NCBI GenBank assembly: GCA_038207085.1
Contig: JBBRAE010000001.1
Location: forward strand, 160,001 to 224,000
Reading direction: 5' to 3'
Origin: Armatimonadota bacterium
GTDB taxonomy: Bacteria > Armatimonadota > UBA5829 > DTLH01
DNA length: 64,000 bases
Both the position numbers and the translations under genes were made by a program. A model generated the notes under the pieces. That model worked only from the letters and a program-made list of their open reading frames with translations. It ran no database searches and was not told the origin of the DNA. Shown piece by piece: positions 1 through 64,000 of the stretch. Position 1 is the first letter of the stretch. Every line of letters begins with the position of its first letter.

Positions 1-1659
1 GGAAATACTAAGAAAATCGGTAGGCTTTGCGCTCAATCTAAGCGACTGGCGCTGCTCTTCGGCGTTGAAATCGCTCTGCTTATCGCCGTAGCTACCCTCA
101 ATGCTCGCAATTTGGCCAAACTTAGCCTTCATATTCAAGTCAATGCCTGTCTCTGTGCCTTTTTCTGAATCGCTCATAGAAAGAGCGGTCTGCAACTGAA
201 CGGCATCAATGGGGTTGGCGGCAATCTTTACCTGAGCTTTGCCGGTTTGTCCTGCTGTCACCGATTCGGTTCCGGTGTAGGCGGCGTCCATATTGAAGCG
301 CGTGCCAGATACGGCTTTGATGCCGACATCAAGACGGGTATCGGTCTGGCCCGCATCGTTTGCATTCATAACAAGATCAGTTCTCAGCTGAATGCCTTCA
401 ATCGGGGTGGTGGTAACGCCGACAGCGGTCTTGGTACGCTGTCCATTAATCTCTGAGTCGACGTTTGCGAAGCTGGCGTGGACACTTGTTCGCTTGGTTG
501 GGTCAAGCTTAACCGCCACGTCGTATGCCGTCTCTTCGCCGGTCTTCTCTGAGTTCCTGAGGTTCAAATTGCTCGTCAGTTGGATGTTCTTGAGTGCACT
601 GGACTGGATAGCGACCTTGGTGGTTTCCATAGAGGTCGTCAGGCCGTTTGATGAGTTATCCGAATTGGCAAACGAGGCCGACACTGATGTCTTGTCGCCG
701 AGCTTGTGGTTCAGGCTGTAGGTGTCGGTCGAAACGCCGGAGGTTTTGCCGTCTTTTGCTTCAGTTTCGTTTTCGACGTGCGAGTAAGCAAGAGTCGGCA
801 TATTGGGCAGATTAATAACGACTTTCTGTTCCTGATTCGCCTGCCCCCCAGCCTGCGCGCCGAGATTGTCCTGTTCTTTATAGGAAAACGATGCGAATAC
901 GACATCAGAGGCTTTGCCATAGGTACCGATGAGATCAATGCCTTCCTTTGCCGACTGCAGGTTGTATTCTTTGGCTGCAGAGAAACCCTGTCCTGTGCGG
1001 GTGAGGTTGCCCTTCAGTGCGAACTTACCAATGGAGGTATCAGCACCGAGTTTGAGCGCAGTGCGGTCGAGGAAGTCACCGGGGTCCCCCGGACTGTTGG
1101 AGTTGCCCGGACTGAACAGCAAAGTGGTAGAAAGCCCGGACTTGTCGCCGATCTTGCGGTCTCCGGATAGCCCGAACACCGATAGTCCTGAGCCGGAGTT
1201 CTGGGCGACGCCGCCACCTCTATAGAAACCGAGCATTTGAAGGCTGCCGCGGTCGCCGTCTACGAGCTTTGCGTTAAGCGGCATTGTGAGCTCGCCGCCG
1301 TTCTTCACGGCCTTGTTCGAAAGCTTGTGATAGGAGACGCGTACCATTGTGCGGTCGGCAACCGGTTCGGCGAACGCGAGCATCCCCGAGCCGTAATCTA
1401 TTGTATATTCCTGGCCGCGGACAAGCTTGCGACCTGTGATCAGCACGTTATCGGTTTCGGACTCGATGTTCTTCCATGAGAGCATGTAGGGCCCGGAGGA
1501 TCCGTTGCCTACGAAGACGTCGCTTATGACGTCGAACCCTATCTGCGACAAATCGTTTGACTCCGCCGCGAACATCTGGGCGCCAGCAGGGCTTGGACAG
1601 GCGACGAGCGAATATGCGAGCGTAATCGCAAGGCAAATCGCTGGTTTTGCTGAAATCAT
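1..1659 (-). CDS. Large exported outer-membrane beta-barrel-like protein, runs off the left edge (not in ORF track)
   Basis: ATG at 1659 with AGGAGG/GGAAGG upstream; no stop found in my manual translation to position 1; signal-peptide-like MISAKPAICLAITLAYSLVACPSPAGA; motif VLITGRKLVRGQEYTIDYGSGMLAF, then many amphipathic beta-strand-like segments (e.g. RQSLRLSAKPTDFLSIS). Confidence 0.75.
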   Translation of the reverse strand, partial: MISAKPAICLAITLAYSLVACPSPAGAQMFAAESNDLSQIGFDVISDVFVGNGSSGPYMLSWKNIESETDNVLITGRKLVRGQEYTIDYGSGMLAFAEPVADRTMVRVSYHKLSNKAVKNGGELTMPLNAKLVDGDRGSLQMLGFYRGGGVAQNSGSGLSVFGLSGDRKIGDKSGLSTTLLFSPGNSNSPGDPGDFLDRTALKLGADTSIGKFALKGNLTRTGQGFSAAKEYNLQSAKEGIDLIGTYGKASDVVFASFSYKEQDNLGAQAGGQANQEQKVVINLPNMPTLAYSHVENETEAKDGKTSGVSTDTYSLNHKLGDKTSVSASFANSDNSSNGLTTSMETTKVAIQSSALKNIQLTSNLNLRNSEKTGEETAYDVAVKLDPTKRTSVHASFANVDSEINGQRTKTAVGVTTTPIEGIQLRTDLVMNANDAGQTDTRLDVGIKAVSGTRFNMDAAYTGTESVTAGQTGKAQVKIAANPIDAVQLQTALSMSDSEKGTETGIDLNMKAKFGQIASIEGSYGDKQSDFNAEEQRQSLRLSAKPTDFLSIS

Positions 1660-1794
1660 GCGCCTTCCATCCTCCTACATTATTTGTGCCACTCGTGTGG
1701 CACAATACGTAATGATTTTACCACACAGCAGAGCTTACAACAATATACTACATCAGACAGCGACTAAAGACGCGCCTCTGCCTGCTAGATTGCC

Positions 1795-4700
1795 TTATAC
1801 TCCGTGACTTTTCACCCAGGATCTCTGTCCGGCGGAGCGAACACGTTCCTTGAACGGACGCCTCTCCCCCGGAGACTCGCTTCTGTACTCAGGTCCAAGT
1901 GGATATATCCTGCTCGCAATGACGCTTATGCCGCGTTTACCCATCTTCTGCAATTTGCCTTCGATGATAAGTGCAGGATTATTAAAGATTACAGAGCCAA
2001 ACTTATCATATACCTTTGGGAATACGACTGTGTCGACAAGCCCCTCTTCGTCCTCAAGCGTCACAAAAACGACGACAGCTCCCGACTTTGTGGGTGGACG
2101 CATGCAGATGACGACTACACCTGCAACCCTGACAATCGTCTTATCCTGTAGGCTTTCAAGCCTGCTCGTCTCTACAACCCCGCGAGTTTCGAGCTTTTCG
2201 CGATAAAAGACCAGCGGATGGCACATCGGCGAAAGCCCCATTATCTCGTAGTCGGCCTGAAGTCTCTCGTGCGGCGAGAGTTCCTGCACATCCGGCAGAT
2301 ACGATAGATCCTCATCAGCGTCGGGAGTGACGCTGTCAAACAGAGTCTCGATTTCGGACTGCTGATTTCGAATTGCCGATCTCTTCGGCTGCCGGCTTGA
2401 AATTTCACCGAGAAGCCATGCAAGCTTCCCCCGATCGTGCCCGAAACAGTCGAACACCCCCACCCTGATAAGGTTTTCGATAATCGGGCGGTCCACCTTT
2501 GTCCTGGCACAGAAATCAGCAAAAGAAGAATATACGCGATCTTTTCTTGCACTTGTGATCGACTCCATCGCCGCCTCACTCATCCCCTTGATCTGTGAAA
2601 GCGCGATGCGAATGCCGGGCGAGAGCCTGGAGTCCTCATCATACTCCACGGTAAATCTTTTGCCGCTCAGATTCACATCCACCCCGAGTATTCGGATTCC
2701 GAGGCGGCGGGCGTCCTCGATGATCACGTTTGGCGGATAGAACCCCATCGGTTCGTTTGAGAGTATCCCAGCGAGGAACTCTGCTGGATAATGGGCTTTT
2801 AGATAAGCTGTCTGATAGGCGATTTTTGCAAAAGACGCCGCATGCGCCTTGCAAAAACCATACGCGGCGAAGGCTCTCAGACGAGTGAACACCTCCTCGG
2901 CGGCGCTTTGAGTCACCCCGTTTTGCCGCGCGCCTTCCATAAAGCTCACTTTTATCTTTTCCATCTCGTCTTGAGACCGATCGGTAGTCATAGCGCGCCG
3001 AAATGAGTCGGCTTGGCCGTAGGTGAAGCCGGCGACGACCGTAGCCGCCTGGATCACCTGCTCTTGAAAGAGCACAATTCCGTAAGTGTTTTTCAGCACC
3101 GGCTCAAGCCCTGGGTGCAGGTAGGTGACCGGCTCCTCACCGTGGCGGCGGGCAATGAACGGGTTGATCATATCCGCCTGCATCGGCCCCGGGCGAAAGA
3201 GCGATATCTGGGCGATTATGTCTTCAAAGCGCTCAGGCTGGAGCCGTCCAAGGAGCCCGCGCATCCCAGGGGATTCAACTTGAAAGAGCCCAATGGTCTT
3301 GGTAGAGCAAAGCATTTCGTAGACCTTGGTGTCGCACTCTGGGATGTTGTCGATATCGAGATCGACGCCGTGATGCTTCTTTATCAGCGGAAGCGCGTCC
3401 TCTATTGCAGACAAATTGCGAAGCCCGAGGATATCCATCTTTACAAGTCCAAGTTCTTCGATGTCATCTTTATCAAACTGTGACACAATCACCCCTTTGG
3501 TCGCCCATTCAAGTGGCACGAGGTCAGTGAGGAGCCCACGGCTGATGACGACCCCGCCGAGGTGGACTGAGAGATGCCGAGGGAAGCCGTCGATCTTCTC
3601 GCACACGTCAAGAAGCGTCTCAAGCTTCCATATAGGAATATGGCTGTCGCGTATTTCGGGGAGCTTTTCGGCGACTTCTCTTATTTTGTCGGCGTGTGTA
3701 TGTGGCAGGGCACGAGCAAGCTGATCAAGCTCAGCCGGAGGAAAGTCCATGGCCTTGCCGATATCTCGGACGGCTGACCTCGCGCAAAGCGTGCTCACGG
3801 TGCAGACCATCGCGACTTTGTCCTCGCCGTAGCGGTTGTATATGTAGTTGATCACCTCGTCGCGGCGGTTTGCATCAAAGTCTATATCGATATCGGGCAT
3901 GCCTCTTCGCTCCGGGTTCAGGAAGCGCTCAAAGAGCAGGTCGTGCTCCAGTGGGTCGACTATAGTGATCCCCAGACAATAGGCGACGATCGAGTCTGCC
4001 GCCGAGCCTCTTCCAGAGCAGCGAACACCGTGTTCCCGGGCATATTTGACTATGTCCCAGACGGCTAGAAAATACTCTGCAAACCCAAGATCGTGAATAA
4101 CCGAAAGTTCGTGCTGCAGCCGCTTAGTGGCTTTTGGAGTAAGCGGATAGTATAGCTTTGTTAAACCTTCAAAGCAAAGCTTGCACAAATAGCTGTAAGG
4201 CGTCTCTCCGTCCTGCACTGGAAAGCCGGGGAAGCGATATGTTCCGAGGCCAAGATCGAGATTGCACTGCCCAGCGACCCAGTCCGTCGTCGCGATCGCA
4301 TTTGAGTAACGGGTGAAGATGTTCGCCATCGCTCTTGGGGTTTTTAGATAATATTCGGCGTTCTGCTTGCGCGAGGGGTGCCCGTCGTCGAGCGTAGTGA
4401 TCGTCCGCACGCAGGAGAGTATGTCTTGGACCTTGAAGTCGGACTTTTCTGCATAGTGAACGTTGTTTGTTGCGACGATTCTAAGCGAAAGCTCGTCTGC
4501 CAGCAATGCAAGGCTGGCGTTTAAGAGACTCGTCCCGGGGAGCATGTGGTTCTGAAGCTCGATCAGATAGTTCTCGCGCCCAAATATCTCAATGTAACGC
4601 CCGGCGGCTGCTTTGGCATCGTCAACCCTGCCCTGGGCGACAAGTGAGGGGACTTCCCCCTTCGGGCACCCAGACAGGCAAAATAGCTGCTCCCTGTGAC

Positions 4701-5031
4701 GGTTTAGTATATCAAAACTCGCCCGAGCCTGCCCCTTCTCGTGCGAAAGCTGCGAGCGGGTGATGATCCGGCACAGGTTCGAGTAGCCGGTGATGTCTTT
4801 GGCAAGAAGCACGACGTGCCCCCCACCCTCTATCTCGATCTCGACCCCGATGATCGGCTTGACCCCGATCTTTTTCGCGTATTTATAGAACCTGACCGCC
4901 CCGTAGAGCCCATTGTGGTCGGTCAGCGCAAGCGAGTCGCAGCCGACCGCCTTCGCCCGGTCGACAAGCGAACGAACGTCGCTTCCACCGTCGAGAAACG
5001 AATAATTGGAATGAACGTGCAAGTGAACCAT
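1795..5031 (-). CDS. dnaE2: Error-prone DNA polymerase III alpha subunit (DnaE2)
   Basis: PHP motifs HLHVHSNYSFLDG and TDHNG; GRGSAA, LLFERFL, PDIDIDF, KMDILGL, FQVESPG, YGFCKAHA; C-terminal OB fold (RPPTKSG..FVTLEDE); operon with a Y-family gene under an SOS box. Confidence 0.93.
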   Translation of the reverse strand: MVHLHVHSNYSFLDGGSDVRSLVDRAKAVGCDSLALTDHNGLYGAVRFYKYAKKIGVKPIIGVEIEIEGGGHVVLLAKDITGYSNLCRIITRSQLSHEKGQARASFDILNRHREQLFCLSGCPKGEVPSLVAQGRVDDAKAAAGRYIEIFGRENYLIELQNHMLPGTSLLNASLALLADELSLRIVATNNVHYAEKSDFKVQDILSCVRTITTLDDGHPSRKQNAEYYLKTPRAMANIFTRYSNAIATTDWVAGQCNLDLGLGTYRFPGFPVQDGETPYSYLCKLCFEGLTKLYYPLTPKATKRLQHELSVIHDLGFAEYFLAVWDIVKYAREHGVRCSGRGSAADSIVAYCLGITIVDPLEHDLLFERFLNPERRGMPDIDIDFDANRRDEVINYIYNRYGEDKVAMVCTVSTLCARSAVRDIGKAMDFPPAELDQLARALPHTHADKIREVAEKLPEIRDSHIPIWKLETLLDVCEKIDGFPRHLSVHLGGVVISRGLLTDLVPLEWATKGVIVSQFDKDDIEELGLVKMDILGLRNLSAIEDALPLIKKHHGVDLDIDNIPECDTKVYEMLCSTKTIGLFQVESPGMRGLLGRLQPERFEDIIAQISLFRPGPMQADMINPFIARRHGEEPVTYLHPGLEPVLKNTYGIVLFQEQVIQAATVVAGFTYGQADSFRRAMTTDRSQDEMEKIKVSFMEGARQNGVTQSAAEEVFTRLRAFAAYGFCKAHAASFAKIAYQTAYLKAHYPAEFLAGILSNEPMGFYPPNVIIEDARRLGIRILGVDVNLSGKRFTVEYDEDSRLSPGIRIALSQIKGMSEAAMESITSARKDRVYSSFADFCARTKVDRPIIENLIRVGVFDCFGHDRGKLAWLLGEISSRQPKRSAIRNQQSEIETLFDSVTPDADEDLSYLPDVQELSPHERLQADYEIMGLSPMCHPLVFYREKLETRGVVETSRLESLQDKTIVRVAGVVVICMRPPTKSGAVVVFVTLEDEEGLVDTVVFPKVYDKFGSVIFNNPALIIEGKLQKMGKRGISVIASRIYPLGPEYRSESPGERRPFKERVRSAGQRSWVKSHGV

Positions 5032-5040
5032 AAGTATCTG

Positions 5041-5289
5041 CTAGTCTTCCGTTCTGAAGACCTGCCACGCCTCCCTGCTGTGGTCGAATTTTAGCTCGTA
5101 AATGCCGTTTTTGTCGGTCCTGACCCGGAAAAACGTGTTTTCAGACTCACCGTCCCACCATGCGCCGACCAGCCGCCAGCACTCCTGAACCTCGGTGACA
5201 CGATGCACCCTGCCGCGCCACTCAAAAGCTAGAGGATGGTTGCGATTATTAAGTGTCACCGTTATAGATTGCGAAACATGCTTGCTCAT
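5041..5289 (-). CDS. Small DUF6504 / stand-alone ImuB-C-like protein
   Basis: 82 aa; FEWRGRVHRV..ECWRLVGAWWDGE..FFRV..GIYEL..W pattern; packed between the Y-family gene and dnaE2. Confidence 0.75.
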   Translation of the reverse strand: MSKHVSQSITVTLNNRNHPLAFEWRGRVHRVTEVQECWRLVGAWWDGESENTFFRVRTDKNGIYELKFDHSREAWQVFRTED

Positions 5290-5292
5290 TTA

Positions 5293-6492
5293 CTACAAAG
5301 CCACCCTGAATATCACCCTTTCCCTGCCCGCAGCGGCAAGTGAGGATGCATATATAAGCGCGCTGTCTCCAAATCTCAAGTGCACCGACTCCATCACCAC
5401 ATCAAGCTTCCTCCGCCGCTCAGAATCCCCGAGCAGGCAGAGCTGCAGCCCCTCGCCCATTGTGAGGTCCGAGAGCGTAATCGAAACCCCACTTGCCTCC
5501 ATCCCCGGACGCATCTGCATCGGCAGAAGGCGCTTCAGGGCAAAAAGAATGTCAGCGGCGCGATTCACGGGTCGCTTCAAACGCCATAATGACGGCCGTT
5601 GGGAAGTTGCGGATTGTAAATCCAAGGGATCTGCGTAAACACTAAACTCAACCCTCTCTGCAAGCCTGTTCTGACTCCGAAGCTCGAGCGCGAGACGTTC
5701 CGCGATTGGCCCAAGCTCAGATTCAACATATGAAGGCTCCAACAATGAATTTGTGAACATATGTTCGGTATTAATAACTTCAGGCGGCCACATCTGTTTC
5801 ACCTGGCAGTGATCCACACCAAGCGCAAGCCGGTGAAGCCGTTCACCCGTGACGCCGAACTGGCGCGTAAGCAGTCGCTCCGGCACAAGAGCGAGTTGAC
5901 CGATCGTGCGCACGCCGAGCTCATTGAGCCTGCGCGTGGTTTTCTCGCCCACCCCCGGAAGCGCTCCTACAGGAATCGGAGATATGAACTCCTGCTCGCG
6001 GCCCGGCGCGACTATCCGCAACCGCCCCGTATCCGATGCGATTTGCGCCACGAGCTTGTTTGAGGCGATCCCCGCGCTTGCGGAGTAGCCCATCGCATTG
6101 ACAATACGAATCGCCTCCATCGCCATCTGTTTTGGGCCGCCGAAGAGCCTGCGGCTGGCAGTCACGTCGAGCCAGGCGCGGTCAAGTGAATCCGGCTCAA
6201 GAATTGGCGAGTAGTTACTGAGGACGTCCATCACGGCAGAAGAGACCGACCGATAAAGCGCGTAATCAGCCGAAACGAAAACACCATTGGGGCAGAGTCT
6301 CTGTGCGTGGCGCACGGTCATCCCCTCACACGCTCCGAAGCTCCTGGCCTCAGGCGACACCGACACCACAACCCCGCTCGTGTTCCCGGAACTCTTCGCG
6401 ACCATCACCGGCTTTCCGGCAAGTTCCGGCCTCCGCTGCACCTCAACCGAGGTGAAAAGCGACTCGACTCTGAAATGAATAACAGCTCTCAC
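5293..6492 (-). CDS. Y-family polymerase homologue (DinB/ImuB-like), predicted catalytically inactive
   Basis: DinB-like motifs (VEVQRRPELAGKPV, SPEARSFG, GIASNKLVA, LPGVG); DxDxF is replaced by RVESL and SIDE by SLDR; clamp-like QLCLL; C-terminal RecA-NT-like KLDVVMESVHLRFG. Confidence 0.85.
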   Translation of the reverse strand: MRAVIHFRVESLFTSVEVQRRPELAGKPVMVAKSSGNTSGVVVSVSPEARSFGACEGMTVRHAQRLCPNGVFVSADYALYRSVSSAVMDVLSNYSPILEPDSLDRAWLDVTASRRLFGGPKQMAMEAIRIVNAMGYSASAGIASNKLVAQIASDTGRLRIVAPGREQEFISPIPVGALPGVGEKTTRRLNELGVRTIGQLALVPERLLTRQFGVTGERLHRLALGVDHCQVKQMWPPEVINTEHMFTNSLLEPSYVESELGPIAERLALELRSQNRLAERVEFSVYADPLDLQSATSQRPSLWRLKRPVNRAADILFALKRLLPMQMRPGMEASGVSITLSDLTMGEGLQLCLLGDSERRRKLDVVMESVHLRFGDSALIYASSLAAAGRERVIFRVAL

Positions 6493-6498
6493 ACCCTT

Positions 6499-6527
6499 AT
6501 TATGGCAGACGAACAGATGTTTGTCAA
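6499..6527 (-). promoter_or_regulatory. Sigma70 promoter with an overlapping LexA (SOS) box; probable leaderless transcript
   Basis: Minus strand TTGACA(6527-6522)-17 nt-CATAAT(6504-6499), 6 nt before the GTG start, no SD; CGAACAGATGTTTG at 6510-6523 fits Gram-positive-type CGAAC-N4-GTTYG. Confidence 0.85.
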
Positions 6528-6536
6528 GGCTGAAAG

Positions 6537-7343
6537 CTAGAAAACTGGGGGCTTGAGGTTAGGGGTGGGGACTGGCGTTTCACTCTCGATAGTTTGGCCA
6601 TCGTAGGCTAGCCTCATGTTATCGGGAAGCTCTGCGTTTGTTGTTTCGTGATCCAGTTTGTGGGCCATGTGGACGAAGTAGGTCTGCCTTGGGGCAAGCT
6701 CTTTTGCGGCCGATACCGCCTCTTCGAGCGAAAAATGCGTCTCGTGAGGCGTGCGTCTTAGTGCGCCAAGGACCAGGGTGTCGAGGTTCTTAAGAAGCGT
6801 TTTTGAGGCTTCAGGAATCTCGCTGCAGTCGGTGATGTAGGCAAGGTCGCCGATCCGATAGCCAAGTATATCCAAGCATCCGTGCTTGATCGGGATCGGG
6901 ATGATATCGACTCCTGAGGCGTTGAACGGGCCGGTCACTTCGACAAGATCAATTCTAGGCTTGCCTCCGCCGATCTGCGTAGGCTTGAAGATGTACCCGA
7001 ACGCCTGACGGACTGTTGCGAGCGTTTCGGCGTTCCCATAGCAGGATATCTTGCTGTCCTGCATCTCGTTGAAGCGGCGGATGTCGTCGAGACCGAAGAT
7101 ATGATCTGCGTGACCGTGCGTAAATAGGACGAAATCTACGCGCTCTACACCGTTTGCCAGGCACTGCAGGCGAAACTCAGGGGTAGTGTCGATGATTATG
7201 CTTTGTCCGTTACACTCCACGCGCGCAGAGGTTCTCATTCGCTTGTTGTTAGGGTCGATAGAGGTGCACACGGGGCACTTACAGCCGACCATCGGCACGC
7301 CGTGGGAGGTGCCGGTCCCCAGAAATGTCAGTTTCGTCCTCAT
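6537..7343 (-). CDS. MBL-fold metallo-hydrolase, PhnP-like phosphodiesterase
   Basis: FLGTGTSHGVP..CKCPVC, THGHADHIFGLDD, YITDC, THFS, HMAH, LAYDG; start trimmed to MRTK. Confidence 0.88.
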   Translation of the reverse strand: MRTKLTFLGTGTSHGVPMVGCKCPVCTSIDPNNKRMRTSARVECNGQSIIIDTTPEFRLQCLANGVERVDFVLFTHGHADHIFGLDDIRRFNEMQDSKISCYGNAETLATVRQAFGYIFKPTQIGGGKPRIDLVEVTGPFNASGVDIIPIPIKHGCLDILGYRIGDLAYITDCSEIPEASKTLLKNLDTLVLGALRRTPHETHFSLEEAVSAAKELAPRQTYFVHMAHKLDHETTNAELPDNMRLAYDGQTIESETPVPTPNLKPPVF

Positions 7344-7544
7344 CAGTCCCATCACTTTCCAGAGACACATCATAGACTCATAGAGTATCACTGTCAAGGG
7401 CCAGTGGCGGATAACGCCGTCGATCCGGCTCGTCCGGTTTAGATGGGCTTGGCAGAGGGTATCAAAATAGTACAATGAAATTTCAGTCTCGCCTGTGATG
7501 CGAGCACGGGCAGGCTCTTTGCTCGTGGAAAGGATGGGTCAGGG

Positions 7545-8063
7545 ATGAACCATAATACCGGCCAGCCGGGCAATGTCAACTGCATCCGAAACCACATCGA
7601 CAACTTTGGTGACCCCTACATAGTCCAAGCAGGCCCCGAAGAGACACGCGTATGCTCCGAATGCAACGCAATCTACTCTGGCCAGAGGTGGTACCTTAAA
7701 GAACAGGTGGACGCTGAGAAAATGCGGCACATCGATGTCCATTTTACAGTTTGTCCCGCGTGCAGAAAGATCAAAGACAGGTCACCCGGCGGGATCGTCC
7801 ATATAACAGGGAACTTCATAAGAGAACACAAAGACGACATCATGAACCTTATTCATAACGAGGGTGACCGGGCAAAAGCAACCAACCCGCTCGAACGCAT
7901 CATGGGTATAGAAGGAACAGATGGCAACTACGAAGTGTTGACCACCAACGAGAAGCTCGCCCAGCGGATAGGAAGGGCGCTTCACAAGGCCTACCACGGC
8001 ACCGTTGTCTACAAGTGGTCTGAAGATAATAAACTCGTCAGGGTTTCCTGGCAGAGGGATTGA
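7545..8063 (+). CDS. BCAM0308-family protein (two CxxC)
   Basis: CSEC...CPACRKIKD..GGIV..NPLERI..TTNEKLAQRIGRAL. Confidence 0.75.
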   Translation: MNHNTGQPGNVNCIRNHIDNFGDPYIVQAGPEETRVCSECNAIYSGQRWYLKEQVDAEKMRHIDVHFTVCPACRKIKDRSPGGIVHITGNFIREHKDDIMNLIHNEGDRAKATNPLERIMGIEGTDGNYEVLTTNEKLAQRIGRALHKAYHGTVVYKWSEDNKLVRVSWQRD

Positions 8064-8076
8064 CGGAGGTAACTCT

Positions 8077-8361
8077 ATGAAAAAGAGCAACGGATTTATG
8101 CTCGTTCTCGTTAGCGCGTTAGTCGGAGGTATAGCCGGACTGCTATTTGCTCCACAGCCGGGACGTCGAACTCGGGCGCTTGTCCGCGACAAATCAGTCA
8201 AGTACTCGCACGATGTGGCTGATATCGCAGGCAAAAAGTCCCGACACGTCGCTAACAAGGCCAAGGGCTACGCCCACGACATCAGAGGGTTATTTGGACA
8301 CCGAATGGGTTCACAAGAAGCAGCCATTGAAGAAGAAATCGAACAGACCATTCAGTCCTGA
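8077..8361 (+). CDS. YtxH domain protein
   Basis: GGAGG SD; ALVGGIAGLLFAPQPGRRTR. Confidence 0.8.
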   Translation: MKKSNGFMLVLVSALVGGIAGLLFAPQPGRRTRALVRDKSVKYSHDVADIAGKKSRHVANKAKGYAHDIRGLFGHRMGSQEAAIEEEIEQTIQS

Positions 8362-8394
8362 AACAACTCTGCCGAAGCGAGTTTAGTAACTTCC

Positions 8395-8421
8395 GGGGAG
8401 AGCGCACAAGCGCCCTCCCCT
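8395..8421. terminator. GC-rich hairpin, possible terminator
   Basis: GGGGAGAGCGC-ACAA-GCGCCCTCCCC after the ytxH-like gene. Confidence 0.45.
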
Positions 8422-8450
8422 GTTGCTATTACTATAATAAGGAGAAAGAC

Positions 8451-8783
8451 ATGCTGGAATTTGTTAAGAAGACACTTTCGTTTGGTCTTGGCGCGGCCCT
8501 GCTCACCGGTGAGGCACTTCGGCAAGTAGCCGAAGATGCCGTCTCTCGCGGGGAGATGAGCCGCGACGAGGCCAAGAGCTTCATCGACGACGTTACCCAA
8601 CGCGCCGATCAGGAAAAAGACAACATGCAGAACTGGATGCGCGAGCAGATGGCAAAGATGATGCGCGATATGGGTGTGGCTGAGCGCACCACGCTTGAAT
8701 CGCTTGAAAAGAGGGTCGACGCGATCCAGTTCAGGCTCGATGCCGCTGAGTCGGAAGTATATGAGCACGAGGAGATCACATAA
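8451..8783 (+). CDS. Phasin / PHA-granule-associated family protein
   Basis: KKTLSFGLGAALLT..AVSRGEMSRDEAK..coiled-coil C-terminus; AAGGAG SD. Confidence 0.75.
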   Translation: MLEFVKKTLSFGLGAALLTGEALRQVAEDAVSRGEMSRDEAKSFIDDVTQRADQEKDNMQNWMREQMAKMMRDMGVAERTTLESLEKRVDAIQFRLDAAESEVYEHEEIT

Positions 8784-10430
8784 GTGATCCTGAACCGTAA
8801 ACAGCTGAAGAGGCTGCGTGAGATCGGCGCGGTGCTGACCAAGCACGGCTGGGGGCACATCATTTCCCGGGCAGGGCTCACCGGCATATTCCGCTATAGG
8901 GGGCCTGCCGGGCAGCCGGAGCCACCGGTCAGGCTTATGCGGGCCCTTGAGGAACTCGGCCCGACATTTGTGAAGCTCGGACAGGTGCTAAGCACTCGCC
9001 CCGACCTCCTGCCTCCAGAGTACATCGCCGAGCTCAGCAAGCTGCAAGATACTGCGCCTCTGGTTCCAACGGAGCAGATCACGGCGGTTATTGAAACGTC
9101 TCTCGGTTCGCCCATCAAACAGATATTTGCCACATTCAGTGACGTGCCCCTTGCCGCCGCCTCGCTTGGACAGGTGCATGAGGCGCGCTTGAAAGATGGC
9201 TCAGAAGTGATAATCAAAGTCCAAAGGCCGGGGATCACTTCGGTTATTGACAGCGACATCGACATCCTGCGCACGCTTGCAAACTTTCTCGAAGCCCACA
9301 TCGATGTCGCAAAGACGTATGGTCTGAGCGAAATCGTTGACGAGTTCGCTATTACTATTCACGAAGAGCTCGACTATACCAGGGAAGCGCACAATACCGA
9401 TCACCTGCGCCAGAACCTCTCCCACGAAAAGGAGGCCTTCGTCCCCGGGATATGCTGGGATTATACCACCACCCGCGTTCTGACCATGGACAAGGCTGAG
9501 GGGGTAAAGATCAGCGACTTCGAGGGGCTTGACCGTATCGGTGCGGACCGAAAACAGATCGCCAACTCGCTTTCATCGGTGTTCCTCAAGCAGATATTCG
9601 TCGACGGCTACTTCCACGCCGACCCCCACCCCGGCAACCTGATAGTCACACCGGATATGCGGATCGCACTGATCGACGCGGGGCAGGTGCGCCAGCTCGA
9701 TGCAGCGGGAAAGTCGGGCCTCATCAGGCTCTTGGTGGCGTTTGAGCACAAGGACACCCGTCAATTCGCCGAGGAGATCGCCTACATTGGCATATCGCGT
9801 GGTGAGATCGACTACCCACTCTTTACCCGCGATATGGAGAAAATTTTGCGGCAGTACTACGATCTGCCGTCGGGCGTCATTAGTATTGGGCTGCTCTTGA
9901 TGCAGGTCATGGCAGCATCGGCCAAGCACAAGATCAGGCTCCCCATGAGCTTTGCCGTGCTTGGGAAAGTGCTCGCCAACATCGATGGGATCAACAGGCA
10001 ACTCGACCCCAATTGGAACTTCACCGAAGCCGCACGGCCATACATCGCGAGGTCGGTTCGTGACCAGTTGAAGAGCGACGAAATAGTCTCGGACGCCTAC
10101 CGCGCGTTGGTCGACGTCAAGTCGCTTCTCTTCAGCCTGCCGGAGTATATGAACCAGCTCTTTAGAAAAGCCATTGAGGGAACGCTGAGAATCGAGTTCA
10201 AGCACAAAGGGCTGGAAGAGCTTGAAAACAGGCTGGACCGCAGTATCAACCGGCTTTCATTTGCGTTGATCGTGGCATCGATAATCATCGGAAGCTCACT
10301 GCTAACGCTCGGACACCTCGGAAACCATGTGATATTCGGGCTGCCAATGCTTGGCGCGGTTGGTTACGTGATGGCTACGGTGTTTGGGGTATGGCTCCTG
10401 CTTTCGATCAGCAAGTCAGGCCGATTGTGA
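8784..10430 (+). CDS. ABC1/UbiB/AarF-family atypical kinase
   Basis: LGPTFVKLGQ, AAASLGQVH, IKVQRPG, EELDY..E, FHADPHPGN, DAG; C-terminal TM helices. Confidence 0.93.
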   Translation: MILNRKQLKRLREIGAVLTKHGWGHIISRAGLTGIFRYRGPAGQPEPPVRLMRALEELGPTFVKLGQVLSTRPDLLPPEYIAELSKLQDTAPLVPTEQITAVIETSLGSPIKQIFATFSDVPLAAASLGQVHEARLKDGSEVIIKVQRPGITSVIDSDIDILRTLANFLEAHIDVAKTYGLSEIVDEFAITIHEELDYTREAHNTDHLRQNLSHEKEAFVPGICWDYTTTRVLTMDKAEGVKISDFEGLDRIGADRKQIANSLSSVFLKQIFVDGYFHADPHPGNLIVTPDMRIALIDAGQVRQLDAAGKSGLIRLLVAFEHKDTRQFAEEIAYIGISRGEIDYPLFTRDMEKILRQYYDLPSGVISIGLLLMQVMAASAKHKIRLPMSFAVLGKVLANIDGINRQLDPNWNFTEAARPYIARSVRDQLKSDEIVSDAYRALVDVKSLLFSLPEYMNQLFRKAIEGTLRIEFKHKGLEELENRLDRSINRLSFALIVASIIIGSSLLTLGHLGNHVIFGLPMLGAVGYVMATVFGVWLLLSISKSGRL

Positions 10431-11573
10431 CGTATAGAGCTTCGTCACGTCCCGCGACAAGCGGCGAAGATACTCCGGCGCATATGCTATACACTCATCA
10501 ATACTGATCGGCCCTGACGCAATGCTGAATAGCGCTGTCGCGCCGAGATCGTAAAGCGCGTCAGCGCCGTCTCCGATGCTCCCTGCGAGAATCACCACTG
10601 GGACACCAGCCGCTCGGCAGCGTGAGAGAACCCCGGATATCGTCTTGCCGTACGCGGTCTGGCCATCGACTCTGCCTTCTCCAGTAAAGACCAGGTCCGC
10701 GCCACGAACTCGCTCATCAAAGTGTGTCACGCCAAGCACGATGTCGATTCCTGACTCGAGTTTTGCGCGAAGAAACGCCATTAGGCCAGCTCCCATGCCG
10801 CCAGCTGCGCCGCCTCCGGGGACTTGCTCGACATCCACGCCAACGTCACGCAAGATCACCCTAGCGTAGTTCGCCAGCGCAGCGTCGAGCACATCGACAG
10901 CCGATGGAGTTGCGCCTTTTTGCGGGCCGTAGACGGCTGACGCGCCCATCGGGCCGGTGAGCGGGTTGGTGACATCGCAGGCGACTTGGACACTTATTTC
11001 TCTGGGGTCAATCAGCATCTTGGATGTGTCGATTGATGCGAGTTGGGTGAGCGCGCCTCCTCCATCAGGCAAAGATTTGCCGTCAGCATCGAGAAATCTG
11101 ACGCCGAGTGCAGACATAGCACCCGCGCCGCCGTCGTTTGTAGCGCTGCCGCCTATGCCGATCACAAACCGTCGACACCCTCGGGAGTATGCGTCCAGAA
11201 TGAGCTCGCCGACTCCACGCGTGGTCGTAAGGGTTGGATCGCGTTGATCAAGTGGGACCAGGTCAAGCCCGGCGGCTGCGGCCATTTCCACAACTGCCGT
11301 ATTGCCGTCATCGATGACACCATAGAACGCATCGATAGCCCGGCCCAGCGGGCCGGTAACTGTAGCTGGTACAATCTGACCGCCGGAGGAGTCAACGAGC
11401 GCTGCGACGGTGCCTTCACCGCCATCGGCAAGTGGAATTGCATCAACGACCGCATCGGGAACAGCTAAAAGTATGCCTTCAGAGATCGCTTCGGCTGCAT
11501 CTATTGCGGACAGACTCCCCTTGAACGAATCAGGGCAGACAACCACCCGAAGTGTTCTGTTGTTAACCACCAC
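10416..11573 (-). CDS. glxK: Glycerate kinase (GlxK/GarK family)
   Basis: PDSFKGS, ADGGEGT, GIGGSATNDGG, GAAGG, TGEGRVDGQT..GK; start trimmed to a GTG overlapping the upstream stop. Confidence 0.92.
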   Translation of the reverse strand: MVVNNRTLRVVVCPDSFKGSLSAIDAAEAISEGILLAVPDAVVDAIPLADGGEGTVAALVDSSGGQIVPATVTGPLGRAIDAFYGVIDDGNTAVVEMAAAAGLDLVPLDQRDPTLTTTRGVGELILDAYSRGCRRFVIGIGGSATNDGGAGAMSALGVRFLDADGKSLPDGGGALTQLASIDTSKMLIDPREISVQVACDVTNPLTGPMGASAVYGPQKGATPSAVDVLDAALANYARVILRDVGVDVEQVPGGGAAGGMGAGLMAFLRAKLESGIDIVLGVTHFDERVRGADLVFTGEGRVDGQTAYGKTISGVLSRCRAAGVPVVILAGSIGDGADALYDLGATALFSIASGPISIDECIAYAPEYLRRLSRDVTKLYTSQSA

Positions 11574-12660
11574 TGCCGCCTCGAAGCATCTCTGCTGCGG
11601 CTGCGCCTGCTGCTGAGGCCGCAAGGAAGAACTCGGGGTCTTCGTTGAATCCACGACCCATCGTAGAGAGCTTGATTCCCCGATCGACGCACTCGCGGAT
11701 GCCGGGGAGGCCGTCGAGTATCCGAATCTTGTGGCGGTATACTATCGGTGACTGCCTGATCTGCTCCTGTATTCCAAGGAGTTTCAGCTCGTCGATCGCG
11801 GGCAGAGCAAGCAAGGCCTGGGTCAGGGCGATTTCAGAGAGTGCAGTCACAGTATGGTGACTTAAGCCTCTGTGTCGTGGTCTGGGGTCTGCGAAGCTGA
11901 TTCTAGGAATCGCGATGGCCGCCCCGCCGAGCGTATTCACAGCGTTAATGATCTCCCCCTGCTCAAGCCCCGTAAAACCGTATTTGGTGCCTGTGCCGAC
12001 GTTCCCAGGCCCCTGGCAGACTATCACTACGTCGGCCTGCGCGGCCATCTTGGCTGCGACAAGGGCGCTCGGGATATTGACAGCTTCCATATCCCCACCG
12101 AATGCTTGTCCGCAGGTAATGGTGGCATCGATCAAGCCGCTCTCTTTCATCTGGGCGACCAGGCGACTGAAAGCGATCGGGAGCGCGGCTGAGTCGGTCA
12201 TGATGTAGACCACACGGGCCTTCGGCTGCGTCAGTCGCTTTATCGCCGCCGCAGCGGGAGCTATCTGGCTGTGAAGTTGGCCCACTATCACCGGGAGCTT
12301 GTCAAGCGTTCGAAACGCGTCAATCACATTCCGGCGCGGGCTTGCTTCTTCCTCGACTGAAAGCACGGAATGCTGCTCAGGGGTGTAGCGCAGCTTCATA
12401 ATGTGTCCCGAAGCGTCCGGGGCGACGTCTTCAGCCTCGCGTGATAGTGACTCCATCACAAAATGCAGCCCACCGGTGCCGAGGTTCAAGCCTACAGCCG
12501 TAGTATTGACTACTACCCGCTCGCCAATCCCGGGCTCGGCGATGAGGTCGGTGTAGGCGATGGCTTTTGAGAGCTCATCGCCTATCTTCACCTCGATTTC
12601 AACTGCGCCGGGACGCCTCGCGAGTATCTGAGTTACGGTTCCGACCGACTTTGTCAGCAT
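11563..12660 (-). CDS. DUF3866 family protein
   Basis: NTTAVGLNLGTGG, GHIMKLRYTP, LHSQ, GQAFGGD.EA, GPGNVGTG..YGF, RPRHRGLSHHT. Confidence 0.85.
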   Translation of the reverse strand: MLTKSVGTVTQILARRPGAVEIEVKIGDELSKAIAYTDLIAEPGIGERVVVNTTAVGLNLGTGGLHFVMESLSREAEDVAPDASGHIMKLRYTPEQHSVLSVEEEASPRRNVIDAFRTLDKLPVIVGQLHSQIAPAAAAIKRLTQPKARVVYIMTDSAALPIAFSRLVAQMKESGLIDATITCGQAFGGDMEAVNIPSALVAAKMAAQADVVIVCQGPGNVGTGTKYGFTGLEQGEIINAVNTLGGAAIAIPRISFADPRPRHRGLSHHTVTALSEIALTQALLALPAIDELKLLGIQEQIRQSPIVYRHKIRILDGLPGIRECVDRGIKLSTMGRGFNEDPEFFLAASAAGAAAAEMLRGGSGG

Positions 12661-12663
12661 ATA

Positions 12664-13785
12664 CTACTTGCCGCTTTCGGCGATAAGAGCGAGCGTGAAC
12701 TCTGTTGCCTTCACAAGGTCATCTATCGAGATATGCTCCTCGCGTGTGTGCGCACCTTCGTAACCGACACCGATGACCACCGCAGGAACGCCCTTTTCGT
12801 TGAAGATGTTCGCATCACTTCCACCGCCACCGTGAACTAGTTCCACATCTATACCGATCGATCTTCCCGCCGCCTGCGCGAGCTTGACGGGGGGATCGTC
12901 GGCTGTCCAGCGATAGGTTGTATACTCCTGAACCACTTCCATCTCTGCCTTCGCCCCGATCTCTTTTGCAGCTTCAATAAACGTGCTCTTCATATGCTCG
13001 ACCTGGGCCTTAAGCTTTGCATCGTTGCGGCTTCTGGCCTCAGCGCGGATCACCACCTCATCAGGAATGATGTTGCGTGCCTTACCGCCGTGGATCACAC
13101 CGATGTTTGCAGTCGTCTCCTCGTCGATTCGCCCGAGCTTCATACGCGAGATAGCGTTGCTAGCGGCCAAAATCGCGCTAACACCTGCCTCGGGATGAAT
13201 CCCGGCGTGCGCCGCCTTGCCGATGATCGTCACCAGGAAGTTCACATGCGTCGGAGCCGATATCACAACTCCAGCCACCGGCTTTTCGGTATCAAGAACG
13301 TATCCAACACCGGATTTAAGCGCACTCGGGTCAATCTCTTTTGCGCCCATCAAACCGATCTCTTCTGCGATTGTAAAGAGAATCTGAAGCCGCTTGAACG
13401 GCACATTCTTCTCTATCGCAACCTGTGCGGCTTCGAGAATCGCCGCGATTCCGGCTTTGTCGTCCGCGCCGAGGATCGTCTTGCCGTCGGACTTTACGAC
13501 ACCGTCCTCAGTGACCACGGGCTGCAGACCTTCGGTGGGCTGGACGGTGTCCATGTGTGCCGCGAGAAAGATGGAGGTACCGGCCCCGGATTCTCCTTCG
13601 CGGGTCGCAATAAGATTACCGCAGTTGCCGCCGATCACATTGCCTGCGTTGTCCTCGATTACGTCAAAGCCCATCTCTTCAAGCTTTGGACGAAGGTAGT
13701 CGGCGACTGGTCGCTCTGCGCGCGAAGGGCTGTTGATCTCAACAAGATCAAGAAATGTCCGGAGAAGCCGGTCTCGGTTTACCAT
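12664..13785 (-). CDS. M20 peptidase T-like (YqjE-like) metallohydrolase
   Basis: AHMDTV, LGADDKAG, AEEIG, HAG, GGGSDAN, AHTREE. Confidence 0.92.
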   Translation of the reverse strand: MVNRDRLLRTFLDLVEINSPSRAERPVADYLRPKLEEMGFDVIEDNAGNVIGGNCGNLIATREGESGAGTSIFLAAHMDTVQPTEGLQPVVTEDGVVKSDGKTILGADDKAGIAAILEAAQVAIEKNVPFKRLQILFTIAEEIGLMGAKEIDPSALKSGVGYVLDTEKPVAGVVISAPTHVNFLVTIIGKAAHAGIHPEAGVSAILAASNAISRMKLGRIDEETTANIGVIHGGKARNIIPDEVVIRAEARSRNDAKLKAQVEHMKSTFIEAAKEIGAKAEMEVVQEYTTYRWTADDPPVKLAQAAGRSIGIDVELVHGGGGSDANIFNEKGVPAVVIGVGYEGAHTREEHISIDDLVKATEFTLALIAESGK

Positions 13786-13789
13786 CTGA

Positions 13790-14830
13790 TCACCTCGTAA
13801 TCGTTACTTTGGATAGACCTCTTGGGTTGTCAGGGTCGATGCCCTTGGTCAGTGCGAGATACTGGGCGAAAATCTGCCCCGCTACAATGTAGACCATTGG
13901 AGAAAGAAGGTCGTCCATCTCCACAGGGATTCTAATCGGTGTTTTGGCGATATCGAGCATCTCTTTGTCGTTCGAGAAGCTGATCAGCTCTGCCCCTTTT
14001 GCATGCAGGAGCTTCGCCATATCACGCATCGAACCAATCGCTGGTCCGGTAGGCGCGTAAAGGAAACAAGGAAGCCCATCGCTCACAACCGCAATCGGCC
14101 CGTGCTGGAAGTCAGCAGCAGAGTATGGATCCGCGCTCACATAACAGGTTTCAGCCATCTTCAGGGCGGCCTCAAACGCTGTGGCGCGGTTGATTCCACG
14201 GGCGAGCACGATGCACTCGCTCATATATCTGTAGCGCTCGACCTTTTCGGCGATCTGTTCTTCGCAGGCGTCGATAACCTCTTCAATGGCGTCGGCTGTG
14301 ACTAGCAGCCTGTCGACCAAATCTTCGCGGCCTGACACTGATGCACAGAGCAGGGTGAGCGCGGCTAGAGTCGACGTATAGGTCTTGGTCGCCGCAACGC
14401 TCTTCTCAGGGCCGGCGTGACAGAGAATTGTAAAATCACAGACGTCGGCAAGCTCCGAAGTCGGTTCGTTTGTGATGCTGAGCGTCAACGCTCCCTGCCT
14501 CTTGGCTCCTTCGAGATACTCGATGACGTCGGCAGCTTGCCCGGACTGTGATATCCCAACAACAAACGACCCCGCCAGGTTTGGCTTGGCGTCATATAGT
14601 GTGAAAAGAGAAGGGGCAGCCAGCACGACAGGCATTCCCGTAACTATTCCAAATAAATACTTTCCATAGGTCGCCGCGTTGTCGGAGGTTCCGCGCGCCG
14701 CGATCGAGGCGAATTGTGCGCCGTGACTCTTCAGTTCCTCGGCGATTCTTTTGGTGTTTTGCCGCTCTTCCACAACGAGCTTTCGGATAACTCCGGGCTG
14801 CTCCCGGATCTCATCCATCATTTTGGACAT
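13790..14830 (-). CDS. SIS-domain sugar-phosphate isomerase/deaminase (GlmS C-terminal-like)
   Basis: ARGTSDNA, ISQSG, VAATKTY, ALKMAE, HGP, DNPRGLSKVT; no glutaminase domain. Confidence 0.88.
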   Translation of the reverse strand: MSKMMDEIREQPGVIRKLVVEERQNTKRIAEELKSHGAQFASIAARGTSDNAATYGKYLFGIVTGMPVVLAAPSLFTLYDAKPNLAGSFVVGISQSGQAADVIEYLEGAKRQGALTLSITNEPTSELADVCDFTILCHAGPEKSVAATKTYTSTLAALTLLCASVSGREDLVDRLLVTADAIEEVIDACEEQIAEKVERYRYMSECIVLARGINRATAFEAALKMAETCYVSADPYSAADFQHGPIAVVSDGLPCFLYAPTGPAIGSMRDMAKLLHAKGAELISFSNDKEMLDIAKTPIRIPVEMDDLLSPMVYIVAGQIFAQYLALTKGIDPDNPRGLSKVTITR

Positions 14831-14998
14831 TATTGTTGCTCCAGTCTTTCATTCTTCTGCGATGATATAACCATTAAGGCCGTGCGTTAAGCGTGCCGAC
14901 GGTTATTGTACGACATACCGGGCATACGCGTCAAAGCGATTGACTTCGGGGCGATGAAATGGTAGACTAACACGTTAATAAAAGTGAGGCATCGAATA

Positions 14999-15810
14999 TT
15001 GGTTAACGCGTCGCCCAAGACTTATGTTTTTGACCTCGACGGCGTCATCTACCGCGGTGAAATCCCCCTGCCGCATGCTAGCGAGACGCTGCTTGAGCTT
15101 GAGCACCGCGGGCGCAAGGTGTTCTTCTTTACAAACAACTCCGCCGCCCATAGGGATGACTACCTCTCAAAACTCTCCGACATGGGCATACCCGTCTCTT
15201 ACGATAAACTCATGACCTCCGCTTACGCTACAGTTCTCTATCTCAAAGAACACGACGGCACAGGCCGAAAAGCGTACGTTGTCGGTGGCGCAGGGCTTGT
15301 ACGTGAGCTTAGAGAGGCCGGGGTGGATGTGGTGTGCGAGAGTGAATCCCCCGCCTGCGTAGACTACGTGATCGTCGGACTCGATAGGGAGTTCACCTAC
15401 GATAAGCTAAAGTTCGCCCAACACGCAATTTTGTCCGGCGCGAAGTTTATTGCCACAAACACCGATGCGACCTACCCGGTTGAAGATGGCGTCGTGCTCC
15501 CCGGAGGCGGTTCCATCGTGGCATCGATTCGCACGGCTTCAGGGGCTGAGCCGGTCGTAATTGGGAAACCCGAAACCTACGCGCTTGAGAAGATACTTGA
15601 GTTCGCCGGTACTACGGCGGAGGAAAGCGTTATGGTCGGCGACCGGCTGGAAACTGACATTTTGCTCGGCAAACGGGCCGGCATGCATACCGTTCTGCCG
15701 CTCACCGGAGTGACAGACGAGCGTATGGTCGTCGAAGCGCCGTTTGAGATGAAGCCTGAACGCGTGATACGCTACCTGGATGAGCTGCTCGATGAATCGT
15801 GGGCGTCCAG

Positions 15811-15814
<4 letters not shown>
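14999..15814 (+). CDS. HAD-IIA (NagD-like) phosphatase
   Basis: FDLDGVIY, TNN, ATNTD, IGKPE, MVGDRLETDI. Confidence 0.92.
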
Positions 15815-18269
<2,455 letters not shown>

Positions 18270-18275
18270 TATTTA

Positions 18276-18319
18276 TCTGAAGGGCGTGTCGATCTGAGCC
18301 GATCAACGCGCCCTTCAGA
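18276..18319. terminator. Long hairpin after pyrG
   Basis: TCTGAAGGGCGTGTCGATC / GATCAACGCGCCCTTCAGA, 19-bp stem with one wobble and one mismatch; no U-tract on +. Confidence 0.55.
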
Positions 18320-18348
18320 ACGAAACAGAATGACCGGGAGGGGTTACT

Positions 18349-19329
18349 ATGAATCGCAAGCGTTGTTTTCTCACTGTTGGGGCAGGTTTGGCATTTTTGA
18401 TCGCTTTTGGGTGCGCATCTTTTGCCGATAACACTGCGACCTCAAGCGACATCGCATTCACATTTGCACCACCAAGCGGCCTCAGCTTCATTGAAAAGCA
18501 GAAGACTGTTCAGACGACCACCGGCGGCGGCATGCCAAAGATGGTCTACACGATGGTGAACAACAAAAAAGTCCAGATCACCAAGACCGACACGGGCTAC
18601 ACGCTCGTATCGACCCCGATGGAGGTCGAGGCCCGGTTCAACAATAGGCCCCTACCCCCTGATATGCTGCTCACAGAGAAGGTTGTGGCGAGGCAGGCTG
18701 TTCATACCTGCAGTATCGATGACACCGGCCGCCTGCTTGCAATTGATGGCCTCGACACGTTCTTCAAGCAACTAAAAGATGTTGTCGCCCTAAAATATCC
18801 CCAAGGGGCAAAGAGACTCAGTGATATGGAGCCTGTGTTGAAGCTTGGGGTCGAGACTTCCATAAAGGATGACTGGCTTGATCGCGTCACTGCCTACACA
18901 GGTAAGACCGCCAAGATCGGCGAGCTTTGGAAGTCTCAGGAGAAGATGCCTGCGTACTCTGGGAACCTTACGGTAAATATGAGGACACGTTTCGTCGAGC
19001 GGGTAAGCAAAGGTGGACACGACTGTGTTTTGCTTCGGTTTCACTACGCAACTGACCCGAATGCTGTAAAGGCCGAGATCAAGGACGCATTCAACGACGT
19101 GATGACGATGATGAACCTGCCGTCGTCCATAAAGCTGCCTAAGATAGTTGCAGCGGAGCTCTCCGGCGACGGAGAACGGGTTATCGATCCCGAGACTATG
19201 CTCGTCTATTCAGAGACACAGACCTTATCGTTTACGATGGTAATGGACATTCCGGGCATGGGTAGAAAAGGCTACACGACGGACTCGAAAGAAGACTACA
19301 GCTACGAATACCAGCAACCATCCAACTAA
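18349..19329 (+). CDS. Exported hypothetical protein
   Basis: GGGAGGGG SD; signal peptide MNRKRCFLTVGAGLAFLIAFGCASFA; beta-rich. Confidence 0.75.
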   Translation: MNRKRCFLTVGAGLAFLIAFGCASFADNTATSSDIAFTFAPPSGLSFIEKQKTVQTTTGGGMPKMVYTMVNNKKVQITKTDTGYTLVSTPMEVEARFNNRPLPPDMLLTEKVVARQAVHTCSIDDTGRLLAIDGLDTFFKQLKDVVALKYPQGAKRLSDMEPVLKLGVETSIKDDWLDRVTAYTGKTAKIGELWKSQEKMPAYSGNLTVNMRTRFVERVSKGGHDCVLLRFHYATDPNAVKAEIKDAFNDVMTMMNLPSSIKLPKIVAAELSGDGERVIDPETMLVYSETQTLSFTMVMDIPGMGRKGYTTDSKEDYSYEYQQPSN

Positions 19330-19438
19330 CTGATCAAAATTCAGCCCAAATGGGTTTCATTGACCGGCTGTTTTCCGTATATATAAGTATGCCGGTGTGC
19401 AAGCCGGCCATCTTACTGTTCGAAGAAAGGCACATACC

Positions 19439-19837
19439 GTGGAACGAGAGGGTTGGCTAAGTCTTAGAAAATCGACGGAGGCAAATTGGGCGCAGGCTCG
19501 GGCCGACTACGCCGCTGCCGTGACACTGCTGGACGCGGGCGTATACTATGCGAGCGTCTTTTTCAGTCAACAGGCGGCAGAAAAGGCTCTCCGCGCGGCC
19601 ACGATCGACAAGACCGGCAAGAACCCCAAAGGGCATAACCTAATCCAGATGGCGAACAATCTTGATGCCCCACTGGAGGTTATGAACGCTGCTGCGGAGC
19701 TTAACCCGGAGTTTCTGGCGACCCGCAACCCGGAGTCGTCTGAAGGAGTGCCCGCCCAGCTCTATGACCGTCGGGCTGCCCGCCTGCATCTTCGGGCTGC
19801 GCAGTCCATTGTCGATTGGATCAAGTCGGTTTTATAG
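19439..19837 (+). CDS. HEPN domain protein (no adjacent MNT)
   Basis: WAQARADY..FFSQQAAEKAL..GHNL..LATRNP; GTG start after GAAAGG. Confidence 0.85.
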   Translation: MEREGWLSLRKSTEANWAQARADYAAAVTLLDAGVYYASVFFSQQAAEKALRAATIDKTGKNPKGHNLIQMANNLDAPLEVMNAAAELNPEFLATRNPESSEGVPAQLYDRRAARLHLRAAQSIVDWIKSVL

Positions 19838-19972
19838 AATCCGCTTCGTCCGCCTGCTTGTTTTTGTTCGCGTGGTCGCGAATGCATGAGCTTGCGCGCG
19901 AGGACGGGTCAAGTATTGCGTGGATACACTCATCTGCGCGACAGTGTTTATCATAATGGGAGGATCATACAC

Positions 19973-21505
19973 TTGAGTTATCTTCTGGGTATTGACGTCG
20001 GTACCAGCGGCACCAAGGCCTTGATTATCGACAGTTCGCGTGATGGGGCAGCAGTCGGCTCCGCTACAGTGCTTTATCCACTTTACACACCGAAACCCCT
20101 TTGGGCCGAACAGAACCCCGAGGACTGGTGGAACGCGACCGTATCCGCGGTCGCCCAAGCGATTCAACAGGCCGGAATCGCCGCCAAAGAGATCAAAGGC
20201 ATCGGGCTTTCTGGCCAAATGCACGGGTCGGTCTTTCTTGACGAAAATGACGCAATACTTCGACCAGCGATGCTCTGGTGCGACCAGCGAACATCCGACG
20301 AATGCGCCTGGATCACCGACACGATTGGCTTTGATAATGTAATCGAGCTCACCAGCAACCCCGTGCTTACGGGGTTCACTGCGGGCAAGATCATCTGGGT
20401 TAGAAACAACGAGCCCGAGGTCTACAAGAAGATTCGCAAAGTCCTGCTTCCCAAAGACTACATCAGGCTCAAGCTAACCGGCGAGTATGCGACCGAGGTG
20501 TCGGACGCTTCAGGTACATCGCTCTTCAATGTACGAAAGCGCATTTGGGCCGATGAGATGCTGGACGGAATTGGTGTTCCAAGGGACTGGATGCCGAAGT
20601 GCTACGAGTCTCCTGAGGTCTCAGGCAAGGTTAACGAAGCCGCAGCAGCAGCGACCGGACTTGCGGTCGGAACGGCTGTTGTCGGAGGCGGTGGAGACAA
20701 CGCGGCAAGCGCGGTCGGAAACGGTATCGTCGAGCCGGGACTCACGTTCTCGTCGCTCGGCACATCAGGCGTCGTCTTTGCTTACTCGGACGAGCCCGCT
20801 GTCGACCCCAAACTGCGCGTGCACACATTTTGCCACGCGGTGCCGGGCAAGTGGCACCAGATGGGCGTTGTGCTCTCAGCAGGAGGCAGCCTGAGGTGGT
20901 ATCGTGACACATTCGCAGACGCCGAGTGTACAGTTGCCAAGTATATCGATGGCGATCCCTACGATATCATTGCAGAGGAAGCTGAAAACGTCACCCCGGG
21001 GTGCGAGGGGCTGATATTCCTCCCCTACCTCACCGGCGAGCGCACACCACACGCCGACCCCTATGCTCGCGGAGCATTTGTCGGGATCACCCTGCGCCAC
21101 GGCAAGCCGCATTTCGCCCGCTCCGTGATGGAAGGCGTCGCCTACGCGATGAAGGACTCTTTTGAGATCCTGAAAGAGATGAATGTTCCGATCACCCAGG
21201 TTCGCGCGACCGGCGGCGGCGCAAGAAGCGCGGTCTGGAGACAGATGCAAGCCGACGTTACAGGACTTCCTCATGTTACGATCAACACGGGTGAAGGCCC
21301 CGCGCTCGGAGTCGCGCTCCTTGCAGGCGTCGGAACCGGCGTCTATTCAAGCGTGAAGGACGCCTGCCACTCGACGATCAAAGTCGACCTGTCGACCGAC
21401 CCTATTGCTGACAACAGTGCGGCATATAACCGGTACTATCCGGTCTATAAGTCGCTTTATCAGTCTCTCAAGGGCGACTTTAGCACCGTCTCGAAGATCG
21501 AGTAG
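19973..21505 (+). CDS. xylB: Xylulokinase (FGGY family)
   Basis: LGIDVGTSG, GLSGQMHG, LWCDQR, GFTAGK, LLPKDY, GGGDNAA, LPYLTGERTP, GGGARS; TTG start after GGGAGG. Confidence 0.93.
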   Translation: MSYLLGIDVGTSGTKALIIDSSRDGAAVGSATVLYPLYTPKPLWAEQNPEDWWNATVSAVAQAIQQAGIAAKEIKGIGLSGQMHGSVFLDENDAILRPAMLWCDQRTSDECAWITDTIGFDNVIELTSNPVLTGFTAGKIIWVRNNEPEVYKKIRKVLLPKDYIRLKLTGEYATEVSDASGTSLFNVRKRIWADEMLDGIGVPRDWMPKCYESPEVSGKVNEAAAAATGLAVGTAVVGGGGDNAASAVGNGIVEPGLTFSSLGTSGVVFAYSDEPAVDPKLRVHTFCHAVPGKWHQMGVVLSAGGSLRWYRDTFADAECTVAKYIDGDPYDIIAEEAENVTPGCEGLIFLPYLTGERTPHADPYARGAFVGITLRHGKPHFARSVMEGVAYAMKDSFEILKEMNVPITQVRATGGGARSAVWRQMQADVTGLPHVTINTGEGPALGVALLAGVGTGVYSSVKDACHSTIKVDLSTDPIADNSAAYNRYYPVYKSLYQSLKGDFSTVSKIE

Positions 21506-21512
21506 TGTGTAT

Positions 21513-21547
21513 ATCGGCCGGTAGGAGCCTCCTACCGGCCGGTTTTT
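21513..21547 (+). terminator. Intrinsic terminator-like hairpin
   Basis: CGGCCGGTAGGA-GCC-TCCTACCGGCCG followed by GTTTTT. Confidence 0.7.
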
Positions 21548-21560
21548 GAGGGCTAAAAAG

Positions 21561-22670
21561 ATGATAATTGGCGTTCCGAGAGAGATCAAACAGGGTGAGT
21601 ATCGCGTGTCGGTCGTCCCGGTGCTTGTCGAAGCCCTAGCCAAGGCGGGACACACCGTTCTCGTTCAAACCGACGCTGGTCGAGGCACGGGGATAAGCGA
21701 CGCCGAATATTCTGACGCAGGCGCGAAGATCGTCGCATCCACCGCAGATGCCTATTCTGCTGACCTCGTGGTCAAAGTTAAAGAACCCCAGCCAAACGAA
21801 TACCCCTTGATCCGGGAGGGGCAGATCGTCTTCACCTACTTCCACTTCGCCGCTAGCCGCGAGCTTACTCAGGCTATGATCGACTCCGGCGCTGTCTGTC
21901 TTGCCTATGAGACCATCGAGGATCTCGACGGGTCACTTCCTGCGCTTACGCCGATGAGTGAGGTCGCCGGGCGGATGGCGGTCCACGAAGGCGCTAAGTT
22001 CCTTGAGAGGCCGATGGAGGGCCGAGGGATTCTGCTCGGGGGGGTCCCTGGAGTGACACCGGCTACCGTAGTTGTCCTCGGTGGAGGTGTCGCGGGCGCC
22101 AACGCTGCTAAGATGGCCGCAGGGCTGGGCGCTAACGTCATTGTGCTCGACGTGAACCTCGACCGGCTCCGATATCTGGACGACGTTATGCCGCCAAACG
22201 TCACCACACTCTTTTCCAACAGCTATAATATCAAAAACGCGATCGCCAGTGCTGATCTTGTAATCGGCGCAGTGCTGCGGCACGGTGCGAAGACTCCTGT
22301 GCTTGTTACCCGGGAGATGCTGAAACTGATGAGGCCCCGGGCGGTGATAGTCGATATCGCTGTTGACCAGGGGGGAGCGTTTGAGACATCGAGGCCGACG
22401 ACGCACAGCCATCCCACCTTTATCGAAGAGGGAATAGTTCACTACTGCGTCGCCAATATGCCCGGAGCGGTCGCAGGGACCTCCACATACGCCCTGACCA
22501 ACGTAACCGGTCGCTACGTGCTCCAGATCGCTAACAAGGGGCTTGGGAGCGCCTTAACGGAGAATCCTGCGCTTCGACGCGGGCTCAACATCGCGGGCGG
22601 CAAGGTGGTCCACCCGGCTGTTGCCGAGCTCTTTGGTCATCCCCTCGCAAAGATGGACGACGTTCTGTGA
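21561..22670 (+). CDS. ald: Alanine dehydrogenase
   Basis: MIIGVPREIK..EYRV, KVKEP, FTYFHFA, PMSEVAGR, LLGGVPG, DIAVDQGG, HYCVANMPGAV. Confidence 0.97.
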   Translation: MIIGVPREIKQGEYRVSVVPVLVEALAKAGHTVLVQTDAGRGTGISDAEYSDAGAKIVASTADAYSADLVVKVKEPQPNEYPLIREGQIVFTYFHFAASRELTQAMIDSGAVCLAYETIEDLDGSLPALTPMSEVAGRMAVHEGAKFLERPMEGRGILLGGVPGVTPATVVVLGGGVAGANAAKMAAGLGANVIVLDVNLDRLRYLDDVMPPNVTTLFSNSYNIKNAIASADLVIGAVLRHGAKTPVLVTREMLKLMRPRAVIVDIAVDQGGAFETSRPTTHSHPTFIEEGIVHYCVANMPGAVAGTSTYALTNVTGRYVLQIANKGLGSALTENPALRRGLNIAGGKVVHPAVAELFGHPLAKMDDVL

Positions 22671-23992
22671 TCTACCGCGCGCGTTACGTTCTGACGATGG
22701 CCCAGGAGCCGATAGTCGACGGAGAAGTGCTCGTCCGGAACGGTCGAATAGAGGCTGTCGGCTGCAACTTGCAAAATGCGTTTCCCAACGAGCGCGTAAC
22801 TAACTTCGGCAACGCCGCGATTATCCCCGGCTTTGTCAACCTGCACACACACCTCGACTGGACTATCGCCCGCGGCTTGGTCGACGGTTTGACGTTCTTC
22901 CCGTGGGTTCGCAGGCTTACCGAACTCGGCTCGCGCCTGACATACGACGATTTTCTCGCCTCCGCTAGATTAGGTGCACTCGCGTTGGTCCGTTCCGGAG
23001 TGACGACTACAGCAGACTCGTCATATTCCGGCGCTTCGGTTAAGGCGCTTGTCGAAGCTGGACTTCGCGGGGTCGTGTTTCAGGAGACTTTCGGCTCTGA
23101 CCCATCAGGGGACTACCATAGTCGCAGTATAGAACTTCGAGAACAGATTTCGGCTCTACTAGAATTATCAGGAAAGCGAATAGGCATCGGAGTGTCACCG
23201 CACTCGGTCTACACTGCGAGTGAATCGGTTTTGCGACTCGTCGCCGAGCTTGCCCGGGACATGAGCCTGCCTGTCGCTGTCCATGTTTCCGAAACGCTCG
23301 AAGAGAATGAGTTTATCTCTACAGCAACAGGCCCTATTGCCGATTTCTATCACGGGTTGCGTTACGATATTCAGGCGAGAGGCAAGACACCCGTCGAATA
23401 TCTGCGCGAGGTGGGGTTGCTGGGGCCTGGGACTATAGCCGCCCACTGCGTGCATGTATCTGAAGGCGATATCGGCATTATATCAGAGAGTGGCACAACA
23501 GTCGCTCACTGTCCCAAGTCCAACGCTAAACTTGCGGTTGGCATCGCGCCGATCAGTGAGATCGCCCGCAGTGGAATACTGACAGGAATAGGCACTGACA
23601 GCGCCGCCAGCTGCGACTCACTCGATATGTTTGAGGAGATGAGGGCCGCAGTGCTCGCCCAACGCGCGCTCACGGGGGATATATCCTCAATGGACACTTT
23701 TAGGGCGCTTCAGCTTGCGACTATTGGTGGAGCCAACGCGCTTGGCCTGGATTCCGAGATCGGGACGATTGAGGTTGGCAAACGAGCAGATATGGTCGCC
23801 GTCGATTTTTCAGCATCTGATGGCTATTCCACTGCAGACCCCTGCTCCACTATTGTCTACTCTCTCTCTGCCTCAGACGTTGTCATGACTATGATTGAGG
23901 GCGTAGAGGTGTACCGAGACGGTATCTACACCTCAGTTGACGCTTCTGAGATACGCAAAGCCGCGTCGAATTCTTCAGCAAAGCTTATTTAA
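22667..23992 (+). CDS. Amidohydrolase, MTA/SAH deaminase-like
   Basis: PGFVNLHTH, PHSVYT, HVSET, AHCVH, HCPKSN, GTDS, GKRAD. Confidence 0.88.
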   Translation: MIYRARYVLTMAQEPIVDGEVLVRNGRIEAVGCNLQNAFPNERVTNFGNAAIIPGFVNLHTHLDWTIARGLVDGLTFFPWVRRLTELGSRLTYDDFLASARLGALALVRSGVTTTADSSYSGASVKALVEAGLRGVVFQETFGSDPSGDYHSRSIELREQISALLELSGKRIGIGVSPHSVYTASESVLRLVAELARDMSLPVAVHVSETLEENEFISTATGPIADFYHGLRYDIQARGKTPVEYLREVGLLGPGTIAAHCVHVSEGDIGIISESGTTVAHCPKSNAKLAVGIAPISEIARSGILTGIGTDSAASCDSLDMFEEMRAAVLAQRALTGDISSMDTFRALQLATIGGANALGLDSEIGTIEVGKRADMVAVDFSASDGYSTADPCSTIVYSLSASDVVMTMIEGVEVYRDGIYTSVDASEIRKAASNSSAKLI

Positions 23993-24089
23993 GTCCAACG
24001 GGTTGCCATAGCCCGACATTATCGGTAAAATATATGAGCCGGACAGTGCAGTCCTGGTCCAAAGCATCAAGTCTGGAGTATTTCTTTTA

Positions 24090-24686
24090 ATGGCAAATGA
24101 ACTGACGAATCTCTACACCGCCCTTAGTCTCGAAATGGCCGCAGTTGCGCGCTACGAGAGCCACCAGGAGCGCACGTCCGACCCCACAATACTTGCCCTG
24201 TTGCAGGGGCTTATGCGTAACGAAGATGGTCATCAGGAAGAGCTGACCGGACAGATCGAAAGGCTTGGTGGTGACCTCGCCGAAACAGCGAACTGCCCCG
24301 GCCCGGACCTACCCGGGCTCGTCTACGAAGGCGAGCAGGTATCAGGACAGAAGACCAACCTCGCGATGCTCCGCGCGGACTTCGCGTTTGAGAACGAGGC
24401 TACCAAGACCTACACCACCTTTGCAGGCCTGGTAGAGGATCCGAAAGTGAAATCGCTCTTCATGGAGCTTGCGCGGGCCGAACGTGGCCACGTGAACGGG
24501 CTGAACCAGCTTATCAAGGCAATGGAACAGGGACAGCACCCCGTCGCGTTTTTCTGCCCTGTATGCGGCTGGGCTGTTGACTTCGGCACAACGGGTGAAA
24601 CCGTTGACGAATCGCGCTGCAAGATGTGTGGAGCCTTGTTCGTGCTCGGCGTAGAAGACGGGGATTTCACCATCACCAGAAAGTAG
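24090..24686 (+). CDS. Ferritin/rubrerythrin-like diiron protein with C-terminal Cys4 metal site
   Basis: E..ExxH twice (EDGH, ERGH); CPVC...CKMC. Confidence 0.82.
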   Translation: MANELTNLYTALSLEMAAVARYESHQERTSDPTILALLQGLMRNEDGHQEELTGQIERLGGDLAETANCPGPDLPGLVYEGEQVSGQKTNLAMLRADFAFENEATKTYTTFAGLVEDPKVKSLFMELARAERGHVNGLNQLIKAMEQGQHPVAFFCPVCGWAVDFGTTGETVDESRCKMCGALFVLGVEDGDFTITRK

Positions 24687-24721
24687 TCGCAAATCTTGTT
24701 AATGAGGCGCTTGTCTGCTCG

Positions 24722-24750
24722 TTGACGGCAGGCGCCTTATCTGGTATAAT
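24722..24750 (+). promoter_or_regulatory. Sigma70 promoter of the tRNA pair
   Basis: TTGACG-17 nt-TATAAT. Confidence 0.8.
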
Positions 24751-24771
24751 CTTCGAGTCAATATTAATCAG

Positions 24772-24847
<76 letters not shown>

Positions 24848-24853
24848 GAGCGC

Positions 24854-24931
24854 GGCGGGTGTAGCTCAGTCGGTTAGAGCGCCAGGTTGTGGCCCTGGAG
24901 GCCGAGAGTTCAATTCTCTTCACTCGCCCCA
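24854..24931 (+). tRNA. tRNA-His (GTG)
   Basis: Anticodon arm CCAGG-TTGTGGC-CCTGG; G-1 and discriminator C; encoded CCA. Confidence 0.96.
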
Positions 24932-24936
24932 CACCC

Positions 24937-24968
24937 AAAACGGGTACGTATTTTGCGTGCCCGTTTTC
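24937..24968 (+). terminator. Terminator of the tRNA pair
   Basis: AAAACGGGTACGTA-TTT-TGCGTGCCCGTTTT. Confidence 0.7.
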
Positions 24969-25024
24969 TAATGTACCACTTCCAACCAAGGAATCAGCGG
25001 CACTGTTATGGAACAACTCATATT

Positions 25025-26776
25025 ATGAGGTTTTCCGCTGAGTCACTACAAGAGGCGTTTCGTCATCAGGGGTTGGTGCAGTCGTTTTCGGGGGTTCGAG
25101 CGCGTTTCGGGCAGGGCCCAGACGTGCCCGAGGATCTATACTCCCTTGCGCTTGCCTACAGCTACTGCTACGCGATAGAAGCGCTTGCCGGGCGAGACGA
25201 AGCCGAGCTAGTGATAGGTCGCGACCCACGCCCGACAGGGGCATCGCTCGCCGATGCGCTCGCTCGCGGATTCTACGCCGGAGCAACCTCAGTCGGCTGC
25301 CACGTCAAACTTGTAAACCTCGGTATCATCACCACGCCGTTGATCGAAACCGCTGCAAGAGCTCTCAAAAGCGCTGGTGGAGCCATGATCACTGCAAGCC
25401 ATAACCCGCTTACCGACAACGGCTTCAAGTTTATCACAGGATGCCCTTTCTACGGGCTTACTGACTCTGACGCGGCTCCTGCGGGGGCGCTGCTGTCGTC
25501 CAAACAGATGGGGGTAGTTGTTTCTGCTGTCGCGGAAACTGCCGCGAACCCCGCTGCACTGCTTCGCGCGGTGCGGGCGATAGACGAAACATCGTATAGA
25601 AAGACTGTTGGCTACGGAGAGGATCATGAGCGACGGGTGAAAGCTGAACGGGCCTATCTTGACTCAATGGGCCACGACTGGGGGATTCAGCCGCATTGTC
25701 TAAAACCACTCGTCCTCGGGCCAGCGCTTCTTGATCCCAACGGCGGAGCTGCGTGCGGAATCGGGGCGAGAGTCCTCGAACACTTCGGCGTTCGCGCGAT
25801 CGAGGTGAACGCCGAGATCGGTTATCCCGAGCACGGTATCGACACCGACAACATCGACCCCGCGAGCGGCAAGCACATGCTGATTCGCGTTGCCCGTGCA
25901 GCGCTTAGAAACTCCGCACGCTTTGGAATTGCGTTCGACTACGACGCCGACCGGGGCAATATGGTCCTACCAGGGCTCGATGAGTCTGCGATCATCCCTC
26001 CACAGACGGTTGCCGCTGCAAACATCGCCCTCGCACTTGCACATCACGAGATGGCGAAACAGAAGGGTAAACTGGCGGTTGTCATGTCAGATGCGACTTC
26101 CGGCGCAAGCGCCGAGGTAGCCGCTATGTTCGGCGCGAAGATCTCTATGGTTGAAACAGGGGAGATCAACGTTGTAACCCGTATGAGTCAGCTTCGAAGC
26201 GAAGGCTACGACGTGCCGATCGGTGTCGAGGGGGCAAACGGCGGAAGCATATTTGGCACTTCAACATGTAGAGATGGGCTTCAGACTGCGATCTGCGCCG
26301 CCCTTGGCGATGAGCAGCCGGAGCTTGCCGAGCGCTGGCTTCGCGTGTTCAATCACAAAAACCACCACAATCCGCCGTCGGGAACCAATCGACTCCCCGA
26401 AATCCTCGCGGCGATGCCGACATACTTCAACCGTGTGCTAAAGATCGACGGTATGCCGACTTCACACGCAGATGTAAAGTCCCGGATTGAGAAAACCTTT
26501 CACGACAGTATATGGACCGAACTCTCAGGGCAGTTCGAAAGCTACGAGTTTCACAACTATGAGGGTGTTGCGCACGTCGAGACCAGAAGTGGCGACGAAA
26601 GCGGAGGTTGGCGGTTGTGCCTGAAATCAGGCGAACAACAGTCATTCATATTCGCCCGCGGTTCGAGGACTGAGGCGGGGATTTGGCGAGTCATCGTTGA
26701 CAGCCCACAAAACGAAACCGGCCAGACACTCTTGCGCGTCGCACAGTCGCTAACAGATGCCGCACGAGACAGATAG
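25025..26776 (+). CDS. Alpha-D-phosphohexomutase family (phosphomannomutase/phosphoglucosamine mutase-like)
   Basis: IGRDPRPTG, TTP, ITASHNP, FDYDADR, TGEINV, RGSRTE; start trimmed because the longer ORF overlaps tRNA-His. Confidence 0.85.
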   Translation: MRFSAESLQEAFRHQGLVQSFSGVRARFGQGPDVPEDLYSLALAYSYCYAIEALAGRDEAELVIGRDPRPTGASLADALARGFYAGATSVGCHVKLVNLGIITTPLIETAARALKSAGGAMITASHNPLTDNGFKFITGCPFYGLTDSDAAPAGALLSSKQMGVVVSAVAETAANPAALLRAVRAIDETSYRKTVGYGEDHERRVKAERAYLDSMGHDWGIQPHCLKPLVLGPALLDPNGGAACGIGARVLEHFGVRAIEVNAEIGYPEHGIDTDNIDPASGKHMLIRVARAALRNSARFGIAFDYDADRGNMVLPGLDESAIIPPQTVAAANIALALAHHEMAKQKGKLAVVMSDATSGASAEVAAMFGAKISMVETGEINVVTRMSQLRSEGYDVPIGVEGANGGSIFGTSTCRDGLQTAICAALGDEQPELAERWLRVFNHKNHHNPPSGTNRLPEILAAMPTYFNRVLKIDGMPTSHADVKSRIEKTFHDSIWTELSGQFESYEFHNYEGVAHVETRSGDESGGWRLCLKSGEQQSFIFARGSRTEAGIWRVIVDSPQNETGQTLLRVAQSLTDAARDR

Positions 26777-26779
26777 CGA

Positions 26780-27517
26780 CTACTTCAGCGGCTTGGGTTC
26801 GACCATCTTCACCAGGACGATTGAGATCAAGTAAAGCCCCGCGAGCGGAATCGCCATCGCAAGCATTGAGATCGCGTCACTTGAAGGCGTCGCAACTGCC
26901 GCTAGCACGGCGATAGCTACCATCGCGTGTCTCCACCCCATCCGCAGCATCTTGGCATCAACCACTCCAAGCTTTCCAAGGAATATCAAAACGATTGGCA
27001 TCTCAAAGACAATACCGAACCCAAGAAGCATCTTGACGATGAACACGAGGTTTTCCGCGACTGCCGGTCTTAGTTCAGTGTTTTGTGCGGGCAAGTAGCC
27101 GACGAAGAACTTCATAGCCTGCGGAAGTATCAGATATCCGATGGTGACGCCAAGCACGAATAGAAACACGCATAGAGGTGCAACCCACCGGACGGGACGC
27201 TTTTCGTCGGGTGTGAGCGCAGGAGAGACGAACCCCCAGATCTGCATGGTGATCAGAGGCGCACTAATGATCGCACCGGCAATGACCGACACCTGGCACT
27301 TCAGGATAAAGGCCTCAGTGAGACGCGTCATCATCATCTGGTACACGAGATGTCGTTCGCGCATAGCAGACTCAATCGGCGCGGTCAGGGCGTTATATAT
27401 CCAGGGATAGAGCACCCAGGCAATAGCCGTGCCGATGGCCAGGAAAACGATCGAACGAATCAGTCGTGTTCGCAGTTCCTGCAGGTGCTCAGCAAGTTCA
27501 GCGTCTCTATCAATCAC
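26780..27517 (-). CDS. tatC: Twin-arginine translocase subunit TatC
   Basis: EHLQELRTRL, QIWGFVSPALTPDE, FGIVFEMP, TPSSD; six TM segments. Confidence 0.95.
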   Translation of the reverse strand: MIDRDAELAEHLQELRTRLIRSIVFLAIGTAIAWVLYPWIYNALTAPIESAMRERHLVYQMMMTRLTEAFILKCQVSVIAGAIISAPLITMQIWGFVSPALTPDEKRPVRWVAPLCVFLFVLGVTIGYLILPQAMKFFVGYLPAQNTELRPAVAENLVFIVKMLLGFGIVFEMPIVLIFLGKLGVVDAKMLRMGWRHAMVAIAVLAAVATPSSDAISMLAMAIPLAGLYLISIVLVKMVEPKPLK

Positions 27518-27528
27518 TCTTGGTGCTA

Positions 27529-28827
27529 CTACTTCCTGATGAGTTCCTGCACAACGGTCAGCCTAACCTTAACCGGAGTTCCCCCGGCTCCTGCGGACCC
27601 ATCTGAGCTGTCCTGACTGTAGGTGGCGGCGGGCGCGGAACTGCCAGCCGCTGCACTGGAATCAGCAACAGCCGCTGGCACAGTGGACTGCAGCTTGGTG
27701 ATAACGTCACTACCAACGTTGGTTGAGAACTCGATAACAATGATCTGTTTGATCAGCTTCTTAACTTTGTAGGCGTAGAAAGAAGTGCCGGAAGCCTTCA
27801 CTGGCACTGACCCAGGGGCAAAGCCAGGGAATGACATATTCCCGTTCCAGTTGGAGGCGATCTTAACGCACTCAATCCCGGACTCCCACTCAAGAGAATC
27901 GAAGTAGCTCTGGCCTGTGAGATCAGTGGGGCTCGATATTCCTTCAAGCATGACGTGGAAAACGGTAGGCCAGGTCGCACCCTTCTTCACGGGTGAGCCG
28001 GGAAGCGCAAGCAGGCAATCAGAGACGTCGCCAACGGTCCTTGTCGTAAAGACATTAGCCTCAAGAACCTTGCCTGTAGCGTCCAGAATCCTGTAGATCG
28101 AGCGGAAGCGCTGTGTCTGTCCGAGCATTGATACCGTGCCGAGAACCTGAGAATAAGGCAGGCGGTTCTTGTCCACTTTGTAGCGAATGAGCGCGGTACC
28201 GTCTCGGCGAGAGTCTTCGACCGATTGTCCGACGACAAACTCACCCATAATGGGTGGTTGTCCACCACTAAGACTAAAGCCATATTTGTCAAACACCTCA
28301 GCCGTGGTCGTATACTTGAAATCGCTGACCTGACCGAGTATGTATTTGTAACTAAGGTTAATCGGCGGCGCGGGGTTCGCCTGATCTATCTGGTTTTTCA
28401 GGTTTACATTGACTTTTGAGCTGCCGACGATAGTATCCCTGCCGCCAGTGCTGTGGGTCTCGACGGTGATTTCATACTTGCCGTCGTTGTAGCTTGTAGC
28501 CTCGCCCCGACCAGTCACACGGGTAGACTTGGTATCCCAGAGGTAAACTATCTCAGACTTCGGGGAATCTTCATCAGAACCGCTGCCCGAGATGCCGATC
28601 GCGGAGCAGAACTGTCCGTTGATCTTGATCGCAATGAAGCCGCTTGCGCTTACATCGCTTGAGAGTGAAGAACGGGGAATAATAATCGGCACCTTGCCCC
28701 GGACCGACTGGCCCTCCGTTGGAGAACTGATAGTCAGGCTCCAAGCTGGAACGCAGGCAGCCGTAAACAAAGCGGCGCACGCAGCCATCGCCGCAACAAA
28801 GGAACGCGTGAAGTAATCTAGACGCAT
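27529..28827 (-). CDS. Exported hypothetical protein with N-terminal Ig-like domain
   Basis: Signal peptide ending VPAWS; ISSPTEGQSVRG..YLWDT..NDGKYEITV. Confidence 0.75.
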   Translation of the reverse strand: MRLDYFTRSFVAAMAACAALFTAACVPAWSLTISSPTEGQSVRGKVPIIIPRSSLSSDVSASGFIAIKINGQFCSAIGISGSGSDEDSPKSEIVYLWDTKSTRVTGRGEATSYNDGKYEITVETHSTGGRDTIVGSSKVNVNLKNQIDQANPAPPINLSYKYILGQVSDFKYTTTAEVFDKYGFSLSGGQPPIMGEFVVGQSVEDSRRDGTALIRYKVDKNRLPYSQVLGTVSMLGQTQRFRSIYRILDATGKVLEANVFTTRTVGDVSDCLLALPGSPVKKGATWPTVFHVMLEGISSPTDLTGQSYFDSLEWESGIECVKIASNWNGNMSFPGFAPGSVPVKASGTSFYAYKVKKLIKQIIVIEFSTNVGSDVITKLQSTVPAAVADSSAAAGSSAPAATYSQDSSDGSAGAGGTPVKVRLTVVQELIRK

Positions 28828-28902
28828 AGAGATCCTCTCTGACACCAAGTGAGCCGCCTGCACGGCCCTCAGGTAAATGCTACCACAGCAGAGCTATCGA
28901 GG

Positions 28903-29322
28903 TCAATTGCTGGGTTGGATATGACATACATCATTGACTGTTTCTATCACGACTCTGTTCCCGTGAAATACAAGAGAGTTTACCGCGCAGTGCTCCTGAC
29001 GTATTATATGCACGCTGTCTTTGGGAATACCAAGCCAGTTCGCGATGAATATCTGAGTCGTCTTCTCATCAGCAACAAGCACAATAGTCCCGCATTGAAG
29101 ACTCCCCACAAGCTCGGTTAGCCCCAAACACGTTGGATCACCGACGGTTTGAACAGGTAAGCCCATCAGACTTGCAACACGCCCTGCGAGAGTTAATGCG
29201 GCCTCGGTAGCGACAGTGTATACCCCGGATATTGTATAAGTCTCCAGCAGCGAGGCCACCATCTTTTCTTTTTCAGGTTCATTCACGCCCAGCGCCGAAA
29301 CGAGCAGCACTTTTATGCTCAT
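28903..29322 (-). CDS. Degenerate histidine-phosphatase (PGM)-fold protein
   Basis: C-terminus IRQEHCAVNSL..VIETVNDVCHI typical of the family; no RHG motif. Confidence 0.55.
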   Translation of the reverse strand: MSIKVLLVSALGVNEPEKEKMVASLLETYTISGVYTVATEAALTLAGRVASLMGLPVQTVGDPTCLGLTELVGSLQCGTIVLVADEKTTQIFIANWLGIPKDSVHIIRQEHCAVNSLVFHGNRVVIETVNDVCHIQPSN

Positions 29323-29372
29323 CCCCTGTCCCGAGGCACTCCAGAAAGTCGCGGTTGTAGGCTTCGGCAATG

Positions 29373-30239
29373 CTATTTCCCCTCCCCTTTCGGCTGCGCG
29401 AGATCGGGGTTGATGGATCGGAGCATCTGCTGGAACGCCCTCTTGCTCTCTGCTGCAGGTTTGCCGGAGGTGTCTATCAAGTTCGCCATCCAGATCTTTT
29501 TGCCTTCGAGAATAATGCACCGATGCACCACGCGCTTTGACGACTCAGCTCCGGCTGTCGTAAAGAACGCAGGTCGGCCACTGACGTCTATCCTCTGCCA
29601 CGGCTGCACGTATGTCGCATATTTTGCAAACGACTCCTGAGTCTGATCGACCTCGGAGACTCTGTACCTCAGGTTGAAAACGAGGGAGGCCTTCGCAACG
29701 GGATCGGTCGAAAACACGAGCCAGTAGCCGTCTTTGAAGTCCTTTTCGAGGTTCTTAGACTGATCCTTGGCAGTCCAACTGGACGGAATCTCCATATCAA
29801 GGTCAAGCTGGTGGTTGGAATAGGGCACAAGCGACTTCGACTGCCCGGGCTCAGTAGTCGCGGGAGTCTCTGCGGGTTTGCCGGTGAGAAGTGTCATCGA
29901 GCCGCGTCCGGTTTCTTTACCGTCTGAGTCAATCGCCTTCCACGCGACTATGTGTTCCGCAATCGGAAGCGACTGCGAGTCCCAGGCAAGGGAATACGGC
30001 CGCTCCTTCACATCACCCACAGGCTTATCGTCGACAGTGAACGCGACTTTCGCGACGGGTTCGCCTGAGTACGCGGCGATGAGCTTCAGTTTGCCGGTGA
30101 TGGTGAGCTTCACCGAAGACGCGCCAGGAACAATAACCACACTGCGGACTCTTGGAGTTGTTACCGCGGTGTCGGCCATAAGACATCGTGGAACAATCGA
30201 GACAACCGCAGCAATTGCGAGTAGATGCTTGAGTGACAT
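29373..30239 (-). CDS. Exported protein, Ig-like domain plus PsbP-like domain
   Basis: Signal peptide; VAKVAFTVDDK..PYSLAWD..AIDSDG; then IPSSW..VSGRPA..FQQMLRSI. Confidence 0.7.
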   Translation of the reverse strand: MSLKHLLAIAAVVSIVPRCLMADTAVTTPRVRSVVIVPGASSVKLTITGKLKLIAAYSGEPVAKVAFTVDDKPVGDVKERPYSLAWDSQSLPIAEHIVAWKAIDSDGKETGRGSMTLLTGKPAETPATTEPGQSKSLVPYSNHQLDLDMEIPSSWTAKDQSKNLEKDFKDGYWLVFSTDPVAKASLVFNLRYRVSEVDQTQESFAKYATYVQPWQRIDVSGRPAFFTTAGAESSKRVVHRCIILEGKKIWMANLIDTSGKPAAESKRAFQQMLRSINPDLAQPKGEGK

Positions 30240-30294
30240 GAGAGTTCCCTCCATTGGGAGTTACTGAGCAATAATTATATCAGACGATACGCAA

Positions 30295-30323
30295 TTGACA
30301 CCATAGCCCAGTGCTGGTACACT
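30295..30323 (+). promoter_or_regulatory. Sigma70 promoter of tRNA-Leu
   Basis: TTGACA-17 nt-TACACT. Confidence 0.75.
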
Positions 30324-30334
30324 TTAGTGGTCGT

Positions 30335-30418
<84 letters not shown>

Positions 30419-30441
30419 CGTTTTGGAGGCCAGGGTTAGTT

Positions 30442-33237
30442 ATGAGATTTAAAGTAGTTGCTTGCGGGGTCTTTGAGCCTTATCTTAGACGACTTTCAGA
30501 TGAAAGTTCACACGATATTGAGATCAAGACGCTGGACGCTGGGCTGCATTCTCGCCCAAACGACCTCAGGCTCCTCGTTCAATCAGAAATCGACGAAGCA
30601 TCTCGCTCGGGCGAGTTCGATGCGGTCATTCTTCTTTATGGCCTCTGCGGACGCGGTACGGCGGGCCTCGTTTCTCGGGACATTCCCGTTGTAATCCCTC
30701 GCGCGCACGATTGCATTACGCTCTTTCTTGGTTCATCGGAGGCGTATCTTCGCCAGTTTCACGCAAACCCCGGCACGTTTTACCACACGCTTGGATGGAT
30801 CGAGAAGAAGATCAACCCGAAGAACCGTGAAGCTTCAGAACTTTATCAGAACTATGAGCTCGATGGCTACGATCTTCACCCCGACTTCAAGGTCCTCGAA
30901 CAGAAATACGGCGCGGAAAACGCTGAGCATATCGTCGCCTTTCTTGAGCGGTGGAAGCAGCACTATACGCGAGCGGCTTACATCGACATGGGCTTTGAAG
31001 ACGAGGCTCGCTATGTAGAGTTTACCACCAGAATGGCCGAGATTCTTGGCTGGAAGCACGAGACGATAACCGGGGACTCCACACTTCTTCGAAGCCTGTT
31101 ATCAGGCGACTGGAGCGATTCACGCATCTTTGTGCTGCCGCCCGACAGCAGGTCGACAACTAGTGGCGACGAGAAGATCTTTGCGGCATCATCGATTGAC
31201 GGCGATGGTTCAGGGGCCGTGCTTTCTGACTCTGAGGTTATTATCGAGTCAGGAGCAAACGTATCAAGCTCGTCGGGAATCGGCCTTGGTATAGACGCCG
31301 GGGGCACCTATACTGACGCTGTCATCTACGATATCGGTGAGCGCAAACTTCTTGCCAAGGCGAAGTCGCTTACGACCTATCACGATCTCGTCGTCGGCAT
31401 CCGCGGCGCACTGAAGCAGCTTCCATCTGAACTTCTCAGTGATGTGCAGGTGACATCACTTTCGACTACCCTCGCGACCAATTCCATCGTCGAAGGCCGA
31501 GGACACAAGGTTGGGCTGATCGTCCTTACACCGTTCAAATGGACGCACGAGCACGTAGGGCACAGGCCGATGCTCCAGGTGCCGGGCTCCGTTGCGATCA
31601 CCGGAGAGATTATCGAGCCTCTTGATGAAGATGCCTGCCGCGCGGCGATCGAGAAGCTTGTTCTCTCGGAACACTGTGCGGCTATCGTCATCGCTGGCTA
31701 TGCGCTTGTGCGAAACCCGGAGCAGGCAAACCGCGTTCGCGAGATCGCAGAGGAGATGTTCGACCTCCCCGTCATCTGCGCACACGAGGTGAGCAGGCGG
31801 CTGAACTCCATCCACGCGGCGCAGACCGCTGTAGCCAACGCAAAACTGCTCCCAGTTATTCGCAGGCTTATGGACTCGGTGCATAAGGCGCTATCGGACT
31901 TCCGAGTGCCGGGCAAGCTTATGGTCGTAAAGGGTGACGGGACCCCTGTCGACGAATCGATCGCTAGAGCAAGGCCCGTTGAAACTATTCTCTCAGGGCC
32001 TGCGGCAAGCGTGAGCGGGGCTCGAATACTGACCGGCCTTGACGACGCTCTCGTGCTCGATATTGGAGGGACAACTACAGACTGCGCCGTGTTCGAAAAT
32101 GGTCGAGTAGCGGTTTCGGCGAAGGGTGCGAGGATAGGCAACTCTGTAATGGGTGTCGACGCTGCGGACATAACAACCGTTGGGCTTGGTGGAGACAGTC
32201 GAATTGCGTTTGCTCCCGACAGACGGATACATATTGGGCCGACCCGAAATATCCCACTGTCGTGCCTTGCCTCGCAGTATAAGTCAGTAGAAGAATTCCT
32301 CGATAACTTTAACATAGCAAGATACAAAGATTCAAGCGAAGCGCTCGCATTGGACGTTCTGGTGATTGGAAGTCCGGGCAGGATCGAGTTCACCGAACCC
32401 GAGAAATCACTCCTTGATCTCCTGAAGGAGGGGCCAGCACCGGCTATTGTTGCTGCAGAAAAGCTCGGGCTCGCATCCCCCAGCCTACTGCCGATATCTC
32501 GCCTTGAATCTCGCGGCATAGTAAAGCGTTCGGCGTTAACTCCTACCGATTTGCTCCACGTGGACGGCAGGTTCTCAAAGTGGAACCAAAAATCTGCCAA
32601 GCGCGCCCTTGAGATATTCGCGGCAATGTATGGTCGCCCAGCCGAAGAGCTTCTTCACACACTTCTATTGCAGGTAACACGCAGGATATTTGAAGAGGTG
32701 GTCAGGCGCGAGGTGTCTTATGAGAACCCCAAGCTCCACGAGCTTCCGGAGGACTGGAAGTTCCTGCTCGATAAAGCGTTCTTGGACGACGGCAAAGGGC
32801 TAGGAGTCGCCTTTGAACTCAGGCGACCGGTGATCGCTATCGGTGCACCTGCGCAAGCCCTTGTCCCGGAGATCAGCAAACACCTCCGATCCGAAATCAT
32901 CGTCCCTGAGCACGCTGACGTCGCAAACGCCATCGGCGCCATCGGAAGTGAGGTCGTAGTGCGGGAAGAGATCCTGATCAGACCGGGTGAGATGTCGAAC
33001 TATGTGCTGCATGGCACGGAAGAGCGAGTCGAGTTCTCCGAGCTTGAACGTGCTACGGAAAGAGCTGTTGAAATCGCGCGTGCACGTGCAAGAAAACTTG
33101 CCGTCGAAGCCGGGGCAAGATCACCGGAAGTCACAGTCTCTCGAATTGACCATCTAGGCACGATTTCCGACGGCGGCAAGATATTCATTGAGCGGAGAAT
33201 CACGGCAGTCGCTTCGGGTGGAGCATTTGGAGGGTAG
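30442..33237 (+). CDS. Fusion: N-terminal DUF1638-like domain plus hydantoinase/oxoprolinase A-type (ASKHA ATPase) domain
   Basis: N: VVACG, LDAGLH, LYGLCG, PRAHDCI..LG; C: GIDAGGTYTD, STTLATN, LSGPAAS, DIGGTTTD, GLGGDS, LTPTD, VANAIGA; start trimmed because the longer ORF overlaps tRNA-Leu. Confidence 0.82.
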   Translation: MRFKVVACGVFEPYLRRLSDESSHDIEIKTLDAGLHSRPNDLRLLVQSEIDEASRSGEFDAVILLYGLCGRGTAGLVSRDIPVVIPRAHDCITLFLGSSEAYLRQFHANPGTFYHTLGWIEKKINPKNREASELYQNYELDGYDLHPDFKVLEQKYGAENAEHIVAFLERWKQHYTRAAYIDMGFEDEARYVEFTTRMAEILGWKHETITGDSTLLRSLLSGDWSDSRIFVLPPDSRSTTSGDEKIFAASSIDGDGSGAVLSDSEVIIESGANVSSSSGIGLGIDAGGTYTDAVIYDIGERKLLAKAKSLTTYHDLVVGIRGALKQLPSELLSDVQVTSLSTTLATNSIVEGRGHKVGLIVLTPFKWTHEHVGHRPMLQVPGSVAITGEIIEPLDEDACRAAIEKLVLSEHCAAIVIAGYALVRNPEQANRVREIAEEMFDLPVICAHEVSRRLNSIHAAQTAVANAKLLPVIRRLMDSVHKALSDFRVPGKLMVVKGDGTPVDESIARARPVETILSGPAASVSGARILTGLDDALVLDIGGTTTDCAVFENGRVAVSAKGARIGNSVMGVDAADITTVGLGGDSRIAFAPDRRIHIGPTRNIPLSCLASQYKSVEEFLDNFNIARYKDSSEALALDVLVIGSPGRIEFTEPEKSLLDLLKEGPAPAIVAAEKLGLASPSLLPISRLESRGIVKRSALTPTDLLHVDGRFSKWNQKSAKRALEIFAAMYGRPAEELLHTLLLQVTRRIFEEVVRREVSYENPKLHELPEDWKFLLDKAFLDDGKGLGVAFELRRPVIAIGAPAQALVPEISKHLRSEIIVPEHADVANAIGAIGSEVVVREEILIRPGEMSNYVLHGTEERVEFSELERATERAVEIARARARKLAVEAGARSPEVTVSRIDHLGTISDGGKIFIERRITAVASGGAFGG

Positions 33238-33240
33238 TTG

Positions 33241-33282
33241 ACAGCTGACCAGACACTCTATATCTGGTCAGCTGTTTTGTTT
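33241..33282 (+). terminator. Intrinsic terminator
   Basis: ACAGCTGACCAGA-9 nt-TCTGGTCAGCTGT then TTTGTTT. Confidence 0.8.
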
Positions 33283-33295
33283 ACTATTCTTGATC

Positions 33296-35224
33296 TTACC
33301 AGGGGAATGCGTAGGTAGGTTCATTAACGAATCGCTCTGTAGCAGCATCAAGGGTAACAGTTGCGCCGGGGTCGAGCTTGACCACGAACGCCTTGCCGTT
33401 CACCTCGGAAGTCTGAAGGGAATCCTCACCATTCACGCAGGCATTGAACTTCACTGTCGTGAAGCTGTGCTCCCCGAATGCGCCACCCTGAACCACGACC
33501 TCGCGGGTGTCGATCGGGCTCAGGTTCACCAATTCGATCACCGTTCGGTTGTCCTCAAGCTTCTTCACAAGTGCCGCAACGTCGGCGGGAAGCCCCGGAC
33601 GCTTGCGCACGTTGTCGAAGTACCTCACGCGAGTCATCAAGAGGCCGCCGTTGTAGACTGGAATCGGGCCGCCGAGGGTGAGCTGGATCAAGCCTTCGAC
33701 GTTTACAGGGTTGCGACTCTGCAGATACGAGTCACTGAATGTCATCGGGGCCTGGGTGTCCTCGCGCATAAATGTCATCCTGTCGTAGGCCTGCCTCAGG
33801 GAATCGTTTAGTTTCTCCACGGGATAGCTCTCATATTCGCCCTGCAGATATGCGATCCACGGATACTCATGCCCGGACTGGTCTTTTTGCCGGACCTTGT
33901 AGAGCGAAAGATTGTTCCAGCCGTCCAGGTTCTCTCGACGAAGCTTTTTGATTCGCTCAAGATCATCAACGGCCATCGAGGCGCTCCAGAGGTGACCGCC
34001 GAAAGCCGGGTCCATGATCATATATTCGAACCAGCCGTCTTCCTGATACTGAGTCCCGTCCGCGTTCCGAAGCACGCTCAAGCGCTCCCAAGGGTCATAG
34101 TTGACGGTTTCAGGAGACCAATACTTGTGCGGAACGTAAAGCGCGTTATCTCCATGCTTGCCGCGTTTCATAAGCTCATCTATCTGTGAGCGGAACAAGC
34201 CCAGGTAGCTCGTGTCGTGCCCGAGCAGAGTCATGTTCTCGCTGGCTATTGCAAGCGCTGCGCCGATCGTTTCAAAGCCGTGCGGCCAGACCCAGCCGTA
34301 GTTACCGCCGAACCAGCGGCCTTCGTTGTATTCGCCGATCTTGCCGGAGAGCCCGATGTTGTCGGGAATGATGCCGCCGTTTTCTTTGGTGCGCTCTTCC
34401 CAAGCGACGAAGTAGTCTTTGATCCACGACTTATACTTCTGGTCGCCAGTGTAGAGAAAGGCGTTTGCCATCAAACTGGTAGATGCGAGGTTGACCGGGG
34501 TGTCGCCGAGCTTGTCGCGATCGTGTTTTGCCTTGCCGATTCGCTTCATCGCTTCGGGGTCGCTGTAGATCGCCGAGACACTCGTCGCACCATCGATGTC
34601 CCAAAAAGGCAGGCCGTAGCCTTCCTGGGTCCATGTGCCGTCGGTCGGGAAATGCTGCGGGCACGGGCCGGTGCTGCCGTTGTGAGGCGATTTGATAAGC
34701 TTTAGTTCGGTATCGAAGTTGTCGACTTCAGGGTCTTCGCCCATATAGAAACCGGCGTATCGCTTGGACCGCTCGATATTTTCCTGGTTGGTTGGGTCGG
34801 CGAGTCCGAGATGATAAAAGAAAGCGTATCCCTCGCCGTTGTGCATCCAGTCGTAGCCGGAGCAGAACTCCTTCTCGACCATCTTGTAGCCGTGGCCTGT
34901 CTCATAGTTCTCGAACTGCTTGGTGACGGCGTCATACTCTCGCAGCGAGAGGTCGAGCAGGTAGTCGTCGCCTCCGAGAATGTAGAACAGCGGCCAGTTG
35001 TGGAAGCTCTCGTATGCGTCGTCGAGGGCGTCAATTCCCTCGTGGGGTTTCGGACCTGGCGGCGGCCATTTGATAGAACCATCCGGGTTGACGTATTTCT
35101 CCACGATTGCCGGGACGGACTGGTTCATCACGTCAATCAGCTTTCTCTCCAGAATCGCCCACTGCGGTGCCTGGGCGAACGGAACGCTGGCGTGAATACA
35201 TGGTAGACTATTTTCTCTGCTCAC
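33296..35224 (-). CDS. Hypothetical cytoplasmic protein, aromatic/acidic-rich, possible helical-barrel carbohydrate-active enzyme
   Basis: Long ORF; GTG start after AGGAG; motifs DDAYESFHNWPL, YDWMHNGEG, GIIPDNIG, WFGGNYGWVWPHG, GAFGEH. Confidence 0.7.
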   Translation of the reverse strand: MSRENSLPCIHASVPFAQAPQWAILERKLIDVMNQSVPAIVEKYVNPDGSIKWPPPGPKPHEGIDALDDAYESFHNWPLFYILGGDDYLLDLSLREYDAVTKQFENYETGHGYKMVEKEFCSGYDWMHNGEGYAFFYHLGLADPTNQENIERSKRYAGFYMGEDPEVDNFDTELKLIKSPHNGSTGPCPQHFPTDGTWTQEGYGLPFWDIDGATSVSAIYSDPEAMKRIGKAKHDRDKLGDTPVNLASTSLMANAFLYTGDQKYKSWIKDYFVAWEERTKENGGIIPDNIGLSGKIGEYNEGRWFGGNYGWVWPHGFETIGAALAIASENMTLLGHDTSYLGLFRSQIDELMKRGKHGDNALYVPHKYWSPETVNYDPWERLSVLRNADGTQYQEDGWFEYMIMDPAFGGHLWSASMAVDDLERIKKLRRENLDGWNNLSLYKVRQKDQSGHEYPWIAYLQGEYESYPVEKLNDSLRQAYDRMTFMREDTQAPMTFSDSYLQSRNPVNVEGLIQLTLGGPIPVYNGGLLMTRVRYFDNVRKRPGLPADVAALVKKLEDNRTVIELVNLSPIDTREVVVQGGAFGEHSFTTVKFNACVNGEDSLQTSEVNGKAFVVKLDPGATVTLDAATERFVNEPTYAFPW

Positions 35225-35368
35225 AATGCAGCTCCTGATTCTTTGCGCCGGTAATGAGGCGCTTTTGGGGACCAGAATTGATCCGTCTACCTTCAGTGTT
35301 CTACCACAGAGGTCGAACATCCTCCGAAGATGAGGCTATTTTAGGAGATTTGTAGGAAATGGCAAGCG

Positions 35369-36304
35369 TCACTTTAGTGAGCCGGCGATTTTCTCAAGCT
35401 CCCGCTTGGCGATATCGCCGATGATAGTGTAAGTAATCGAGCCACGGTCGAACCTGAGCACCGTCGCCCACTTGCCGAGACCAGGCGGCTTCTGGCCCGA
35501 ATCGGAGCCCCGCTTGCGCTGGAATATGGATATTGTGTTCACTCCGTTGGTATACATCAGATGAGCCGCGTAGCCGGTCCCTATCTTGATCTTCCCCGTC
35601 TGCACGAGCACGTAGCCCTTTGGCACGTAACCAGGCTTCGTGACGGCAAAACCAAGGTCGCCTGAACTACCTGAACTTGATGAGAAAGCAGAAGCTTTCA
35701 CCTCAAAGGCCGACGACGGGATGTCCAGGGGCTCTATAGTGATCTGCTTGAACGCAGACACGCTGATGAGCGTGCCCGAGGAGTTGCGAAGCTCACTTCG
35801 GAGCGGCAAATAGCAGGACTTGTCGACCCAAACGGTCTCGCTCGGGTTCCCACGTTTCTTGGGGGTGAACTTGATGATGTAGGACGGTCTCCCGGCGATG
35901 ACCGCACTGCCGACAGACTCCACGTTGTAGTTCTTCAGCACAAGAGATATGGGCTCCGGCGCCGGATTCCACCGCGTGTGCTGCCACTCCCCGGTCGACG
36001 GCAGATAACGCCAGCTATCTCCGCCGCGATCTACCGTGACGATCCCGGAAAGGTCTGCAGGCGAGTAATAGTCGGCCCGTGTGCGGTCGGGTTTCTGGTG
36101 AGTCACCTTAAACTCCGCGCGCACGGTCTTCTTGCCTACCGATATGTCAGCGTATTTGATACCCCGGTAGCTGACGCTTCCCTCAGCCGCTTGACTCTTT
36201 GTGACGACGCCAAGGGCGTCGAGTGCAAAGACGGGAGCAACTGAAGAGAATGCCGCAAGCTGGGCGAGTCCTGCGGTCAGCGCCAGTAATCTCAGGTTCA
36301 TCAT
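35369..36304 (-). CDS. MucB/RseB-like extracytoplasmic regulator of the ECF sigma factor
   Basis: Signal peptide; SYRG.., AVIAGRP..WVDK..LPLRSEL, YVPKGY..YTNGVNTISIF..IIGDI; third gene of the sigma-antisigma operon. Confidence 0.8.
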   Translation of the reverse strand: MMNLRLLALTAGLAQLAAFSSVAPVFALDALGVVTKSQAAEGSVSYRGIKYADISVGKKTVRAEFKVTHQKPDRTRADYYSPADLSGIVTVDRGGDSWRYLPSTGEWQHTRWNPAPEPISLVLKNYNVESVGSAVIAGRPSYIIKFTPKKRGNPSETVWVDKSCYLPLRSELRNSSGTLISVSAFKQITIEPLDIPSSAFEVKASAFSSSSGSSGDLGFAVTKPGYVPKGYVLVQTGKIKIGTGYAAHLMYTNGVNTISIFQRKRGSDSGQKPPGLGKWATVLRFDRGSITYTIIGDIAKRELEKIAGSLK

Positions 36305-36314
36305 ACGTTCCTAA

Positions 36315-36824
36315 TTAGGGAGCACCCTGGTTATTATGTTGGAGTTGCGCTGCCGCGGCGATTGCAGCCGGGTCTGATAGCGCTTGCCTGCTGCGGAAAC
36401 TGGAGTATGCCTGCATATAGGCTTTATACTCAGCAGTCGACTCGGCAATGGCATCGCGTTTTGCCTCGGGCGTGTGGTCTTTCCCTGGGTGGGCCAGCAA
36501 CACAATTACCGACGCAGTCGCAACCGCGACGGGAACCGCGATTATCCGCCGTGCCGCAAACGTCGCAAGCCGCTCCAAGAGCCCTCGTCTGCGATACTGC
36601 TCTGCGACGATTCTCTCGGATACCCCACTCCACAGGTCATACGGAGCCTGGTTCCCCGAGAATCCCCCCAGCTTTCCGACAAGCTTTCTAGTCTGCTCCA
36701 CCTCTCTGCGGCAAGACTCACAGCCTGCCACATGAGATGCGACGAAGCTCTTATCGCGGTCGCCGAGGTTGTCGTCCACGTAGTCCGATATTAGTTTCCC
36801 TAGTCTCTCACAGTCTCTATTCAC
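36315..36824 (-). CDS. Zinc-binding (ZAS/zf-HC2) transmembrane anti-sigma factor
   Basis: LISDYVDD..HVAGCESC; single TM segment. Confidence 0.87.
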   Translation of the reverse strand: MNRDCERLGKLISDYVDDNLGDRDKSFVASHVAGCESCRREVEQTRKLVGKLGGFSGNQAPYDLWSGVSERIVAEQYRRRGLLERLATFAARRIIAVPVAVATASVIVLLAHPGKDHTPEAKRDAIAESTAEYKAYMQAYSSFRSRQALSDPAAIAAAAQLQHNNQGAP

Positions 36825-36835
36825 TTTAGATCATC

Positions 36836-37411
36836 TCACATTCGTTCCAAATACTCACCAAGCATTGCCCGGATCTCGCACCGGGCCCGAGACACTCTTG
36901 ATTTTACCGTACCTACTGGACACTTAAGTACGGCTGCTATCTCTTCCTGCGAAAGCCCCTCGATATCATGCAGAATTATTGCAGAGCGCAGCTTTTCAGA
37001 TAGCGACGAGATCGCTTCACCGAGGAGCCGCCTCTCTTCACTGTTCGCCAAGACGTGCACAGGGTCTGACGATCTTCCCGCCGATGGCTCAAAGCCGGCC
37101 TCGCGGTATCTGTCGTCATCCAAAGAATCCACGCGCACCGAAGGTTTCTTACGTAAGTGGTCAATCGCCGTGTTGACAGCTATGCGATACAACCACGTGT
37201 AAAACGCCGATTTACCATTGAACCTGGCGAGGCCGGAGTACGCTTTTACAAAGGTCTCCTGAGCGAGATCCGCCGCCTCGTCCACACTGTTCGTATAGTG
37301 AAGTATGGTGCTATAGATTCTGTCCTGATATTTCCGGACTAGTAGCCCGAATGCTTCGGCATTGCCTTGCTTAACCTGCTCGACAATCGCCTGGTCTGAA
37401 CTGCCCGTCAT
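36836..37411 (-). CDS. ECF RNA polymerase sigma factor, RpoE-like
   Basis: AADLAQETFVKAY, FYTWLYRIAVN, GLSQEEIA..CPVGTVKSRVSRAR. Confidence 0.93.
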   Translation of the reverse strand: MTGSSDQAIVEQVKQGNAEAFGLLVRKYQDRIYSTILHYTNSVDEAADLAQETFVKAYSGLARFNGKSAFYTWLYRIAVNTAIDHLRKKPSVRVDSLDDDRYREAGFEPSAGRSSDPVHVLANSEERRLLGEAISSLSEKLRSAIILHDIEGLSQEEIAAVLKCPVGTVKSRVSRARCEIRAMLGEYLERM

Positions 37412-37530
37412 TCTGTACCATTTCGTTAAGTATTGAACCCTCCTGCGCCTTTTGCCAATCCATTGGTCGGGACGCGCATAGCAGAGCTATTAGTAATACG
37501 ACAGTTCTTACCCAATTGCTTTCATGTTTT

Positions 37531-37557
37531 TTGACGCAGACGGGTTCCCTTCGTTCC
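37531..37557 (-). promoter_or_regulatory. ECF-type promoter (autoregulatory candidate)
   Basis: Minus strand GGAAC-16 nt-CGTCAA upstream of the ECF sigma gene. Confidence 0.6.
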
Positions 37558-37655
37558 ACACTGTTCCATTCAATAGAAATAAATGTGTACAGCCTTTCAT
37601 TTCGTCATCCCTCGCAGGTGTATGTAACGATTGTTGGCAGCGTCCATGCTAAGTT

Positions 37656-37759
37656 TGGAGTGTGGCGTGCGAGCGCCGCTTTTCTCATTCGGTAACAACA
37701 AGGCGCGTAAGCGGCAAATCGGATGATTTGTGATAGCGGTGCTTGCACACCACACTCCA
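37656..37759. repeat. Inverted doublet of GGAG-type REP-like palindromes
   Basis: TGGAGTGTGGCGTGCGAGCGCCGCT (37656-37680) versus reverse complement of 37735-37759, TGGAGTGTGGTGTGCAAGCACCGCT (22/25); each arm is itself GGAG plus a hairpin. Confidence 0.7.
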
Positions 37760-37849
37760 CATAAAGGCCGCTTGTCGCCGATGATTCTTATGTGCATCCA
37801 TTCGACGCAGGACGAACGCATCTTAGCTGTCGGGCAGTGCCGAACGCCC

Positions 37850-37994
37850 GTAGTGGCGGGTCGCCGCGCCCGCCATCAGCACCAAAGGTGCTGCGTCAAC
37901 TGTGTATTGCGCTCCAAATGAGCAACTCTACGAAATTCCATTGTTTGTTCGGCGCGTTCCGCGCCGATGGCCGCCGCGGCGGGACGGCCACTAC
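37850..37994. repeat. GTAG-REP doublet (REPIN-like), copy A
   Basis: GTAG-TGGCGGG..CCCGCCA ... TGGCCG..CGGCCA-CTAC; homologous copy at 55793-55914. Confidence 0.8.
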
Positions 37995-38109
37995 GTCGGT
38001 TGCCCGTCAAGATGCGTTAGCCCTGCCATTCCACGCTCGCGTGGTGCGTTCGCGGGAAATATCTGATATAATAGTGCTTGTTCAATAGCACACAGTCTTA
38101 TTTACATTA

Positions 38110-38155
38110 GCGCAAGGGAGCGTCGAGGGTGATCGTATACTCGACGCTCTTTTTT
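38110..38155 (+). promoter_or_regulatory. Leader terminator overlapped by an ANTAR-type hairpin upstream of glnA
   Basis: GCGC-AAGGGA-GCGT (hexaloop A1/G4) overlaps the 5' arm of GAGCGTCGAG/CTCGACGCTC plus T6; extended -10 TGATATAAT at 38064-38072. Confidence 0.7.
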
Positions 38156-38195
38156 GTGGCCGCCAGCAAGCCCTGAACGTCGGGGATACGCATGA

Positions 38196-38222
38196 TTAAC
38201 CTAATGGAAACATTCTGGAAAC
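38196..38222 (+). promoter_or_regulatory. GlnR (OmpR-family)-like box
   Basis: TTAAC-N6-GAAAC-N6-GAAAC, 11-bp period, upstream of glnA. Confidence 0.55.
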
Positions 38223-38337
38223 AATCATGCACGATAATAAGCGTGGCAAATTGAGACGTGCAGCGCCAATGACGACAGGTGCTAACCGATTGCGCTACGT
38301 GCGCCGTCGTATATGTATGATGAGAGGAGCGTCAAGC

Positions 38338-40434
38338 ATGATTGAAGTAAGAGAACCGATAACAAGTATTTTTGGTTCGAACGTGTTCAGCGAATCGGTG
38401 ATGCGGGAGAGGCTGCCGAAGATTGTTTTCAAGGCACTCAAGGCCACCATTGATGAGGGCCAGCCGCTCGACCCATCCATCGCTCATGTGATCGCAAACG
38501 CGATGAAGGATTGGGCCATCGAGAAGGGCGCGACGCACTTCTCTCACTGGTTCCAGCCGATGACCGGAATCACTGCCGAAAAGCACGATTCATTCATCTC
38601 CCCCACCGCCGACGGCCGCACCATTATGGAGTTCAGCGGCAAGGAACTGTTCCAGGGCGAGCCTGATGCTTCTTCCTTCCCGTCCGGTGGACTGCGCGCA
38701 ACATTCGAGGCCCGCGGCTACACCGCATGGGACTGCACAAGCCCTGTGTTCATCAAGGCCGACGGCGACAACATTACGCTTTATATCCCGAGTGCGTTCT
38801 GCAGCTACACCAGCGAGGCGCTCGACAAGAAGACCCCGCTCCTTCGTTCTATGGACGCTCTGAACAAGCAGGCAATGCGCGTTCTCAGGGGCCTTGGCAA
38901 TACCACGACCAAGCGCGTAACCGCAACACTTGGCGCTGAGCAGGAGTATTTCCTTGTAGACAGCAAGTTCGCAGAGGCCAGACTCGACCTGATCCTTGCC
39001 GGGCGCACCCTCTTTGGCGCCGCCCCTCCCAAGGGCCAGGAGATGGAGGACCACTACTTCGGAACTCTCCACGAGAGAGTCGCTTCCTACATGAACGAAG
39101 TCAACGTGGAACTCTGGAAGCTTGGCGTCTCAGCAAAGACTCAGCACAACGAGGTTTCACCGGCACAGTATGAGCTTGCACCGGTATTCGCAACGGTTAA
39201 CGTCGCGACTGACCACAACCAGCTCACGATGGAGACCCTGCAGAAAGTCGCTATCCGCCACGGGCTCGTCTGCCTGCTTCACGAGAAGCCGTTTGCAGGC
39301 GTCAACGGTTCCGGCAAGCACAACAACTTCAGCATGGTCACCGATGACGGTATGAACCTGCTCGAACCCGGCAACACTCCGCACGACAACGAGCAGTTCC
39401 TTGTGATCCTGTGCTCGATCATCCGCGCGGTTGATAAGTATTCGAAGCTGCTTAGAGCCACCGTCGCGACCGCTGGCAACGACCACAGACTCGGCGCTAA
39501 CGAGGCTCCTCCTGCGATCGTATCAATCTTCCTCGGCGCTCAGCTCTCTGATATTATGGATCAGCTTGCAATCGGCGCTGCGAAGTCGAGCAAGAAGGGC
39601 GGCGACCTGAAGCTTGGAGTCAGCACCCTGCCTCCAATTCCTATGGATAGCACCGACCGCAACAGGACTTCCCCGTTTGCCTTTACCGGCAATAAGTTCG
39701 AGTTCCGAATGCTTGGCTCCAGCCAGTCGACATCAGGCCCCAACTTCGTCCTGAACTCGATCGTCGCTGACGTTCTTGCAGAGGTCGCCGATAAGCTTGA
39801 GAAGGCCAGTGATGTTCACAAGGCTGCTCAGGATATCTGCTCCAAGATTGCAAAAGATCACAAGAACATTCTCTTCAACGGTGACAACTACTCTGATGAG
39901 TGGGTAAAGGAAGCTGAGAAGCGCGGACTGCCAAACATCCGCAACGCCGTCGACAGCATCCACACGATGGTCGAACCGATGGTTGAGGAACTCTTCGAGA
40001 AGCACGCTGTGCTGAGCAAGGGTGAACTCCATGCCCGCCACGAGATTCTCCTTGAGAGATATGCCAAAGAGATCAACATCGAGGCACAGACCATGCTCCA
40101 CATCGCAAAAAGGCAGATTCTGCCGGCTGCGATCGAGTATTCGGGCGTTATCGCAAATGCTGCGTCAGCAGTCAAGAGCGTCGGCGTGAACGCTGATGCC
40201 CAGGTCAGGGCGCTTGAAGATGTCTGCGGGCTGGTTTCCGACCTGCAGAAGAACATCGCCTCACTTCAGGCTGCCGTTACCAAGGCTCAGGAAACTGAGA
40301 CCGCCGAGACATATCGCGACACGGTCATCCCCGCGATGAGCACTGTTCGCGCGGCTGCTGATGGTCTTGAAGAGATCATGGACGCCGATCTTTGGCCGCT
40401 CCCAACCTATGCTGAGATGCTGTTCATCAAGTAA
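38338..40434 (+). CDS. glnA: Glutamine synthetase type III
   Basis: [91 protein letters not shown]. Confidence 0.97.
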
Positions 40435-40465
40435 GAATAGACCAGTATCCATCAATAGCCATTCC

Positions 40466-40500
40466 AGGGTGGGGCCGCGTAATGCAGCCCCGCCCTTTTT
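40466..40500 (+). terminator. Intrinsic terminator after glnA
   Basis: AGGGTGGGGCCGC..GCAGCCCCGCCCT plus TTTT. Confidence 0.8.
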
Positions 40501-40534
40501 GCGTGTTTTTGGTGCTCTGGCTGAACGATTTCCG

Positions 40535-40563
40535 TTGACAATCCGCCCTTCACATGGTATAAA
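40535..40563 (+). promoter_or_regulatory. Sigma70 promoter
   Basis: TTGACA-17 nt-TATAAA. Confidence 0.7.
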
Positions 40564-40727
40564 GCAATTGGTTGTACAATCGCATGTTTGCAGATACCAT
40601 CAACAGCGCCATTGTTCTGGTTATGAAATCACCTGTCACACCGATTTAGAGCGGCCACAGACTGCTGAGGATGATAGTGTGCCAACGTCGGCTCTTTGGC
40701 TGTATGATGGAGATGAAGGGAGACAGA

Positions 40728-43700
40728 ATGTCCAGACAACGCCTAATATTCTCACTTGTGGTCGTCGCAATGCTGCTTATCGCATCTCCGGTGCTCGCGG
40801 CTACGTTCAATCTTGCCACAGACTGGTCAAGCACGGCAAATCCCAACGGCCAATGGTCATACGGTTGGGTAGATGCTACTTCAGGTGCATTTTCTCCATA
40901 CAACGTTCACCCATATCAGCAATACTGGTATCCCGGGCAGAGCTATTGGTGCGTCGGGCAGGACTTGTATGGCTACGGCAACGCGAATAAGAACCTTGCC
41001 ACCGGGACAGTCGTATTCTATAACGGCGGATCCGCGCGCAGGACTACTGCTCGATGGGCCAGCAACGCAACTGCTAGCGTCTACATCTGGGCGACATTTA
41101 CTGCTTCATCTAATGGCACCTACTACAACCCCATCAGATGCGCGGTCCGCCGAAATGGTATTGAGCAGTTCGCGACAACGTCGAGCTATAACAATACGCT
41201 GCGCATCGCGGGAAGCATTAGTGTGAACGCCGGCGACTCCCTTGATATCTGCACGGGGGCCGTTCCTGGAGCGACTGGTCAGACGCAAAATTACGTAACG
41301 CTCAGCGCAATTATATCGACAGATCAACCCGGGACTGTCTCTGGGACGGTATACTCCAACCTCACCGGGCATCCCACGGTTGGTCACGCTGTTATAAAGA
41401 CGTCGGACGGAAAATACTCCACCACCTCCGACGCAAGCGGCGCTTACACTCTGGCGCTACCGCCCGGGTCGTACGCCCTTGTGGCCTCTGAGAATCGGTT
41501 TGCGTCTGATCAATCTGAGCAAATCAGCATCAGCCAGGGGGCTAACACCCCTCTCGACTTCGACCTTATCGCTGGAAGCTTGACGGGCACCGTAACCTCC
41601 GACACTGCTGGAAACCCGCCGATAGCGGGAGCGATCGTCCGCACCGATGGTAGCCCAAGTTACTCGGCGAACACCGGCGCCGACGGTGCCTATACACTCT
41701 TTGCCCCACAGATTGCCTCCACAACACGCCTTCTTGTCGCTGCGCCGGGCCACGACCCGCAGCGAGACGCTCTCGCTCTTTCGGCAGGCCAGACGAAGAG
41801 CAAGAGCTTTGCACTTCGCCCGACAGGGGCCGGGATGCTCATCAATCTTCCTGCACCGGGTGAGTGGGGTGAGCCAGGTATGGCCCCGACTGCTCCCGGA
41901 GATGCATTTGCTGTGAAGTTCTCGAACCCTACGGCGCTGCCGAGTCCCGGAGCGCCTGCTATCAGCGGTTGGAACGAGACTATCAAACCTGATGAAACGT
42001 TCACTATGACCGGAGTTCGCTTTACAGCCCGAACAGGCGTGGATACCGGAACCGATACGGTCGTCTGGCTCTATGCAGACACACCTTCGGGCGGCGTGCT
42101 TCGCCAGATTAAAGTGTGGCGGGTCACAGCGTCGAGCTTGACTGCGCTTATGCCTAGTGACATACCATTTGGGATGTATCTGGTCTGGATAGAAAACGAG
42201 GACGGAGTAAGCGCGCCGGTCACTGTCAACAGAACTACATCACAGTGGATTGGCCCGCTTGGCGCATCCGGCGCGGCAGGGGCGACCAAGAGGGTTTTTG
42301 GTCGGAATGTGTCCTCCAACCACGGAACTACATCGAGTTACGTGTATATTCAGCCTGCTGAGGGTGGTGCGTTTACGCAGTGCGCCGTCACGCAGGTCGA
42401 GCCATACGCGGTCTGGTTTACCATCCCGTCGGGAACGGCGAACGGCTACTACAAGGTCTACTTGCACAACGGACACGGAGGCAGGTACGGATGGAGCGAC
42501 CCCGTCGATCTCTCAGTTGCTCCAGACTGGACCAGAGACCCGGCGCAGGTTGCGGTGACCCCGAACGGGACGAACGACTCAATTAACATCCAAAACGCGA
42601 TCGACAGTCTGTCGCTCAACTCTAACGGCGGCACTGTAGTGCTTTCGGCGGGTGACTATATCTTGAAGGGTGGTCTGGACCTAAAGAACGGCGTCGAGAT
42701 CAAGGGCGCTGGAATGAACAGCACCAGGTTGCTCGCACAGCTGACATCCGCGGTCGCCGTCGTTAAGATCACCGGTGTGAATACTGCGCTCACAGATCTC
42801 ACGATTCGCTCAAAATCCGGGTTTACTAACCCTCAAGGCGAGATCACCAACGTTGCAGGTTCAAGCGACGCGAAGTTCTTGCGCATCAGGATTGAGTCCG
42901 ATGCCGGTATCTACTCAGGAAGCTTCAGCACACCGCTTCGCAGCGAGGTTGTCGGCTGTGAATGCAACCGTGAACCTGACCCTGCCGGACGCGCCTGGAT
43001 CCATAACTCGACCCTGTACGGTGACTTCCACTGGGCGACCGAGGCCGCGTTGAACCTTATGACTAACTACAATGTGGTAGAGTACAGCCACGTTGAGACA
43101 AAGAACTGGCCGGTTAGCCCTACCGGCAGCAAGAACTACACTCAGTTTATGACGTGGGAAGAGTTCAAAGACATCGTGTGGTCGATGAGAATCGCGCTCA
43201 CATACTGCTCTTACAACTACATCGCGCACCTGACGAGCAAAGATGTCGCCGTTCAGACGAACAAAGGTGAGATGATACTCTTCCACGGCCACGCCGCGTA
43301 CTGGTATGGCAACGTGATCACGTGCGACGGCACCAGGCTGACATTGCGGACCGATGGTCTTGTTGACGGGCAGCCTTCTGTGATTAACAACTATAGCGAC
43401 ATACACCTTGCTGGCGGGCAGATGGTCCCGGATGGTCCGGGAAGCTGGTACGCGCTTGACGGCAAGTATATATCAATCCTGGCAGGCGCGGGGTTCGGCG
43501 AGTCGAGAAGAATCGTTTCGCATACCCCGACCACAATCACAATAGACCGACCGTTCAGGGTGAACCCGGACGCAACATCAAAGGCGATGGTCCAGACCAG
43601 CTTTCAGGGAAACATCATATACAAGAACGATCTAAATGCCTTCCCTGTGGGTTATGACCAGACTGAGGGTTCGGCCAGCGTCGCAGTAGACATAGACGGC

Positions 43701-46316
43701 AATGGCTGGTCCAACATGTTCGAAGGCAACGTGTCCCACAGAACCAGAAGTGGATGCGCAATACTCTCAGTTTCCGGTGGCCCCAGCTACTGGAACGAGG
43801 CGAGAGATCACGAAGCCTACGATGTAGAAAGCGGCGGGTTCCAGATGATACCACGCGATGACCAGGCGATCGGGCCTGACCTCGTAGGCAACAGATACGA
43901 AGGCGGCATCATCAATGTAACTGGCAGCGCTGGCGGCGCGATCCACGCTGATGGTGGAGACGGCAACGCCTGCGAAGGGATCACCGCAACATCCAAACGC
44001 GGCATCTTTATGACTCACGGTGGCTACGATTGGCACCCAGCGACTCCCAACGGGCTCACGCTCTATCGCAATAACACCGTAACGACAGTCGATGCGCCTA
44101 CTTCACCCTCATCCCCGCAGCCAGTATATGTCATGAACGCAGACAGCTTGCAGTGGTTGATGAACAACAAGTATACGAACTCTTCCCAGCCATATGTGCT
44201 TGCGTCTGGAGTCGGGATGTATTCGACCCCGGTCGCTATGCGCAAACTGGTGAAGATCACCGGCTATATGGGCTACCCGATTGATGAGGTCTTGCTCGAA
44301 GTTGCAAATGTGGGATTATCGGGGATGACCTGGACTGCCGCGGCGAGCGCGCCGTGGATTGTGCCAACTGTGCTGAGTGGCAACCCCACCGGGCCGGAAA
44401 GCGACATGGGGCGGCTCCAGATCGCCGTCAATCCCATTGGACTTGCTGCTGGAAGACACTGGGGGTATATCGACATTCTCGCCGGCGCAAAGATCGCACG
44501 AGTCGGTGTTTGCCTTGATCTTTCCTCCGGCGCACCGCCATCGACTGCTCCTGTTGCGAGCTTTACAGCGACTCCTACGGTCGGCACAACGCCGCTTGCC
44601 GTATCGTTCGATGCCAGGTCTTCAGTAGCCCCAGGTGGCTTGATTACGAGCTACGTGTGGGAGTTCGGAGACGGGTCAACGGGCTTGGGCGATGTCGCCA
44701 GCCACGCGTATTTGGCTGGAAGCTACACTGCTACACTAACCGTAACTGACTCCAACGGCATCAGTGATACTGACAGAAAGGTGTTTACAGTCTACCCTGC
44801 AGTCAGCTCCATCTCGATATCCGGGTCCCCTACCCCCTTGACCGATGTTGGAACCCAGGTTACCTTTACCGCGTCTGCCGTGGGGGGATATGGCACAAAA
44901 TACAAGTTCCTGCTCAAGACTGGCAACGGTGGATGGGCCACCATGCAGGACTATTCAACTGCCGCAACGGCTTCATGGACTCCGACTGCTTCCGGGTTCT
45001 ATGCCATCAAGTGCCACGCACGGGCAAGTGACTCCACCCGGGTATACGACGCTACAAGCAAGGAACTCAGCTACCCTGTAGGCATTCTGCCAGCTAGCGG
45101 TATGGCGCTTTGGCTGAAAGCCGATGCAGGCACTACCCTTGACGCTTCGGGGAAGATAAGTGACTGGGCAGACCAGACATCAGGTTCAACAAAGAAACTT
45201 ACCCAGACGACCCCTAACTACAGGCCTGGTATAGTCCAAGGAGCGCTTAACGGCCAACCGGTTGTGCGATTTACGAGTGCCTCAACCTACCTTTCAACTA
45301 CCGCTTCCGTGCTCTCGGGTGCGACACCCTTTACAGCATTCACCGTGGCACGAGTCAACAGCAACCCCGCCTATAACTACCAGCATTTCTGGTGGTGCGG
45401 CACGGACTCAATCTATGCCGGTTATGCCCAGTGGATGACAACTTCAGGCAGACTTAGGGCAAGCTGGGGAAGCTCCGGCGCGCTGATATCCACATCAACG
45501 GCGGCAACACTCAGCAGTTGGTACACAATTGCGAGCCGCTATGCTCCCGGGCTCCACGAGATGTGGCTCAACAGCACGCCGGTGAACACCTCCATCAAGT
45601 CAGACTCGAACTTAGCTGCCGGGTTCACCGTCGGCAACTCTGTGTCCAATTGCCAAGGGCTCTACGGTGATATCGCTGAGCTCTTGATATTCTCAAGAAA
45701 GCTCACGGAGACCGAGCGCCAGGGCGTAGAGCAGTATCTCAGTGTAAGGTGGAGCAACCCTGTACCTGTGGCCGTCGACCGACTGAAAGACGTCAAAGCA
45801 CTCGGTGACGGTGTGCTCGTATCGATCTCAACGTCAAAAACTGCGATCACAGACTCAGGAGTCTACTCGGACGGCGGCGTCTACGTAAGCGAGGCTGACA
45901 GAACGTGTGGGCTCAAGATAACGATCGCGGACGTTGTACAGGCTTCGGAAAGACTGACTGTTACAGGAACCACGGACACGGATGTCCTGACCGGCGAGAA
46001 GGTGTTCAGGGTTACTTCATTCAGTAAAGACGTGGGGGAGAAGGTCAATCCTCTTGGAATGGCGAACAAGACCTTAGCTGCTTCCGGTCAGCTTCTGCGG
46101 GTGTGGGGACGTGTGAAAGAAAAGACCGCATCTTACATCACTCTTGACGACGGCTCGGGAGTGCCTGCAAAGGTTCAGATCGACGGGCTTACGACACCTA
46201 TAACGAGTCTGCCGGGAGTCGGTGACTACATAAGCGTGACCGGACCGGCAGGGGTGACGGCCGGAGGAGGAACCGCGATAAGGGTCCGATCCTCAGTCGA
46301 CATCAAAGTCTATTAG
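40728..46316 (+). CDS. Large secreted multidomain protein (carboxypeptidase-regulatory-like repeats, beta-helix/pectin-lyase-like core, BACON-like, PKD, LamG-like, C-terminal OB-like pair)
   Basis: Signal peptide ending SPVLA; GTVSGTV..SDASGAYTL twice; DSINIQNAID..GGTVVLSAGDY..IKGAGMNST; APVASF..YVWEFGDG..TLTVTD; LWLKADAG..W..LNGQPVVRF..GDIAELLIFSRKL; VWGRV..LDDGSG..GDYISVTG..RSSVDI. Confidence 0.8.
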   Translation: MSRQRLIFSLVVVAMLLIASPVLAATFNLATDWSSTANPNGQWSYGWVDATSGAFSPYNVHPYQQYWYPGQSYWCVGQDLYGYGNANKNLATGTVVFYNGGSARRTTARWASNATASVYIWATFTASSNGTYYNPIRCAVRRNGIEQFATTSSYNNTLRIAGSISVNAGDSLDICTGAVPGATGQTQNYVTLSAIISTDQPGTVSGTVYSNLTGHPTVGHAVIKTSDGKYSTTSDASGAYTLALPPGSYALVASENRFASDQSEQISISQGANTPLDFDLIAGSLTGTVTSDTAGNPPIAGAIVRTDGSPSYSANTGADGAYTLFAPQIASTTRLLVAAPGHDPQRDALALSAGQTKSKSFALRPTGAGMLINLPAPGEWGEPGMAPTAPGDAFAVKFSNPTALPSPGAPAISGWNETIKPDETFTMTGVRFTARTGVDTGTDTVVWLYADTPSGGVLRQIKVWRVTASSLTALMPSDIPFGMYLVWIENEDGVSAPVTVNRTTSQWIGPLGASGAAGATKRVFGRNVSSNHGTTSSYVYIQPAEGGAFTQCAVTQVEPYAVWFTIPSGTANGYYKVYLHNGHGGRYGWSDPVDLSVAPDWTRDPAQVAVTPNGTNDSINIQNAIDSLSLNSNGGTVVLSAGDYILKGGLDLKNGVEIKGAGMNSTRLLAQLTSAVAVVKITGVNTALTDLTIRSKSGFTNPQGEITNVAGSSDAKFLRIRIESDAGIYSGSFSTPLRSEVVGCECNREPDPAGRAWIHNSTLYGDFHWATEAALNLMTNYNVVEYSHVETKNWPVSPTGSKNYTQFMTWEEFKDIVWSMRIALTYCSYNYIAHLTSKDVAVQTNKGEMILFHGHAAYWYGNVITCDGTRLTLRTDGLVDGQPSVINNYSDIHLAGGQMVPDGPGSWYALDGKYISILAGAGFGESRRIVSHTPTTITIDRPFRVNPDATSKAMVQTSFQGNIIYKNDLNAFPVGYDQTEGSASVAVDIDGNGWSNMFEGNVSHRTRSGCAILSVSGGPSYWNEARDHEAYDVESGGFQMIPRDDQAIGPDLVGNRYEGGIINVTGSAGGAIHADGGDGNACEGITATSKRGIFMTHGGYDWHPATPNGLTLYRNNTVTTVDAPTSPSSPQPVYVMNADSLQWLMNNKYTNSSQPYVLASGVGMYSTPVAMRKLVKITGYMGYPIDEVLLEVANVGLSGMTWTAAASAPWIVPTVLSGNPTGPESDMGRLQIAVNPIGLAAGRHWGYIDILAGAKIARVGVCLDLSSGAPPSTAPVASFTATPTVGTTPLAVSFDARSSVAPGGLITSYVWEFGDGSTGLGDVASHAYLAGSYTATLTVTDSNGISDTDRKVFTVYPAVSSISISGSPTPLTDVGTQVTFTASAVGGYGTKYKFLLKTGNGGWATMQDYSTAATASWTPTASGFYAIKCHARASDSTRVYDATSKELSYPVGILPASGMALWLKADAGTTLDASGKISDWADQTSGSTKKLTQTTPNYRPGIVQGALNGQPVVRFTSASTYLSTTASVLSGATPFTAFTVARVNSNPAYNYQHFWWCGTDSIYAGYAQWMTTSGRLRASWGSSGALISTSTAATLSSWYTIASRYAPGLHEMWLNSTPVNTSIKSDSNLAAGFTVGNSVSNCQGLYGDIAELLIFSRKLTETERQGVEQYLSVRWSNPVPVAVDRLKDVKALGDGVLVSISTSKTAITDSGVYSDGGVYVSEADRTCGLKITIADVVQASERLTVTGTTDTDVLTGEKVFRVTSFSKDVGEKVNPLGMANKTLAASGQLLRVWGRVKEKTASYITLDDGSGVPAKVQIDGLTTPITSLPGVGDYISVTGPAGVTAGGGTAIRVRSSVDIKVY

Positions 46317-46326
46317 CCCGCCTATT

Positions 46327-46354
46327 CGGCCCGGGGTTCAAACACTCCGGGCCG
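46327..46354. terminator. Hairpin between genes
   Basis: CGGCCCGGGGT..ACTCCGGGCCG. Confidence 0.5.
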
Positions 46355-46391
46355 TTCATCATAAGCTATAACAAATACATACGAGGAATAC

Positions 46392-48089
46392 ATGAATATA
46401 GACGTAAGTTACACTCCATTCAGCCGCTTCGGCTCGTACATCGCGTTTTCACAGATCGACGACAGCAGAGCTAAGCTGGCCAACATCACGCCAGGGCTTT
46501 GGATGCGCTGCGTCCACGGAGATGCAGCCAAGGAGGTCTTTCGCCTTGAGGTTCTGGTTGACGGCGTGCCCGCGCCTTACGAGATATCAGCCGAACCGGC
46601 CGTGCTGACACTTTCCACTGAGCGAGGCAGCGTACGTGTGTGCATCTCAAGCACGGATCAAGTGCGCTTCCAGGGAAACGGCATTGGGCTGAGGCTAGTC
46701 GGGCGTGACGGCGCTAATAACTGCGCCATACCCCAACCTGAGGGACGCTGGCTGATCACAATGGCCACGGCGTTTCGCAACTACGTAGCCGTGCCGCTCG
46801 CGGGTGAGCTGAAGGTAGATGCCCCCTGGGGAATCGCAAAGTGCAACTATGTTCACGTCGATCTTCTGCCGGACTCAACAGAATTCTTTGATATCGCGCT
46901 TGATCAGGTCGTCGGAGCTTGGACACCCGGCGTCTATTCGAGCTCGTTTGATGATATCGCAGACGCGATTGACCATGAGTTCCGCCAGTTTGCCCAAGGG
47001 TGCGGCAGTGTGCCCACGGAGTTCGCGGAAACAGCAGAAGCGGCTGCCTATCTCAACTGGTCGACAGTCGTTCACCCCTGCGGGCTTTTAGGTCGTCCCG
47101 CTATGCTGATGAGTAAGAACTGGATGACCAACGTCTGGAGCTGGGACCATGCATTCAACGCGATGGCACTTGCCTACGGTCACCCGGAGCTTGCCTGGGA
47201 TCAGATGATGACCATGTTCGACCACCAGCAGCCCGAGGGCCAGATTCCCGACTTTGTAAACGATGTCGTCATGCTCTACTGCTTCGTCAAACCGCCGATC
47301 CACGGTTGGATCCTCTCCAAGATGATGGACGCCAACCCCTGGTTCAGAGACAAGTCACGCGTCGAGGAGATATACGAGCCGATGTGCAAGTTCACCGACT
47401 GGTGGTTTGCGCACCGCAACCCAGACGGCGACGGTCTGCCGCAGTACCACCACGGCAACGATTCTGGCTGGGATAACGGCACCGTGTTTGATATTGGTCT
47501 TCCAGTGAAAGGCTGCGATCTTGCAGCGTTCCTGGTGGTCCAGATGTCGGTCCTCGCTGATATGGCGACAATGCTTGGACGCGAAGAAGAGTCTAAGAAA
47601 TGGTCGGCAAGGTCTGATGAGACGCTTCAGAAACTCCTAGCCAAACTCTGGAAAGGCGATTGCTTTGTTTGCCCATCAGCGATCGACGGAAGCGTCACAG
47701 AAGAATCTGACAGCATCTTCACCTGTCTGCCGATTATTCTTGGAGATAAGCTTCCACTAGAGATTAGGCAGAAGCTTGCGTCTGACATCGAGCGCCATTT
47801 GACGGAATGGGGACCGGCAACCGAAAACGTGGGCTCTCCGCTCTACGAACGTGACGGCTACTGGCGCGGCCCCATCTGGGCACCGCCGACGATGATCATC
47901 GCGGACGGGCTTCGCCGCGCGGGCTTTGATGATCTGGCAAAGGACGTAGCAGGCCGATTCTGCAAACTCTGCAAGAAGAGCGAGTTTGCCGAGAACTTCG
48001 ACGCTGTAACCGGCGAACCGCTCAGAGACCGCGCCTACACCTGGACTTCGAGCGTGTTCCTGGTGCTCGCGCACGAGTTCCTGTCCTAA
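46392..48089 (+). CDS. (alpha/alpha)6 glycoside hydrolase, GH63/MGH1-like
   Basis: VWSWDHAF, KPPIHGW, NDSGWDN, YWRGPIWAP, FAENFD, YTWT. Confidence 0.85.
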   Translation: MNIDVSYTPFSRFGSYIAFSQIDDSRAKLANITPGLWMRCVHGDAAKEVFRLEVLVDGVPAPYEISAEPAVLTLSTERGSVRVCISSTDQVRFQGNGIGLRLVGRDGANNCAIPQPEGRWLITMATAFRNYVAVPLAGELKVDAPWGIAKCNYVHVDLLPDSTEFFDIALDQVVGAWTPGVYSSSFDDIADAIDHEFRQFAQGCGSVPTEFAETAEAAAYLNWSTVVHPCGLLGRPAMLMSKNWMTNVWSWDHAFNAMALAYGHPELAWDQMMTMFDHQQPEGQIPDFVNDVVMLYCFVKPPIHGWILSKMMDANPWFRDKSRVEEIYEPMCKFTDWWFAHRNPDGDGLPQYHHGNDSGWDNGTVFDIGLPVKGCDLAAFLVVQMSVLADMATMLGREEESKKWSARSDETLQKLLAKLWKGDCFVCPSAIDGSVTEESDSIFTCLPIILGDKLPLEIRQKLASDIERHLTEWGPATENVGSPLYERDGYWRGPIWAPPTMIIADGLRRAGFDDLAKDVAGRFCKLCKKSEFAENFDAVTGEPLRDRAYTWTSSVFLVLAHEFLS

Positions 48090-48098
48090 TAACGCACG

Positions 48099-48127
48099 TC
48101 CGGGAGTCACTCACACTGGCTCCCGGA
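48099..48127. terminator. Hairpin after the glycoside hydrolase gene
   Basis: TCCGGGAGTCA-7 nt-TGGCTCCCGGA. Confidence 0.5.
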
Positions 48128-48243
48128 TATCTACCCCCAATCGCACAATTCCCCAAAATCCCTCCAAAAGAAGCAGGTAATCCCACGTTTTCTGGCGAAC
48201 TCATCATTAGCAAACTGTTTGCAAACAGGAGATGATCTTTACG

Positions 48244-49065
48244 ATGAGTTTGTTTTCATTGACCGGTAAGAACGCGGTTGTTCTCGGCGGCGCTGGCGTG
48301 CTCGGCTGTGATGTTGCCCGCGGGCTTGCTGCTAACGGCGCAAGTGTAGCTGTCGCCGACCTCTCGCTTGAGAATGCTCAGGCGCTTGCATCCAGCCTGA
48401 ACACGAACGGCGGCAAGTGCTCCGCCTATCGTGTTGATGCGATGCTCGCAGAGTCGCTTCAGGAAGTGTGCGACCAAGTTGTAGATGACTTTGGCCAGAT
48501 CGACATATTGGTTAACGCAGTCGGCGGCAATTCCAAGGCTGCAACCATCTCAAACGAGGTCGATTTCTTCAATCTGCCCATCCCGGCCCTCCAGAACGTT
48601 GTCAACCTGAACCTCTTTGCTGGGGCGATTCTTCCTTCGCAGATATTCGGCAAGGTGATGACAGGAAACGCCGACGGCGGTTCGATCATCAACGTGAGCT
48701 CCATGAACGCATTTCGTCCGCTGACGAGAATTGCGGGCTACTCCGCCGCAAAGGCTGCCGTAAGCAACTTCACCCAGTGGCTCGCAGTGTATCTTGCTCA
48801 GGCAGGGTATCCGATGCTCAGAGTGAACGCGATTGCGCCAGGGTTTTTCCTCACGGAGCAGAACAGATTCCTCCTCACCGACGAGAAGTCCGGAGAGCTT
48901 ACCGAGCGCGGGCAGAAGATTCTGGCTCACACTCCGATGAACCGTTTCGGCAACCCCGAGGACCTGATCGGCACACTCATCTGGCTCGCCTCCGACGCCT
49001 CGAAGTTCGTAACGGGGATCGTTGTCCCGGTTGATGGCGGTTTCTCGGCTTATAGTGGAGTTTAG
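48244..49065 (+). CDS. SDR oxidoreductase, D-mannonate oxidoreductase (fructuronate reductase)-like
   Basis: GGAGVLG, NAVGGN..AT, SSMNAFRPLTRIAGYSAAKAAVSNFTQWLAV, PGFFLTEQNR, HTPMNRFG, DGGFSAYSGV. Confidence 0.82.
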   Translation: MSLFSLTGKNAVVLGGAGVLGCDVARGLAANGASVAVADLSLENAQALASSLNTNGGKCSAYRVDAMLAESLQEVCDQVVDDFGQIDILVNAVGGNSKAATISNEVDFFNLPIPALQNVVNLNLFAGAILPSQIFGKVMTGNADGGSIINVSSMNAFRPLTRIAGYSAAKAAVSNFTQWLAVYLAQAGYPMLRVNAIAPGFFLTEQNRFLLTDEKSGELTERGQKILAHTPMNRFGNPEDLIGTLIWLASDASKFVTGIVVPVDGGFSAYSGV

Positions 49066-49069
49066 AGAC

Positions 49070-50365
49070 ATGGCAAATAGACCTCGAAATGTAGTCGTTG
49101 CGCAGTCCGGCGGGCCTTCGCCGGTCATCAACAACTCGTTGCGCGGCGTAATTGAAACCTGCAAGTCTATGCCCGACGTGTTCGGAACGGTCTACGGCGG
49201 TTGGCACGGCGTTGAGGGCCTTCTAAGGGAAGAACTACTCGACATCAGTAACCAGAGCCCTGAGGAGATTTCGCTTCTTCGGACGACCCCCGCTGCGGGA
49301 TCGATCGGCACATGCCGCTACAAGCTGAAGAAAGACCGGCAGGAAGACTTTGACAGGGTAATCGAGATATTCAAGGCCCACGATGTAGGATTCTTCTTCT
49401 ATATCGGCGGCAACGACTCGATGGATACTGCCCATAAGATCAGTGAGCTCGCCCATGAGAAGGGTCTTGACCTGATTGCCGTCGGCGTGCCGAAGACGAT
49501 CGATAATGACGTAGGTGACTCAGAGTTCAAGCTTATCGACCACACGCCGGGCTACGGAAGCGTCGCGAAGTATTGGGCGCACTATATCCAGTGCGCGAAC
49601 GAGGAGAACCAGGGTTCGTCCCCCGCTGATCCCGTGCTCGTCATGCAGGTAATGGGCCGCAAGATCGGCTTTATACCCGCTGCCGCGCGTCTCGCCGACC
49701 CGGATCGCCGTATGCCGCTACAGATATATCTTGTGGAGTCAGGCCTTTCGCTTTCAGACCTCGCCGATGGGGTTAGCGATCAACTGAGGACCGACGGACG
49801 ATGCCTGGTCGCCGTCAGCGAAGGGTTCAATGTCGGTGACATCGGCGAGATGAAGGATTCCTTCGGTCACACGACGTTCAGCTCAAGCCAGATCACAGTT
49901 GCTCAAGTTATCACCAATTACTTGAACAAGGTTGGACTTCCGGTTGGCGGCGCAGCGCGGTGTCAGGTGCCGGGATGCGACCAGCGGGATGCCATCGCCT
50001 ACGCGTCGACGGTCGACCTCGATGAAGCGTATCTCGTCGGCTGTAAAGCCGTCCAGGTCGCATTTCAGGACGGAAACGGCTATATGGCGACGATTCTCAG
50101 GAAGCCGGGCTCGATCTATAGCGTATACTACGACAAGGTCCCGCTTGAGAAGGTCGCAAACTCAGAGAGAACCTTCCCCAGGGAGTGGCTTTCCGAGTCC
50201 CGCACAGACGTGACAGACGAGTTCGTAGACTACGCGAGACCACTGATCGGAGAGGACTTGGTAAGCGTGCCGATGGTCAATGGCCTGATGCGTTTCGCGC
50301 GGTTTGAACCGAAGTTCGCAGACAAAAAGCTGCCGGACTATATGCCGGTTGGATATCGTAAATAG
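49070..50365 (+). CDS. PfkA-family kinase, PPi-dependent type
   Basis: QSGGPSPVIN, GTCRYK, IGGNDS (Asp) and PKTIDND (Lys) PPi signature, MGR, SEG. Confidence 0.88.
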   Translation: MANRPRNVVVAQSGGPSPVINNSLRGVIETCKSMPDVFGTVYGGWHGVEGLLREELLDISNQSPEEISLLRTTPAAGSIGTCRYKLKKDRQEDFDRVIEIFKAHDVGFFFYIGGNDSMDTAHKISELAHEKGLDLIAVGVPKTIDNDVGDSEFKLIDHTPGYGSVAKYWAHYIQCANEENQGSSPADPVLVMQVMGRKIGFIPAAARLADPDRRMPLQIYLVESGLSLSDLADGVSDQLRTDGRCLVAVSEGFNVGDIGEMKDSFGHTTFSSSQITVAQVITNYLNKVGLPVGGAARCQVPGCDQRDAIAYASTVDLDEAYLVGCKAVQVAFQDGNGYMATILRKPGSIYSVYYDKVPLEKVANSERTFPREWLSESRTDVTDEFVDYARPLIGEDLVSVPMVNGLMRFARFEPKFADKKLPDYMPVGYRK

Positions 50366-50401
50366 CAAGTTATTCAGAATATCTTGATGGAGGAAGTCAA
50401 T

Positions 50402-51289
50402 ATGTCAGATCCGGCACAGGCGCTGAAGGATCTTAAGAAAGAACACGAGTTTTTGGTCGGGATCGACTCCGACGGCTGCGCGTTCGATACGATGGAGATC
50501 AAACACAAGGAGTGCTTTATCCCCAATATCGTCAAATACTGGGACCTGCAGGCTGTCTCAAAGTATGCCCGCGAGGCTGCAGAGTTCGTCAATCTGTACT
50601 CCAAGTGGCGCGGAATCAACAGGTTTCCGGCGCTTCTGATGGTCCTTGATCTGCTCGAAGAGCGTGATAACGTCAAGAAGCGCGGCGTAACCATCCCCCG
50701 AGCTGAGTCGCTTCGCAAGTGGGCGGAGACCGAGACCAAGCTTGGTAACCCTGCCCTTATAAAGGCTGTCGAAGCCACCGGCGACCCCGTTCTCATCCAG
50801 ACGCTTGAGTGGTCCAAGGCCGTCAACGCAAGCGTTGAGGACATTGTCCACGGCGTGCCGCCGTTCCCGTTTGTCAGGGAGAGCCTGGAGAAGGTGCTGC
50901 CGCTCGCCGATATGGTCGTCGTTTCGGCTACTCCCGGCGAGGCACTCGTTCGAGAGTGGGAAGAGCATGACATCGCCAAGTACACCAAGGTGATCGCGGG
51001 CCAGGAGATGGGTAACAAGAAAGAGCATCTGAAGTACGCGATCGATGGTCGCTACCAGCCCGACCACGTGTTGATGATCGGCGATGCTCCCGGAGATATG
51101 AAGGCCGCAAAAGCCAACAACGCGCTCTTCTACCCGATTAACCCCGGCGACGAGGACACTTCCTGGCAGAGGTTCTACGAAGAAGCGTTCGACAAGTTCA
51201 TCGCTGGCGAGTACGCCGGTGAGTACGAAGCAAAGTTGATCGCAGAGTTCGACAAGTACCTGCCGGACACACCTTTCTGGAAGAAGTAG
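50402..51289 (+). CDS. HAD-superfamily hydrolase
   Basis: GIDSDGCAFD, VSAT, K, MIGDAPGD. Confidence 0.85.
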   Translation: MSDPAQALKDLKKEHEFLVGIDSDGCAFDTMEIKHKECFIPNIVKYWDLQAVSKYAREAAEFVNLYSKWRGINRFPALLMVLDLLEERDNVKKRGVTIPRAESLRKWAETETKLGNPALIKAVEATGDPVLIQTLEWSKAVNASVEDIVHGVPPFPFVRESLEKVLPLADMVVVSATPGEALVREWEEHDIAKYTKVIAGQEMGNKKEHLKYAIDGRYQPDHVLMIGDAPGDMKAAKANNALFYPINPGDEDTSWQRFYEEAFDKFIAGEYAGEYEAKLIAEFDKYLPDTPFWKK

Positions 51290-51291
51290 AT

Positions 51292-52536
51292 ATGATCGGA
51301 ACAGGATACCAAGACCGCCAGCTCACCGAGAGCGAGGCGGTCAACCTAATTCGTATAGCTCTTGAAAGCGAGAGCTTCGACGGCAAGCGTGTTCTTATGC
51401 TGCTGCCGGACCACACGCGTTCGGCTCCGGTGCCGATGATGTTCAAGGCGATCTACGAAGCACTGGCGCATCGAACAGCCGCGCTTGACGCTTTGATCGC
51501 TCTTGGAACGCATCCCCCAATGGCCGAAGAGCATATACATCAGCTCGTAGGCATCACGGGCGACGAACACGAGACTAAGTACTCCAAGACTACGTTCTAT
51601 AACCATATGTGGAAAGATCCCGACGCGCTCACGTGCGTTGGAACGATCCCCGAAGACCGAATCTTTGAGATCACCGAGGGAAAGTTCAGGATGCCGGTTG
51701 ATGTGGAGGTCAACAAGCTTCTCCTCGATTACGACCACATCATGATCGTCGGTCCGGTCTTCCCGCACGAAGTCGCGGGGTTCTCCGGTGGAAACAAGTA
51801 TGTCTTCCCTGGAGTCGCAGGTCAGGGGATAATCGACTTCTTCCACTGGCTTGGGGCACTAATCACAAACCCGGTCATCATCGGGACGAAATACACCCCG
51901 GTGCGCGGCGTGATCGACGAGGCTGTGAAGTATGTCCCCACGGAGCGGAGCGCCTTCTCAATGGTGATGCAGGGGCACGACCTGATGGGGATCTACTACG
52001 GTGACGTTGACGAATCGTGGTCAGCTGCCGCCGATCAATCCGACAAGCTCAATATCATCTACAAAGACAAAAGCTTTCACACCGTGCTTTCCCGCGCTCC
52101 TGAGATGTATGACGACCTCTGGACCGGCGGCAAGTGCATGTATAAGCTCGAACCGGTTGTCGCCGACGGCGGCAAGCTCATCATCTACGCGCCGCACATC
52201 ACCGAGATCAGCTATACTCACGGCAAGGTGCTCGACGAGATCGGGTATCATACCCGGGACTACTTCACGGCCCAGTGGGACAAGTTCAAGGACTACCCCT
52301 GGGGCGTCGTAGCCCACTCCACCCACGTCCGAGGCATTGGGATCTACGAAAACGGGGTAGAGAAGCCTCGCGTGGACGTGATACTCGCAACCGGCATCCC
52401 ACAAGAGCGATGCCGACAGGTCAATCTCGGGTACATCAACCCGAAGGACATCAACCCCAGCGACTATATGGACAGGGAAAATGAAGGCGTGCTCTATGTG
52501 CCAAGAGCCGGTGAGATGCTTTACAGACTGAAGTAA
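51292..52536 (+). CDS. LarA-family (nickel-pincer) 2-hydroxyacid racemase/epimerase
   Basis: PDHTR, ALGTH, NH, PHEVAGFSGGNK..PG, FFH, GGK. Confidence 0.87.
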   Translation: MIGTGYQDRQLTESEAVNLIRIALESESFDGKRVLMLLPDHTRSAPVPMMFKAIYEALAHRTAALDALIALGTHPPMAEEHIHQLVGITGDEHETKYSKTTFYNHMWKDPDALTCVGTIPEDRIFEITEGKFRMPVDVEVNKLLLDYDHIMIVGPVFPHEVAGFSGGNKYVFPGVAGQGIIDFFHWLGALITNPVIIGTKYTPVRGVIDEAVKYVPTERSAFSMVMQGHDLMGIYYGDVDESWSAAADQSDKLNIIYKDKSFHTVLSRAPEMYDDLWTGGKCMYKLEPVVADGGKLIIYAPHITEISYTHGKVLDEIGYHTRDYFTAQWDKFKDYPWGVVAHSTHVRGIGIYENGVEKPRVDVILATGIPQERCRQVNLGYINPKDINPSDYMDRENEGVLYVPRAGEMLYRLK

Positions 52537-52573
52537 CATAGCGATTTGTACGACTTTCAGCAAAGGAGATTCT

Positions 52574-53986
52574 ATGTCTAAAGCAAATATGGGTATGGTC
52601 GGGCTCGGCGTAATGGGCCAGAACCTTGCCCTGAATATGGAAAGCAAAGGCTTCAACGTCTGCGGCTACGACACCTCACGCGAGAAGGTCGATGCGTTCG
52701 TTAACGGCAAAGGCCAGGGCAAGAACGTCTGCGGCGCGTATTCGCTGCAGGAGCTGATCGACTGCCTGGAGAAACCTCGCAGAATTATGATGATGGTGCC
52801 GGCGGGCAAACCAGTTGATGAAGTTATCGACACTCTTGCACCGATGCTTGAGTCGGGCGATATTCTGATCGACGGAGGAAACTCTTACTTCCGAGACACT
52901 ACCCTGCGCACAAAGGCACTTGAGAGCCAGGGTTTGCTCTTCATCGGCACAGGTGTCTCCGGCGGTGAAGAAGGCGCGCTCCGAGGCCCGAGCATTATGC
53001 CCGGCGGCTCGCCTGACGCATGGCCCGCAGTACAGCCGATCCTCCAGAAGATCGCCGCCAAGGTCCCTGATGGCACTCCGTGCTGCCAGTGGGTCGGACG
53101 CGACGGCGCGGGGCATTTCGTCAAGATGATCCACAATGGCATCGAGTACGGCGATATGCAGCTCATCTCCGAAGCCTACTTCATCATGAAAGAGGCGCTC
53201 GGACTCTCAGCCGATGAGCTTCACGAAGTTTTTGCCGAATGGAACAAGGGCGAGCTTTCGAGTTATCTCATCGAGATTACCGCTGATATCTTTACCAAGA
53301 AAGACCCCGACACCGGGCTTCCGGTAGTCGATATCATTCTGGACTCGGCAGGCCAGAAGGGCACAGGAAGCTGGACGAGCCAGATCGCCCTTGAGTTCGG
53401 AGTCGCCGCACCGACGATCGCCGAAGCGGTCTTTGCGCGCTGTATTTCAGCGATCAAGAGCGAGCGGGTTGCGGCCTCCAAAACGCTTTCCGGCCCAGAC
53501 GCTAAGTTTGAAGGCGACAAGAAGCAGTTCATCGAAGATATTCGTCAGACGCTTTACGCATCCAAGATCTGCTCCTATGCTCAGGGTTTCGGCCTTATGC
53601 GCGAGGCTAACAAGGAGTATGATTGGGGTCTCAAGTTCGGCGATATCGCTCTGCTTTGGCGCGCAGGCTGCATCATCCGTGCCGCGTTCCTCGACCCGAT
53701 CAAAGAGGCGTTTGACACCAACCCGGAACTCCCGAACCTCCTGATGGCACCCTACTTCACTGATGCTGTCGATAAGGCGCAGAAGAGTTGGAGAAATGTT
53801 GTCGCCATTGCTGCTCGGCTTGGGATCCCAATCCCTGGATTCAGCTCGGCGCTCGCCTACTTCGACAGCTACAGACGCGACAGGCTCCCTGCGAACCTGA
53901 TTCAGGCGCAGCGCGATTACTTCGGCGCGCACACCTACAAGAGAGTCGACAAAGAAGGCACATTCCACACCGAATGGATCGATTAG
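52574..53986 (+). CDS. gnd: 6-phosphogluconate dehydrogenase (decarboxylating)
   Basis: GLGVMGQNLALN, DGGNS, VSGGEEGA, VKMIHNGIEYGDMQ, GQKGTG, GCIIR, QAQRDYFGAHTY. Confidence 0.98.
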   Translation: MSKANMGMVGLGVMGQNLALNMESKGFNVCGYDTSREKVDAFVNGKGQGKNVCGAYSLQELIDCLEKPRRIMMMVPAGKPVDEVIDTLAPMLESGDILIDGGNSYFRDTTLRTKALESQGLLFIGTGVSGGEEGALRGPSIMPGGSPDAWPAVQPILQKIAAKVPDGTPCCQWVGRDGAGHFVKMIHNGIEYGDMQLISEAYFIMKEALGLSADELHEVFAEWNKGELSSYLIEITADIFTKKDPDTGLPVVDIILDSAGQKGTGSWTSQIALEFGVAAPTIAEAVFARCISAIKSERVAASKTLSGPDAKFEGDKKQFIEDIRQTLYASKICSYAQGFGLMREANKEYDWGLKFGDIALLWRAGCIIRAAFLDPIKEAFDTNPELPNLLMAPYFTDAVDKAQKSWRNVVAIAARLGIPIPGFSSALAYFDSYRRDRLPANLIQAQRDYFGAHTYKRVDKEGTFHTEWID

Positions 53987-53991
53987 ACTAG

Positions 53992-54105
53992 TGGGTCACT
54001 TGGCATGAAATCAGCCATTGTTGGGTGGCAATTTCCGAATCGCCACCCAAAAGCTAAGACGAAATTTCCGAATCCCGAATGGCGTAATGCATGGCAATTG
54101 ACCGA
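53992..54105. mobile_element. MITE-like element flanked by CTAG
   Basis: CTAG at 53988-53991 and 54106-54109; ends TGGGTCACTTGGCATG versus reverse complement TCGGTCAATTGCCATG (13/16); internal hairpin TTGGGTGGC/GCCACCCAA. Confidence 0.55.
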
Positions 54106-54246
54106 CTAGTTGTTAACATAAAGCCCACTCAAGGTAACATAATACCTATTTACTGCAACCTATTTAAAATCCTAAAGCTCAGCACTTGACGAAGCCCTCC
54201 TGGTTGCCGACAATAATGATATAGAACCTGGCAATATTACGGAGGG

Positions 54247-54513
54247 TTGGAAGTGTTAATTACAACAAAGATGCGCTGTTTGTCTAGGACTGCCGTGCTG
54301 TTTGCGGTCGCCGGATTCTGTATGCCGATGCAACTGCATGCAGCAACAGACCCAACCGACATTATGATCAGGGCGCTAGTAAAGATAAGCTTTCCGGGTT
54401 GCAGTTCAACTACGAATGGCGTCGCAGACAGGGCACGCAGCCTAGCTTCGACCAGTTTATTGCACAGATTCAGGCCAGGTTCTAAGGTTGTTGTTTACAA
54501 AAGTCCTCTGTAA
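54247..54513 (+). CDS. Small hypothetical protein with signal-peptide-like segment, possibly a remnant
   Basis: GGAGG upstream; TTGACG-17-GACAAT candidate promoter; MRCLSRTAVLFAVAGFCMPMQLHA. Confidence 0.35.
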   Translation: MEVLITTKMRCLSRTAVLFAVAGFCMPMQLHAATDPTDIMIRALVKISFPGCSSTTNGVADRARSLASTSLLHRFRPGSKVVVYKSPL

Positions 54514-54611
54514 AAGCTCACATTATTAGCCAATTCTGTGTATGAAATGACCGCTAGCGTGGTAGAATATTACTCGGTATCTCAACAATTATGATCGTAT
54601 CGAAGTGAGCT

Positions 54612-55748
54612 ATGAGATTGTTAGCCAAAATCAAACACAGCCATATCTTTCTATCCGCAGCTGCTCTTGCTCTTGCGACAGGCGCTGCCGTCTTTATGAT
54701 AGACGGACAGCCCAGCAGTGGGAGTATGCACGGTTCCGGGACCGCTCGCTGCCAGGACTTGCTGCAGCCTGTTGAGCTTGCGTACCTACCGGAAGCCTTC
54801 TCTGCGCGACTCTTCCCGCTCAGCCCGTTTGCCCGATCACCCCTTGCCAGCAGAGGCCTGTTTTCACTGCAGGGTTACGACGTGAGATCGTTCGCTGACG
54901 TGCTCGTAATCCACGAGATAGACCTACGCAGTGGCCCCGATGAGCTCACCAACGTCGAGCTTGCGAGCGAGGCGGTGGACGGTCACGTTATAGCGCCCTA
55001 TGACACGTTTTCGTTCAACTCCGTCGTCGGAGAGCGTTCAGCCGATCGAGGATTCCGTCCGGGGCTGATGTTTTCTCGCGGAGAGGTCGTCACAGGAGTC
55101 GGTGGTGGCGTCTGCATAGTATCGACTGCGGTTTACAATGCCGCAGTGCGTGCGGGTTATCAAGTTATAGAGCGATACCCACACTCGGGGTGCGTCCGCT
55201 ACGCCGAACCGGGCCTGGACGCGGCGGTTGTTTACGGATGCATGGATATGCGTTTCAAGAACAACACCGGCAACGCCGTCCTTTTGCGGAGCAAGATCGT
55301 CGACGATAAGCTCGTCGTCACGCTTCTGGGTAAGAAGCGGCCTGGACTCACCGTGGAAATAGCTCGCGAGGGGTTCAGAGAGCTTCCGTTCAAGATTGTC
55401 ACGAAAGAGGATCCGACTGTCCCTGAAGGCACGGTGCAGGTCAAGACCCCTGCGAGAACAGGCTTCGAGGCGACGACGATACGTGTCATCAAGCTCGGTG
55501 GCAAGGTCATAAAGCGCGAAGTCCTAAGCGTCGATCACGTCCCGGCCCGCGACAAGATCGTGCTCGTTCCTCCAAAGAATATCGATGAGATGGACAAGCC
55601 TGTCGACTTGAAAGCGACTGAAGACGCCACACGGGTCGAGGCCTCTCAGCCACTTACGGAGCCAGCCAAGGCATCCGACCCGCCGACTTGGACGATGCCG
55701 ACTACTCAGATAGAGCCAGAACTCGACGTTAAACTTGGGACCAAATAA
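54612..55748 (+). CDS. VanW-family protein with C-terminal G5 domain
   Basis: TFSFNSVVGERS..GF, GVGGGVCIVSTAVYNA, ERYPHS, GLDAAV, DMRFKN; EDPTVPEG..RTGF. Confidence 0.87.
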   Translation: MRLLAKIKHSHIFLSAAALALATGAAVFMIDGQPSSGSMHGSGTARCQDLLQPVELAYLPEAFSARLFPLSPFARSPLASRGLFSLQGYDVRSFADVLVIHEIDLRSGPDELTNVELASEAVDGHVIAPYDTFSFNSVVGERSADRGFRPGLMFSRGEVVTGVGGGVCIVSTAVYNAAVRAGYQVIERYPHSGCVRYAEPGLDAAVVYGCMDMRFKNNTGNAVLLRSKIVDDKLVVTLLGKKRPGLTVEIAREGFRELPFKIVTKEDPTVPEGTVQVKTPARTGFEATTIRVIKLGGKVIKREVLSVDHVPARDKIVLVPPKNIDEMDKPVDLKATEDATRVEASQPLTEPAKASDPPTWTMPTTQIEPELDVKLGTK

Positions 55749-55792
55749 CAAGACGACAAGTAGTCTGAGAGCGTATCTGAGAAATCCCGATT

Positions 55793-55951
55793 GTAGTGGC
55801 CGGTCGCCGTGCCGGCCAGCAGCGCCGAAGGCGCTGCCCTACTCAATTGACACGAAATTCCACCGTTCTCCGGCTCCTTCGGAGCCGATGCCCGCCACAG
55901 CGGACGGCCACTACACTTATCCAGATGGCTGTCAAAGCGGACGGCCACTAC
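55793..55951. repeat. GTAG-REP doublet copy B plus a third REP unit
   Basis: GTAG-TGGCCGG..CCGGCCA ... CGGCCA-CTAC (55914); extra GATGGCTGTC..GACGGCCACTAC at 55924-55951. Confidence 0.8.
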
Positions 55952-55968
55952 ACTTATTAGACACGCTC

Positions 55969-56727
55969 TTAGTCGATCGGCTCAATTTTCCCCATAACAG
56001 GCGACGGATGAAGGACGTACGCGTCAATCACGGCGCTTATACTCGCCGGATACTCACGAATCGGCGCGCGACTGTCTGAGGTCGCGGGAGCCGCAACTCC
56101 GTAAGCTTCGAGACCAACTGAGCGAGCAAGAAATAGCGCCCGAGGCAAATGATACCCCTGCGTTACGATAACGAGCTTGTCGAGCAAAAATATGTTCTTT
56201 GCGCGGTAGACTGAGTCGTAGGTTCTTCGCCCGGCATAATCCATCACCACGTCAGACGAGGGCACACCCTGGGAGACCGCATAATCGGCCATTCTCTGAG
56301 GCTCGTTATAGTTCTGCACGCGGTTGTCGCCCGACATCAGTATCTTCTCGACCCGACCTGCGTTGTAGAGGTCAATTGCGGTGTTTACCCGGTGCCTGAG
56401 TGTCCAGCTAAGCGCGCCGTTTGGCTGCACACCGGCCCCCAGCACCAGCGCGACGTGGTAATTCGGCATCTCCGACATTGTTTTGTAGACCCTATTATTG
56501 GCGGCGGACTGCACTATCACCATACACAGGGCGAGTGCCAGAGAAGCGCCGATTGAGACCACCATAAACCAAGACCGCAGCCGTTTCCAAAGTTTGCGCA
56601 CAGACGCTTTCGCAAACCAACCCGTTTGCCGACTCACTCGGCGTCGCCGGGTTTTTCTAGTGGTCGAATAACTCCTGCTCGCGCTTGTGGTGCGCCGTCT
56701 CCTGTAGCTCGATCGCCTCTTGGCCAT
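55969..56727 (-). CDS. SanA/ElyC (DUF218) family membrane protein
   Basis: ALVLGA, ILMSGDN..YNEP, DYAGRRTYDSVYRA, VTQGYHLPRA, RE. Confidence 0.92.
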   Translation of the reverse strand: MAKRRSSYRRRRTTSASRSYSTTRKTRRRRVSRQTGWFAKASVRKLWKRLRSWFMVVSIGASLALALCMVIVQSAANNRVYKTMSEMPNYHVALVLGAGVQPNGALSWTLRHRVNTAIDLYNAGRVEKILMSGDNRVQNYNEPQRMADYAVSQGVPSSDVVMDYAGRRTYDSVYRAKNIFLLDKLVIVTQGYHLPRALFLARSVGLEAYGVAAPATSDSRAPIREYPASISAVIDAYVLHPSPVMGKIEPID

Positions 56728-56838
56728 CTCTATTCTCCCAAGTCAGTGGATAATTACCTAGAAAGACTATCACTACGCGAGCGAAATGTCTATGCCTGAT
56801 GTGTTAGTGACCCACAAATATGGGAGTCGTCGCAGAGT

Positions 56839-57810
56839 TTAGGCAAGTGGAGCAGTGGCAACACGAGGATCGGATATCGACGCGGCCAATATTTCGGCGT
56901 GAGTCTTGAACGAATCACGAGAGCCTGCGTTTGACTTCGTCATTCCGAGTGCAAAGAGCTTGTTGTCGTAGGCTGCGGCAATTTTCGTGACGAGTTCCAC
57001 GCGGTGCATAACATCACCCTGGCCGTCCCAAAGGCAGTTTACGGTCTCTACCGACAACTCCGGGAGTTTGCAGAACTCGCGGTACAGCCACTTGGATTCA
57101 GGCGCATATCTACGGTTCAGCAAGAAACCAAGACGCATCGCGGCCTCGGCGAACCTCCACCAGGCCATCTGAGCGGTGTAGTAGTCGTCGCGTGCAATCG
57201 CCCTGGGAAGCATATCCTGACCATAACGCCAGCACTCATCGAGCGCATGCGACATTCGCCGCCGCCATGCGTCCTCCGGGTAATATCTAGCAAACCCCTG
57301 CCTGCGGTCCGTCAGCTCCCCTACGGGGTCATAAAAGACCTGACCGTGCGTCACCTCAAAGAGACACGACTCGGGGATTCTTAGCCAATCCAGGGCGGTT
57401 TCTGGCGAGTGTGCGAATCCGGCGAGGTCGCCGCAGCAGGTGTTTGACGCAAAAAACTCGTCGATAGCGAATACGGGGTTGTTGGTCCGACCTGTGCTTC
57501 TGCAGTGAGCGCCCTCATACTGGGTCGGCAGCTCATTCAAAACACATTGGAGGTCGTGCCCGAGGGTTGCGAAGTCGGAACCTGTAAGAAATACCTGGAA
57601 TCGCGGGCCCCAATCGAAATCCCGGGAGACTTCGTCATCGTTTCCCGAGCAGTCCGACCCGGCTGCAATAAGCCCTGCGGCTATGCGATCGACACTCTTT
57701 GGCAGCATGCTTTCAAGTGCCGGAAGCCCTACCTCCCAGAAATATCTGGAGGCTATCTCTATTCCTCTGGCCGATGCGGCGATGCCTTGGTTGGCATTCT
57801 GTCCGATCAT
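56839..57810 (-). CDS. DUF4037 domain protein (nucleotidyltransferase-like)
   Basis: AAGL..GSDCSGNDDEVSRDFDWGPR, WLRIPE, GQVFYDP.GEL, YYPED, YAP..KW. Confidence 0.8.
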   Translation of the reverse strand: MIGQNANQGIAASARGIEIASRYFWEVGLPALESMLPKSVDRIAAGLIAAGSDCSGNDDEVSRDFDWGPRFQVFLTGSDFATLGHDLQCVLNELPTQYEGAHCRSTGRTNNPVFAIDEFFASNTCCGDLAGFAHSPETALDWLRIPESCLFEVTHGQVFYDPVGELTDRRQGFARYYPEDAWRRRMSHALDECWRYGQDMLPRAIARDDYYTAQMAWWRFAEAAMRLGFLLNRRYAPESKWLYREFCKLPELSVETVNCLWDGQGDVMHRVELVTKIAAAYDNKLFALGMTKSNAGSRDSFKTHAEILAASISDPRVATAPLA

Positions 57811-57966
57811 TCTCACTTCCAAACCTCTAGCGTCGGATTAACCCGAACCTGGGAAATCCATATTTCTAGCTTCGAAGCTTCTGCACGCAAAACACCCGTC
57901 AGTGCGGGCTATATTGTTAAGTTAAGCGTACATAAGCGTCTATGTGTTGTGCTCATGTCAAGTTAA

Positions 57967-57994
57967 TAGACGAACGAAACGTCCGGTTTGTTCC
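57967..57994 (-). promoter_or_regulatory. ECF-type promoter candidate
   Basis: Minus strand (TGT)GGAAC-17 nt-CGTCTA; same motif as upstream of the ECF sigma gene. Confidence 0.5.
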
Positions 57995-58081
57995 ACAACT
58001 GCGGCCTCATGAATAGAATTCTACCCAAATGATTACAATATAAGTGTAAGCACGATGACATATGTAAAGGGGGAAAGCTCG

Positions 58082-58603
58082 ATGAAGACCCGTTTTGCGG
58101 GAATTCTTATCGTAGTCGCGCTGGCAATTCTCACATCAACCCTGGCTTGGGCCGATGCGGACACCCCTACGCGCTATTTTGGTCCGGGGCCCGGATATCC
58201 TGATAACCCCGGCTCGAAATATTTCTACCGGTACTATCCGCCAGATCAATGGCAAAAGTATGGTTATGGTACCGGACACATGGGGGTCGGGTACGGCCCA
58301 TATATTTACGGAGGACAACGACCCTCTCCGGGTGCTCGTGATGCGGCCATCTACGGCCCGTCGCTCATAATCCCGAAGTTCAAGATGGTTGGAAACAGTC
58401 AGGTAATGATCTCCGCTCCTGGCGTGGGAGTTACTGGCCTCACGGTAAATGTCCTCTCGTTCGGGGGAGCTGTGCTGCAAACTGGCTACGTGAACGCGTC
58501 GCCATTCGAGATTGTTGCAAATATTCCTGACGGTGCTACAGTGCTTCAGATTCGTGTCGACACCGTCTCAGGCTTCCGGGCAATGGGGTATTCACTCTAC
58601 TGA
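58082..58603 (+). CDS. Exported hypothetical protein with Tyr/Gly/Pro-rich segment
   Basis: Signal peptide ending TLAWA; GGGG SD. Confidence 0.7.
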   Translation: MKTRFAGILIVVALAILTSTLAWADADTPTRYFGPGPGYPDNPGSKYFYRYYPPDQWQKYGYGTGHMGVGYGPYIYGGQRPSPGARDAAIYGPSLIIPKFKMVGNSQVMISAPGVGVTGLTVNVLSFGGAVLQTGYVNASPFEIVANIPDGATVLQIRVDTVSGFRAMGYSLY

Positions 58604-58755
58604 CTGTAACAAGCGTAGGGCCGGTGAATAATCGTCGCCGGCCCTGTCGGTATTATGCGACTTCGGTTCTTGACATATCCTCGTCTATGGTGCAAAATGT
58701 CTTCGCGACTCTGACGGCGCAATTGCTTGGCACGCGGTCGGTCGCTGGAGGGACC

Positions 58756-59319
58756 ATGATGACTGGTTCGATTAGCATGTTGATTATATTTGGGGTTCTG
58801 GGGCTGGTTGTGTTCTGGGTAATCCTCACTTACAACCGACTTGTGGTGCTCAAAAATGGAATTGAAAACGCGTGGTCGCAGATTGACGTTCAGCTTAGAC
58901 GACGTTTCGACCTGATACCGAATCTCGTTGAGACCGTGAAGGGTTACGCTTCCCACGAAAAAGAGGTCTTTGAGAAGGTTACGCAGGCCCGTGCATCGAT
59001 GGCAAACGCTCAAGGCGTTGCACAGCAGGCCGAAGCTCAGAACCTGATCACCGGAGCGCTGAAGAGCCTCTTTGCGGTAAGCGAGGCTTACCCCGAGCTA
59101 AAAGCAAACGAGAACTTCATGATGCTGCAGGAAGAGCTGTCGGGCACGGAATCGAAGATCGCCTACGCCAGACAGTTCTACAACGACTCTGTGATGTCGT
59201 TCAACACGATGATACAGTCGTTCCCTGCGAACCTGCTCGCTGGCGCATTCGGGTTTGCTGCTAAAGAATACTTCCCTATGGAAGACGTAGCCCGCGAGCC
59301 GGTGAAGGTTCAGTTCTAA
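58756..59319 (+). CDS. lemA: LemA family protein
   Basis: YNRLV..AWSQIDVQLRRRFDLIPNLVETVKGY, EAYPELKA, ARQFYN, FPANL. Confidence 0.96.
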   Translation: MMTGSISMLIIFGVLGLVVFWVILTYNRLVVLKNGIENAWSQIDVQLRRRFDLIPNLVETVKGYASHEKEVFEKVTQARASMANAQGVAQQAEAQNLITGALKSLFAVSEAYPELKANENFMMLQEELSGTESKIAYARQFYNDSVMSFNTMIQSFPANLLAGAFGFAAKEYFPMEDVAREPVKVQF

Positions 59320-60500
59320 CGGACTATCCCAAGCTCTTTTCCGACCCGGCCAAGGGCATCGAGCGCCCGGTCGAGATGTTCACGCGTATGCTCTGAGGTC
59401 ACAATGGTGCGCACGCGCGACTTCTCCTCCGGGACAGTCGGGTAGCCGATCCCCTGGGCGAACACGCCCTGCTCGAAAAGCCTGTCAGAGAGTCTCATCA
59501 CAAGCTCGCCTCGCCCGACGATGATCGGTGTGATCGGCGTCTCGCTCGATCCTGTGTTGAACCCAAGTGTAGCAAGTTCACTCTTGAAGTAACGGGTATT
59601 CTCCCAAAGCCGCGCTATTCTCTGGGGTTCAGAGAGAAGCACATCGATTGCGGCGATGCAGGTGGCTATGACAGACGGCGGATGCGACGTGCTGAAGAGT
59701 AGTGGTCGAGCGCGGTGGATCATGAGCTCGCGAACCCGTTCGCCGCAGGCCACGTACCCGCCCATCGCCCCTATTGCTTTTGAAAGTGTCCCAACTTGTA
59801 TGTCTACCCGCCCGTGGAGGCCGAAGTGGTCCACCGTCCCGCGGCCGTTTTGCCCCAGTACCCCGCTTGCGTGGGCATCGTCAACCATCAGGATCGCGCC
59901 AAACTCATCAGCAAGGTCAGCAAGAGCAGGAAGCGGGGCGATGTCGCCGTCCATGCTGAACACCCCGTCTGTTACGATCAGCTTCTTGCGATATTCGCCA
60001 GACTCACTCAAAATGGCTCTGAGGGCATCTGTATCGCGGTGCGGAAAGACCTTCCGGGTCGCTTTGGTGAGCCGCAACCCGTCGATGATGCTTGCGTGGT
60101 TGAGCTCGTCGCTGATCGCGAGGTCGCCTTCCTCCAGGATAGACCCAAGCACCGCAAGGTTCGCCACAAACCCGGACTGCAGAACGAGAGAGGTCTCCGT
60201 CTTCTTGAACTCGGCAAGTTTTTGTTCGAGTGTCTCGTGAATCGACATCGTTCCGGCGATTGTTCTGACCGAAGCCGTCCCCACCCCAAGTTCTTCTATC
60301 GCACGGATCGCAGCCTGTTTCAGCCGGGGGTGAGTGGTAAGCCCGAGGTAGTTGTTGGAAGACAGGTTGATGACCTCGCGGCCGTCGAACCTCGACACGG
60401 GCAACTGCTCACCGTCAAGCACCCGCAGACGGCGGTAAAGCCCCTTCTCTTTCAGAGAATCAAGAGTGGCGTCTACGAAATCGAGCGCACGAGCCGTCAC
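59316..60500 (-). CDS. kbl: Glycine C-acetyltransferase (2-amino-3-ketobutyrate CoA ligase)
   Basis: SSNNYLGL, DELNHASIIDG, DGVFSMDGD, VDDAH, GTLSKA; coupled to tdh. Confidence 0.9.
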   Translation of the reverse strand: MTARALDFVDATLDSLKEKGLYRRLRVLDGEQLPVSRFDGREVINLSSNNYLGLTTHPRLKQAAIRAIEELGVGTASVRTIAGTMSIHETLEQKLAEFKKTETSLVLQSGFVANLAVLGSILEEGDLAISDELNHASIIDGLRLTKATRKVFPHRDTDALRAILSESGEYRKKLIVTDGVFSMDGDIAPLPALADLADEFGAILMVDDAHASGVLGQNGRGTVDHFGLHGRVDIQVGTLSKAIGAMGGYVACGERVRELMIHRARPLLFSTSHPPSVIATCIAAIDVLLSEPQRIARLWENTRYFKSELATLGFNTGSSETPITPIIVGRGELVMRLSDRLFEQGVFAQGIGYPTVPEEKSRVRTIVTSEHTREHLDRALDALGRVGKELGIVR

Positions 60501-61540
60501 TTTGGCACCTCACCGTTGGGATATAGCAGCACCTTGCCGCACTGCCCAGAGGCCATTATCTCCATAGCGCGATCGATGTCTTCAAATCGCATCCGGTGGG
60601 TGATGATCGGGAAGAGGTCGACCCTGTGCGACTGTATCAGCCTGGTTGCCTGGTACCACGTCTTGAACATACGCCGTCCGTGTATTCCCTGGACGATCAA
60701 ACCCTTCAGAACAACATCGCTTCCGATATCGATTTCAACCGGCGACTTTGGAAGCCCAAGAAGCGACACCCTGCCTCCCGCGCGGGCCATTTTGAATGCA
60801 GATGTGATGGCGTCGGGGTCGCCTGACATCTCAAGCACTACGTCGAAACCGACGCCCTCGGTCAACTCCGTCGCTGCTTGAACTGCGCCATTCCCCCCGT
60901 TAACCACGGCGTCCGCTCCGAGTTTCCTGGCGAGCGCGAGTCGGAAGTCGGATATGTCAAACCCAACCACACGGGTTGCCCCAGCCGCCCGAGCGATCGG
61001 AATAGCGGCAAGACCGATCGGGCCACATCCGACGACCGCCACAGTCGTCCCAGCGATCTCGCCCGAGAGCACAGTGTGGACTGCGTTGCCGATGGGGTCG
61101 AAAATCGCGCCAACTTCGGCGGGAATCTCCGGGGCGAGCTCCCAGACGTAATGCTCGGGCATCACGAGGTACTCGGCAAAGCTGCCGTTTCGGTCGATCC
61201 CGCAGACCTCGACGTGTGAACAGACATGTGCCTGGCCTGTTTTACATTGATAGCAGTGTCCACAGGTGATGTGACACTCGGCGGTGACCAAGTCCCCAAC
61301 TCGAACGCGACGGACCTCCGACCCGACCTCAACCACCTCTCCGCAGAACTCGTGCCCGAGGACCACGGGCAGTTTCAGACGTTTAGCCGACCATTCGTCC
61401 CACGAATAGACGTGCAGATCCGTGCCACAGATCCCGGCTATCTTGATCTTGATCAAGACGTCCCCGGGGCAGACGGTTGGCATTTCAACCTCCACTACGT
61501 CCAGGCCGGGTAGTGGAAACACCTTCGCGATCGCTTTCAT
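60497..61540 (-). CDS. tdh: L-threonine 3-dehydrogenase
   Basis: GICGTDLH..WDEW, GHEF, Cys4 Zn site, DPIGNAVHT, GCGPIG, LEMSG, GRRMFKTWY. Confidence 0.94.
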   Translation of the reverse strand: MKAIAKVFPLPGLDVVEVEMPTVCPGDVLIKIKIAGICGTDLHVYSWDEWSAKRLKLPVVLGHEFCGEVVEVGSEVRRVRVGDLVTAECHITCGHCYQCKTGQAHVCSHVEVCGIDRNGSFAEYLVMPEHYVWELAPEIPAEVGAIFDPIGNAVHTVLSGEIAGTTVAVVGCGPIGLAAIPIARAAGATRVVGFDISDFRLALARKLGADAVVNGGNGAVQAATELTEGVGFDVVLEMSGDPDAITSAFKMARAGGRVSLLGLPKSPVEIDIGSDVVLKGLIVQGIHGRRMFKTWYQATRLIQSHRVDLFPIITHRMRFEDIDRAMEIMASGQCGKVLLYPNGEVPK

Positions 61541-61668
61541 AATTCCCTCGACTCAAAGGCAAGCTGCTTTTGTGATACCCAGGGTAAATATTTCCCACAC
61601 AAAGCAGTCGCCTGCTCGGTGTGAACAAACTGTACGGGAGGGTATCATGACGGTGCAGGAGGACTACT

Positions 61669-62052
61669 ATGGACCTGAATACAACGTTCCCACGGGCAGG
61701 CGAGATGCTGCTCGGTGGTTATCCCTGGGTTGCTCGCATGTCAGACAAGGCGCGGGCTTACAACGAAGGCACTCTCGGTGACTTTATCTATCCATGCCCG
61801 ATCGACAAGGAGATGCTTGCGGAGCTCAATCTAACCGGAGAAGAGTTCGCGGAGATTGCCGAGCAGTGCCCGACCGATATCGACCTGCTTAACGAGCTTG
61901 GGTTACCCGAGGACAACAAAGACCACGATGTTCATCGCTGGGCGATGGAGTTTCTGTCTAACCGGCACGATAGCCTGATGAGGCAAGCCGAGGAGGAAGG
62001 CCGTGTCTACCATCCTCCTGACAGCATTGAGATCATAAGGCCATTTGCGTAG
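61669..62052 (+). CDS. DUF5069-like small protein
   Basis: MDL..FPR..LGGY.WVARMSDKARA..GTLGDFIYPCPID; AGGAGG SD. Confidence 0.75.
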   Translation: MDLNTTFPRAGEMLLGGYPWVARMSDKARAYNEGTLGDFIYPCPIDKEMLAELNLTGEEFAEIAEQCPTDIDLLNELGLPEDNKDHDVHRWAMEFLSNRHDSLMRQAEEEGRVYHPPDSIEIIRPFA

Positions 62053-62087
62053 ATTAGGACGAGTGGTGGGCGGTTAACCACTTCCCA

Positions 62088-63173
62088 TCACTCGTCGCTC
62101 ACTTTCCCCCTGGCCCGTGCCTTGAGAGCGTTGGAAACCGCAGGCTTTGCCTTTACCCACAGCCAGTACCACAGAGGCGAGAGCACCATGTCGTACTCCC
62201 CGATATACTCAACGTAGCGGGGAGAAAAGCCTTCTTTAAAGCGATTAAGGCCCTGGAGGTGATCGTCGTCCTCGCTCGCACCACGCCTTGGCGAGACTCC
62301 GCGGAAATCGTACCACTTACACCCTGCCTCTTTGGCCCACTGGATGGCTACCCACTGCATCAGGTGGTTTGGCATCAGGTTGCGGTGCTCATTGCTCGAT
62401 GCGCCGTAGACGTACCATGCGCGGTCACCGATGATGAAGTTGAATGCGCCGGAGATGACCTGTCCTTCGTGATAAGTGAGGAAGAGCTTGACGAAGCCTG
62501 AGGGCTCAAGGATGTCCCACATCGTCTCAAAATAGCTAAAGCCACGCACCAAAAACTCGTCGCGCTTTGCTGTGACTTGCAGAACATCGTAAAACGCCCG
62601 CAGGTCTTCTCTCGTGCAGTCACTTTTGACGGTGACTCCCTTCTTCTCGGCAAGCCGGATGTTGTAGCGCCATTTGGGCTTGAAGCTTGCGAGTAGGTCG
62701 TCTATGCTCTGGTCGAGATCGAGCTGCATCACGCACTTTGGCTGAGTGCCGCCAAACCCTGTCGGGTCGGCGACAAGCTTGAAGCCCGCCTGCTCGATAT
62801 TCAACGCGGAAACGCTGTCCTCAATGGGAACAGGTGGGTCGATTTTGAGAAGTATCGCGCCATGCTTCAGCGCGATCGCACGCAGGCCTGCTGTAAACTC
62901 TGAAACGAGTCGCGGGTCGATAGTGTCCATAACCGGGCCGCGCGACACGTAAGCGATGAACTTGCCGGTCCTTGGGATACTGCGAAGTAGCACGGAGGCA
63001 ATGGCGACGATCCTTCCGGATTCGTCCTCACCGACTACCCTCACGGGCCTCCAGCCACTCTTAGCTTTTACATCTCCCCATTCCCAGGACTGCATAAGGT
63101 CGCCGGTCGGGAAATTGGCGACAAAACCGTTAAAACTGGCCTTTTCGGCCTCGGGTATCTCTCGAATATTCAC
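62088..63173 (-). CDS. FemABX-family peptidoglycan aminoacyltransferase
   Basis: QSWEWG.VK..GW, RGP, LKIDP, KWRYNIRLAEKKGV, YVYGAS, PNHLMQW, YDFRG, GLNRFKEGF, EYIGEYD. Confidence 0.92.
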   Translation of the reverse strand: MNIREIPEAEKASFNGFVANFPTGDLMQSWEWGDVKAKSGWRPVRVVGEDESGRIVAIASVLLRSIPRTGKFIAYVSRGPVMDTIDPRLVSEFTAGLRAIALKHGAILLKIDPPVPIEDSVSALNIEQAGFKLVADPTGFGGTQPKCVMQLDLDQSIDDLLASFKPKWRYNIRLAEKKGVTVKSDCTREDLRAFYDVLQVTAKRDEFLVRGFSYFETMWDILEPSGFVKLFLTYHEGQVISGAFNFIIGDRAWYVYGASSNEHRNLMPNHLMQWVAIQWAKEAGCKWYDFRGVSPRRGASEDDDHLQGLNRFKEGFSPRYVEYIGEYDMVLSPLWYWLWVKAKPAVSNALKARARGKVSDE

Positions 63174-63234
63174 GCGGAAAATTGTACCACCACCGGCGTA
63201 TTCCGTCAATCAAAAGATATCGAGCACCCAGGGA

Positions 63235-63603
63235 TTAGCCCTGGTTCTGCCTGACTTTCAGTGCTGCAAGAGCCTCTTTGGCCTTCTGATAGAAAGGTTC
63301 GATGTCGAGCGCCTTCTCATACTCGTACTCCGCCTCGGCCAATATGCCGGTGGCTTCGTAGGCCTGAGCTATATTGTAGTGGGACTTGGCGACATCTGGT
63401 GCTACCTGCACGGCGAGCTTGAACGCGCCGATCGCCTTGTCCATACGTCCCTTGCTCGCGTAAGCCGCGCCGAGATAGTTGAACACGCGGTAGTCGGACT
63501 GACTGAGTCTGGTAGACTCCTCAAGTTCGGCTATCGCCGTATCCAAGTCGCCAGCCTTCATAGCCGTGAGACCAAGCTGAAAATGTATCTGTTCTTGCTC
63601 CAT
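63235..63603 (-). CDS. TPR repeat protein
   Basis: AGGAGG SD; three TPR-like units (FNYLGAAY, HYNIAQAY). Confidence 0.88.
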   Translation of the reverse strand: MEQEQIHFQLGLTAMKAGDLDTAIAELEESTRLSQSDYRVFNYLGAAYASKGRMDKAIGAFKLAVQVAPDVAKSHYNIAQAYEATGILAEAEYEYEKALDIEPFYQKAKEALAALKVRQNQG

Positions 63604-63697
63604 ATCAAATATCCTCCTGTGCGTCCAGTATATAGCGCAAAGCACACATGTGTAAAGATCGGCTAAATGGTGTAAATTGTTCAGAGCCAGCTGATGA

Positions 63698-64000
63698 GCC
63701 CTGTTCCTAGGTTACTACTACTCGCAGACCACTGACCGTTACGCTGACGCGACCAAAATCCCAAATCCGACAACTCACAGCGGCACGGTTAAGGTCTATG
63801 GGCTGACACCCGGACAGTATACGCTGGAGCGATGGAGCACCACAGACACCAACCCGGCCACCCAAGTTACGTCAACGTCTACGATCACCGTTGGATCAGA
63901 CGGAATCGCGACTGTTTCGACTAGCAGCATAACCTGCGGCGTGGAGTTCAAAATCAAGCCAGCTGGCGCGCCAACCCCTCCTCCTCAGCCGACTCTCAAG
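63698..64000 (+). pseudogene. Start-less coding fragment of a secreted-type protein, runs off the right edge
   Basis: Frame open from 63698 after TGA TGA: LFLGYYYSQTTDRY..VKVYGLTPGQYTLERWST..FKIKPAGAPTPPPQP; no ATG or SD at its 5' end. Confidence 0.5.

Follow-up and report, generated by a model that had tools for sequence, protein, structure and literature searches.

A predicted hexuronate gene cluster of an Armatimonadota bacterium with a PfkA-family candidate kinase and a HAD-superfamily phosphatase

Gene content and genomic setting

The window, the whole stretch of 64,000 nucleotides of Armatimonadota DNA analysed here, belongs to a genome of 3.35 Mb that is 100% complete by markers. At 48244..53986 of the window five genes on the plus strand code for an SDR protein, a 6-phosphofructokinase (PFK) homologue, a HAD-superfamily protein, a LarA homologue and Gnd, with intergenic gaps of 4, 36, 2 and 37 bases in this order (Table 1). 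The initial annotation, which described the genes as co-oriented and tightly packed, was confirmed by ORF calls and family scans, and the SDR scores as a member of the D-mannonate oxidoreductase subfamily. The ORF of the PFK homologue spans 49022-50365, with ATG 49070, 4 bases past the SDR stop, as its likely start, and that of the HAD protein spans 50384-51289, with a likely start at 50402 according to the family consensus. Gnd gave a single genomic match in tblastn and is thus the sole copy found in the genome.

Table 1. Features of the cluster, with positions in the window and the basis of each assignment
Feature	Position	Strand	Basis or remark
Palindrome GCAAACTGTTTGC, 13 nt, candidate operator	48210..48222		AAAC directly after; ~10 nt upstream of SDR start
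SDR, predicted fructuronate reductase (D-mannonate oxidoreductase, UxaD/UxuB-like)	48232/48244-49065	+	NF006132 353 bits, cut-off 281
PfkA-family protein, PRK14072 type, clade A; predicted PPi-dependent pathway kinase	49070..50365	+	NF010675 375 bits, cut-off 273
Predicted HAD-superfamily phosphatase, large helical cap	50402..51289	+	PF13419 31 bits
LarA homologue, GntE type; predicted NPN-dependent D-mannonate/D-gluconate 2-epimerase	51292..52536	+	Lar_N; solved relative 4NAR
Gnd, decarboxylating 6-phosphogluconate dehydrogenase	52574..53986	+	NF006765 737 bits, cut-off 413; TIGR00873 728 bits

As noticed initially, no gene for mannonate dehydratase (UxuA), an Eda/KdgK-type enzyme or gluconokinase occurs among the ORFs of the window, the one FGGY kinase of which (19886-21505) is XylB by score (595 bits, cut-off 380). 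For UxuA and Eda the absence extends to the whole genome. No P-loop GntK of the genome lies above the cut-off (best TIGR01313 match 24 bits, cut-off 114), no PfkB kinase resembles those of LarA loci, and the three FGGY kinases, scored as ribulokinase, XylB and XylB-like, all stay below the gntK_FGGY cut-off; a recognisable gluconokinase was found neither in the genome nor in the cluster. A search for larBCE elsewhere in the genome, suggested by the initial annotation, delivered larE, a larB-like gene and larC at C1:262207-264910.

In the 3.35-Mb genome the palindrome recurs in exact form at just one other place, directly upstream of a uronate isomerase/UxaE-family operon on contig C18; in the loci of relatives it was looked for and not found. 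The isomerase (C18:269-1555) aligns over its whole length with the solved Bh0493 (E 2e-164). The gene next after it (C18:1636-3249) matches UxaE structures and scores 93 bits with PF16257 (cut-off 27.1), over profile positions 233-470 only. The window contains no UxaE gene, and full-length UxaE is present inside the cluster in relatives. A parallel search for uxaC came out divided: the Pfam UxaC model PF02614 has no match in the genome, but the Bh0493-type isomerase on C18 escapes that model. Reconstructions relying on the Pfam model would therefore wrongly report the isomerase as missing, a result of practical weight for pathway reconstruction, with Bh0493-type isomerases in 124 of 401 genomes versus a UxaC-model match in 58. 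Among the 17 genomes with a clade A PFK, 15 have the Bh0493-type isomerase and the other two canonical UxaC.

Protein families and conserved linkage

The best solved relatives of the PFK homologue are 3K2Q and 3HNO, and the motifs GGNDS, PKTIDND, MGR, EG and QR are present. PPi-type enzymes are marked by Asp at E. coli position 104 and Lys at 124, residues present here in GGNDS and PKTIDND, and PPi is the predicted donor. The 6-phosphate of F6P is bound in E. coli PFK by R162, R243, H249 and R252; the equivalents of R243 and R252 are kept in the window PFK, and positions 162 and 249 are P and C. GGNDS, PKTIDND and PGCDQR read as initially annotated, but the argument drawn from PGCDQR as opposed to LGHIQR rested on the wrong comparison, as the solved members read DYLQR and the altered positions, including the loss at E. 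coli 162 and 249, recur in 13 PFKs of the phylum that are not linked to the pathway.

In the tree, a branch 1.5 changes per column long (SH-aLRT 100) sets clade A apart. UxaE, SDR, HAD, LarA or Gnd genes adjoin the PFK in 13 of 17 clade A loci (12 of 16 genomes), three loci with 8-kb flanks (L128, L129, L131) are unlinked, and a separate clade B is linked in 11 of 11 loci in the order PFK-UxaE-SDR-UxaC-HAD-LarA-Gnd; the metagenome PFKs of the tree were found via the HAD and are thus linked by construction. The closest neighbours of the clade A PFK are UxaE and SDR (L119-L121, L125, L126). The expected co-occurrence of the PFK clade and the HAD with SDR, LarA and Gnd genes was observed across phyla. 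Of 80 LarA-centred loci, 48 have a co-oriented SDR homologue with 40% identity or more. Searches begun independently with three different proteins led to related loci in which the same genes stand together, and a chance arrangement is very unlikely.

All 25 sequences compared share the HAD motifs DSDGC, S-A-T, K and GDAPGD without change, Asp+2 included. The AF2 model (pLDDT 94) has 141 matches at E<=0.001 in a Foldseek search of the PDB; the top matches listed are HAD enzymes, led by 7OCS, a mannitol-1-phosphate phosphatase domain (E 1.7e-6, TMq 0.44), and the matches also include beta-phosphoglucomutases. Of 80 HAD-centred loci, 63 contain one pathway gene or more, as do 38 of the 42 such loci of at least 6 kb, where Gnd is the commonest (28 of 42); a HAD-Gnd fusion (P0243) has 14 member sequences. 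With an occurrence in 35 of 401 genomes, among them 14 of 17 clade A genomes and six genomes of families without a PRK14072-type PFK match, the HAD is a more general partner than the clade A PFK. We propose the HAD to be a true phosphatase whose partner is Gnd and not the PFK. PGP/Pho13 is known to remove 4-phosphoerythronate, an inhibitor of 6PGDH, and by analogy, together with the weak fold match, a proofreading phosphatase is conceivable, if somewhat doubtful.

The best solved relative of the LarA homologue is 4NAR, GntE2 of T. maritima (E 6.6e-67), and the residues aligned to GntE2 R41, H154-E155-S156 (here H-E-V), K164 and H180 are conserved (numbering of PMC7583248). The best NCBIfam match, NF052594 (172.7 bits), is far below the equivalog cut-off of 500. 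By sequence the protein is placed in a GntE-type clade, related to but separate from the LarAH18-type NF052594 'nickel-dependent putative hexonate epimerase'.

The candidate route and its alternatives

With these family-level gene identities, the conserved linkage and a genome without the classical lower pathway, the cluster is very probably the lower half of the Thermotoga-type hexuronate-to-pentose-phosphate route; the enzyme activities, the phosphate donor, the phosphorylated substrate and the role of the HAD we infer. The hexuronate route ending in Gnd that was put forward initially is thereby supported, but it is not a new pathway, as uronate to fructuronate, mannonate, gluconate/6-phosphogluconate and Gnd has been proposed for Thermotoga (PMC3750489, PMC6978723, PMC7583248). 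Since the gene set matches Thermotoga gnd-uxaE-uxaD-gntE-gntK, with PFK and HAD in the stead of GntK, the route is known in outline.

The best explanation overall, to which we give slightly better than even chances, is this lower-half route with a PFK kinase and a HAD phosphatase. As the upper half, the Bh0493-type uronate isomerase and the UxaE-family epimerase, both encoded on C18 downstream of the second palindrome copy, would deliver fructuronate, which the SDR, judging from its subfamily, would reduce to D-mannonate. The NPN-dependent GntE-type LarA would epimerise C2 to give D-gluconate, and a kinase, most likely the clade A PfkA-family enzyme with PPi, would form 6-phosphogluconate, the sugar acid carboxylate taking the place of the F6P 6-phosphate in the PFK site. 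Gnd would convert 6-phosphogluconate to ribulose-5-phosphate, and the HAD would most likely clear wrongly phosphorylated sugar acid, e.g. 6-phosphomannonate, which would block Gnd. Taken alone, the assignment of the PFK as the sugar-acid kinase of the pathway is evenly balanced. More tentatively, clade A may be the first PfkA-family enzyme with a natural carboxylate-sugar substrate (fructuronate, mannonate or gluconate), using PPi to form a 6-phospho-aldonate, with the HAD clearing the wrong 6-phospho-aldonate and protecting Gnd; as a PPi-driven substitute for gluconate kinase, the pair would then be widespread among anaerobic uronate-degrading members of many phyla.

Because the PFK homologue scores above the curated cut-off of the PPi-PFK subfamily and has intact catalytic motifs and both arginine equivalents, ordinary activity with F6P or sedoheptulose-7-phosphate (S7P) has to be weighed. 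As a reversible PPi-dependent kinase it would pull F6P and S7P formed from Gnd-derived pentose phosphates into glycolysis and leave gluconate to an unlinked FGGY kinase, a reading that we consider unlikely. S7P use is reported for relatives of the PFK family (PMC5673643), and with the only gnd of the genome in the cluster, genes of central metabolism do sit there. The FGGY enzyme C21:12764-14266 (XylB 371, cut-off 380; gntK_FGGY 283, cut-off 648), encoded immediately upstream of NikR and a CbiMQO nickel/cobalt transporter, is a candidate for this gluconate kinase, and each of the ten clade A genomes searched possesses one to six FGGY kinases. However, the C21 enzyme has no orthologue of more than 39% identity in ten clade A genomes and never occurs in the clusters. 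Moreover, an ATP-PFK, a canonical long PPi-PFK (TIGR02477 781 bits) and a transaldolase are already encoded by the genome, the very long branch of clade A is almost confined to the cluster across phyla, and in other LarA-Gnd loci the place of the PFK is taken by a kinase of the FGGY (L079) or PfkB (L062, L206) type.

Quite improbable is the kinase-first order proposed initially, with C1 of fructuronate phosphorylated by the PFK with PPi and the SDR and LarA acting on phosphorylated acids (6-phosphomannonate to 6-phosphogluconate) ahead of Gnd. On chemical grounds fructuronate should form a furanose only and be isosteric with F6P, with a carboxylate for the phosphomethyl group, which would suit a clade A site that keeps two anion-binding Arg without the residues at E. 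coli 162 and 249; UxaE and SDR as the tightest PFK neighbours also fit. Extracts of Lactobacillus suebicus phosphorylate mannonate and then epimerise 6-phosphomannonate (PMC6978723), and the Km of GntE2 for free mannonate is high at 17 mM (PMC7583248). Yet GntE2 (LarAH20) does epimerise free D-mannonate to D-gluconate (PMC7583248), a weak counter-argument, and the motif states of clade A are common to unlinked PFKs. Further weak points against this order are that PFK-linked LarAs adjoin PfkB- or FGGY-linked ones in the tree (L124, L062 and L071 form one clade, support 99) and that no Lys/Arg column was found conserved in 34 linked but not in 47 unlinked LarAs. The HAD, finally, would be left without a role.

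A role of the HAD in supplying Gnd with its phosphorylated substrate, by forming it or passing it on, e.g. through phosphotransferase or mutase activity with PPi or a PFK-made bisphosphate, would agree with the HAD-Gnd fusion, the frequent HAD-Gnd and PFK-HAD adjacency, the Asp+2 residue that phosphatases and mutases typically have and the beta-phosphoglucomutases found by fold. It is very improbable given the plain phosphatase as best fold match and the HAD genomes without a PRK14072-type PFK, and we know of no HAD enzyme that serves as a physiological sugar-acid kinase.

Much of the carbon available in soils, sediments and guts comes as sugars of the pectin and glucuronate type. The route through the nickel-pincer epimerase into the pentose phosphate pathway is redox-neutral, and its use in engineering has been suggested (PMC6978723). 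If the PFK-like enzyme is indeed the kinase, a new class of substrates is added to the PfkA family, PPi and not ATP is spent at this step, and thousands of database entries named '6-phosphofructokinase' or 'HAD hydrolase' need renaming, at least 8000 homologues having been scored for each of PFK and HAD, not all of them of the clade concerned.

Comparison with known systems

The isomerase resembles Bh0493 of Bacillus halodurans (PDB 2Q08, 3HK5 and others) over its whole length, but lies outside the window and is tied to the cluster by the palindrome only, plus adjacency in the relatives L118, L127, L219 and L220. With GntE2/LarAH20 (4NAR) the window LarA shares the equivalents of R41, H154, K164 and H180 and the H-E-V/S loop, a likeness to a structure and not to a curated family, from which its activity is predicted. 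The PRK14072-type 'short' PPi-PFKs 3K2Q and 3HNO belong to the same fold family as the window PFK, which scores above the subfamily cut-off and shares GG-x-D-S and P-K-T-I-D-N-D. It differs from them in an identity of only ~40%, a long separate branch, a 5-residue insert after IDND, P and C/T at the positions of K and Y in the solved enzymes, and its genomic dedication to the uronate cluster.

The galacturonate route of L. suebicus, described with a mannonate kinase followed by a 6-phosphomannonate 2-epimerase, likewise leads from mannonate to 6-phosphogluconate and Gnd without UxuA, KdgK and Eda; ATP-using GntK-like kinases are suspected there (PMC6978723), whereas the candidate here is a PPi-type PfkA-family enzyme. 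Closest is the UxaR-regulated operon aldH-pelB-gnd-uxaR-uxaE-uxaD-gntE-gntK of T. maritima (Rodionova et al. 2012, as cited in PMC3750489, PMC6978723 and PMC7583248), in which Gnd, UxaE, an SDR fructuronate reductase and a GntE-type LarA equally route uronates to 6-phosphogluconate and not to KDG. In contrast to that operon, the isomerase here is of the Bh0493 type and the pathway is divided between two loci with a common palindrome. The operon as cited has an FGGY GntK, in place of which the cluster contains the PfkA-family enzyme and the HAD phosphatase; what appears to be new is this exchange of the usual sugar-acid kinase for a dedicated PFK-like enzyme and a conserved phosphatase, both with predicted roles.

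Gene cluster and surroundings

The SDR-PFK-HAD-LarA-gnd cluster had been described from the sequence as five tightly packed, co-oriented genes, and open reading frame calls together with curated models agree with this. No sigma-70-like or terminator-like site is found on the + strand within the cluster. Directly upstream lies a GH63/mannosylglycerate-hydrolase-like gene, followed by a hairpin (CCGGGAG...CTCCCGG). A mannosylglycerate connection via this gene was rejected, as it is present in none of 80 LarA-centred loci. Further upstream, a secreted-looking protein of 1881 residues combines CarboxypepD_reg, PKD and Y_Y_Y domains with a stretch weakly resembling rhamnogalacturonase/pectate lyase (PF12708, 27.7 bits); located near uronate genes, it may be a polysaccharide-degrading enzyme.

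Coordinates of features in the window and on contigs C1, C18 and C21 of the same assembly
Feature	Position	Strand	Assignment
1881-residue protein	40671-46316		secreted-looking
GH63-like gene	46392-48089		GH63/mannosylglycerate-hydrolase-like
Hairpin	~48100-48126		
Palindrome, 13 nt	48210-48222		10 nt 5' of SDR
SDR	48232/48244-49065	+	D-mannonate oxidoreductase subfamily, NF006132, 353 bits (cut-off 281)
PfkA-family gene	ORF 49022-50365, probable ATG 49070 (4 bases past SDR stop)	+	PRK14072 PPi-PFK subfamily, NF010675, 375 bits (cut-off 273)
HAD gene	ORF 50384-51289, probable start 50402 (family consensus)	+	HAD superfamily
LarA homologue	51292-52536	+	nearest model NF052594, 172 bits, far below cut-off 500
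gnd	52574-53986	+	Gnd equivalog, 737 bits
larE, larB-like gene, larC	C1:262207-264910		
Palindrome, second copy	C18:260		directly 5' of isomerase gene
Isomerase/UxaE operon	C18:260-3249 (locus L215)		
Isomerase gene	C18:269-1555		Bh0493 type
UxaE-family gene	C18:1636-3249		divergent; PF16257, 93 bits over C-terminal half
FGGY kinase	C21:12764-14266 (locus L214, C21:9620-14266)		XylB 371 bits, just below cut-off; gntK_FGGY 283

Conservation of the gene set

Loci were collected from three starting points: LarA (80 genome loci), PFK (401 phylum genomes) and HAD (80 metagenome loci). The LarA-centred set, in which many loci are short and none was excluded, contains SDR in 48 loci, Gnd in 23, UxaE (tagaturonate/fructuronate epimerase) in 16, HAD in 14, PFK and UxaC in 11 each and an FGGY kinase in 4. 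HAD and Gnd accompany PFK in all 11 of its loci; the form found in Phycisphaerae/Pirellulales is PFK-UxaE-SDR-UxaC-HAD-LarA-Gnd. Other LarA-Gnd loci carry in place of PFK an FGGY kinase (L079, LarA-FGGY-Gnd) or a PfkB kinase (L062, L206).

PRK14072-type matches occur in 83 of the 401 phylum genomes. Clade A, the PFK of the window with its close relatives (58-100% identity), is present in 17 genomes including the one studied here. Among 17 clade-A loci from the 16 other genomes, PFK is adjoined by UxaE, SDR, HAD, LarA or Gnd in 13, usually in the order LacI-UxaE-SDR-PFK-HAD-LarA-Gnd; in L128, L129 and L131 it stands apart from these genes even with 8-kb flanks, and one further locus is a 1-kb contig.

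The HAD-centred metagenome loci contain at least one pathway gene in 63 of 80 cases and in 38 of the 42 loci of at least 6 kb. These 42 loci hold Gnd (28), UxaE (23), LarA (22), SDR (18), clade A PFK (16) and a PfkB kinase (4), with neither UxaC nor FGGY kinase in any of them; the set is retained while the gene order is shuffled from locus to locus. The co-occurrence of this PFK clade and the HAD with SDR and LarA genes, suggested as a check in the initial annotation, is seen in the PFK- and HAD-centred loci, and the pathway genes recur together from each of the three starting proteins.

Several loci differ in detail. A second, distant type of LarA homologue (29-31% identity to that of the window, at the end of a very long branch of the LarA phylogeny) lies within PFK-HAD-Gnd or SDR-PfkB-LarA-Gnd-HAD clusters in L140, L142 and L206. 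One complete genome (L123, 11608-15401) has, ahead of UxaE-SDR-PFK-HAD-LarA-Gnd and reading in the same direction, genes for a LacI regulator, a GFO/IDH/MocA oxidoreductase and a class-III aminotransferase. L185, L199, L212 and L033 contain a TIM-barrel gene resembling xylose isomerase (PF01261), either just 5' of UxaE or between Gnd and SDR.

The PFK tree comprises 53 sequences, excluding rows shorter than 330 residues and one frameshifted row; because this exclusion also took out the intended ATP-PFK outgroup, the tree was midpoint-rooted. The branch that separates clade A (31 rows) from the other sequences measures 1.5 changes per column (SH-aLRT 100). Its 16 metagenome rows are linked to pathway genes by construction, since HAD led to them, and 11 of the 14 unbiased genome rows are linked. 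Clade B, with 9 of 9 rows linked, represents a second, separate recruitment amid unlinked PFKs. Near relatives of the clade A PFK (at least 71% identity) bear the source names Armatimonadota, KSB1, Elusimicrobia, Anaerolineae, Ignavibacteriaceae and others.

Remaining pathway genes in the genome

The genome (3.35 Mb, 83 contigs) is 100% complete according to marker genes. A whole-genome search found neither UxuA nor Eda, and neither a P-loop GntK scoring above cut-off nor a PfkB kinase of the kind seen in LarA loci; the reported absence of mannonate dehydratase, Eda and gluconate kinase from the window holds genome-wide for UxuA, Eda and P-loop GntK. There is a single gnd copy, Zwf and transaldolase are present, and larE, a larB-like gene and larC, which were to be looked for outside the window, are present on C1. 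Since transaldolase is present, a sedoheptulose-bisphosphate bypass is not needed, and this explanation of the PFK was rejected. Two other phosphofructokinases, an ATP-PFK and a canonical PPi-PFK of the long type, are already encoded, which argues for a special role of the PFK in the window. Directly 3' of the FGGY kinase on C21, and on its strand, lie NikR and a CbiM-CbiQ-CbiO transporter for nickel/cobalt. This kinase could serve the pathway of the nickel enzyme, which counts against the PFK; its best matches in 10 clade-A genomes show 31-39% identity and never lie within the clusters.

The Pfam UxaC model has no match in the genome, so that the proposed search for uxaC fails by this model, but an isomerase of another type is present. 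The palindrome occurs in exactly two copies in the entire genome, each followed by AAAC. Behind the second copy lies a gene whose product of 428 residues, without Pfam match, aligns end-to-end with Bh0493 (PDB 2Q08, E 2e-164), the solved uronate isomerase of Bacillus halodurans; the product of the next gene matches UxaE structures. The predicted upper half of the pathway is accordingly located on C18, and its position behind the second palindrome copy indicates that this operon and the cluster are probably under a common regulator. The search for a regulator, including an orthologue of LacI type, was negative, and the loci of relatives do not share the palindrome. With the isomerase found, other inputs postulated for lack of one (amino-uronates, L-gulonate/L-galactonate redox isomerisation, F6P-derived routes) were rejected for this genome.

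A canonical UxaC match is found in only 2 of the 17 clade-A genomes (G117 and G353, both among the three with unlinked PFK) and a Bh0493-type isomerase in the other 15, so that all 17 have an isomerase. In locus L118 the Bh0493-type gene follows LacI-UxaE-SDR-PFK-HAD-LarA-Gnd. Across the 401 genomes the UxaC model matches in 58, versus 124 with a Bh0493-type protein. As the model overlooks Bh0493-type isomerases, pathway reconstructions would wrongly score the isomerase as absent.

Kinase, phosphatase and epimerase

The clade A PFK carries GGNDS and PKTIDND, which are PPi-type motifs, and retains MGR, EG and, in E. coli numbering, Arg at 243 and 252. Positions 162 and 249 are P and C/T, and K and Y in solved family members; 13 unlinked PFKs of the phylum likewise lack R/K and H/Y there. 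The argument from the segment PGCDQR, set against the F6P-binding LGHIQR in the initial annotation, is therefore not specific, and reading substrate specificity from PFK motifs was rejected. A 5-residue insert behind IDND and the stretches SSPADPV and MQAMGR are peculiar to clade A. The clade A PFK is a plausible candidate for the kinase of the pathway.

The four HAD motifs including Asp+2 are invariant in 25 sequences of the HAD protein. Its AF2 model (pLDDT 94) is closest in fold to the mannitol-1-phosphate phosphatase domain of A. baumannii MtlD (E 1.7e-6, TMq 0.44), followed by generic subfamily-I HADs. Against solved structures the single sequence gave no match and the profile a weak HAD-core match only; ESM Atlas returned 'HAD family' clusters only. 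The gene is present in 35 of 401 genomes and in 14 of the 17 with clade A, the exceptions being G117, G353 (PFK unlinked) and one 77%-complete genome. It also occurs in six genomes of families f19 and f5, where no PRK14072-type match was found; a clustered PFK therefore implies HAD, but HAD does not imply PFK. A HAD of 56% identity is fused to a complete Gnd (P0243, 14 member sequences). Because of this fusion and the occurrence of the HAD without PFK, we tie the HAD to Gnd; by analogy, it may act as a proofreader that removes a 6-phospho-aldonate.

Among P0246-P0263 and P0267-P0273 the family is also fused to a Cof-type phosphatase (~50% identity), and more distant relatives to GH2, GH88, GH1 and sulfatase, all enzymes of uronate-containing glycan breakdown. 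Two apparent PFK-HAD 'fusions', P0265 and P0269, are each represented by one sequence made up of half domains and were treated as likely gene-call artefacts.

The closest solved relative of the LarA homologue is 4NAR (E 6.6e-67), which is T. maritima GntE2/LarAH20 and has been shown to interconvert D-mannonate and D-gluconate (PMC7583248). In the numbering given there, equivalents of R41, H154, K164 and H180 are retained, and E-V after the catalytic His corresponds to the signature of LarAH groups 18-20. In a FastTree phylogeny of 95 LarA sequences those with a linked clade A PFK are dispersed over the tree, with starred branches forcing at least six changes, and adjoin PfkB- or FGGY-linked LarAs. 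The alignment contains no Lys/Arg column conserved in 34 PFK/HAD-linked LarAs but not in 47 unlinked ones. Scatter and missing column suggest that the epimerase substrate is independent of the kinase type. Since GntE2 is, moreover, active on free mannonate (PMC7583248), epimerase before kinase is favoured. The reverse order is possible: data on L. suebicus point to a mannonate kinase followed by a 6-phosphomannonate epimerase (PMC6978723), and the Km of GntE2 for mannonate is 17 mM (PMC7583248). The initial mechanism, in which the PFK would phosphorylate fructuronate with PPi ahead of SDR, LarA and Gnd, is one of several options.

Comparison with the Thermotoga route

Literature searches returned no paper in which this PFK or HAD takes part in the breakdown of uronates. 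The route from uronate to Gnd itself is already known and not new. The T. maritima operon reads aldH-pelB-gnd-uxaRED-gntEK (PMC3750489) and its UxaD is an SDR (PMC5673643). Given this SDR-type UxaD and the GntE-type match of LarA, the gene set of the window equals the core of that operon, but with PFK and HAD where Thermotoga has GntK. The cluster is a real and widespread variant of a known pathway.
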